From NCBI GenBank assembly GCA_040285825.1, contig JAUPSS010000007.1, positions 396,501 to 460,500 on the forward strand: a stretch of 64,000 nt of DNA, given 5' to 3'. This stretch comes from Eukaryota sp. TZLM1-RC. Taxonomy: Eukaryota; Protista; Metamonada: BaSk clade. Position numbers and translations under genes: made by a program. The notes below the pieces were generated by a model. It did not search any database. It was not told the DNA's origin and was given only the letters and a program-made list of their open reading frames with translations. Position 1 is the first letter of the stretch. Each line of letters starts with the position of its first letter. Positions 1 through 64,000 of this stretch are shown here, in pieces.

Positions 1-382
1 TTGATCTCTCAAACCGTTTGAGTCAAACGTCATCAATTTTAATTTTAATACGGTGCTTTCTGCGTAAGTCAGCAGCAATTGTTACTTCTACGAAAGTAAT
101 ATACAATCGCAATACAGAGACGCTTGATGGAATATTTCAAATCTGTTGCTGACAGCTATAAGTTATAGTGTATAACTAAGGTTAATACAAAGCTAGAATG
201 ATCATAGCCAATTTGGGACTGCTGGTTGTTTTGAGTGTCTGTCCATGGACAATCCTGTACAATCTTGAATTGATTTGATTGAGTTTAAAAATCATCATTT
301 TCTCATCTTCCAGTAACGACCTCACACTACCTACCTTCTACACAAGAAGTCACCACTTTACTACCCAACCACTTCCTGTTCA

Positions 383-1381
383 ATGCCTCTTTTTGGTAAA
401 CGCAAATCTGTAGCAGATTACATCAAGAGACTCAGCGAGGCACTCTCGAACATTCCGAACATTAGTGACGAAACTGCTCTTCGCACAATTCACCATGAAA
501 TAAACAAATGTTCACATAACCTCCGTGACATGCTCTACCACGCCGAGGACACTGCCGCTACTGACAATGAAGCTGTGACCGAATTCATTAAACACAATCT
601 CGTTAGACTCATACTTTCAACATTCACTTCACTGGAGTTTGAAGCTCGTAAAGACATCATTTCTGTCCTCTCACACTTACTTTGCGACACTCTCTTTGTC
701 AATCATCTGCTCTCTCTGCCCGACGCGTTCTCATCCATCATGACCCTTTATACCAACCCCAGCCTCACAATCCATACAGGTACTTTTATCAGGGAGGGGG
801 TTGTCAAATCAAGTGCCATTTGCAATCATTTTCTAACAATGGACACTATGAATTTGTTATTTGGCTTTGTCAATGTGGAATCTTTTGATATCTCCTCTGA
901 CGCTTTTTCTACTCTTAATACTCTTCTTACTTCACACAAAGATATTACTGCTGATTTTATTAATGCTAATTATACTGATTTTTTTAAAGGATTTGAAGGG
1001 TTGATTTTGTCAGAAAATTACGTCATTCGACGTTCATCTTTGAGATTGCTGGCTGAAATTCTACTCGAAAGGTCTTGTTTTGAGATAATGACAAGATTCA
1101 TTAGTGAAATGCATAATTTGAAAGTTGTTATGAATTTGTTGTTGACAAAAAGTCGACACATTCAGTACGAGGCTTTTCATGTTTTCAAGATATTTGTGGC
1201 TAATCCTAATAAGACTAGTGCCATTGAAAATGTTTTGTGTAGAAATTCACAGAAGTTAGTTTTGTTTTTGGAGAAATTTCATTGTGATGGGGATGATCAG
1301 CTTGAAGAGGAGGTTAGTTTGTTGATTAAAGAAATTCAAATGATTGGGGGTACTTGCGAGGAAGAGCAAGATAGTAATTAA
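383..1381 (+). CDS. MO25: MO25 / calcium-binding protein 39 family scaffold
   Basis: Intact 332-aa ORF with family motifs MPLFGK, LEFEARKD, FDISSDAFST, SENYVIRRSSLRLLAEILL, IQYEAFHVFKIFVANPNK. Confidence 0.95.
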   Translation: MPLFGKRKSVADYIKRLSEALSNIPNISDETALRTIHHEINKCSHNLRDMLYHAEDTAATDNEAVTEFIKHNLVRLILSTFTSLEFEARKDIISVLSHLLCDTLFVNHLLSLPDAFSSIMTLYTNPSLTIHTGTFIREGVVKSSAICNHFLTMDTMNLLFGFVNVESFDISSDAFSTLNTLLTSHKDITADFINANYTDFFKGFEGLILSENYVIRRSSLRLLAEILLERSCFEIMTRFISEMHNLKVVMNLLLTKSRHIQYEAFHVFKIFVANPNKTSAIENVLCRNSQKLVLFLEKFHCDGDDQLEEEVSLLIKEIQMIGGTCEEEQDSN

Positions 1382-1811
1382 TTTTAGATTCAAATTATGT
1401 AGTTTTTGAGCTATAAAGTAATTTTTCTGTTAATTTTCTGTTTATTTTGTTTATAATTTGAGTTTTTATGATATTATTTCTATTTCTAAACTTAAATGAT
1501 GATGATGAACTTCAAAAAACTGTATTTGTTGGATTGTTCAATTGAACAATCCAAATTGAAATTGCTTGCACCCCCTGATGTGGCTAAAGAGCATTTAACA
1601 TTAAAATTGAAAAGCTAAAAAATAAAAAAGTAAATCACAAAAGTAATCAAGAGAATTTAGCTTTGAGTACCTAATTTGCACTTGTGTTTGCTGATTAATT
1701 GATTTTGTCTTAAGTTAAGACTCTTAACCATTGAATTTTCCCAAGCTTAATTCCAGAAAAATGAGTGTTTTATTGACAAATAGGTGTAAAAAAAGCTTGA
1801 AAATCCTGAAA

Positions 1812-2310
1812 TTACGCATTTTGATAAGACATAATCTTGTCAATCCTACCCTGATGTCTACCTCCCTCAAATTCAGTGGTCAAAAACTTCTCCACTATAT
1901 CAGAAGCTACATCAGGAGGAGTGGTACGTGCACCCATGGCAACAATATTGGCGTTATTGTGGAGTCGAGCATAGGATTAGATAAGCAGAGAAACATACCA
2001 TTTCAGCAGTATAGACATCGTAACAAAGAGCACAACGAACACCTACGTGTTTGTTTGCTGCCATACAAATACCAATGCCAGAACCACATATGACTATACC
2101 CATAGCCTCTTTAGGGTCAGGAAGAGATCCATCAGGAGTCAGTTTGCGTAAAGCGACGACAACTCCGTGAGCAGCATCTGGATAATCATACTTCTCACCA
2201 CGAGCTGGACCTACGTATTCGATAACTTCATGACCAAGATTATTACAAACAACAGTGAGCAATTCTGGAATATCACCAGCAGCGTGATCGAAACCGATAG
2301 CTATTTTCAT
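1812..2310 (-). CDS. rpiB: Ribose-5-phosphate isomerase B, two exons (2310-1999, 1970-1812), 156 aa
   Basis: Exon 1 has IAIGFDHAA, DYPD and ICGSGIGICMAANK..GVRCA. Removing 28 nt (1998-1971) restores the canonical C-terminus ARLHNNANIVAMGART...TEFEGGRHQGRIDKI. Confidence 0.93.
1971..1998 (-). other. 28-nt spliceosomal-type intron in rpiB with GT...AT ends
   Basis: Minus-strand sequence is GTATGTTTCTCTGCTTATCTAATCCTAT: canonical GTATGT donor, branch-point-like CTAAT close to the 3' end. Removal restores frame and homology. Confidence 0.8.
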
Positions 2311-2431
2311 TATGGGTATGTAAAGAGATGTAGGAAGTGGGAGATGTTATTTGGTAAGAAGGTTAAACTGACTCAACTTTATAGAAATATGCCCATTTCT
2401 GTATGTTAGAATTGACGAATTTATGACTGAA

Positions 2432-2527
2432 GCTGAGAATTTCACACAAAGTGAATATTGAATAAATATCCCTAATAATTGTGTAAACTTCTCAGCACCA
2501 AGGGTTAGTATACACTAAACACCTTGG
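2432..2527 (-). ncRNA. Candidate Fanzor omegaRNA scaffold (two adjacent hairpins)
   Basis: Starts ~20 nt past the Fanzor stop. Hairpin CCAAGG..TTAGT-loop-ACTAA..CCTTGG at 2498-2527 abuts a long imperfect stem GCTGAGAA.TT(C)ACACAA / TTGTGTAAA.TTCTCAGC at 2432-2496. Confidence 0.45.
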
Positions 2528-2547
2528 AAATACGTTGATTAAAACAG

Positions 2548-4412
2548 CTACAGCTGTCTCCTTAGACGTCTCACACGCCTTGGCCTTCTGAATGGTTCTG
2601 GCCTAGTACCAGTGAAATACTCACTAATTGGAATCTCCAGCTGATTTCTGGAGGCTGAGATGTCTCTAGACCAGTTGGTCTGACATCGAGGACAATCAAA
2701 CTTAGCGTTATTTACCCTTCCGTCATCATGATAGATCTTTCTATGAAAGACCTTACAGCAATTCACTTTTGCTGAGGTCATAAACTCGTCCCCGACTTTG
2801 ACGCTTTCAAAGTGTTTTTTGATTTGTTTGAGAAATCTCTTTCGGGGGGATTTCACAGATTGACGAGATGGACCACCACCGCCATTGCCGAACCAAACTA
2901 TAGTGTTTCTTCCTTCAGACAAGCGTTTAATTTTGTCAATAAAACTAGTTAGTCTCTTTTGTCTTCGTATGAAGAAATCAAACTTATTTCTTCTCAGCTT
3001 TTTTCTTGCACCACGCTGCAAATTTCCAGACATAATTGAAGCATATTCAGGCTCTTCCTCAGATTCAGGAACATAAGGTAAACTTATTTCAATCAGATAC
3101 TCTTGGAAGCTCTGAGCGGAATAAGTGTTAGGAGTTGCTTGAGTGAGAGGAGGGGGGTGATTCAGTCTTCGTTCTTTTGGATTCAGTAGCAGTCCAGAAC
3201 GTTCAGAAACATTAGCAGAATTTCGGAAAGAACCAGCAGTCCAACCACAAAGATTGCTGTGGTTGGGATCAATGGCTACAAAAAACAAATTTTCATCAGG
3301 ATCTCTGTAATTGGGCTGTTGTTCCACTGGTAACCGCGGTCTTCTCTGTGGATTTGCTGTTCTATGGACATTGGATTTTCGTTCCTTTCAGAGTTATGAA
3401 AATCATAATTTCCAGAGGCTCGCCTGGGCTCAAATTCCGCTTTATTTGGCCTATTATAAGTTTTTCTTTCCTTCTGGGTAAACGTAAACCGCAAGGAATC
3501 ACCATTCGAAAAAATGGTATAGTTAATAAATTTCGATTTATAAAAAAACCGATTAGGGTTGTTCAGAAGCTCTTTGTTTGCATTTAGTTTTGTGAAATAA
3601 GCTTCTGCTTCTTTAGTCAAGCTGCAGAAGCATGGAGACCAACTGGACAGTCGAGAGAGAGTGCCTTTTCATCACATCAGGGCAGTTATCTTCTAAAAAA
3701 GATAAAATGTTCAAGCCAGATTGAACGATTGTTGCAGCAGACTCCATATTGATAGGAAACCGTTCGTTTCTTATTGAATTTTCGAACAAATTTTCACCGC
3801 CACCAATATAGGCGTTGGCTGTCATATTGAGCCAATGGACCAAGATATGCTGGTGTATTTCTTGATACCATTGTAAAATTGACTCATCTGGCTGAATCCC
3901 TTGAAGTACACAGTCGGCGTATTTCTTGGGCCAGGGGCAATTAGAAACTGAGCACAGCTTTTGAAAAAATTGCGTTTCCAGACGACAGGGCCGTCAGCGA
4001 GCGACTGACAAAAGGCTTCTCCCAGTTGGATGGCTCGACTGCCAAGAAGAGTGGAAAGACACCAAAATCTACCACCGTCGGCTGAGCTGGTTTCATTCAG
4101 CGGTCACCAGGGCCAAAAGTGCTGAACAAGGTGTTGCAGCGCTTGGTCAACCAAAGGATGGTTTTCAAATGGCCTCCTTTGTTTAGGCTCACTTTGGCAA
4201 ACAAAGTCGAAACAGAGGCTCCAGAACTGGCTTTGAGTAAGCCACATTGAGTGTTCTGGGTATTGGAGCACAAAGAGTCGTGCTAGGTGAGTAGCACGAG
4301 CTCCAATACTAGCAAGAACTTGGAACTGGCGTTCCATTGCTTCTTGTGCCGCTGAGACGAAGAACTGGTTGACAGAAGCTCCCACAGTTCTAGTTTGTAG
4401 AACGTTATCCAT
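2548..4412 (-). pseudogene. Fanzor1-type (TnpB-like) RNA-guided nuclease, full length (~620 aa) but broken by one stop and about three frameshifts
   Basis: Consecutive ORF pieces 4104-4493, 3613-3843, 3276-3620 and 2548-3327. Motifs: WED-like IFSNGDSLRFTF, RuvC-I FFVAIDPN, VWFGNG, RuvC-II GDEFMTSAK, Zn finger CC...CPRC, RuvC-III WSRDISASRN, terminal RPEPF. Confidence 0.85.
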
Positions 4413-5621
4413 GGCAGTCAACACAGAACGGAAACAGTCAGAAATGATTGAAAATTTGTTTCCTAAAATTGAAAATTTGTTGAAGTCAATCAATCTTATA
4501 GCTGTCGATTCAAAGTAAAGTTAGTTACAAGTGTTTATTAATGAGACATATCGTTCAAGATTACTTTCTGAATATTTTCCTTTCTTCAGACAAGAACTAC
4601 ATGTTACAAAAGTTGGTGAGTGGAGTTTGGTTGGGTTGTCATCATTGCCCAGATTCGTAATTGAATTTCATTTCATCACTTACAACATTTCATCATTTAC
4701 TCTACTACGAACCTCCTCCTACGAATCCTTGCTTGCAGCTACTACCACTCTTTATGTCGGAAATTGAGAATCACTTTTATTTTAAGTAATGTTTTTTTCT
4801 TCCTTCCTCTATGGAATATAACCATGAATACAAGATTGATTCTGGAATCAAATCAAATATAAAAGTCTCTGCTATGCAGGGGCACTTATTTCGTAGAATG
4901 ATCAACACAGAGCTCTTACTACATTGTCATAGGTCCCTTCCCTCAAGTTCTTTTGTGGCTGCCTGAACTTCATATGAATCAGTCTGGCTGTCTTCCCTCT
5001 CTTCTATTCCTGATGTTCCACACCTTGTATTAAAGCTACAGAAGAGTCTACTTCCTGCATGTTTTCATCCTCAGTTCCAAAACTTTTCCAAACACTGGTT
5101 TTCACTACTCAACACTGATTGTGACTTATCCCATGCTTCGGCAATAGTAATCCTCCTTTGCTCAATTAAACCATCATTCATCACCCCATCATGGAATCAT
5201 GATCGGCAACTAATTGTCTCCCTTTTGTACAAACTAACAACCTGAACCCTGCCCCACCCTTTCCTTCTTTCTCTTTATCAACGTCTCTCTACCCTCGTCA
5301 CTTGCTTCCGTCCTTTTTCTGACCCCCCTCCCCTACTGTCTCAAATTCTATTGCTGAATGACAGTAGCAATGGATGGATCATTATAAGCAGAGGGGCAAA
5401 CAAAATAATTCAACTTTTCAAATTATTCAAATTATTCAAGGTCTTCCCATTCGATAATTTTACATTTTGAGTTATAGAAAACGAGCTAGTTCTATTCATG
5501 TGGTACATCTTAAGAAATTTCCAGAACTTTCCGTGTATGGTGTGAAACAAATGGTGATACTCAATTTGTAATTGAAGATGATTCTGAACTACAAAAAAAT
5601 AAGGAAGTAAAATACAGCTCG

Positions 5622-8036
5622 TCAAAATTGTTGTTTATTTTCATTTACAAAGTCACCAAAAAGATCAATCAAATACCTATAAGCTGGATACTGAATCCAC
5701 CATGGAAAACAAGATAATTCAACTAAATATTCATTCTTGATGAGTGTAACAGATTCAATTAAACCTTGATTCTTAAACTTCACTGAAGATAAGGAAGAAC
5801 CTGATAGGCGGGACTCACCAACTTCAATTAATTGAATAAATTTCAAAGAGGGAAAGATTTGTTCAGTAATATTAGTAGGAACCATGCGATGAAGTATCAA
5901 TTCCTTCAAATTTGGAAATTGAAATTGTATAGGCAAATTACATACATATAACTTCAATCTCAGAATGGATTGAGGTAGAGGTATTTCGCCCGTGACAAAA
6001 CGTGCTGAAAAAAAACGAGAAAACAGCATCAACTCTTTCAATGATGTGAGATAACTTAAATCAGTACTCTCAAAACCCATATTTCTAACAACTAACTTTA
6101 CTAGTGAAGTGGGTAATTGTGTCATTGTAAGTGGATAAGCAAGCTCCACAATTTTTAGATTTGATAAATGTCCCATGTTTATAGATCGGCTTCTATAGTT
6201 TCTGCATATTCCACCAAATTTAACAACCTCAACATTTGGGAACATAAACAATAATTGTGGGTCATAATCAACACCATCACAGTAAACATCAAGTTTTTTA
6301 ATTCTAGTATTAATTACATTGGGACCATTATAAACAGTAGATAATTGTAGTTGTAAATCACAAATATTTTCATTTACTTCTAACTTTTGAGGATCTTTTA
6401 AAATCAAACTGTTTTGAATTGGATGATCAGTAAACACTTCTCGAGCAAATTGAGCTACCCTTTTACTAATACAAGATTTGGTGTAAAATCTTGCTTTAAC
6501 ATATGGATGATTACCAAAGAGCTCTTGCAAATAATTCAAATATTCCCAATAAACACGCTTAATCAGAACACTAAACATTCTATTCAAATGTTGTTTTGGA
6601 TATCGGAAACTGCCAAGTATTTCAGACCCAAATACTTTGACAGGTTGTCGTCGATACATCAAATCACCTGTACCTAATTGACCTTTATGATTGTTTCCCC
6701 AAGCCCAAACAGAGTTGTTGTTGTAGGCAAAAAGGAAGTCTCCGCCAACAGCAATACTTTCTCTATTAGTGAAACATATTGGTTCATTGATATCAACGTA
6801 AACATCGCTACTTTGAGGCAACCGACCCCAGGCAGAAACATTACCACCAATGTCAGCTATTGCAAAGATTCCGATATCCCTGTGATGAAAACCACCTATA
6901 TAAGCAATATTTGTTAAACAATCTACTTTGGTAGGTTCATTATTAAAAGGCACTGTATCATCCATTTTGAACTGCCAAACATCACCATTAACGTCAATTA
7001 TAAATAAAGAAGTTGACTTCCTCATGCTTGCAACCAAAAAAAACGAACCCACATTCGCGGGACTTTTTAAAGTTAGATAACTAGTGACTGGTATCTGAGT
7101 TAACTGAAACCTCTGACTTTGTACAGGATGTTTAACATAACAAAAGAAATTGCTGTGCCCATCAACTGCAACGAACATTTGGCCATAAACCGAAATGGTA
7201 ATGATATTGTTTAAACCGCAAATTAATTCAAGTGAATTAAAACATCCCCATTTTAAAACTTGGCCTTCTTGTGTCAGAGCAAATGACAATGCGTGGCCAG
7301 CAAAAACCTCTTTAATACTATAAGGAATACTTATCAAAGTAGTTGGTAGCGATAGTTCTTGTGACAAATTGATTTGCTTGCACGTGTTCCTGCCCCAACC
7401 AAAAATGTTGCCTTCGGAAGAGAGAGCAAGGGAATGGTCAAATCCGGTCGAAATGGAGATAATGTCATTTAGCGGAAGCTTGACAGGAACAAGGATTTCC
7501 CGAGGACCATTGTAGACAACTTGACTCCTGTTATTATTTCCCCAACCATAAACATCACCAGAATATGTGAGGAGAAGGGAATGCGAACATTGTAGATGAG
7601 ATACAATACGCTTAACCCCCAACATCCTTTCTGATTGATCAGCAAAATAGGGTATGCTTGAAGTCGAATCGCAATTGGTGGGAATCGTTGGAGAGTTTAC
7701 AACATCAATTTCATGATTCAGCAAGTCCACACAGTCACTGGACGACGAAGCATAACTAGATGGAGAAGGCGATGAACAGTGAGAATGGCGCTGAGCGATA
7801 AGAAAGAATGTAACATCATGGGGAGTGGGGTGAACACGAGCTTCAGCTGCGTGGTTGAAGTTATATCTTATATATTGAGGAGTGTCTCGTCTTCTGTCTA
7901 ATTCATCAGCTACTGGATCAATAGACGATAGATCGACAGGAAGGCTTGTGGAGCTCAGAGTGTTGTATTCTGTTGGACAACAAGGAGAGGTAGAACAGTC
8001 CCTAAGCACGGTGTCATGATCTTGGTTGCGACTCAT
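5622..8036 (-). CDS. RCC1-repeat + LRR-like family protein, copy 1 (ATG probably 8036)
   Basis: RCC1 motifs HSLLLTYSGDVYGWGNN, STGFDHSLAL, VWAWGNNHKGQLGTGD; C-terminal LPxSLxxLxL-type repeats. The ORF extension to 8120 overlaps a retroelement. Confidence 0.85.
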   Translation of the reverse strand: MSRNQDHDTVLRDCSTSPCCPTEYNTLSSTSLPVDLSSIDPVADELDRRRDTPQYIRYNFNHAAEARVHPTPHDVTFFLIAQRHSHCSSPSPSSYASSSSDCVDLLNHEIDVVNSPTIPTNCDSTSSIPYFADQSERMLGVKRIVSHLQCSHSLLLTYSGDVYGWGNNNRSQVVYNGPREILVPVKLPLNDIISISTGFDHSLALSSEGNIFGWGRNTCKQINLSQELSLPTTLISIPYSIKEVFAGHALSFALTQEGQVLKWGCFNSLELICGLNNIITISVYGQMFVAVDGHSNFFCYVKHPVQSQRFQLTQIPVTSYLTLKSPANVGSFFLVASMRKSTSLFIIDVNGDVWQFKMDDTVPFNNEPTKVDCLTNIAYIGGFHHRDIGIFAIADIGGNVSAWGRLPQSSDVYVDINEPICFTNRESIAVGGDFLFAYNNNSVWAWGNNHKGQLGTGDLMYRRQPVKVFGSEILGSFRYPKQHLNRMFSVLIKRVYWEYLNYLQELFGNHPYVKARFYTKSCISKRVAQFAREVFTDHPIQNSLILKDPQKLEVNENICDLQLQLSTVYNGPNVINTRIKKLDVYCDGVDYDPQLLFMFPNVEVVKFGGICRNYRSRSINMGHLSNLKIVELAYPLTMTQLPTSLVKLVVRNMGFESTDLSYLTSLKELMLFSRFFSARFVTGEIPLPQSILRLKLYVCNLPIQFQFPNLKELILHRMVPTNITEQIFPSLKFIQLIEVGESRLSGSSLSSVKFKNQGLIESVTLIKNEYLVELSCFPWWIQYPAYRYLIDLFGDFVNENKQQF

Positions 8037-8106
8037 TGGATGTGTGATTCTATCACACCCTGTTAAAATGAATGAATAACCAAAATTTGTGAAATGATTT
8101 TCAATT

Positions 8107-8655
8107 ACCTCTGCTGTCAAATCTGTTTGATGCTGAAAATGATTTTCATAAGAATAATAGAGGTAATGTTATATTACCTAAATTAGATGGAAGCTTCATT
8201 TTATTGGATGTAATGTCTGTTGATCCTTCTAATGCCTCAAATGAAAGGCTAGTTAATTCTGAAATTCATAATCCCCTTTCAAATGCTGAAAATTTTAAAC
8301 TCAAAAAATACAATGAACCTTTGTCCAAATTGGCCAGTCTACAGCATGCAATATACAATTTGTATCCATTTGTATTTTCCCTTTTTGGTTCACTTGCACT
8401 AACTGCTTTACGTTTTTTGGATGATTTTGAAATGATTGTAAAGAGAAGAACTGGCAGAAATTTCAACAGATTGTTTTGGCAAAATAGAATTGTGTTTTCT
8501 ATTTTTAAGGGGATGTTGAAGATGGTTTCTGATGCTTTGCTTTCTTTTGGATCTCACTATGAGAAAGTTGCAACTAGTGTTTTTGTTCTGGGAGAGATGG
8601 ATTTTTTAGATGTTGATTAATAGGTTTTGAATAAAATTAAAATTTTGTAAAAAAA
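8107..8655 (+). mobile_element. 5'-truncated RLE non-LTR retrotransposon, family A
   Basis: Near-identical to the 3' part of 62307-63409 (DVMSVDP...K..KY..FSLFGSL...FWQNRIVFSIFK), with an A-rich tail. Confidence 0.85.
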
Positions 8656-10604
8656 TTTGTCTACCATTCAGAACTTTAAGAATTTCAAGGTTATGAGGCA
8701 TCTAATTACCAGTAATAGTCTTTATTTGTGAACAGTTTTAATACAATTTTTGTGTGTGTTTTTATGTTGAATTTATTCATTTTCTATAATGACATCATTT
8801 GTTTGACTCTAGAAATTAACTACATGTAATGAATATGAGATACGGTCGCACCGTTTAACACCTTCGAACCCCTTACAACACCAAAACAGATTTTCAGCTT
8901 CTATTTACAGGCGGTGATGTGAAAACGCTCTGATAATGTGGTTTTTTATTGTGCTGAAATTTATAAAAAAAGATTAAATAACAATAATTCACAAAAAACG
9001 ATTTATAAAACAATTCAACAACAATTACTCCACCATATACAAATAGTGTTTTAAACGCTACAATTGAAAAGCAGGATTATAAAAATATCCATCTAATTTG
9101 GGTAATTGACCATTTAAATCAACATAACCTGAACCAACCTCCTTCAGATTGATGGTGTAATTGATGAGATCAACAGTTATTTCCATTACATCACCTTTTA
9201 CCCATTTGGTTTAAGTTCCTGAAGTGTTGATGAAATTACCGTGATTATAGCAACCATAGACATCACAGGCTTTCAATCCAGAAGATTTAAAATTGTTACC
9301 ATCAATAACAAAAATAAGATGTTTTCAAAGGGGACGTGTGGTCTATGATTGTATTTGTCAATGTTATTAAAATTCCACCTACCCTTTTAAATGGTTCGAA
9401 AATGATTGCCAAACAGGTAATAACACTTACATTGGATCTTTGTAAACAAATATTGCTTCTGCTGATGACATCAATCTATTCGGTAGATCAGAATCATCTC
9501 TCCTCTTGCTCTCCCAAATATTGTTGTCTGGTCTCGAATGGACTAATTGTGTAATTGTAGGTGTACGAAGATTTGGTGCTCTTTGTTATTCATTATTATA
9601 TTAATATTATATTCTCTTGATTGAGAAAGAAATCGATTGACAAATACCCGAATTCGTTAGAAAATTATTTCCAAATTAAATAAAGATGAAATTCAAAGAA
9701 TGGACACATTTATGCAGCGTAAGGTACAATTTTTAATGACCTATATCATATTAAACTCAGAAAATATGAACGCTGATCAACTATGTCTGTCCATCTTAAT
9801 CGAAGAAACATTAAGTTTGCAATCAGTTTCTGCTTGACTGTACTATTGATGAACTAGGATGAGGATTCATACCACGGTAGATGTAATGAGATTTATTACA
9901 TAGGCAAAAAGGTTTTTTGTGAAAAAATTAAGAGCGCAGTTATATAAGAAACTAATATAGACTATTGACTAACGAATTATAAATTATAAACTATAATAAA
10001 CTATGATATGCAGCTCACCAAGGCTAACACTACCATTTCTCCTTTTCGAGCGTCCAGGCCTAGAAGAGACAACAGCAACTGTACTGTTGGAGTTACCATT
10101 AACGCGGCCACTGGCACACTTCCAAAAACTTAACCCTCTACTTTTCAAGGAGCAAAATAAGAAATCATCGGGCGCCTTTACTGTTGAGCTCAGAAGAAGA
10201 TGACGAGGAAGATATTATCTGTGATGAAAGTGTTATTGATTAGGTTTGAGTACAAACAAACAATAATTTAATAAATTTAGTTATATTATATTTCCCGAGA
10301 TTTGGAAACCAAAACTGATTTGAATTAATTGATTTTCGATTCCTAATTCTGATGTAAATCATCATTCATAAACTTTGATTGAAAGATGTAAGGCCACGTG
10401 ACAATGTATCCCAATATAATTTAATAATATTAAGGGTATTTTATTTTGTCTGTAAAGGTATTTTATTAATCTACAAACAGGTCTGTACAACTGCAAAGAG
10501 CAACGCAACAAAATCGACCTTTGATCACCCAATATAATATAAACTACGTGAGAGGCAGTAGGAAAAACCACAACAATAAAGGGAAAATTTCACTAAATCT
10601 AACA

Positions 10605-11057
10605 TTATAAAGGATTTCTAACAAAATGGATATGGACAAGATTCAAAACCAAAGACTTCAACTCTTGAACCAAGTCTACAAAACACCCCAGACCTTTTGG
10701 ATCTCTACTACCTTCAATTTCAGCCAAGCTAAATTGCTTAGCTGTTTCAAAACAAATATGGTAGTTCCCACTAACAATCTCCAGCTCTGTTTTACCGATC
10801 TTGTTTGCGAAAGGCCATAGCGAGTCATCTAGATCAACAATGCGTGAGTTGTCAACCATTTGACGTAAAAGGGATATCACAGCAGGAGAAGCCTGTAGCT
10901 CTCGCTTTATAAGGGCTTCATTCTTGTACTTAGAGTTGTTGCTGTATAGTATTGTTCCATTATCAAATATCTCAAACTCAAGAAACTCATGGCCTACAGC
11001 CCGTGCATAATGACCAAGATATACACGAGCATAGAAGGTATCATCTGTAGAACCCAT
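10605..11057 (-). CDS. MAGOH: Mago nashi (exon junction complex core protein)
   Basis: 150 aa with FYARVYLGH..GHEFLEFE, YSNNSKYKN, DDSLWP, ELEI..HICFETAK, SRDPKGL. Confidence 0.93.
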   Translation of the reverse strand: MGSTDDTFYARVYLGHYARAVGHEFLEFEIFDNGTILYSNNSKYKNEALIKRELQASPAVISLLRQMVDNSRIVDLDDSLWPFANKIGKTELEIVSGNYHICFETAKQFSLAEIEGSRDPKGLGCFVDLVQELKSLVLNLVHIHFVRNPL

Positions 11058-12279
11058 AGAGATGTTAAAAGGCTTTTCAGATAGAAGATGTTCAACAAAC
11101 TAAACTTTGGGAATTTTCCCAAATGCTCAACAAATTCATTTGAAACCGACAATATATGAATGATTCATGAAATGAAAATAAGTCATAATTAAAACCATAG
11201 ATGGGCAATACACCACCTTGCCCTTGTATTAATACAGATACAGATACAGAACACGTCACCATTTTATGTATTTTTTTGTATTTGACATGTATTCCGAGTA
11301 AATAACACCTGTATTCTAACAAACACCATTCTACAACAAAAAAATTATTCTACACCTGAAATACCAGCTTTTTCAGTTGCTCCAACATTGTGTTTCTTTC
11401 CGAGTTGCATTAGCTTTGGAAAAGGCCTGACCACATCAACCACATATAATGCTCATGTTGGTAGAGTTTTACTTGTTTTGGATAAAGCACATATCCCAAA
11501 GAGGATTTTCGGATTTAACATTGTTACGTTGAAATCCAGAAAGACGTGGAGGATTTAATACCCGAAGATGAAGAACGACTCAGAAGAAGAAAAACACAAA
11601 TAACCGGTTTGTATTAATACAAATTTAAAATACTAATATTGAAGAATTCAAGTATTTGTATTTTCCATCTATGATTGAAACGATGATCTTATCTTACATC
11701 TCTTCACCTGCTTCAAATATGAGACGACTTACATCGTTTTGTCACATCATTTTCAATCAAATGTTCAATAACGTACATCCTTTGACTGAAGTGCATTGGT
11801 CATCCAATTTGCCCTGAAACTTAGTGCATAAATAGAAAAATTGCAGCTACTTCATAAACTGATTTGCATTGTTTGTATTGCATGATGGTTATAAGGAAGA
11901 TGTGTTGAGATTTAATGTGAACAACATAAATTTCGGCGTTTGTTCCTTGTCTTGACCCACCCAGTGATTAAGAAGTTTGATCAATTTTGGATTATTTTAT
12001 AAAATCATCTTGATTGTTATTGCTGCTTGATTATTTAGAAACCTTGCTGAAAAACTGTCCCCTTTTTGACATAAAGAATAGGGTCCATCTAGCTACCCTT
12101 AGCTTTGTATTCTTTTCTCACTTACTCAATATTTTAAATCAAAACGGTCTCAGGAAACAAGCTTTCTTAAGTGAATGTAATAAGAGATAGAGGGAAGTTT
12201 TTATTGATTGCAACTTGAATAAATACACTACCAAATGAATATGCAATCACTGAACAGTTGTCTCAATTTATTGCTTTAA

Positions 12280-13337
12280 TGCCACGTCATCATGACATAA
12301 ATTCAGTACCCCTCAATCATCCTCAGCTTTCTTCTCACCAGAGGATGCTCCCTACAAAATTTACATGTTCTGTGATCAACACCCAATCAGTGTACCATTC
12401 GTGTGTTTTTGCACAACCACATTCAACCTCATCAAGCTCTGCATCGTATCGTCGTTCAAGGATATTCTGAAACTCTCATCGCTTGCCTTCGTCACTCTCC
12501 CCATAGTCTATACTTGCTCAATGTTTCTCTCCATCTCGCTTCGATTTGATCTTGGTTTCCGCCATATGTCTCAAATGTCCAAATTATGCCTCGTCACGTC
12601 ATCAACGTGTTGTTTCTTTGGCCCTTGCATGCCCCACAGCGACAACGATTGTTTCCATAGCCTGGTTGCCTCCGATCGATCGCACATTATTCCCCACAAC
12701 ATACCCCTTCCAGTTGCCTTTCCGCGGTCTTTGGTCTTGGTTGACGTTTTTTGCTTTTATTTCATCCCCACCAAAGTTTAAAAGTATTTCAACTTATGAA
12801 AAAGATAATAATTGGACTGCAACTTGACGTAAATTTTCATTTTCTTGACTCAAATCCTCAATAATTTGGTCTTTTTCCTGCCGGTTTTTGCTTGTGTTTT
12901 GAATTAAATTCGTTAACCCCATGTTTTGCAGAAACAAAACTTCAGGACCTTCTTGACCAAATGAAAGCTCTTTTCCCTGATATTTGGCACCCAATAAGGA
13001 CAATCGAGTATTCAAACCAGCAAAAGCTTCAGTGTTTGTTAGTAACTCAAATAGATTCATCCCAATTTAAATTCAGTGACTAACAGAGAAACTGAAAAAA
13101 ATCAATTATTATTTGATTTAATTGTCAAAGAAGTGGAATCGGCTTTTTCAGCAATTTCAAGGAATATGTTTTCAGGCTTTAAATCACCTTGAATGACAGA
13201 TTTCGAATGAATGGAATTATTTTCCATTAGCTTTTCAAAACTTACAAAAATCATTGGTTTTTTATGGTTTTTTGATGAGGTGTTGATCACACAACATGTA
13301 AGTTTTAATTTAACAACTGTTTATTTTTAATTTTAGG
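12280..13337. repeat. Cassette A bounded by an inward-facing 28-bp repeat; contains a kinase fragment
   Basis: AAAACTTACATGTTGTGTGATCAACACC-like at 12356-12383 (+, 2 mismatches) and 13279-13306 (-). Fragment IHSKSVIQGDLKPENIFL at ~13102-13230 (-). Confidence 0.6.
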
Positions 13338-15059
13338 GTGCCTTGATGAAGGACTGCTTAAGGTTCTTGATAGTTAATTGTGTTCCATAGTTTTCTTGTC
13401 ATGTGAAATAATAAAGGAAATGTCTTGCTTCTATGTACAAAAAAGTATTGTGTTGGATATAGAACATGCAGCATATGTTTATCTCTTTGAAATAATTTAT
13501 TAATTAAATTCATCTCTGTCTCTTTTGAATCTCAACAATATACTATTCTTACGTGTGTTAGATATAACGTTTAGTTTACAAGATTCTGTTTTTTGTATCA
13601 TTAATTTTATTAGAAACCTATAAATCAGTGTAGGTAAAGCTTTCTAATGACATCAACGTTCCTGGACGGAGATGGTTGATCCATGTTGAGAACAAGGTAA
13701 ACGATGAAGAATAGAAATTGGTGGAATAATTTGTGTTTATTCCATGAAGTGCACAAATGATAAAAAAAGTTGTGAGTCGTTTATATCGCACCAGATCAAA
13801 TCGGGTGCGATGAGAAAAGGAGCTGCACAGTTGAATACTGAAGACAACTATTCTATAAAATAGCAAAAACTCGAGAAATAGCTGAAGAGGTGAACCTCAA
13901 ATCATATTTCTTTTCACCTTGATTTCCATCTATAAGATCGATTCAATCTTTCACCACATGCAACACATTCCTATCAATTTGACTTGTTTGTTTGTCCAAC
14001 AATTTTCTCTCACACTCAGAAGCGCTCTCTCTAGCACGCCGTGTGTTTCCCTAAAATCAGTTCAAGTTATTGAAACACACCATGATGTACCATAAGACAG
14101 TCAATCTCTGTATCAAAAATTGGATTTTTCGAAAAAAAAACAAATATCAATACAACTGAAATTTTCCAGGTCTGAATAATGCAGCATTAATTTGGTGAGT
14201 GTGAGTTAGTGAGCTTTTGTTAATTCAGATACACTCGATATCACTTTAGACTGTGAAGATCTGTTCAGTGGCAATTTGATATTTTGGCCAGTGAAACTTT
14301 TTTGTATTGATTAATGGTCACCTAGTGCGCAACGCGGGTTGAGCAAAAAACAAAAACAATTTGAACATACCACAAACGTTTCATCATGTTTGTTTTCTTA
14401 CATGCTACAATTTCTCATGTACCACAAATAGAGGTACAGAATATAAATTCATCCACCATATTTCAATAAATTTTAATTGGGCACGGTGACACCACAACGA
14501 AAGTCACGATGTTTTCCCTATTTTGCCGCAGATACGTTTATTATTGTTCGATCTCCCCTTGATTATTATTGAGGCGTCGCTTGTGATAACCAAAGACCTC
14601 GATGCACAAGCTATAGAGGCGGAAGAATGTGGAAAGTCAACATCGAAAGGACGTTTGACAGACGCTCTGTTAGACAAATGCCGTCTCCTGTTGATCACCA
14701 ATAACATAATGACGTAACCTCAAAATTTGTTTTAGGCTTTAAAGAAGTTGTAGAAAGTTTTAAGTCACTCAACGGAAATCCTTCTTTGATACAAATAAGT
14801 TTTTCAAAAATTGATAATTTGAAGAATTTTAAAGACTTGCTTCACACAGCCAAGATTCTCTTCCTGTTGAACAGTTTTCTAACATTCACCAATCTGAATA
14901 CTACAATGCAAAAAAAATATTTTACAGATATAGAAACAAATAATATAAAATATTATATTAATATTTGTTCATGAAACAAATATTGGATGTGGATTTGATG
15001 TTGGAATAATTTTCATAGATTCTATTGGTTTTAAATTTACACTAATTTTAATTACATCA

Positions 15060-15447
15060 ATATTAAATTCCGCTGATGTAATTGGAATACATTCTTCGAA
15101 ATCAATCATTTTAATATCCCATCGCTATTTTTGCGAAAATTCCGACTATGTGTATTATTATGTAATAACCCAGTGGACCAAAATTCTTTCAATACATTGC
15201 AACATTCAGCAAAATCCTTATCGTCAATATCAAATAATTTCTCAGTTCTTAATATTGGTCCATCCAAAACTTCAATCTTTGGAATGATCGATGGTTTAAT
15301 TGATTGAAGATATTCATAGATATAAATCTCTTTGAATAAAAATTTAATGTCTTGCTTGTTTGACATGTATGTTTCAACTTTATCTTTGTAAATTTCAACT
15401 ATCGCTTCATTTTTATTATGTACTTTCATTTGAAAAAACAAAATCAA
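15060..15447 (-). pseudogene. Decayed atypical kinase / phosphotransferase-like fragment
   Basis: KEIYIYEYL...IIPKI...LLHNNTHSRNF, followed after a frameshift by IDFEE, resembling the HxDxxxxN and DF motifs. Confidence 0.35.
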
Positions 15448-16145
15448 TTTTCTAAATTGTCACACAGCTAGATTTTTTCATCATTTGAAATCCATGATGA
15501 TGTTCAAAATATTTACCTTCAATTTTATACATTTCAAAAATATTATCCTTAATGTAAGAATTAATATAATTTGGAGATTATTTTCTATACAATAATTTTG
15601 CAAAAAAATTGCTTTTTGTTTGGTTAATGTCGAACTATTTATTTCCAACACTCCATTTGAATAAGATTTTTTTCATTGACTTCATCCTTCAATCGTCGAC
15701 CATAATCAGCTTCTTTTTCTCTGATGATTTTTTTCGCAAGGAGAGGGAATTGCTCTTTTCAAATTCTCTCGTCGTATTAACGAAGAGGATAGCTACCATA
15801 TAGTTTTATAAAATTTCTAGCTTTAGAAACGATACATTATCAGAAGAAGAAACAATTCTAGTATTAATAATATATTAATATAAAATGTCTTATTACATCA
15901 CCTGTAGTGATACAGAGAAGGGTATTGTCATGATTCCTGGAAATATACCCTCTTTGTCAACCACAAGTCAATTCAAAACTCTTTTTAAATCAAATAACAA
16001 CATCTTAAATGGAACCAATTTCACTTGTGGAAACTGTTATTCAATTGATTTTCGCAACCTATTGATATTCATGAGGGTATACAACATTGTGATGAAGAGA
16101 AACAATAATACTGAAGAAAATTTATGAACATGAATATAATTCTAT

Positions 16146-17114
16146 TTAAGCTCCAACTATTGCAAAGGGAGGAGGCATAACACGGTCTTCAGAAATCAAT
16201 TTACCACAATTTGAGTTCATGGCAGGCCCAGAACTGGATGATGATATCTGTCCCTTGTCCTTTAATATATCTGCCAAGGCAGATAAGAGTTTGTCAACTC
16301 CAGAAGATTTCAATGGTGTAATATGGCCAAACTTTTGTCTCAATCGAAAGAGCACAATATTGAATCCTTCTACCCGAAAATGACTTTCTTTCGCCATCAA
16401 CATCAAAACTAAGACACCGTCTGCATTTTCATCTAGTTTTTTCAGCTCGTTCTTGGTTATATCACGATTGGTGCCAGAAGGATTGTAAGGCATTTCTCCA
16501 ACCAGCATTTCATAGAATATAACTCCAAGAGCGAAATAATCAGCCGCAGGACCATACGATTTATCAATCGTGAACATTTCAGGGGGATGATATGGCGGAG
16601 TCATGGCACTTTGAAAAGCATTATCAGATATGGCTTTAAATGACGCAAGTCTATCAAAGTCACAGATGACAACATTGTTTTCATCATCCAAAAGTATGTT
16701 CTCAGGCTTTAAATCACGATAAGCAAGTTTCTTTGAGTGTAAGAACTGAATTCCTTCCACGAGTTGCCACAAGATCTTCCTTGCACAGTGTTTCTCTAAG
16801 GGTACACCTTTGTTGGGAGTACAACGTTGAGAAACACCGTAAATCAAAGTCGCAAGGTTTTTAGAATAGTACCTCATCACAACATAGAATTTATCCCCGT
16901 GACGAAAAGCATCAAGAATTGAACATAAGGAATCATGTTGTTGCGTCACTGCTTTGATAGCTTTGAATCGCTGTTCCTTCTCTTCAATGTCACGAGAGAT
17001 GACTTTGATACAATAGAACTTCCCGTTTCGGATAGCTTTGTAGACCGCTCCGTCAGCTCCCTTTCCAACAAGAGTAGGATCACTGTAACCAGGAATAAGG
17101 ATGGAAGATGTCAT
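16146..17114 (-). CDS. Ser/Thr protein kinase with DFD in place of DFG
   Basis: GKGADGAV, YCIK, YRDLKPENILL, ICDFD, TPPYHPPE, DYFALG. Intact 322-aa ORF. Confidence 0.88.
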   Translation of the reverse strand: MTSSILIPGYSDPTLVGKGADGAVYKAIRNGKFYCIKVISRDIEEKEQRFKAIKAVTQQHDSLCSILDAFRHGDKFYVVMRYYSKNLATLIYGVSQRCTPNKGVPLEKHCARKILWQLVEGIQFLHSKKLAYRDLKPENILLDDENNVVICDFDRLASFKAISDNAFQSAMTPPYHPPEMFTIDKSYGPAADYFALGVIFYEMLVGEMPYNPSGTNRDITKNELKKLDENADGVLVLMLMAKESHFRVEGFNIVLFRLRQKFGHITPLKSSGVDKLLSALADILKDKGQISSSSSGPAMNSNCGKLISEDRVMPPPFAIVGA

Positions 17115-17590
17115 GAACAGAAGAAAGACAGCGAAAATTTTGTTTTTTCATCCAAATATTCGTCCTGAAAATTTTCATTTTTTTGTTGGATTCCTGAATG
17201 ATTTTTTCTCTTGATAAAACTAGATTTCTCAGTCTCTTCACATCTCATTATTCCAGCATAAGTTTATATTAGGGCTGCATTTAGCTCAAAGTCAATTAAA
17301 TCGGAAATAAATGATATTTGAAACGGGACTTCATTTACAACTATAACAATCATGAGTTCTATTTGTTGTAGAAGAGTAACACCTTTGCGAATCACCAATC
17401 TTGCAAGATGGAATTATAGGTGAGGTGCATTAGAAAAGTAACTGCTGGGATTTTTCAATGAATTTGTTCAACAACAAAAAAGCCCCTCAATTGATCAATA
17501 TACTGTAAATTTATTTATTCTTTTTGAAAACAATACTTTCAGCAAAACAAAACTATTTGACATCCAAAACTCCCTTTAATTGAAAAAAAA

Positions 17591-18856
17591 CCTAAAATTA
17601 AAAGAAAAAACAGTTGTTAAATTAAAACTTACATGTTGTGTGATCAACACCTCATCAAAAATCCTATAATAAACCAATGATTTTGATAGTTTTCAAAATT
17701 TTAAGTTTCATTTTTCTTGTGTCCATAGCATCACCTGTAGTGATAAAGAGAAGGGTATGGTCATGATTCGTGGCAATAAATCCTCCTTGTCAACCACCGC
17801 ACTCTCGCACGCAACCTCGATCCGTTGAGAAGACATTGAGATAAACAAAGAAAACAATCAAGCTACTTTTAGCTTAAATGACCGGCGATGCCGAAACAAT
17901 TCCTTCTGGTACTGTATTTGGTATAAGAATTAACAAAAAAACTCAATTGTAGATTAATAGTAATGGAATACTGAACTCCAGTTCTTACACTCCAAATCAC
18001 TCGTACATGGAGACCTCAAGCCAGAGAATATTCTTGTTGTCAATGGAAAAGTCAAATTAGCTGACTTTGGAACCTCCAGGACTATTGCAAAGACTTCCAC
18101 GGCTACCAATCTTTCATGTACAGTACGATATGCCGCGTTAGAACAGCTTGATAACAAAGTTTCTCTTGCCTCTGACATCTATGCAATTGGAACTATCCAG
18201 TATAAAGTGATGTGTAATTAAAGACCATTTGAAGCAGTGTCTCATAATGGGCTTTGAGTGAACAACTTCCTCGTACTTTGGAAGATAAAAGGAAGAGTGA
18301 AGAAGAGTAAATGAGTGTTTCAGTGGCCAATAAATCAGCATCAGGTTTGGAATCAACTTAGATCCCTCTGTTAAAAAAAAGAGAGCAAGGAGCAACAACA
18401 CAGAGGTAGTTATTTCATGGAAGCAACAAGTGGACAAGACATTGAGGATGTTACTGGGAGTTTTAGAAACAACGGCAAAACGAGATAAACAGTGGCAACG
18501 TGTGACATATTGGCCGACCTGGGACAGCTTGTCAGAAGTCTAACAAAGGACATGCCTCTGCTACACTGTGTGACAATTGAAGAGCAGGTGAATCATCAGA
18601 GATGAGAACTTAATCTAGTTGAAAGATAAGAGAGCAAAGCGTACTACGACAGTGGTGGGGCAAACGGTGGCAGTTGTAAGATTTCAACGGTACAATGAGA
18701 TGCATCAGGGGTGCTGACATTAAAGGTAATGCATCAACGGGCAATTGACGTGGTGTTGATCACACAACATGTAAGTTTTGTAGGAAGCATCCTCTTTGTG
18801 AGGAGGAATAAAGGCTAAAGTATGTAATTTGGGCAAAAAGTCATGATGACGTGGCA
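17591..18856. repeat. Cassette B bounded by a perfect 28-bp inverted repeat
   Basis: 28-mer at 17624-17651 (+) and 18752-18779 (-). Interior has a kinase fragment and a ~70-bp piece also found at 15894-15965. Confidence 0.6.
17975..18221 (+). pseudogene. Protein kinase fragment (subdomains VIa-IX)
   Basis: LQFLHSKSLVHGDLKPENILVVNGKVKLADFGTS...SDIYAIG; no N-lobe. Confidence 0.8.
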
Positions 18857-19208
18857 AAAGGTGAAGTTCGATGATTATAAGGCTATGAACAGAGTGGTCA
18901 CGTAAAGAACATATGAAAATCAACAGCACAATATGCCACCTCACCAAACCAGAACGACTAGATGCAATTTTCTTATATAGTGGTATAAGAAGATTCAATG
19001 CATGAGAAATAATCTTCACCACAGATGTAACTCTGATGATCTTATTTACTATTGCCCAACCAAATACCATTATATGACTCCACGATCTTCAGGTGCTTCA
19101 ATGGTGCATTTCTTCATCAAGATTTTCAAAGTAAGATTCATTTCATTGGTGTACTACCGATGCGATAAACAACAGTTAATTCCCAGTAACGATATGAAAA
19201 TTTTTTTG

Positions 19209-19500
19209 TGACAAAGATATCGAAGAAGCTAATGCTGATAGAAATACACAGCTGGTTTTTATTGCTTTCCCATTTTCTATAAATGGAAGATTATCAGATG
19301 AAGCGGAAACTTTTTTGGATGACTTTCAAAAAATGGTGCAAGAAAAAACAATGAAAAGATTTGATATTTTTTTATGGCGTTCACGGATTCAATTTGCCAT
19401 TATTAATAGATTACCTCGGTTTTTCAATCGAATTGGAGAAGCTTTTGCTAGACAGTAAGCAGGTCAGGAATTTGTAGAGGAATTCTTGGTTCAATGATAG
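19209..19500 (+). mobile_element. 3' fragment of an RLE non-LTR retrotransposon, family B
   Basis: FPFSINGRLSDEAETFLDDFQKMV...FDIFLWRSRIQFAI resembles the family A C-terminus. Mirrored at 51240-51525. Confidence 0.65.
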
Positions 19501-19925
19501 TCGTCCCATTAGTTATGAGTTAATTTAATTAAGTGTGCAAGTTCAATAAATTAATCATTTCCTCTAATACCTTTTGTATTTGTAGATTTCAAGTAATTTC
19601 AGTAATTGATTTCAGCAATTTAAATGAAATAATATACAAATCTTCAATCATTTGAATAATGCTTCTTCGAAAGGTGTTTAATATTTGAAATTCTATTTCT
19701 ACAGCACCTATAATGGATATTTAAGTTTTGATTGGCACAACAAGTCAAGTTTCAATGAAACAATCTGGCAGTTCATTTTAACTGGAGTTTATTAAAACTC
19801 TCGAAACAAAATAAAAGTATACAAAAGCAAGATCTAACATCACATTAAATTTCATAAACAAACAAGGTTGGTTCAAAGATAAAAGTACATTTAATAAAAC
19901 TACTCAATGATGACTAAAGCTCGCC

Positions 19926-22256
19926 TTAATCCAAATGAAGAGACGAACTATGCCCAAGTTGAGAAACACCCTTGACTGGATACTGAATCCACCATGGAAA
20001 ACAAGATAATTCTACTATACATGTTTTTTGATTTTGTTTAACAGATTCAATTAAACCTTGATTAATGAATAATGATGGCGATAAATAGGATTTTGAAAGA
20101 ATGTCCATATCAGGACTAATCAATTGAATGAATTTCAAAGAGGGAAAGTTTTGTTCAGTGATATTGGTAGGAAGATGGCTATGAATAATTAATTCCTGTA
20201 AGTTTGGTGATTGTATTTGAACATCAACAGGTCCCACATCTGTTTCCAATTTAATAATGGAATAAGGCAAAGATACACGTCCATTCAAGATCCTTTCAGA
20301 AAGAGTACGAGGCATCACTACCAATTCTTTTAACGATGTAAAATAGCTTAAATCAGCAACTCCAATGTCTTTATGTTTTAGCACCAACTTCACTACTGAT
20401 GTGGGTAATTGTCCTATACAAAATTCACAATGCAGCTCTAGACATTTGAGATTTGATAAATGTGTCAGGTTTCTGGGGTTTCTGTCCGAATACACAATCC
20501 CCCTAAGCTGAACGACTTCAACACTTGGGAACAAAAACAATAAACGTGACTCATCAGCAATATTGTCATAGTAAATATCAAGTTTTTTGACCCTATTGTT
20601 AATTACATTGGGACCATTGTAAGTAATGGACAATCGCAACTGCAATTCACAAATATTTTCATCTAATTCTAAATTTTGAGGATCTTGTATACACATCTTG
20701 TTGTGAATTGGATGAACATTAAACACTTCTTGAGCAAACTGAACTACTTTTTTACTAATACCACATTTGGAGTGAAATCTTGCTTTGACATATGGATGAT
20801 TACCAAAGAGCTCCTGCAAATAATTCAAATATTCCCAATAAACAAGCTTAATTAGACCACTAAACATGATATGCAAAGGTTGTTTTGGATATCGGAAACT
20901 GCCAAGTATTTCAGAACCAAATACTTTGACAGGTTGTGGTCGATCAATCAAATCACCTGTACCTAATTGACCTTTCTTGTTCCTTCCCCAAGCCCAAACA
21001 GTGTTTTTGTTGTAAGCAAAAAGGAAGTCATGTCCTACTGAAATACCTTCTATTTCAGCGAAAGCTTCAACACAAATAGGGTGATAAAGAAATTCATATG
21101 ACTCACTGATTGCATTCAATTGACCCCAAACAAAAACTTTACCATTATTATCAATGGCAGAATAAACGCCTCGGTAGCCACAAATAGTAGCAATTCTACT
21201 TAAACCAAACACTTTGGTGGGATTGGTAATGATGAGCTCATTCTGGTCAATTTCAATCTCACACTTCCAAACAAAACCTTTAAAATCAATGACAAATAGC
21301 TGATTTTTATCCTTATCCTTCTCAAAAAAGAATGAACCCTGAACTGATTTTCTTGGCTCTAAATGTTGGGTCACTGATAGCTTGGTAGTACTTGAAAGGT
21401 GATTAGGGTATTCGTCATCAATGCCTATGGTATAATACTCAAGATCTTTGAATGGTGATCGGAGATCATAAGTTATATGGAACAAAAAGATATCGCCAGT
21501 TTCCTCTGTTGCTAGAAAAGAATCTCCATCTACTACCGCACCAACATCATAATGGGGAGCAAGATCAACAATATTACTCAACTCTTCTATAAATTCAAAT
21601 GATTTACCATATCCCCATTTCACAACACCGTCCTCTTTGGTTAAAGCAAATGAACAACACCCACCACAATAAAGCTCCTTGATGTTATAAGGAATGTCTA
21701 CCAGGGAAATGGGTAGTAACTTCTTACGTGACATGTTAATTTTCATATGTTCATTACAACCCCAACCAAACAACTTACCTTCGGATGAAAGAGCAAGGGA
21801 ATGTTCACAACCGGCTGAAATGGTTACAATATTGGTTAACGGTAATTTGATTGGCGATTTGATTACTTTAGGTCCATTATAAAGAACTTGACCATCGAAG
21901 TTATTGCCCCATCCATAAACCTGACCAGAATAAGTGAGAAGAAGGCTATGTCCCAATCCAGAAGAAATAGATTTGACTCCTAAGTACCGATCAACCGGAA
22001 GAGAGCAAGAATGAGTATGATGTAATGAAACTTGGAGATTGAGAGAGAGGCCAACCAAGTACAACGGAGCTGTGCTTGAATTGTGGGAGATGGTTTGAGA
22101 TGAAGTCTTTTGAATTCTTGATGATTGGTGTGAATTCAGAGCATGTGACTGAAGATCGAGAGAAGAGTTTGGGCAACAGTGAAAATGGTGTTCTGGGAAA
22201 CCAGAAGAGGTTGAGTTATCACGAAAGTCGCCGTGATGGGCTTCGTGGTGGCTCAT
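19926..22256 (-). CDS. RCC1-repeat + LRR-like family protein, copy 2 (ATG 22256)
   Basis: Intact ORF with RCC1 motifs, the conserved central block and an LRR-like C-terminus. Confidence 0.85.
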   Translation of the reverse strand: MSHHEAHHGDFRDNSTSSGFPEHHFHCCPNSSLDLQSHALNSHQSSRIQKTSSQTISHNSSTAPLYLVGLSLNLQVSLHHTHSCSLPVDRYLGVKSISSGLGHSLLLTYSGQVYGWGNNFDGQVLYNGPKVIKSPIKLPLTNIVTISAGCEHSLALSSEGKLFGWGCNEHMKINMSRKKLLPISLVDIPYNIKELYCGGCCSFALTKEDGVVKWGYGKSFEFIEELSNIVDLAPHYDVGAVVDGDSFLATEETGDIFLFHITYDLRSPFKDLEYYTIGIDDEYPNHLSSTTKLSVTQHLEPRKSVQGSFFFEKDKDKNQLFVIDFKGFVWKCEIEIDQNELIITNPTKVFGLSRIATICGYRGVYSAIDNNGKVFVWGQLNAISESYEFLYHPICVEAFAEIEGISVGHDFLFAYNKNTVWAWGRNKKGQLGTGDLIDRPQPVKVFGSEILGSFRYPKQPLHIMFSGLIKLVYWEYLNYLQELFGNHPYVKARFHSKCGISKKVVQFAQEVFNVHPIHNKMCIQDPQNLELDENICELQLRLSITYNGPNVINNRVKKLDIYYDNIADESRLLFLFPSVEVVQLRGIVYSDRNPRNLTHLSNLKCLELHCEFCIGQLPTSVVKLVLKHKDIGVADLSYFTSLKELVVMPRTLSERILNGRVSLPYSIIKLETDVGPVDVQIQSPNLQELIIHSHLPTNITEQNFPSLKFIQLISPDMDILSKSYLSPSLFINQGLIESVKQNQKTCIVELSCFPWWIQYPVKGVSQLGHSSSLHLD

Positions 22257-22800
22257 TGTTGTAGAGAGGGGTAATAGTTTATGGAAATCAATGATCACGA
22301 TATTTCTACCTCCAAATCAAAAATAAGCTATCTGAATGAATGCTTAAGTTAAACCGGAAAAAAACAACAAAATAAATAGTGTTAGACCTATTCTTGTTGG
22401 ATAATCATTAACCGGGTCCCTTTCTTCTCATCAATGATAGCAAAGTAACCACTAAAGCCAGAAATGTTTCAAGGCTTTTCAATTTGAAATTAAAACTAAT
22501 CAAGTCTTTCTGTGCTTTTGATGAATTGAATCATGTATTCACTATTGCATGACAACAAATACAATCCTGGTTTGAGTTTTTAAATAATTCTAAACCCTAT
22601 GCAGTGTATATCATTCTGGAGAAATTTGATGGGATTTCTGTGTACTTTGATCTTATTTGTTGACAAATGTCGGCTCTAATTATTTGCTTTTTTAATATAC
22701 AAATGTCTTGAAACAAAGTGACATTCCAGGCCTCTGTTCTAATGCTGGACATTACTGGATTTGCTGTGTAGTGTCTATTGCTAAATATAGATTGTATTAT

Positions 22801-25023
22801 CTATATTTTATTTACATCTACATAGTCACCAAATACATCAATCAACCAGCCATTAGCTGAATACTGAATCCACCACGGAAAACAAGATAATTCAACTAAA
22901 AATTCATTCTTGATTAGTTTAACGGATTTAATTAAACCTTGAATCTTAAATTTCAGTGGAGATAGGGGAGAATTAGACAAACTGTCTTTATCAAATCCCC
23001 TCAGCTGAATGAATTGCAAAGAGGGAAAGTTTTGTCCAGTAATATTGGTAGGAACAAGGTCAATTACCAATTCCTTCACCCTTGTTAACTGCATTTGAAT
23101 ATTAACGTGTACATGAAAACAGACTTCCAAGGTAACAATGGAATTAGATAGTGCAACTTCTCCTTTTAATACATTTTTTGAAAGGCGGCGAGATAACACA
23201 AGCAATTCTTTCAATGAGGTGAGATAGCTCAAGTCAGTGACAACAATTCTTTGATGTTTAAGCACTAACTTCGCTAGTGAGGTGGGTAATTTCTGTATAG
23301 TCACAGTGCAATCAAGCTCTAGACATTGGAGCTTTGATAAATGTTCCAAATTTATTGAAGACTTTCTACCAAGAATCGACCTTCCACCAAACCTAACATT
23401 TTCAACATTGGGGAAAAACTGAAACAGCTCTGAATCACCGTTAAACCCATTATAGTAAACATCAAGTTTTTTGATTTTTCTGTTAATTACATTGGGACCA
23501 TTGTAAGTAATGGACAATCGCAACTGCAATTCACAAATATTTTCATCTAATTCTAAATTTTGGGGATCTTGCATACACATCTTGTTTTGAATTGAATGAA
23601 CATTAAACACTTCTTGAGCAAATTGAACTGCCCTTCTACTAATACCACATTTGGTGTGAAATCTTGCTTTAACATATGGATGATTACCAAAGAGCTCATC
23701 TAAAAAATTCAAATATTCCCAATAAACAAGCTTAATTAGACCACTAAACATTCTATCCAAAGGCTGTTTTGGATATCGGAACCTGCCAAGTATTTCTGAC
23801 AAAAATAATTGGACAGGTTGTGGTCGATCAAGCAAATCACCTGTACCTAATTGACCTACATTGTTCCTTCCCCAGGCCCAAACAGTGTTTTTGTTGTAGG
23901 CAAAAAGAAAGTTATAGCCTAAAGAAATACCTTCTATATTAGTGAAAGTTTTGATACACTGTGGTTCCTCAGAATCTTCATAAAAATCACTTAATCTACT
24001 CAACTTACCCCACACAAAACCTTTACCATTAATATCAACGGCAGAATAAATACCCTCACAACCGCTGATAGAAACAATATTTGTTAAACCACCAATTTGA
24101 GTAGGTTTTTCATTAAAACAGAAATTGTCCGAGTTTTTGATGAACTTCCAAACATTACCATCAAAATCAATAACGAATAGACAATTACTGTCAAATAAAA
24201 AGGAGCTTTGGAAAGGTCTTTTTAGAGATGAGTGGTTAGTAATTGGTATCTCAGTGATGGGAGCGATTTCTATACTATCATCAAAACTATAATAATCATC
24301 AGAACTGGAATCAGCATGATCAGAACTATCTTCTTCACGTTGTAAGTTAAAACAGAAGAAATCACCATTTCCATCAATTGCTACAAACGAATCACCGAAA
24401 ACAGAAATGGAAGCAATACCATTCAATTCTTCTATTAATTCAAATGGTTTACCATCTCCCCATTTGATCACCTGACCTTCCTTGGATACAGCAAATGAAC
24501 AACACCCACCTCCATAAACTTCCCTTGGATTGAAAGGAATTTCGATTTGGGTAATTGGTAGTGAACGACTATAAGAAAGGCAAATTTGACTGTCATAACA
24601 TTCACCCCAGCCATATAACTTACCTTCAGAAGAGAGCGCAAGGGAGTGAGTAATTCCAGCTGAAATGGAGATAATACCAGTAAGTGATAATTTGATTGGT
24701 GATTTGATTCTACAAGGTCCATTATGAAAAACTTGACCATAGAAATTACGCCCCCACCCGTAAACCTCACCAGAATATGTGAGAAGAAGGATGTGCTGAT
24801 GAGACACTGAAATGAACTTAACCCCTACCCCTGGTTCCCGGAGAGGAATGTGAGAAGCAGCGGCAAGGGTTTGTTCAGAACTAAGTGGGCTTGTGGCAGA
24901 GTGACGAGTAATTGGAGCATCGGGCAAGAGATCAAGAGAAGGGTTTGTGAAAACATGACCAATGTGTTGTGTTGGAGAGTAGGAAGGAAAAGAGGTATCA
25001 GGAGAGACCTTTTTTTGAGGCAT
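22801..25023 (-). CDS. RCC1-repeat + LRR-like family protein, copy 3
   Basis: Intact 740-aa ORF; mirror of 45755-47983. Confidence 0.87.
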   Translation of the reverse strand: MPQKKVSPDTSFPSYSPTQHIGHVFTNPSLDLLPDAPITRHSATSPLSSEQTLAAASHIPLREPGVGVKFISVSHQHILLLTYSGEVYGWGRNFYGQVFHNGPCRIKSPIKLSLTGIISISAGITHSLALSSEGKLYGWGECYDSQICLSYSRSLPITQIEIPFNPREVYGGGCCSFAVSKEGQVIKWGDGKPFELIEELNGIASISVFGDSFVAIDGNGDFFCFNLQREEDSSDHADSSSDDYYSFDDSIEIAPITEIPITNHSSLKRPFQSSFLFDSNCLFVIDFDGNVWKFIKNSDNFCFNEKPTQIGGLTNIVSISGCEGIYSAVDINGKGFVWGKLSRLSDFYEDSEEPQCIKTFTNIEGISLGYNFLFAYNKNTVWAWGRNNVGQLGTGDLLDRPQPVQLFLSEILGRFRYPKQPLDRMFSGLIKLVYWEYLNFLDELFGNHPYVKARFHTKCGISRRAVQFAQEVFNVHSIQNKMCMQDPQNLELDENICELQLRLSITYNGPNVINRKIKKLDVYYNGFNGDSELFQFFPNVENVRFGGRSILGRKSSINLEHLSKLQCLELDCTVTIQKLPTSLAKLVLKHQRIVVTDLSYLTSLKELLVLSRRLSKNVLKGEVALSNSIVTLEVCFHVHVNIQMQLTRVKELVIDLVPTNITGQNFPSLQFIQLRGFDKDSLSNSPLSPLKFKIQGLIKSVKLIKNEFLVELSCFPWWIQYSANGWLIDVFGDYVDVNKI

Positions 25024-25045
25024 TGAAACAGATGATATCCATAAC

Positions 25046-26785
25046 CCAATTCTGTTTCTTCAAAGTTTCTACCGAAATATCTCCTACGTGTTGTAAATGT
25101 TAACATCTTAACATAAACTTCTTCAATAACTGCTCAAATATGGCTGTAAAATCATTAAAATTTAAAATTAAATAAAATTAAATGTAAAAATTATGTTAAA
25201 TTGATATTGAGTTGGTGTACCTCTGCACTGACATAGAATGTCGATACTTATGTGCCAAATTGAGGTAAATCTAAGAAAAACGGCTGCCACACAGTTAGGA
25301 GATCCATTGCACATTACTATGATCTAATCATGTAAAGCTTTTGGCTAATGTAATCAAGTGTCTTTTTTAGGGGTGTAAATTGAAACTAAACCAAAATCAA
25401 ACCAATAACGAAAAACCCACAAGAGAACAAGAGGTAAATGAAGGAGAAGGAAACTGGAAAAAAACATAGAGTTTAGACGGAGTAACAACAATTAGAACAG
25501 CTAGAGGATAAATCAAGCTGATGTTGATGACCACTAATAGAGATACAGTGGATAGGCATTTGATACAATTGTGGAAATTAGCAATCAATTTGAAATTGCA
25601 ATAAGCATGTCAGACATCGTGTCAGACAGCGAGATTATCATGACTCTTCCCATTCTTCTAACATCATGCAGCAGAAGGAGAACAAGGATTACGAGGTTAC
25701 GAACTCAGTTCCCTCCTCCTCTAACCTGTTCTTCAAAGAACAGCCGAGTACTTCTTCCCAAACTTCTCAGTCGGGAACAGTCATCCTGTTATACAGGAAT
25801 AAACGGAAAGTCAGAGCCTCGATTACTTATCGAAATCGTCGTTCTGATCCTTCCGTGGGGGTAGAGTACTGCACTTTTCTGAGTCATCATGTGAGTCATG
25901 ATAAGGGTGCTGTTGAATCAGCCATGGTGCTAATCACCTTAGATATGGGATGTTCTTCTTTGTGTTTTGTTTTGAATTGTTATTTTGATGTTATTGAGTT
26001 TGTTGTTTTTTGTTGCTCAGCTATTTGTACTGATGTTGCGAAATCGATGGGCGATAAAATATACTGAGGTAGATTACGACAGGAACCAAATGATAGCGTC
26101 TAACGAAATGACAATCGAAGATGCAAATACCGAAATGTGTGCGTTTGCTGTCAATTCAGCAACTTTTATAGATTTTTCCAACTTTGTGGTTGCCAAACTT
26201 CGGCAAGTTTGTTTGACAATTGACTTTTATAATCTTAACTTGTGGAGCATTCATAAAATGCAAGCTTTTATTCACAAACAAAAGACTGAAAGTTGGTTGT
26301 TAAAAAACCTTGTTCAGCAATTTGGCAATCCAAAAGACATTTAAATACTAATGGGTAATTATGGTAAAAAAGGTTCCAAGAATTTGAAACATGAGAGACC
26401 TACTAGAGGCATTGGATGGATTCAATTTCTGAAAGGAAATTGATTTGAAGTATTTATGATTAATGAAACTTTCACTTCAGCGAAATGTCCTGTTTGTTTT
26501 GAAAAGGTTGCTATGTTTTTGAGAGTAACAAGCCCCAGAATTTATAGAAGGAAAAAGACTCCTGTTACCACATGTCATGGTTTATTAGCTTGTAATAGTG
26601 AGAGTTGCAAACTCAGTAACAAAGGCTTAACAAAGCTTTTCAATAGAAATAAGCTGGCTTGTCTGAATATGTTTACAATTGCTGAAGCCAGAATGAGTGG
26701 TAATGAAAGGCCTCAGTATCTGTGTAGTAGATAGTTTTTGTAATTATTCCACACGAAAAAAAGATCGTGTATTTATGGGAATTTC
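25046..26785 (+). mobile_element. 1740-bp Fanzor-carrying insertion with 7-bp TSD CCATAAC
   Basis: Absent from the right arm. CCATAAC at 25039-25045 and 26786-26792. Removing it restores colinearity with the reverse complement of 45715-45757. Confidence 0.72.
26060..26734 (+). pseudogene. Fanzor1-type C-terminal remnant (family 2)
   Basis: KQKTESWLLKNLVQQFG..ILMGNY..PTRGIGW..INETFTSAKCPVC...CHGLLAC...C..LFNRNKLACLNM...RPQYL. In-frame stops; RuvC-III Asp replaced by Asn. Confidence 0.85.
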
Positions 26786-27178
26786 CCATAACAAATAAAT
26801 AAGTGTCCTTCTTAGACTAATTTGCAGGGATTGAACTTTTGAGAAGTGGAAGATTTGATTCTTATTAACCTTCACTCTCTGTAGGTATTTCGGTCAATCT
26901 CCACCATTTATATAAGCTTCCAGCACTGCCAACATGTTCAGTAAACTATTTCAATCTCTACTCCACAATCTTTCGTATGATTTACACATGGTAAGCCCCT
27001 GACGAATAGACATGTCATGTCTCTCTTGGCCTAGAATTTTTGCACCATCGGAATTATTCCACTGTTTTCTCCGTTTTCTTACAGTTGAAATGACCACAAC
27101 TGGTTCGAAACTCATCAATCAGGAAGACCCTATAACCAGCTTTTTTAAATAGGATGCTCTACCCTTGTTCTTTGGTAA
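26786..27178 (-). pseudogene. Fanzor1-type 3' remnant (family 3), inverted copy of 45320-45739; not in the ORF track
   Basis: Reverse complement aligns to LFKKAGY.VFLIDEF.TS...IR.GLT.CKS.ERLW.RD...LNMLAV and to the noncoding tail (23/25 match AAGGACACTTATTT..TTGTTATGG). Confidence 0.88.
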
Positions 27179-27499
27179 CTTTTTTAGTTTTCAAGGAAGT
27201 AATAGAGGGATCCGGTCATTAATGAAAAGCGAAGTAATTCGTGCAACTTTGTTTCTCATTGCAGAAATTTCGTCTTCAATATCAAATATTAATATAAAAT
27301 ATAATCATAAAAATATGAGTTTATTTTGTAAAGTGGTGCAAGATCAATAAAAATTTTCCCAATATTAATGAGCAAATGTTTCCTTCTTTGGAGTTGATTC
27401 AAATGGTAATAACTCATAATGATTGTTTATCAAGTTATCTTCTATCACCAGTGAAATTAAATAGTCAAGGTTTAACAAGTATAACAACCAAATATTCAT

Positions 27500-27660
27500 T
27501 TTTGATTAGTTGAACAGATTTAATTTAACGTTCAACTAATCATGAATGGTTATTTAGTTGATTTATCTTGTTTTCCATGTTGTATTCAATATCCAGCTGA
27601 TGGCTGGTTGAAGGATGTATTCAGTAATTTTTCAGATGGAGATAAACATCTTTTGTAGTA
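27500..27660 (+). pseudogene. 3' fragment of an RCC1-LRR family gene
   Basis: YLVDLSCFPCCIQYPADGWLKDVF matches the family C-terminus LVELSCFPWWIQYP. Sits at the mirror position of copy 4. Confidence 0.7.
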
Positions 27661-28057
27661 AATAAATATCTTTTGTTATCATATAATATATATAAATTTT
27701 TCAAGTGGTGATTGATGAGAATTTATGATTGGTGAACATCATTCAATTAACCAATTAAAATACTACCATTGGATGTTCATAGAATGATTTTCCGAAAGAC
27801 CTCAAAGTCAGAAACAAAACATATTGGGATGGTGATGCAGCTTTTGATAATGTTTGACCATAAAAATCGCTACCACTGTTTCCATTGTGTCAGTTTAAAG
27901 TCGTTTATAGAACACTACATTTTTCCAAAAAGTCACATAATCCATCGCAAAATCCAACAATAAATCTTGCAATTTACAGATTCAAAAATTTTACCAGACT
28001 TGGCTTTTATGATGATCTTGATGATGATAAAGTCGATGTCAGTAACTGATACCATAA

Positions 28058-30954
28058 GAAAATATTTATTGAGGTGTAAAAATGTAGAAAAGGAACAACA
28101 ACAATCAGCTGAAAAGAACTGAACTAAGGAATTTAAAACATAAATATAAAACTACAAACCAGAAAACATGGAAAACTAAATAACATACAACAAAAGCCAT
28201 GTACTTAGGATTAGTTGGGGTTAGTTGGGGTTAACTCCATGAAAGGGCACTCTTGCTTGATTTTGCCAAGTCTCTCAATGTCTTGTTGCACAGTAACGAT
28301 CTGTTGTTTCAGGAGTTTTTCAGCTGCAAGAATGCCCTTTCTTTCAAGTGCCAGACCTTTCTTGAGAGCGTGAGTGTCTAAACTCCTTGTTTTAGGAAGA
28401 CTTGATGAATCTGAAGGAACAACAACACGAACGAAAGCCTCTCGAGGTGCTATGGCTACAGTGGGCTTGTCAGAAATATGTGAAAGACATGCAAAAACTA
28501 TGTCCAGAGAATCATTACACATGAAGTAAATACAGCAACGATGTCTGCTCTAGTGTTATACCGAGATTCTAACTAAGAAGAGACCTGTATGTATGTAAGA
28601 TAGGAGAAGTGATTATTGACATTTGGAACCTCCATTATTCTCCCCACCATTATGAAACATGCCACTTTCGAAGTCATTGTCAAGCTTTCACTGTACCTGG
28701 TAGTTTGGTATGCGGGGAGAGTAATCTTTAGTCCATCCGCTTGAATGTTCCCTTTGTCAGTCATTCATCTCTACTTTTTGGAATGTTTACACTTTTGATG
28801 GAAACCTCAGTGCTTGTTGACATCAGCTACAGAGTTTCTCATCTTTTTGTATAAATTGTATTTATTTAAGCCTTGCATTAACTTTATTACTTTCATATGT
28901 TGTTTTTCTTCATGAAATTGACATGATAAAATACCTGTTTGTGTAGTATTATCATAGCATCATTATATTGGTTCTTTTCACTGTAAGATAACAAAAGCCA
29001 AAATCAATAATACCATCATTGCAGCAAATACTAAAAGTGGAACTCTTTTAAATCCAAGTAATATTGGCTGAAAGCAAGGCAAGTCGAAACAAATTGAATT
29101 GATTATTTTTGATTTGTGAATTGTGTCTAAAACTAAATTTTTTCAAAACACAGTTGAAGATTACGTCATTACGTCATGACAAATCAGGATTTTTGTCATG
29201 GTTATATTTTCAAATTTTTACCAATTAATTTAGTACATGAAATTAATACACATAAACCAACTCCAAACTTTTTTGTAATTCAATTTGAATTATTCCATTT
29301 GAACAATAAAGTATTAACTTTCCAACACAATCTTTTTCCACTACGAGTCTTCCTGTTCCTTCAGAAATTTCGTTTCACAATACAAAAAGCAACTATCATT
29401 TATTTCTATAATATTATTTATGATTACTTTGCATTAAGGTATACTTTTATTGAATAAAATTTATGACAATGAAGAGACAATAATTGGCAAGGAGTGCGCA
29501 CCCCATCCACTCTGCTGTCATGACGTCACGACAAAATGGGTTTGAGTGTAATCTTCAACTATGATCCCAAACAGAAATTGATATCTTTACCACAGTCTAG
29601 TCCACAGTCACCCTTTTGTTCACTGGATATGTATCCAACTCGACTGTCTTTTATCCATCAACTCTTGCCAAAACGTGCACAGTTACTTGTTCTGAAGGTA
29701 TCCTTGAATCTGTGAAACATGCAGAAAATCTGTTATTCTTCTCTCCTCTTAATCCACAAATGATAATCCAAGACTCGACTTTTCTTCTTCTCTGATGGTG
29801 ATAGTGCATTCTTTCTACAGTCATAAATTCAGACTCTACTACTAATGCTATTCACCCCACGTTCAACAATGTTTTTGGGTTTCGCTCTGACTGCTTTTTT
29901 CGAATTGGTTACCTCCCTCAACGCCATGGTACTGGGAATTGAACCTGGGACTTTGATTTTTGTTGTTCCTCATTCTACTTCTTTTCTTTTCTTATTGCTT
30001 TTTTTCGTTTTCTGTTCTCTTGAATAATTTTCTGGCAATTTTTTTTGTCATTGTTCCAAATAATTTTTTCAATAATTTGCATTTCATTGTTGAATTCAAA
30101 TTTTTTTCAAAACTATAGATTATTTTTTCTTACTTTTTAATTGGATTTAATTATTTGAGAAGCAGCCTTTTCATCTACTCAATCGTTGATTCGATCATTC
30201 TTCACAGTTTGTTTTTCATTTTGCTTCGTTTACTTCTCTTACGTTACAGTAAATGTCAGTTTTCTCTTCACTGTTCGTTCTGTTTCATTGTTGCTACAGT
30301 TTAGAGTCTCCACCAAATATTGAGAGCAATTCTCTTTATTTAAAGTCTCCTATCATAAATACATAAACGACTGAGTAATCATCAATCATTCAGTTTTTAA
30401 CTGTTTGAGGTTGATTACGGTCAAGAAAGATCTGATTACATGTTTCCGTATAGTCGACATGTTTTTGGACCTTTATAGGTTATTTAGTTTTTGTTTCCGT
30501 AAATATGTTTTTACAAGTTGTCAGTCTTTTTAATTGAATTTTGAAGAAGAGACTCATAGTGAAAACACTTCCTTACAAAAACACAGACCCGACATAGACC
30601 CAGCACTGGAAAATTAACATGCTTTAAATCAAACAATAACCTTAATCTAATGGCATTAATTAACCTTAATCGATATATATTTAGTCATAACAGACTTACT
30701 ATCATACTGCCTCTGAGAAATTGAACCATTGTAATTGTTTTATCCAAATTTCACTTCACTTTATTGATTTAGATTGTTCATTCCAGATGAACAAAATCTT
30801 TGTATTTTTAGAACATGGAAAACATGTAAATGTTGAGTTCCTGTTTCAGTACATATACTGCACTATTTGCTTTAATCTGAAATAGAATAAGTTCAGCAGT
30901 TTTTCGGACATTGAAGAGCCGCTCATGATCAGCTAGTCACTAACCATTGGTGAT
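28058..30954. repeat. Left inner arm (~2.9 kb) of the inverted duplication (partner 37437-40338)
   Basis: Continuous reverse-complement match; ORFs 29845-30027 and 38370-38552 translate identically. Confidence 0.93.
29149..29563. mobile_element. MITE-like element (~415 bp)
   Basis: 16-bp TIR CACAGTTGAAGATTAC / GTAATCTTCAACTATG (1 mismatch), subterminal TGACGTCA-type palindromes, AT-rich noncoding core. No TSD visible. Confidence 0.55.
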
Positions 30955-31049
30955 TTTTGGAGGACGTAATGATTATCATTCATCATGGTCGTTTGATACA
31001 CACTGTCCAAGAAGGTTTTTGATTTAAACCTTTTAATTTTACAATCAGA

Positions 31050-31659
31050 TAGATTGTAACACGTGTGCAAATTTTGACAACAAGTATTTAAACGCAAAGG
31101 TTAAACCAAACTTCAATAATTCACATTCTGCCACAACATCAGATGGGGGTTCTTCCTGTATTACTAGGTACCACTGTTCATGGAAGTCTTGGATTTCAAA
31201 ATGCACGCCAAATATCACTGGTCGTTTGTATTAACATGTTTGGATATGTGACCTCACATACGAAAGAAGGTCACTTCAGCAGATAAGATTTTGTTGGCTT
31301 CTTAAAAGACTTAATCAGAAATGGTGTAACGTATCGATTTCCAGGTCCACGCTCTGTTCTGATATTAGATGGCTGTCGAATTCATAGGTCACCTGAAATT
31401 CTTGCAGTTGTAAGTAAAACAGGTATTTAATACATTCTTTTGCCCCATACTCCCCAGAATGTAATCCTATCGAGAGTTTTTTTCTATCTTAAGAAGACGA
31501 GTTCGAAACGAAGCTAAGCTTTATCCTGACGTGCCTGCTACCGAAATTGTTTTTTCTTGTCTTGAGATTTTACGTAACTATAACTGTACCTCGCTCTTTA
31601 ATCACTCTGGTTACGTTGAACAACGAAACTACAAGTCTCCTTATTTGCACAGTGAATGA
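31050..31659 (+). pseudogene. IS630/Tc1-type DD34E transposase remnant 1 (not in the ORF track)
   Basis: QISLVVCIN...SVLILDGCRIH...YILLP(P)YSPECNPIESFF...YKSPYLHSE*. There are 34 residues between D and E after repairing one frameshift. Confidence 0.88.
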
Positions 31660-31738
31660 TTGAAAAAATATATGTCAACTGATTAATGATTTCTAAAATT
31701 TATAATGAAATTTTTATCGTTTATTAATTTTTGAAAAA

Positions 31739-32762
31739 CTAAAGTTTCGCATGAGGATCACTAACATTTCTACAGCTGTCAAACATGAGCTCTGCATCAG
31801 CATTAAGCTGTGTGGAAACCGGAGCTGAGTTCAACATTGATCGAACAAAATTACTAATTTCAGCATAATATTTTGTTTTCAAAGCTTCTCTGAAGGAATT
31901 GACCTCTTTTTGGAGCTGTGTTTCTTTTCTTTTGATAAATTGTACGATTTGGTCATCGAGCATTGAGACTTCTTCAATATCGTATTTGGGACTCTTCAAC
32001 AATTTGAATCTGAGCACACTTTCAGCCACATGAGAGAGATCAGCAATTTTATTGCTTTCATTAAGCATTTTGAACTCAACCCAACCTTGAGTCGACAGGC
32101 TCAGTGTACTGTACATGCTCTGAAGACTTTCAATACTAATCACTCGCAAATTTTGTTGTCGTTGAGCTTCTAGTTGCTAGTTGTATAGCGTCTTGGTAAT
32201 ATCTGGACAAACTTTTATAATAGTGTTTTTTCCGGCTCTTAACTAACCTCGAAGAGCTGAGTCTGAAATTGGCTTCCAATTTTTGCTGGTTAATTGTGCT
32301 TTTGATGTTGCAAGTAGGGTGTTCTGGTTCCAAAGAGGGGTTTTTAGTTTTGGCTGTAGATTCAAAATGTTCTGCAATAAACTCAATAAGACCTAAAGCA
32401 GTAATGTGTGGTAAGTAGATTGGCTTCTTTAAAGAATATTCACTGACGGCTTCGTCGTCTCGAAAATAAAAAGTCAAGAGTTCATCAGGAAAGAATTTGG
32501 CTGCACCTTTGTACGGAGCATAACAAAGGTTGAAACTAGCAACGCTAAATCCTGCTTGATCAATCCAGGAAAAGTTGAGTGAATTGGGGAAAAGCTGGAT
32601 GGAATTGTCCTCTTAACAAGAAGTAACATCAGAATCCATTTCATCAAAAGAGAGACATCTGCGTTTGGTGGGAGGTACACTGTCTTCAAGATGTGTTGAC
32701 ATGCCGTTGGTATATGACAGAGGAGTCTCTTGTCCAAAGTAGTCGTCGAAGTAATTAGACAT
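31739..32762 (-). pseudogene. Unknown transposase-linked ORF-X, copy 1 (frameshifted, ~340 aa)
   Basis: Pieces 32474-32737, 32136-32477 and 31739-32149 align across frames with 34676-35632. Confidence 0.7.
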
Positions 32763-32861
32763 AAGAACTGTTTATTTGATTTGAAAGAAGGTTACGAAAA
32801 ACTACTAATAGGGGGATTTGTAGGGGGAATTCGCCTTAAGTGAATTTCACAAAAGGGTCCC

Positions 32862-33661
32862 GTGATTTCCAAAACCTTCTTTACTGACTCTTTGAAAAAG
32901 GTCATTTACGTGTCCTTCAATTACATAAAAGGTGGTCAAACCTTTGTGGGCAATAATGTAGAAGTCTTTGTTCACCCTAAAAAAGACCTACTGGATGTTT
33001 CTGTCTTCTTTGACTATTTTGCAAATCTATACTTTGAGGATTGTCAACGAAACAGGAAGCCTCAAGTGTCCGAAAGTGAACTTCAGTCTCAAGTAGACTG
33101 CAGCAAATGCGGATTTTAAGCAAAACCTCACTAGTTCTTTGCTTGAGCTGTATTTTGGTGACTCTGAGGCTGATCCTACTGTCTTTCTCCAGCTAGCTCC
33201 AAGAACCCGGAACAGAGCTGAATTCAACCGAATGTGCCAAGAGTATGACAAGCAAGAAGCCCGATCAATTGCTCTTGAAGAATTAAAAGAAGCCAACGCT
33301 GATATTCTGGCCCCACATGTTGCATGGAAAACCTGGCTTTTATGAGTCTGGAAAAGCAGACCTCTGCACTATTCCATACTCACTCGGAAAACTCTTCACG
33401 ACAAAAGAGGTCTGACCTGTGGCTGAGATGTCCGAAGACCATATTCTTGCTAAAAATGCAGCATCATTTGTTGTCGGAAGATTGACTGCATTGGACATGA
33501 AGCGTCAAGCCTCTGAAATGTTGGAAAGAGCTTTGCTTCTAGAAGAAATTGAGGGTTATGTTCTGGCTGGTAGACATAGAACTTCCAGTCAGGCGTCATT
33601 CTCACAAGTTGCTCTCAAGAACTTTTCTAGTATTGAGAACGTCGTAGACAGTCATATTTGA
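32862..33661 (+). pseudogene. Unknown fragmented ORF-Y upstream of transposase 2
   Basis: Consecutive coding-like pieces 32862-33119, 33139-33345 and 33419-33661; no recognisable motif. Confidence 0.35.
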
Positions 33662-33710
33662 CATACAAATGTCTATTCTGGCGTAATTTTAAGGCACAAC
33701 ATTATTCAAG

Positions 33711-34515
33711 ATGAAAGAAAGAACAGATAAGGTCAGTAGGCAGCACATCAACTGTTGAGATGACACAGATACTTGAGAGTGTTGAGAACTATTCTGACTG
33801 CTGAGGACACTCGATCTCGAGTATGTGCTGCATTTTACTTCCAATTTCTTTCACACTCTGAGGTAGCACTTCTATTCGGAGCTCCGCAATCTTCTCTGTC
33901 ACGCTGGCTAAACCAAGCTATCAATCCTGATCTGTGGGGCCCATACAAACCCAAACGAACCCGCATTATAACCCAAAAGGAAATCATACGTTAGCTTGTT
34001 GACAAACATCCACAGCTTTTTTTATATCAAATGCAACAGAAGACTATGTGTCTATTTGGTAAATATGTTTCCCTCAGTACAATTCGAAGGTTGATGATCA
34101 ATGCTGGTTACACTCACAAAGTGGCAACCAAACTGGTCAAACACTGTAAAAGGAGGTTAATTGAAAATTTCGAAAACTTATTCACTAATCTAATAGGAAC
34201 TGTGGTTCATTCACAATTATTGCTCATTGACGAACTATCATTTAGGCAAGAACATTTTTGTCGTAAGACTGGTTGGGCACCTGAAGGTGAACCTGTTATT
34301 ATTCCAGTTAAGCAAATGAATGCAAAGCAAATCTCTTTGGTTGTGTTATTGATCAATGGGGTTATGTTACGGGTCATATGAAAGAAGGCCATTTTAACCG
34401 ATTCATTATGTCATCGCTCAAATCTTTACGCAAATACAATAGTTCTTCATTATTTGAGAGGGCAGGATGGGTTTATGGTGAGTGGTATAAATCACCCTAT
34501 TTGTCTAATACGTAA
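33711..34515 (+). pseudogene. IS630/Tc1-type transposase remnant 2, internally deleted
   Basis: HTH EVALLFGAPQSSLSRWL, VSLSTIRRLM..GYTHK, LLLIDELSF..RKTGWAPEG, QISLVV, terminal YKSPYLSNT*. Confidence 0.85.
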
Positions 34516-34675
34516 CTAGCAGTCTATGTCGAATTGAATTACCACATTTGTTGATGATATAAATACTGGTATGACTTACATTTAAATGGAATTTTTATGA
34601 TAATTTCAAACTAATGCTAGAACATATGCAGATCAGTTAAATTTGCTGCACAATTAAAAAGTATCTCCGCGTCTT

Positions 34676-35632
34676 CTAAAGTTCAGTTGGACAGGGAGGT
34701 GAAACAAGTAAAGAGCGAATAAATTCTGCAATTTCGATATCCATTTTCTTTAATAAAACCTTTTCATAATTGGCCAGATCTTCTTTCAATTGTATTCTTT
34801 TTTTACCAATAAATTGGATAATCTGTTCTTCAGTCTTAGTTTTAGCAGTGCTTTCTGACAAATCTTTGAGTAATTGAAACTTCAACACAGCAGCTGGCAC
34901 AACACTCAAATCATTTAGCTTATTATTTTCATAAAGAGTTTTAAACAACACCCATCCTTGAGTAGACAAAGCCAAATTGGGATGAAGTTGTTGTAGACTG
35001 TCAATGCTTATAGCACGAGCTATTTTCAACCTGTGCTTTTCTAAATCGAGTTCGTATTGAGACTTATCCATGTTGGGAAACACTTTGATCAAACAGTTAT
35101 TATCATCTTTCAGCCATTTTTGAAAGACTGAATCTGTTAGAAATTTCCAATTCTTAGTGGCGACTGTTCTTTTGGCTACGATTAACAAGTAAGTAGTAAA
35201 TAAGTATGTTTTGTTAACTTTAGCCTGTTCAACAAAATGGCTAGATTAAAACTTAACAAATTCATTGAGACGAACATCACTGTTGTTGAACCAAAACCCC
35301 ATTTCCTCTTCATAAAAATAAGAGGCAGAGGACTTATATTTTGCATAGCAAAATATCCACTTACGTTGTGTCCAGTTATCCATGTTGGACCAACTGAAAG
35401 AGTCAACATTTATAGAAGTGGATGTGTCTGGAACTGAAGAAGATGTTTCTTCCAATGTTTCTGCTTGTCTTGTTTCATAGGTGAGTTGCGTAGGAGGTAA
35501 AGAAGTGAAAGGAGTAAGCACTGGACTGGTCTGCATTGGTGATACATTATCATAAATACTCCAGTCAGTCTCGTTAAGGTCAGTATTGCATTTTTTTGTA
35601 GGTGTGGTGTAGTTTTCTGAAGGAAAAGACAT
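34676..35632 (-). pseudogene. Unknown transposase-linked ORF-X, copy 2
   Basis: LSTQGWVLFKTLYENNKLNDLSVV..VLKFQLLK versus LSTQGWVEFKMLNESNKIADLSHV..VLRFKLLK in copy 1. Confidence 0.7.
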
Positions 35633-35699
35633 GTATTTTGTAGAAAAAACAAAAAAGGGATGAAAGTAGGAATTGGAAGGGAAATTCATCTTAAGTAAA

Positions 35700-35950
35700 T
35701 CTCACAATTACACCATGTAGAAGCAACTCCAATAATTTCTGTAAAACGTAACTCAAACTGACAAATCAGCAACAGTTTAGCTTTCCTTACAAGAGTTTGA
35801 CACTTCTTGTAGGTATAGCCATGTCGTTTGAGAATGCAATGTACAGTTGTTATAGAGATACGTTTATTGAAATAAAAAATATTTAAGGATCTTGTCCAGC
35901 AGATCTCGTAGAGTTCGTTCACCAGAGCTTGACAAGCTGCTCAATATCTT
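35700..35950 (-). pseudogene. IS630/Tc1-type transposase remnant 3 (second HTH only)
   Basis: ISITTVHCILKRHGYTYKKCQTLVRKAKLLLICQFELRFTEIIG is homologous to remnant 2. Confidence 0.75.
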
Positions 35951-36559
35951 TTTCTCTTTTTTTATATCAATTAATTGCCAATTTATTGCAATAATTGCAA
36001 TTATTGATTGGTACGAATTTTGGTTGATCAATTAATTGCCAATAATTTTCAATTTTACACAGCCCTGTGCATAAAACTGCAATACCAACAAATCTATAAT
36101 AGATATTCTTGATGTTCCAATGATAGGTTATGCAATTCACCAATTCAACCTGGAGATTGAAGCATATCAAAAGTCACAGATGCTTCTTATCAAAAAGGTT
36201 GATAAAGTATTCGAGAGTAAAGTCCTGAGAGTGTTGGTTAAATCGAAGAGGACGAGCGTTCAATTTTAGTTGACGTTTCAAAAAATGAAACTGATCCTTT
36301 GCTTGATGGAATTGAAGTAGAGATTGAATATAGATGGCGGTTACTGTTAGAAATAAAAAAATATTGTTGATTGCGAGTTAATCAATCACAGTCTAAAATG
36401 TATTCTGACACCATTTGAAATCCAAAACTTCCATAAACAGTGGCACCTGGTCATACAGGAGAACCCCAAGAAGTAGACGTTGTAGAGTCAATCACTAATC
36501 AAGAGACTCTGTTGATGAAGGTAAGAGAGATGAATTCCAATATGTCTCCAGTTTAATTA

Positions 36560-36766
36560 ATGAGAATGCATGAAACGTTGAAACAAACACAATTCGAGGT
36601 TCTGGAGCACTATGCTGAACCTTCTTCTACCAGAGAACAGGACATTGATGCAAGAAGAATACAAAGAAGAACTCATAAATGTTCTATATGTGGAGCGTCT
36701 GGACACAATAGAAGGTTGCAGACGCAACAGATAGTGTGTATTTGGTATCAAGTTTATGTAGTATAG
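36560..36766 (+). pseudogene. Zinc-knuckle-containing fragment, probably from a transposon
   Basis: RRTHKCSICGASGHNRR (CxxCxxxGH). Confidence 0.5.
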
Positions 36767-37031
36767 ATAGATAAAATATTTTTGTACACTTATAGTAAAA
36801 CTGCTATTTTATAGCTAAAGATGTTGTTTCTCTGGTGGTTAACAGAAAAAATATCGAGATAAAATTATTCTCACTACAAAAATAGTCTGAGTGAAACTAA
36901 CTACTGTCACCGGAGTAAATTACTTTAATCTTACACAACAACAGATATGAAAGAAGTGAAATGGGTCTTTGACAATCCTTACATAAATTTACGTGATCAT
37001 ATAGTATTTCATAGTATGGGTAGTAACTTGG

Positions 37032-37358
37032 TTGATTAAAGCAATAGAAAAAGCCTCCACAATAATAACCCCATTGATTGTTGCCTCTACAGCCACGAAG
37101 TTGATGAATAACTCTGGCTATGGTTATTTATTGAAACGCAATGACAGACCAATTGAATTCACACCTTACTGGGCACATTCATTTTTGAAAAAACATATAC
37201 AATGGACTAGCAGAAAGCCTACCACTACCAGAATGTTGACACCTGCTGAAACCAAACATGCAGCAGTAGAAATAAGTGCAATTATGGATGCAGCAGAGGA
37301 GTATCACCCTCACCTTGTAGTGATGATGGACGAAACCATGGTACCCAGAATTAAGTAA
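37032..37358 (+). pseudogene. pogo/CENP-B-like transposase fragment
   Basis: FTPYWAHSFLKKH.W.SRKPTT (CENP-B HTH end) followed by YHPHLVVMMDET (first catalytic Asp); truncated there. Confidence 0.75.
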
Positions 37359-37436
37359 TCATTAGCGGCTCCTCAATGTCTAGCCGAAAAACTGTTATTA
37401 TGATTTATTATAATCTAGAGAATATCCGTATAAGCG

Positions 37437-40338
37437 ATCACCAATGGTTAGTGACTAGCTAATCATGAGCGGCTCTTCAATGTCTAGCCGAAGAACTGCT
37501 GAACTTATTCTATTTCAGATTAAAGCAAATAGTGCAGTATATGTACTGAAACAGGAACTCAACATTTGCATGTTTTCCATGTTCTAAAAATACAAAGAAT
37601 TTGTTCATCTGGAACGAACAATCTAAATCAACACCGTGAAGTGAAATTTGGATAAAACAATTACAATGGTTCAATTTCTCAGAGGTAGTATGATAGTAAG
37701 TCTGTTATGACTAAATATATATCGATTAAGGTTAATTAATGCCATTAGATTAAGGTTATTGTTTGATTTAAAGCATGTTAATTTTCCAGTGCCGGGTCTA
37801 TGTCGGGTCTGTGTTTTTGTAAGGAAGTGTTTTCACTATGAGTCTCTTCTTTTAAAATTCAATTAAAAAGAATGACAACTTGTAAAAACATATTTACGGA
37901 AACAAAAACTAAATAACCTATAAAGGTCCAAAAACATGTAGAATATACAGACACACGTAATCAGATCTTTCTTGACCGTAATCAACTTCAAACAGTTAAA
38001 ACCTGAATGATTGATGATGACTCAGTCGTTTATGTATTTATGATTAGAGACTTTAAATAGAGAGAATTACTCTCAATATTTGGTGGAGACTCTAAACTGT
38101 AGCAACAATGAAACAGAACGAACAGTGAAGAGAAAACTGAGATTAACTGTAGCGTAAGAGAAGTAAACGAAGCAAAATGAAAAACAAACTGTGAAGAATG
38201 ATCGAATCAACGATTGAGTAGATGAAAAGGCTGCTTCTCAAATAATTAAATCCAATTAAAAAGTAAGAAAAAATAATCTATAGTTTTGAAAAAAAATTTG
38301 AATTCAACAATGAAATGCAAATTATTGAAAAAATTATTTGGAACAATAACAAAAAAAATTGCCAGAAAATTATTCAAGAGAACAGAAAACGAAAAAAAGC
38401 AATAAGAAAAGAAAAGAAGTAGAATGAGGAACAACAAAAATCAAAGTCCCAGGTTCAATTCCCAATACCATGGCGTTGAGGGAGGTAACCAATTCGAAAA
38501 AAGCAGTCAGAGCGAAACCCAAAAACATTGTTGAACGTGGGGTGAATAGCATTAGTAGTAGAGTCTGAATTTATGACTGTAGAAAGAATGCACTATCACC
38601 ATCAGAGAAGAAGAAAAGTTGAGTCTGGGATTATCATTTGTGGATTAAGAGGAGAGAGGAATAGCAGATTTTCTACATGTTTCACAGATTCAAGGATACC
38701 TTCAGAACAAGTAACTGTGCACGTTTTGGCAAGAGTTGATGGATAAAAGACAGTCGAGTTGGATACAAATCCAGTGAACAAAAGGGTGACTGTGGACTAG
38801 ACTGTGGTAAAGATATCAATTTCTGTTTGGAAACATAGTTTAAGATTACACTGAAACCCATTTTGTTGTGACGTCATGACAGCAGTGTGGATGGGGTGCG
38901 CACTCCTTGCCAATTTTTGTCTCTTCATTTTTATAAATTTTATTCAATAAAAGTATACCTTAATGCAAAGTAATCATAAATAATATTATAGAAATGAAGG
39001 ATAGTTGCTCTTTTTACTGTGAAACGAAATTTCTGAAGGAACAGGAAGACTCATAGTGGAAAAGATTGTGTTGGAAAGTTAGTACTTTAATGGTCAAATG
39101 GAATAATTCAAATTGAATTACAAAAAAGGTTGAGTTGGTTTTTGCGAATTAATTTCATGTACTAAATTAATTGGTAAAAATTTGAAAATATAATCATAAC
39201 AAAAATTCTGATTTGTCATGACGTCATGACGTAATCTTCAACTGTGTTTTGAAAGAATTCAGTTTAAGACACAATTCAGAAATCAAAAAAATCAATTCAA
39301 TTTGTTTCGACTTGCCTTGCTTTCAGCCAATATTACTCGGATTTAAAAGAGTTCCACTTTTAGTATTTGCTGCCATGTTGGTATTATTGATTTTGACTTT
39401 GGTTATCTTACAGTGGAAAGAACCAAAATAATGATGCTATGATAATACAACATAAACAGGAATTTTATCATGTCAATTTCATTAAGAAAAACAACATATG
39501 AAAGTAATAAAGTTAATACAAGGCTTAAATAAATACAATTTATACAAAAAGATGAGAAACTCTGTAGCTAATGTCAACAAGCAATGAGGTTTCCATCAAA
39601 AGTGTAAACATTCCAAAAAGTAGAGATGAATGACAGACAAAGGGAACATTCAAGCGGATGGACTAAAGATTACTCTCCCCGCATACCATACTACCAGGTA
39701 CAGTGAAAGCTTGACAATGACTTCGAAAGTGACATGTTTCATAATGGTGGGGAGAATAATGCAGGTACAATCACTTCTCCTCTCTTAATACCTAGAGGTC
39801 TCTTCTCAGTTAGAATCTCAATATAGCACTAGAGCAGACATCATTGCTGAATTTACTTCATGTGTAATGATTCTCTCAACATAGTCTTCCACATGTCTTT
39901 CCATATGTCTTTCACATATTTCTGACAAGCCCACTGTATCTATAGCACCTCGAGAGGCTTTTGTTGGTAGTGGTGATCCTTCAGATACATCATCCCTTCC
40001 TAAAACAAGGAGTTTAGACACTCACGCTCTCAAGAAAGGTCTGACACTTGAAAGAAAGGGCATTCTTGCAGCTTAAAAACTTCTGAAACAACAGATCGTT
40101 ACTGTGCAACAAGACATTGAGAGACTTGGCAAAATCAAGCAAGAGTGCCCTTTCATGGAGTTAACCCCAACTAACCCCAACTAACCCTAAGTACAGAGCT
40201 TTTGTTGTATGTTATTTAGTTTTTCCATGTTTTCTGGCTTGTAGTTTTATATTTATGTTTTAAATTCCTTAGTTCAGTTCTTTTCAACTGGTTGTCGTTG
40301 TTGCTTTTCTACCTTTTTACACCTCAATAAACATTTTC
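37437..40338. repeat. Right inner arm of the inverted duplication
   Basis: Reverse complement of 28058-30954. Confidence 0.93.
38834..39246. mobile_element. MITE-like element, mirror copy of 29149-29563
   Basis: CATAGTTTAAGATTAC ... GTAATCTTCAACTGTG. Confidence 0.55.
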
Positions 40339-41210
40339 ATTCTCGTACTTCTCAATCTCTTTTTCTTTCGATTCGAGCGGAACTTTGGGACATCTCGTCA
40401 AGATATGTGACAAATGAGTCTGTAATACCAGAAGAAGTGACAAACTCATCGACGTAATACTTTTCGTGCTCTTTGTGCTCGAGTGTGCGGAGAAAGGGCT
40501 CCACAGAAATGGGAAAAAAGGATTTATGGTGAACTTTACACAAAAATACAACTGAGAGTGGCTCCTTTTTTTTTGATTTTGCCCACTCATTCCAATTTCT
40601 TATGAAAACCAAATGTTCTGATTATAAGGGATTTCCTATGAAAAAGCGGCTCAATCCAATGAGATTATTTAATAAACAATCAACATTATTTATCCAAGGA
40701 ACATTAGCAAGAAGTATTTCAAGCTGTTTAGAAAACATTCATTCACGCGAAATGTAAGCTCCCTCTATGATTGTTTTAAATCTGGAAAGACTAACCAACC
40801 AGATGAAGTTAGACCTATTCCTATCGGAGAATCATTGACCAAATTGCTTTCTTTTAATTAATAATTGCAATACCATATCAGCAAATATATTTTGGATTGA
40901 GGTTTTAAATAATATTTTGTACTCAGTCAGGCGTACCACTATTCATGAGGACTTTTTTGAAAAATTTCCTGGGTCTTCTGCTTATTTTTGTCTAACTTAT
41001 AGATAAAAATTGGCTCTAATTGATGGAGCTATTTCTCTGCATATGGTGGGACCCAAAATGATCTTCTAGGACTCTGTTTCTATATTTAACATTACAAGAT
41101 TAGCTGTGTTGTGTCTTGTGCTGAACATACAGTGTATTGCTCAGGATGATATCCAATTTGTAATTGAAGGTGTTCCCGAAATCCTCAAAAATAAGGAAGT
41201 AAAATACTAT

Positions 41211-42038
41211 TGATGCCGTTAGGCAGATGAACACACGAAGGAGAGAGAGAAATCTGAGTTTATTAATAAAACTGATTCATAAACGAGTATCACGTCATCA
41301 GTCAAAATACAATGAAACCTACTAATTCAATTTAAGTTCGACAACAACACTACTTTTTCCCATTTTTCTGAGGACAAATACAGTACTGGCTCAATAGAGG
41401 GGAGATATGGGGTTTGTTAAATTCTCCGGTGCATCGATGGTATGAGAACGTTGGATACCTACGAAAAGAAGTCCTCTGGCAAATCGGTTCAGAAAAGCTA
41501 TGTCTGGCAACTTCAGTCCGGAAGCCCTACTCTTTACCTGGAAAAAACGTCGCAGGTAACAGGACATACGTTCTCGGACGTCACCAATACGGACATAAAG
41601 CATCAGTTCTGACATAGCCAGACTAAAATCTTCGTACATGGCGAACGATACGACAGATTGTAGATGTTTGAGAAGAACATCGTCACTGGATCAGCCGTCG
41701 GATTTCTGGAGAGATAGGGACTCTAACAGAAAAGAATCGACCAAGAGTCTTGCTGGAACAAGCTCTTTCTTAGGAGTCACCGAAGAATAAATCTTTCACT
41801 CCTATAGGAACAGAAGAACACTTTCAACTTTCATGGAAGAAAGAGACGTCAGGTTAACAGAGGGAACAGTCATCTGAAATAAGAAGGGCCAATAATTATT
41901 GATGCCGTTAGGCAGATGAACACACGAAGGAGAGAGAGAAATCTGAGTTTATTAATAAAACTGATTCATAAACGAGTATCACGTCATCAGTCAAAATACA
42001 ATGAAACCTACTAATTCAATTTAAGTTCGACAACAACA
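41211..42038 (-). mobile_element. Internally deleted (TRIM-like) LTR retrotransposon
   Basis: Identical 139-bp LTRs (41211-41349, 41900-42038) with TG...CA ends; TSD CTAT (41207-41210, 42039-42042); minus-strand polypurine tract GGGAAAAAGTAG next to the 3' LTR; decayed gag-like ORF inside. Confidence 0.9.
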
Positions 42039-42045
42039 CTATTGG

Positions 42046-44214
42046 TCAAAAGGGTTGTTTATTTTCATTTACATAGTCACCAAAAAGATCAATCAACCAG
42101 CCATCAGTTGGATATTGAATCCACCATGGAAAACAATAAAATTCAACCAAATTTTCATTCTTGATAAGTTTAACGGATTTAATTAAACCTTGATTCTTAA
42201 ATTTCACTGGTGATAGGGGAGATTTAGACAGATTGTGTTTATCAGGTCCCCTCAACTGAATGAATTGCAAAGAGGGAAAGTTTTGTTCAGTGATATTGGT
42301 AGGAATAAGGTCATGAATTACCAATTCCTTCACCCTTGGTAACTGCATTTGAATATTAACGTGTACATGAAAACAGACTTCCAAGGTAACAATGGAATTA
42401 GATAGTGCCACTTCTCCTTTTAATACACTTTTTGAAAGGCGGTGAGATAACACAAGCAATTCTTTCAATAAGGTGAGATAGCTCAAGTCCGTGACAACAA
42501 TTCTTTGATGTTTAAGCACTAACTTCACTAGTGAGGTGGGTAATTTCTGTATAGTCACAGTGCAATCAAGCTCTAGACATTGGAGCTTTGATAAATGTTC
42601 CAAATTTACTGAAGACCTTCTACCAAGAATCGACCTTCCACAAAGCTTAACATCTTCAACATTGGGGAAAAATGCCAACAACTCTGGGTCACCATTAAAA
42701 CCATCACAGTAAACATCAAGTTTTCTGATTTTTCTGTTAATTACATTGGGACCATTGTATTTAGTAGAAAATCGTAATTGTAAATCACAAATATTTTCAT
42801 CTAATTCTAAATTTTGAGGATCTTGTATACACATCTTATTGTGAATTGGATGAACATTAAACACTTCTTGAGCAAATTGAACTACTCTTTTACTAATACC
42901 ACATTTGGTGTAAAATCTTGCTTTAACATAAGGGTGATTGTCAAAAAGCTCATCTAAATAATTCAAATATTCCCAATAAACACGCTTAATTAGACCACTA
43001 AACATTCTATCCAAAGGCTGCTTTGGAAATCGGAACCTACCAAGTATTTCCGACAAAAATAACTGGACAGGTTGTGGTCGATCAATCAAATCACCTGTAC
43101 CTAATTGACCTTTATTATTCCTTCCCCAAGCCCAAACAGTGTTTTTGTTGTAGGCAAAAATGAAGTCTTCACCGACAGCAATACCTTCTATATTGGGAAG
43201 AGCTTTGATACACCGTGGTTCCTCAGAATCTTCATAAACATCACTTAATCTACTCAACTTACCCCACACAAAAACTTCACCATTAATATCAACGGCAGAA
43301 TAAATACCCTCACAACCACTGATAGAAACAATATTTGTTAAACCAACAATTTGAGTAGGTTTTTCATTAAAACAGAAATTGTCCGAGTTTTTGATGAACT
43401 TCCAAACAAAACCATCAAAATCAATAACGAATAGACAATTACTGTCAAATAGAAAGGAGCTTTGGAAAGGTCTTTTTAGAGATGAGTGGTTAGTAATTGG
43501 TATCTCAGTGATGGGAGCGATTTCTATACTATCATCAGAACTATAATAATCATCAGAACTGGAATCACCATGATCAGAACTATTTTCTTCACGTTGTAAG
43601 TTGAAGTTGAAATAGAAGAAATCACCATTTTCATCAATTGCTACAAACGAATCACCACAAGCAGAAATGGAAGCAATACCATTCAATTCTTCTATTAATT
43701 CAAATGGTTTATCATCTCCCCATTTGATCACGTGACCTTCCTTGGACACAGCAAATGAACAACACCCACCTCCATAAACTTCCCTTGGATTGAAAGGAAT
43801 TTCGATTTGGGTAATTGGTAGTGAACGACTATAAGACATGCAAATTTGATTTTCATAACTGTTACCCCACCCATATAACTTACCTTCAGAAGAGAGCGCA
43901 AGGGAGTGATTAATTCCAGCTGAAATAGAGATAATACCAGTTAGTGGTAATTTGATTGGTGATTTGATTCTATAAGATCCATCACAAAAGACTTGGCCAA
44001 AAAAATTAAGTCCCCAACCATAAACATCACCAGAATATGTGAGAAGAAGGATGTGCTGATAAGACGCTGAAATGAACTTAACCCCTACCCAAGGTTCGAT
44101 CGGAGGGGAGCAAGGGTGGGAGGAAAGCGACGAATCTTCACGGATAAGAATGGCATCAGTCGATTCCCGGAGAGTTATGTGAGAAGCGCCAAACATCTGA
44201 CACAATGGAAACAT
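42046..44214 (-). CDS. RCC1-repeat + LRR-like family protein, copy 4 (native 5' end replaced by Fanzor-antisense sequence)
   Basis: Open frame. Homology to copies 3 and 5 ends at ~44187; the in-frame ATGs (44196, 44214) lie in Fanzor-derived DNA. Confidence 0.75.
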   Translation of the reverse strand: MFPLCQMFGASHITLRESTDAILIREDSSLSSHPCSPPIEPWVGVKFISASYQHILLLTYSGDVYGWGLNFFGQVFCDGSYRIKSPIKLPLTGIISISAGINHSLALSSEGKLYGWGNSYENQICMSYSRSLPITQIEIPFNPREVYGGGCCSFAVSKEGHVIKWGDDKPFELIEELNGIASISACGDSFVAIDENGDFFYFNFNLQREENSSDHGDSSSDDYYSSDDSIEIAPITEIPITNHSSLKRPFQSSFLFDSNCLFVIDFDGFVWKFIKNSDNFCFNEKPTQIVGLTNIVSISGCEGIYSAVDINGEVFVWGKLSRLSDVYEDSEEPRCIKALPNIEGIAVGEDFIFAYNKNTVWAWGRNNKGQLGTGDLIDRPQPVQLFLSEILGRFRFPKQPLDRMFSGLIKRVYWEYLNYLDELFDNHPYVKARFYTKCGISKRVVQFAQEVFNVHPIHNKMCIQDPQNLELDENICDLQLRFSTKYNGPNVINRKIRKLDVYCDGFNGDPELLAFFPNVEDVKLCGRSILGRRSSVNLEHLSKLQCLELDCTVTIQKLPTSLVKLVLKHQRIVVTDLSYLTLLKELLVLSHRLSKSVLKGEVALSNSIVTLEVCFHVHVNIQMQLPRVKELVIHDLIPTNITEQNFPSLQFIQLRGPDKHNLSKSPLSPVKFKNQGLIKSVKLIKNENLVEFYCFPWWIQYPTDGWLIDLFGDYVNENKQPF

Positions 44215-45739
44215 TTGTAAATTTGTATTTGAGGGCAATGTTTTATATTAATAATTATTGAGAAGATGAGGAGAGCAAACTCCTCAATACTCTTCCTTTG
44301 AAGAATTCTTGTATTTCCTCATATATCAAAATTGACAAGACAAGTTTTTGGACTTGTTCTTTGTCCAATTAAAGGACTTTCATGGTCAAAGGTCGTTGAT
44401 TTGTTTTTATGGAATATCTTTTTGAAAATGGATAAAAACACTAAACACAGATTAAAAACACTAAACTTTATTCAGAAAATTCCAAGTTCATCATGTGCAG
44501 TATCGAGACTAATGGAATAGCAGTAAGTTTCATTCAATCTAGAATGGACTTGAAAAAGTACAAAGAAACTCCAGAAGAATTGAAAGATAAAGAAAAATAT
44601 ATTGATGACCCCAGTGTCAATCCTTCTGAATTCCAAGATATGACCCTTGCTGCTACTGATCCAGCTAACCCTGATCTACTTTATTTTTCTACCAATTTAG
44701 CTACTAGAATGACTCATTCAAAAAACCTGAAAGAGATAAATATGTTCATTCCAGGTACACTCAAAATCAACGAAGATTTGAGTCGAAAAGTTCCAAATTC
44801 CAAAGAATAAGAGACATCATACGGAATGACACTCTTATCTACTGGTAAAGTGATTGACCTATCCAATTATGAACCATCTGAAGAGCAGCAAAAAAGGATG
44901 GATTTAAACAGCAGTATAATTAATCAAATGACTGAAAGAACAATTAGTTTATTAACAGGAAAAGTACCTCAAGAAATCAATATTCCCCACGAAATTGATT
45001 AATCATTCAATTTGAGAAAAAATGATCAAAAAACTAAATCTGTAGCAGAATGGGAAGCAACATTATCCCAATTCAATTCCAAAAGCTGCAGGTTTGATAG
45101 AATTATGGAGTATATTAAACAAAAGAATTATGTGAATAGTATTGTTGGTGAAGTCTATCATCAAAAAACATCGAGGAAACTAAGATGGTGGGCTGAGATT
45201 AATCGCACAAGATCTGAGGCGAAGATGATTCAGAGATTCAAATCAGTAATTGGTGATCCCAGCCAAGTAGTTATTGGAATCGGAGACTGAGAACAACGAA
45301 AACACATGAAATTCAAAGAACCTACCAAAGGAAAAAAATTGAGAATTCTATTTAAAAAGGCTGGTTATAAGGTCTTCTTGATTGATGAGTTTCAAACCAG
45401 TTGCTGTTATTTCAACTGTAAGAAAGCGGAGAAAACAGTGGAAAAATTCCGATGGTGCACAAATTCCAGGCCATGGAAGAGGCATGAGATGTCTATTCGT
45501 CACGGGCTTACTACGTGCAAATCATGCGAAAGATTGTGGAATAGAGATCGAAATGCTTCGCTGAACATGTTGGCAGTGATGGAAGTTCATATAAATGGTG
45601 GAGATAGACCGGAATACCTGCAGAGAGCCAAGGTTGTCTATGGTTCAAAGAAAATGGAATCAATGAGAAAATCTCCCACTTCTCAAAAACTCAGTCCCTC
45701 TACATCGGTGTAAAAAGGACACTTATTTCATTGTTATGG
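44190..45739 (+). pseudogene. Fanzor1-type nuclease remnant (family 3), 5'-truncated, with 3' tail
   Basis: YLRAMFYIN..LPLKNSCISSYIKID, SIETNGIAVSF, RuvC-I AATDPAN, RKLRW..INRTRSEAKMI..VVIGIGD, EPTKGK, RuvC-II IDEFQTS, RHGLTTCKSC, RuvC-III WNRDRNASLN, RPEYL. Several stops and frameshifts. Confidence 0.9.
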
Positions 45740-45754
45740 ACATCATCTGTTTCA

Positions 45755-47983
45755 ATGACTCAAAAAAATGTCTCTCCTGATACCTCTATTCCTTCCTACT
45801 CCCCAACACAACACATTGGTCATGTTTTCACAAACCCTTCTCTTGATCTCTTGCCCGATGCTCCAATTACTCGTCAATCAGCTACAAGCCGACTTAGTTC
45901 TGAACAAACCCTTGCCGCTGCTTCTCACATTCCTCTCCGAGAACCAGGGGTAGGGGTTAAGTTCATTTCAGTGTCTCATCAGCACATCCTTCTTCTCACA
46001 TATTCTGGTGAGGTTTACGGGTGGGGGCGTAATTTCTATGGTCAAGTTTTTCATAATGGACCTTGTAGAATCAAATCGCCAATCAAATTACCACTTACTG
46101 GTATTATCTTCATTTCAGCTGGAATTACTCACTCCCTTGCGCTCTCTTCTGAAGGTAAGTTATATGGGTGGGGTAACAGTTATGAAAATCAAATTTGCAT
46201 GTCTTATAGTCGTTCACTACCAATTACCCAAATCGAAATTCCTTTCAATCCAAGGGAAGTTTATGGAGGTGGGTGTTGTTCATTTGCTGTATCCAAGGAA
46301 GGTCAGGTGATCAAATGGGGAGATGATAAACCATTTGAATTAATAGAAGAATTGAATGGTATTGTTTCCCTTTCTGTTTTCGGTGATTCTTTTGTAGCAA
46401 TTGATGAAAATGGTGATTTCTTCTATTTCAACTTCAACTTACAACGTGAAGAAAATAGTTCTGATCATGGTGATTCCAGTTCTGATGATTATTATAGTTT
46501 TGATGATAGTATAGAAATTGCTCCCATCACTGAGATACCAATTACTCACCACTCATCTCTAAAAAGACCTTTCCAAAGCTCCTTTCTATTTGACAGTAAT
46601 TGTCTATTCGTTATTGATTTTGATGGTTTTGTTTGGAAGTTCATCAAAAACTCGGACAATTTCTGTTTTAATGAAAAACCTACTCAAATTGTTGGTTTAA
46701 CAAATATTGTTTCTATCAGTGGTTGTGAGGGTATTTATTCTGCCGTTGATATTAATGGTGAAGTTTTTGTGTGGGGTAAGTTGAGTAGATTAAGTGATGT
46801 TTATGAAGATTCTGAGGATCCTCAGTCTATCAAAACTTTCACTAATATAGAAGGTATTGCTGTTGGTGAAGACTTTCTTTTTGCCTACAACAAAAACACT
46901 GTTTGGGCCTGGGGAAGGAACAATGTAGGTCAATTAGGTACAGGTGATTTGATTGATCGACCACAACCTGTCGAGCTATTTTTGTCGGAAATACTTGGCA
47001 GGTTCCGATATCCAAAGCAGCTTTTGGATAGAATGTTTAGTGGTCTAATTAAGCGTGTTTATTGGGAATATTTGAATTATTTAGATGAGCTCTTTGGTAA
47101 TCATCCATATGTTAAAGCAAGATTTTACACCAAATGTGGTATTAGTAAAAGAGTAGTTCAATTTGCTCAAGAAGTGTTTAATGATCATCCAATTCAAAAT
47201 AAGATGTGTATACAAGATCCTGAAAATTTAGAATTAGATGAAAATATTTGTGAATTGCAATTACGATTTTCTACTAAATATAATGGTCCTAATGTAATTA
47301 ACAAAAAAATCAGAAAACTTGATGTTTACTATAATGCGTTTAACGGTGACCCAGAGCTGTTGGCATTTTTCCCCAATGTTGAAAATGTTAGGTTTGGTGG
47401 AAGGTCGATTCTTGGTAGAAGGTCTTCAGTAAATTTGGAACATTTATCAAAGTTCCAATGTCTAGAGCTTGATTGCACTGTGACTATACAGAAATTACCC
47501 ACCTCACTAGTGAAGTTAGTGCTTAAACATCAAAGAATTGTTGTCACGGACTTGAGCTATCTCACCTTATTGAAAGAATTGCTTGTGTTATCTCACCGCC
47601 TTTCAAAAAGTGTATTAAAAGGAGAAGTTGCACTATCTAATTCCATTGTTACCTTGGAAGTCTGTTTTCATGTACACGTTAATATTCAAATGCAGTTAAC
47701 AAGGGTGAAGGAATTGGTAATTGACCTTGTCCCTACCAATATTACTGGACAAAACTTTCCCTCTTTGCAATTTCTTCAGTTGAGGGGACCTGATAAACAC
47801 AATCTGTCTAATTCTCCCCTATCACCAGTGAAATTTAAGAATCAAGGTTTAATTAAATCCGTTAAACTAATCAAGAATGAATTTTTAGTTGAATTATCTT
47901 GTTTTCCGTGGTGGATTCAGTATTCAGCTAATGGCTGGTTGATTGATGTATTTGGTGACTATGTAGATGTAAATAAAATATAG
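45755..47983 (+). CDS. RCC1-repeat + LRR-like family protein, copy 5 (ATG 45755)
   Basis: Intact ORF; mirror of copy 3. Confidence 0.87.
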   Translation: MTQKNVSPDTSIPSYSPTQHIGHVFTNPSLDLLPDAPITRQSATSRLSSEQTLAAASHIPLREPGVGVKFISVSHQHILLLTYSGEVYGWGRNFYGQVFHNGPCRIKSPIKLPLTGIIFISAGITHSLALSSEGKLYGWGNSYENQICMSYSRSLPITQIEIPFNPREVYGGGCCSFAVSKEGQVIKWGDDKPFELIEELNGIVSLSVFGDSFVAIDENGDFFYFNFNLQREENSSDHGDSSSDDYYSFDDSIEIAPITEIPITHHSSLKRPFQSSFLFDSNCLFVIDFDGFVWKFIKNSDNFCFNEKPTQIVGLTNIVSISGCEGIYSAVDINGEVFVWGKLSRLSDVYEDSEDPQSIKTFTNIEGIAVGEDFLFAYNKNTVWAWGRNNVGQLGTGDLIDRPQPVELFLSEILGRFRYPKQLLDRMFSGLIKRVYWEYLNYLDELFGNHPYVKARFYTKCGISKRVVQFAQEVFNDHPIQNKMCIQDPENLELDENICELQLRFSTKYNGPNVINKKIRKLDVYYNAFNGDPELLAFFPNVENVRFGGRSILGRRSSVNLEHLSKFQCLELDCTVTIQKLPTSLVKLVLKHQRIVVTDLSYLTLLKELLVLSHRLSKSVLKGEVALSNSIVTLEVCFHVHVNIQMQLTRVKELVIDLVPTNITGQNFPSLQFLQLRGPDKHNLSNSPLSPVKFKNQGLIKSVKLIKNEFLVELSCFPWWIQYSANGWLIDVFGDYVDVNKI

Positions 47984-48524
47984 ATAATACAATCTATATT
48001 CAGCAATAGACACAACACAGCTAATCTAGTAATGTCAAGCATTAGAACAGAGGCCTGGAATGTCACTTTGTTTCAAGACATTTGTATATTAAAAAAGCAA
48101 ATAATTAGAGCCGACATTTTTCAATAAATAAGATCAAAGTACACAGAGATCCCATCAAATTTTTCAAGAATGACATACACTACATAGAGTTCAAAGAATT
48201 ATTCAAAAACTCAAACCAGGATTGTATTTGGTGTTATGTTATAGTGAATACACAATTCTACCCACCAAAAGCACAGAAAGACTTTATTAGTTTTAATTTC
48301 AAATTGAAAAGCCTTGAAACATTTCTGGCTTTAGTGGATACTTTGCTATCATTGATTAGAAGAAAGGGATCCGGTTAATGATTATCCAACAAGAATAGGT
48401 CTAACATTATTTTGTTATTTTTTCAGGTTTAACTGAAGCACTCATTCAGATAGCTTATTTTTGATTTGGAGCTAGAAATATCGTGGTCATCGTTTTCCAT
48501 AATCTATTACCCATCTCTACAACA

Positions 48525-59968: not shown

Positions 59969-61423
59969 ACTGAAGGTTCCTAACAGAATATGCAGGAAGT
60001 GTTGTCCTGAGGAATACGTCAGATGTTGATTGATTGAAAGTGCTTCTATCTGTTATTTTTGATTGTTAATTTACAACTTTTTCATACCACTTGTGATTTT
60101 TCGTCTCATTGAACTGTCAATTTTTGTTTGGTTGGACAATGACTATTCTACAATTGTCCGTTACTGACCCTTGCTTTTTGGCAAAATCGGCAATTGTTTT
60201 GTTATAATCACAATAATTTAGATATAATATGAAAATATATAATATAAAGAACTGCTTTATATCTATATAAATTTAGAAATCTTTTTTTGAACTGCTCTGG
60301 TAGCATGAAGAAGATTGTGAATCCTGTTCTAGAGAATCACAAGTGCACATTAAGTTTCTTTATTTCAAAAGAAGAAAGCGAATTGTGGATAAAATAATAT
60401 GGTCATAGCCTTCTTTCAAACACTACTAATGCCAAGTGAAAAATATAATGGTTCTTTGAAATGTAAACAAAATGTTAAGTAAGTTGTATACAATATTTCA
60501 TTTTCTCTACCCCGTTGACTTGCGTCTTTTAACTTCACTTTTTTCAAAATTGTGTAAACACAGTAGTAAATTTGATCAGTTTGTTGTCAAAAGGATCTGT
60601 TTGTGGATTTTCAATGGAATGTGTGAACTGGTTTTTGATGCCCTGTTGCCTGTCAGATTTCAATATTAAAAGGATATCAAGCTGATTTGTGATGGAAAAG
60701 ATGGATTTTATGCAGGTGTATTTGTAAATTATCAACAAATCAGCTGTTCTAAAATATTAACTCAAAAACACGGTTGGAGAAAACTTCTTGATGTCATCAC
60801 AAGTAGGGTATTTAGGCAATAAAATACCGATTCAATATTTCCATTGAGATTTAGTTAGACTTAGGTTAATCAACCTTAGTCAAGACAGAATCATTGACTA
60901 TAGATCAACAGAAACTTGCCAATAATTCACAGTTTTTCGTGTTCAATCATGAAGATGATTTGTCATGTTTGAGTTCAAGTTGAATAAATGAGGCACACTG
61001 TTTTAATAACAGAAAGTATGTGGGTCTCATCTTCAACAATGGTCAATAGGCATATCTTCCACATCTGAAAACAGAACCTCATCATTTACAATGCTACAAC
61101 CGGCAATGAACCTACAATTAAGCACAATCTCTGTTTCCTGAATTGGCTCAACAAAACATACCTCACATGTTAATGCGGCGAACTTTAACACCAGAAATGT
61201 TTTTGAAAAACTTGATTTATTGATCCTTCAGTAATGTATAAGAAACATATAGACAATCTTTGATCATTACTGTGCATCAGTTCATTAAACAGTGAAAAAA
61301 TGTGTATTCAGGTAATCTTTCAAGCTCTATTTGTTTAAAGAAAACTCTTGTAAATTTGATTTTTCAATTCACCATTTTTCCTCTTTTAAACACAAACTCT
61401 CCTCCTCCCTACACCTCTTCACC

Positions 61424-61852
61424 ATGATTCGATTCTTTGTACTAGTAAACAAGCAAGGTCAAACAAGATTGTCACAACACTATAGCCACTTGTCCATGAA
61501 GGAACGTACAGCACTAGAGTCTGAAATTGTACGACAGTGTCTTATGAGGAACGAAAAAAAGTGTTCTTTCCTCGAATATGGCGACTTCAAGGTCGTTTAC
61601 CGCCGCTACGCCTCTCTTTACTTCATTGTAGGCGTTGACGAAGAGGAGAACGAAATGGCCATTCTCGAACTCATTCATAACCTTGTGGAGGTTTTTGACG
61701 CTTATTTCGAGAACGTGAGGGAGCTCCATATCATGTACCATATAGACAAGGCTCACATGATTCTGGATGAGATGATTCAACAGGGTAGGATTGTCGAGAC
61801 TAATTCTGCACTGATATTAGAGATTCTGAATGCTGTCGCCAAAGTGAAATAG
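61424..61852 (+). CDS. AP4S1: AP-4 adaptor complex sigma subunit (ATG 61424, 142 aa)
   Basis: MIRFFVLVNKQGQTRLS is the sigma-4-type N-terminus; also VVYRRYASLYF, ENEMAILELIH and YFENVRELHIM. Confidence 0.9.
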   Translation: MIRFFVLVNKQGQTRLSQHYSHLSMKERTALESEIVRQCLMRNEKKCSFLEYGDFKVVYRRYASLYFIVGVDEEENEMAILELIHNLVEVFDAYFENVRELHIMYHIDKAHMILDEMIQQGRIVETNSALILEILNAVAKVK

Positions 61853-62306
61853 GTGTAAATAAATTATTTGATTTTCTCCATTATCCATGATTATTTGTAG
61901 TTAATAGAGTATTACATTTTTGTTGACATTTACTACTATTATTACTTATTACTATTTATCACTATTTTCCCAGTAGGTTGTTTGAAACCTTGTAGAGAAT
62001 TAGGAATGAGACGAAGTATCCAATTAACCCTAACAGCAATGAGAGATAAATGTGTGAAAGCCGAACAATGAAAACCACAGACTTTAAGCAAAAAAAGTTC
62101 TATTTAAGTTTATTAAATGTAAATCAAAACAGTAAGTGCAATATTATGTGATAGAGAACTGCAAAAGTGCAACAAATACATGTTTCTGGCAAATGTAAAA
62201 TACCACAGAAGACACTGAAACTCAACGCTTGTTTTGTGACAAACCATGGGCTTCTTAAGTGCAATTGTGCTTTTTCCTTTGAGAGGATGAATTAATGATG
62301 GGTGAA

Positions 62307-63409
62307 TTTTTTTTATTTCAATTTAATTTTATTCTAAACCTATAAATCAACATCCAAAAAATCCATCTCTCCCAAAACAAAAACACTAGATGCAACTCTC
62401 TCATAGTGAGATCCAAGAGAAAGCAAAGCATCAGAAACTATCTTCAACATCCCCTTAAAAATAGAAAACACAATTCTATTTTGCCAAAACCAACTGTTGA
62501 AATTTCTGTTAGTTTTTCTTTTTACAATCATTTCAAAATCATCCAAAAAACGTAAAGCAGTTGGTGCAAGTGAACCAAAAAGGGAAAATACAAATGGAAA
62601 CAAATTGTATTTTGCATGCTGTAGACTGGCCAATTTGGACAAAGGTTCATTGTATTTTTTGAATTTAAAATTTTCAGCATTTGAAAGGGGATTATGAATT
62701 TCAGAATTAACAAGCCTTTCATTTGAGGCATTACAAGGATCAACAGACATTACATCCAATAAAATGAAGCTTCCATCTAATCCAGGTAATATGACATCAC
62801 CTCTATTATTCTTATGAAAATCATTTTCAGCATCAAACAGATTTGACAACAGAGGTTCCAAGAAGGATTCAATTCTATGAGATTTACACATACAATATAA
62901 CTGGTCTCTTACAGCATCATGAACCTTGCTTCTAAAAGTAATAAAATGTTTACAATTTAACAAATGAGTAGTTGTAATTTCTCGAGAACATTTACAAATT
63001 AAATTATGAGGTAAATGATCAGGCCAGATAAAGGAACGAAATCTCATATTCGGAGTCCAAGCAGAATCGGATAAGAGAGTACCATAAACTTGTGGAATTG
63101 TTGTTACTAAGGCAGAAGAAGTACTGTCACACATATCTTGTAAAAGATTTGCAAAAGCGGGATTCTTTTTCTTGGCCAAGCCAAGTCTAACATCAAAATC
63201 CAAGCTTTCAAAAATCTTTGACAATTTTTGTTGAAGTTTTTTACAGCAAAACTGTAAATTAAATAGAGATCGGTTTGGAATTTCTTGAATTGATTGAGGA
63301 AAACATTTGGTGCAAATTTGTGGCGGCAATTTTTCAAGTTCACAAGATAACTCATACAAATAAGGACTGCAATTGGGAACTAACAGATGAGAATCATCAG
63401 GAAATCTAC
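62307..63409 (-). mobile_element. 5'-truncated RLE (CRE/R2-like) non-LTR retrotransposon, family A, with 10-bp TSD
   Basis: Zn knuckle CKC...HLLNC, R.KVHD, E..RGD..D..K.KKY restriction-like endonuclease, poly(A) tail. GATGGGTGAA at 62297-62306 and 63410-63419. Confidence 0.92.
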
Positions 63410-63644
63410 GATGGGTGAAATCATTTTGAATATCCAATAACGTATTATCCAACGTTATAATTGAGTCAACGACTACATATCTTTATAGTAGTGCAGCTTG
63501 TAGGTCCTGTCCTTCACAAGATTTGGCCATTTGCATTGATCTTCTTTCCTTCTTTCATTTTTTATTGTTTTTTCAAAATTGATAAAGAAATCCTACACAT
63601 TACATTAAAAAAGCACTTCTAGCTTCTTGGATCCCGTTCTTACC

Positions 63645-64000
63645 ATGCCAGAGCCTCCAGAACCTCTTTCAGTTTCTGTACTTCTCAGTATTGATACACC
63701 TCAATATCCTGCCTGGCTCACACGCCTTCCTCGTGCTGGAGAACTTATCAAGGACGATTCTGACTCTGAACCTGAATCCAATGAAGAAATCGTGCGTCTC
63801 CCTGTGTTTTCACTAACCCAAGGCGAAACTTATCCTCGATACTCGCAGTTCCATGGACAAATCCCTTGAATTGATGGCAAGATCTTCAATCTCTAAGACT
63901 CTTGATGCGAACTTCTACACTACCCTCTCTGGGCCTCCTCCTTCTGGTGAACCTCTCCACATTCTCTCCAGACACACTGCACTCGGCCCCGTTCTCTCTG
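63645..64000 (+). other. Possible 5' end of a retroelement-like ORF, cut by the window end
   Basis: Higher-GC ORF starting MPEPPEP, interrupted at 63869; no diagnostic domain visible. Confidence 0.25.

Follow-up and report, generated by a model that had tools for sequence, protein, structure and literature searches.

A 1740-bp block of DNA that ends in the remnant of a family-2 Fanzor lies tail-to-tail in the 3' end of a family-3 Fanzor of Eukaryota sp. TZLM1-RC, enclosed by two perfect copies of the heptamer CCATAAC. The nesting was found within a stretch of 64 kb, referred to here as the window. We consider it to be an ordinary insertion of one transposon into another that has since decayed, and give this reading a probability of about 0.7. 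Neither of the two Fanzor copies at the nested site is able to make a nuclease, the family-2 copy being deleted and broken by stop codons and the family-3 copy being reduced to a stump. The features on which the following description is based are listed in Table 1.

Table 1. Features of the nested site and of the family-3 right ends compared with it (window positions unless a locus is given)
Feature	Position	Strand	Basis or remark
RCC1-repeat gene, intact, 740 aa	22801-25023	-	ORF list; Pfam RCC1, RCC1_2, WD40_RLD
Severed last 22 nt of family-3 right end, GTTATGG ATATCATCTGTTTCA	25024-25045	-	Includes left CCATAAC; 7-copy alignment
Non-family DNA, ~374 bp, no ORF of note	25046-25419		BLAST; Logan depth
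Family-2 5' region: leader and N-terminal ORF (25666-26067)	25420-26032	+	Related proteins; DNA homology to L009-L012
Internal deletion junction, ~3 kb missing	26033-26040	+	Comparison with L009, L011, L012
Family-2 3' region: Fanzor C-terminal half and right end in GGGAATTTCCCA	26041-26788	+	Alignment, ORFs
Subterminal hairpin ACACGA-N8-TCGTGT	26751-26770	+	Sequence
Terminal hairpin TGGGAA-T-TTCCCA	26776-26788	+	Right-end alignment; consensus fold; internal to element
Right CCATAAC	26786-26792	+	CCA = family-2 terminus, TAAC = family-3 tail DNA
Truncated family-3 tail, 405-bp stump: C-terminal coding remnant and right end to insertion point	26789-27193	-	BLASTN, tblastn
Right-arm family-3 Fanzor	44493-45754 (coding remnant to 45713)	+	ORFs, Pfam, sequence
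Family-3 right-end stretches	L001:10600-10730, L002:10480-10620, L003:10330-10450, L004:10330-10460, L005:10400-10540, window 45650-45757		Conserved to base before ATG

Results

The direct repeat and the uninterrupted sites

Read directly from the sequence, CCATAAC stands at 25039-25045 and at 26786-26792 and brackets positions 25046-26785. Counting both strands, the heptamer occurs three times in the 64-kb window, and the third occurrence, on the minus strand at 45733-45739, is the uninterrupted site in the opposite arm of a large palindrome. The same uninterrupted stretch was also found in five further family-3 copies (loci L001-L005). With the junctions fixed by the alignment to the empty site, the chance of a 7/7 repeat at them is ~6e-5, although CCATAAC is not in itself over-represented. 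The block between perfect repeats, its tail-to-tail position against a minus-strand family-3 3' end and the empty target in the mirror arm had all been noted in the original prediction, and the coordinates are borne out by the sequence.

The two arms of the inverted repeat are 91-97% alike, and the region is rich in repeats. According to tblastn, Fanzor-like coding remnants are present at three places only in the window, namely in the 3' half of the family-2 block (about 25666-26734, plus strand), in the family-3 stump and in the family-3 copy of the right arm. The large ORFs beside the site were also considered as Fanzors and were ruled out, as Pfam shows them to be RCC1-repeat genes of 740-790 aa. 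The RCC1 gene to the left of the block has its ATG at 25021-25023, and its leader consists of the family-3 Fanzor end. None of the pieces listed among the short Logan contigs spans either junction.

The insertion site marks the exact point at which arm-to-arm identity falls from 96% to 80% (24344-25045 compared with 45733-46434, and 26786-27193 compared with 45307-45739), the family-3 stump being ~80% identical to the right-arm copy by BLASTN (26786-27193 vs 45739-45307). The left arm is also devoid of the family-3 5' part and of most of an RCC1 copy, of which a C-terminal fragment is left at 27516-27650. Homogenisation between the arms that was halted beside the heterology is one possibility for the drop in identity.

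Family-3 right ends reach the start codons of host genes

Right ends of seven family-3 copies were aligned, five from other loci of the same genome (L001-L005) and both copies of the window. The conserved sequence runs past GTTATGG as ACATCATCTGTTTCA and continues up to the ATG of a host gene in 6/6 uninterrupted copies; the right ends read ...GTTATAGACATCATCTGTTTCA, directly followed by ATG, in front of six unrelated host genes. Since family-3 conservation extends 15 nt past the heptamer to the ATG, the insertion sits inside the family-3 tail, with an entry point 15 nt from the last base of the family-3 end and 22 nt upstream of the RCC1 ATG (25023). CCATAAC was also tried as the terminus of family 3 and was ruled out, given these 15 nt of continued conservation. 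At the insertion position most family-3 copies have GTTATAG, and GTTATGG is found only in the two window copies.

The family-3 copy of the right arm has an ORF broken into four pieces and an uninterrupted right end, which abuts the ATG (45755) of the RCC1 gene at 45755-47983. The family-3 C-terminus matches Pfam PF07282 (Cas12f1-like TNB) with 27.6 bits vs a cut-off of 26.3, and the protein P0001 scores 28.3 bits for the same profile.

The right terminus of family 2 and its flanks

Further family-2 right ends were collected by a HMMER search with the family-2 C-terminus and by locus look-ups (L002, L005, L006, L007, L008, L009, L011 and L012). The sample comprises nine right ends, including that of the window, and five left regions, and was ascertained via annotated protein fragments. 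The right terminus of the family, ...GGGAATTTCCCA, is constant in 7/9 copies: TTTCCCA ends the copies at L002, L005, L006, L007, L009 and L012, and the sequences differ thereafter. Intact right ends finish at ...TTATGGGAATTTCCCA, which corresponds to window position 26788, and a Logan contig likewise breaks at 26788. The original prediction is upheld as to a block flanked by a repeat, and its element boundary moves from 26785 to 26788, 3 nt further. Because this end is shared by the family, the right CCATAAC begins with three bases, CCA, that belong to the element, and the duplication therefore measures between 4 bp (TAAC) and 7 bp. A 3-nt match of the element terminus (CCA) with the target has a chance of ~1/64.

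Beyond the terminus, the window copy is followed by TAAC and other copies by CAGA, TTTA, CATT, TACA, TGAA and TCGT. Neither CCATAA nor any other fixed motif was found at the right flanks among the other loci aligned, and the first flanking base is T or C in 8/8 copies. A preference for CCATAA had been predicted, together with the remark that flanks free of it would speak against the idea; the flanks of the other right ends are unrelated, and 0 have CCATAA. The suggestion that both families simply end in TTATGG(G) does not hold either, as family 2 has the terminus given above and family 3 has GTTAT(A/G)G 15 nt before its end.

Three of the nine family-2 right ends (window, L002 and L006) adjoin family-3-type tail sequence. 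The contacts differ: the window copy stands at -15 and is inverted, the L002 copy stands at ~-68 in direct orientation, and the L006 copy lies ~26 nt before a ACAATATCTGT..ATG terminus. Five of the nine (L002, L006, L007, L009 and L011) are followed after 16-70 nt by the ATG of a host gene on the same strand.

Two of these loci show further rearrangements. In L002 (1849-1933) the family-2 right end is followed by CAG and then by approximately the last 65 nt of a family-3 tail that runs the same way; this tail piece is bracketed by CACAG and CTGTG and runs into the host ATG at 1931. A Logan contig has the same join as L002 (26788 to 26834, opposite strands). In L011 a ~900-bp element (MITE) with 36-bp inverted ends interrupts the family-2 right end at 14353-15264, and the family-2 terminus (GGGAATTTCCCG) resumes after it, ~33 nt before the host ATG at 15319.

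The inserted block is a composite and internally deleted copy

BLAST searches of the window and of 12 loci (310 kb in all) brought up no relative of the first ~374 bp of the block (25046-25419), and the Logan depth of this part is like that of unique flank, apart from a low-complexity stretch near 25149-25255. AACCCA is present at 25043-25048 and again at 25414-25419, on both sides of a single-copy segment of 370 bp, and immediately ahead of the left limit of family 2 stands GAAAAACCCACAAG, which is similar to the right terminus that the Fanzors share (AATTTCCCACAG). The AACCCA-flanked segment may have arrived as a secondary insertion or be what is left of another element end.

The N-terminal ORF that follows has at least 14 related proteins in TZLM1-RC. 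The left limits of family-2 homology are ragged and vary by locus, falling at 25421, 25459, 25536, 25607 and 25828 in comparisons with L009-L012. In L009 the stretch 6950-7157 matches window 25828-26032, and the 3' part of the element is found ~3 kb downstream at 10126-10873; in L011 and L012, DNA_pol_B_exo1 and DUF8286 genes lie between the two parts. Segments that are ~3 kb apart in L009 are joined in the window, which marks its copy as a derivative, by internal deletion, of an exonuclease-Fanzor element of 4-4.5 kb. The missing ~3 kb holds the PolB-type exonuclease and the N-terminal half of the Fanzor. The remaining 3' region is 87-91% identical to L002, L006, L009, L011 and L012, and stops at 26342-26344 and 26441-26443 interrupt its reading frame.

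Family-2 5' regions at two other loci contain tandem units of ~97 bp (L010:10273-10720 and L011:10261-10900). The window copy retains one such unit (25940-26032), and the 3-kb deletion begins immediately after it. On its left side, the family-2 copy at L010:7818-10648 is head-to-head with an RCC1 gene ~55 bp away, and at L011:9652-9871 the left side of family 2 is joined to an RCC1 fragment.

No terminal inverted repeats were found in the block, the best inverted match (11/13) being internal and not terminal. Two candidates for a second target site duplication (TSD) were rejected: an 8-mer match at L006 proved to be internal to the element, and at L011 the RCC1 fragment of the left flank does not resume on the right. 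At the other family-2 copies, where the left ends are ragged, no further TSD was readable.

Hairpins at the right end

Both hairpins that had been described at the right end exist, the subterminal ACACGA/TCGTGT at 26751-26770 and the terminal TTATGGGAA-T-TTCCCATAA, a stem of 9 bp in the window copy, at 26773-26791. The terminal hairpin reaches 9 bp in the window copy only, through the flanking TAA (26789-26791); the element itself supplies six of the nine bases on the 3' side of the stem, which recur in other copies, and 3/9 pairs come from the target. The GGGAA/TTCCC core is internal to the element and the extension is confined to this one copy, which argues against an RNA stem completed by the target site.

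The subterminal hairpin is kept in 6/8 aligned right ends and appears in the single-sequence fold, not in the consensus fold, with no compensatory changes. Across eight copies RNAalifold gave 0 compensatory pairs for the right-end stems, which are predicted structures, and the single-sequence fold has a z of -1.7. An Rfam search of the right end gave no relevant match, and none of the RNA runs contains the stretch. The 23/25 match that had been read as a guide pointing at the other Fanzor family reflects no more than the paralogy between the flank and the family-3 tail.

The family-2 nuclease

Family 2 has no Pfam match. Its identity as a Fanzor, and with it the claim that the block terminates in a family-2 Fanzor, is confirmed by the C-terminal remnant at 26351-26734, which aligns to the family-3 C-terminus (30% identity, E 3e-11), and by a TS-x-x-C...C...C motif. 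A PDB sequence search with the Fanzor body of L011 gave no match. In an alignment of C-termini (window 26456-26734 with P0014, P0015, P0016, P0018, P0019 and P0025), NRN is found in 7/7 family-2-type sequences where family 3 has NRD. The NRN set includes proteins of 507-1281 aa from the sister strain TZLM3-RCL, and the long ones among them may be intact. The RuvC-III 'RD' motif (...C4 zinc finger-X(5,50)-RD) defines Fanzor/TnpB (Bao and Jurka, 2013; PMC3627910); this catalytic motif is present in family 3 and absent in family 2, where the exonuclease-Fanzor fusion may have an inactive or rearranged RuvC site.

Discussion

The insertion, the empty sites, the true right terminus of family 2, the absence of a common flank motif and the composite, deleted make-up of the block can all be read from the sequences; in what order things happened, and by what chemistry, is our inference. 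A family-2 exonuclease-Fanzor copy would have entered the 3'-terminal leader of an older family-3 remnant in inverted orientation, 15 nt before the end of that leader and 22 nt before the RCC1 ATG, and ~374 bp of unrelated DNA would have arrived on its 5' side. The entry left a short direct repeat of 4-7 bp. TAAC in it is certainly target DNA; CCA, which coincides with the conserved element terminus ...TTTCCCA, may be the first three bases of a 7-bp duplication or else a microhomology of 3 bp. The uninterrupted state is ancestral, and decay would have followed the insertion. The intact neighbouring RCC1 ORF counts for a nested insertion. Two observations sit less easily with it: the CCA coincidence hints at microhomology or end-directed joining and against random integration, and 3/9 right ends beside family-3-type tails are more than expected for genome-random sites, which counts against an ordinary insertion. 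Nor did the copies compared yield a consistent left end, a terminal inverted repeat or a usual duplication length for family 2. A strict one-ended model with 5' truncation was not adopted as the main reading, as most other copies are ~4 kb long.

Family 2 might prefer a niche, namely short leaders upstream of host ATGs; many of these would be built from family-3 right ends, so that nesting of one Fanzor in another would recur without a fixed target word. Such a preference could stem from open chromatin, from a motif in the leader or from guidance by RNA. The proximity of five of nine right ends to a same-strand host ATG, the contact of three with family-3-type tails at differing positions and orientations, and the fact that every family-3 right end seen stops at a host ATG all point in this direction. 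However, the sample is small and biased by its ascertainment through annotated fragments, in the window the family-2 right end faces away from the host ATG, gene-proximal copies could have been retained through selection or deletion bias, and compact intergenic space alone makes proximity to an ATG likely, so that we regard such a preference as unlikely. A more specific form of the idea, in which family-2 elements home to ATG-proximal leaders made of the right ends of other families, Fanzor tails serve as landing pads and the joining is directed by the terminal CCCA and a following pyrimidine, seems to us improbable. We would give no more credit to an event that was not transposition proper, in which the family-3 tail suffered a double-strand break and a family-2 copy together with its upstream flank was copied or ligated into the gap, one side being joined via CCA microhomology and a short stagger being filled in. 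The composite nature of the block with its single-copy left 374 bp, the varying left limits and missing inverted repeats of family 2, and the 3-nt overlap of element terminus and target are consistent with such a capture, but the right junction coincides with the true terminus of the family, which is rarely expected of random capture, and no donor with 25046-25419 beside a family-2 copy was found in the window and the 12 loci.

A target-specific and possibly anti-Fanzor element, with a terminal RNA stem completed by CCATAA and a TAM in or beside CCATAAC, is very improbable. The 9-bp stem and the 7-bp repeat are present in the window copy, CATA lies within the site, and Fanzor1 reRNA scaffolds have been reported to include the TSD (PMC10711439). 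Against this, other family-2 flanks have neither CCATAA nor the stem extension, most family-3 copies have GTTATAG and not GTTATGG, the catalytic NRD is replaced by NRN in family 2, the window copy is dead, and the RNA runs do not contain the stretch. CCATAAC targeting, a TAM at that place and Fanzor-versus-Fanzor guidance are accordingly unsupported, other copies ending 3 nt further with unrelated flanks. An assembly artefact would also have to be considered in a repeat-filled palindrome of 95-97% identity in which no listed Logan contig bridges either junction; chimeric joins are scarcely credible, since the junctions are base-clean, the direct repeat is identical to the empty site, and wherever the block is unique, its Logan depth resembles the flank's. 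An ordinary nested insertion that later decayed is what we retain.

The nearest published pattern is that of CRe-1/2/3, the Fanzor1-bearing Helitron2 families of Chlamydomonas (PMC3627910), which have intact 3' ends with hairpins, internal deletions, extra non-Fanzor 5' DNA at some loci and duplications of ~7-19 bp (PMC3627910). Similarly, family 2 of TZLM1-RC has a constant right end with hairpins (7/9 copies), and its window copy is internally deleted, carries 374 bp of foreign 5' DNA and has a repeat of up to 7 bp. In contrast to CRe-1/2/3, which insert after TTTT or a T-rich tetranucleotide, the left repeat is preceded by GATAT, or by TCCA if the repeat is TAAC; no RepHel, ATIR or 5' hairpin is shown for family 2, and its protein is an exonuclease-Fanzor fusion. 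Most of its copies are long (~4-4.5 kb) despite their varying 5' limits, unlike the 5'-truncated CRe pattern. Membership of family 2 in the CRe-type Helitron2 group is not established.

With the TnpB elements of IS200/IS605 and IS607, family 2 shares the 3' position of the nuclease gene, a right end with structure next to the flank from which the guide would come, and the lack of terminal inverted repeats. It differs from them in that no TnpA was seen, no fixed motif in the left flank (TAM) is shown and a short repeat is present, as well as in being eukaryotic and fused to a PolB-type exonuclease. For Fanzor1, the reRNA scaffold includes the TSD and the reRNA runs ~15 nt beyond it (Yoon et al., 2023; PMC10711439). 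There a known transposase makes the TSD, which is fixed and found in all copies, whereas family-2 flanks all differ. Generic nested transposon insertions have the same short direct repeat and a paralogous empty site, and no essential difference from them is apparent; the sole oddity is that the target is the ATG-proximal leader of Fanzor DNA.

If the original prediction were true, it would describe the first natural RNA-guided transposon nuclease that is aimed at another one, with a readable TAM. Target-derived bases in a guide-RNA scaffold have already been published for Fanzor1 (PMC10711439) and would not be new in kind. What the evidence presented here reveals is one dead copy, of composite make-up, inside another that is dead as well. 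The locus nevertheless provides a base-exact pair of filled and empty sites for an exonuclease-Fanzor family; it fixes the right terminus of family 2 and shows the family-3 terminus reaching a host ATG. Such a filled and empty pair, together with both termini, is what a genome-wide study of site choice beside start codons needs.
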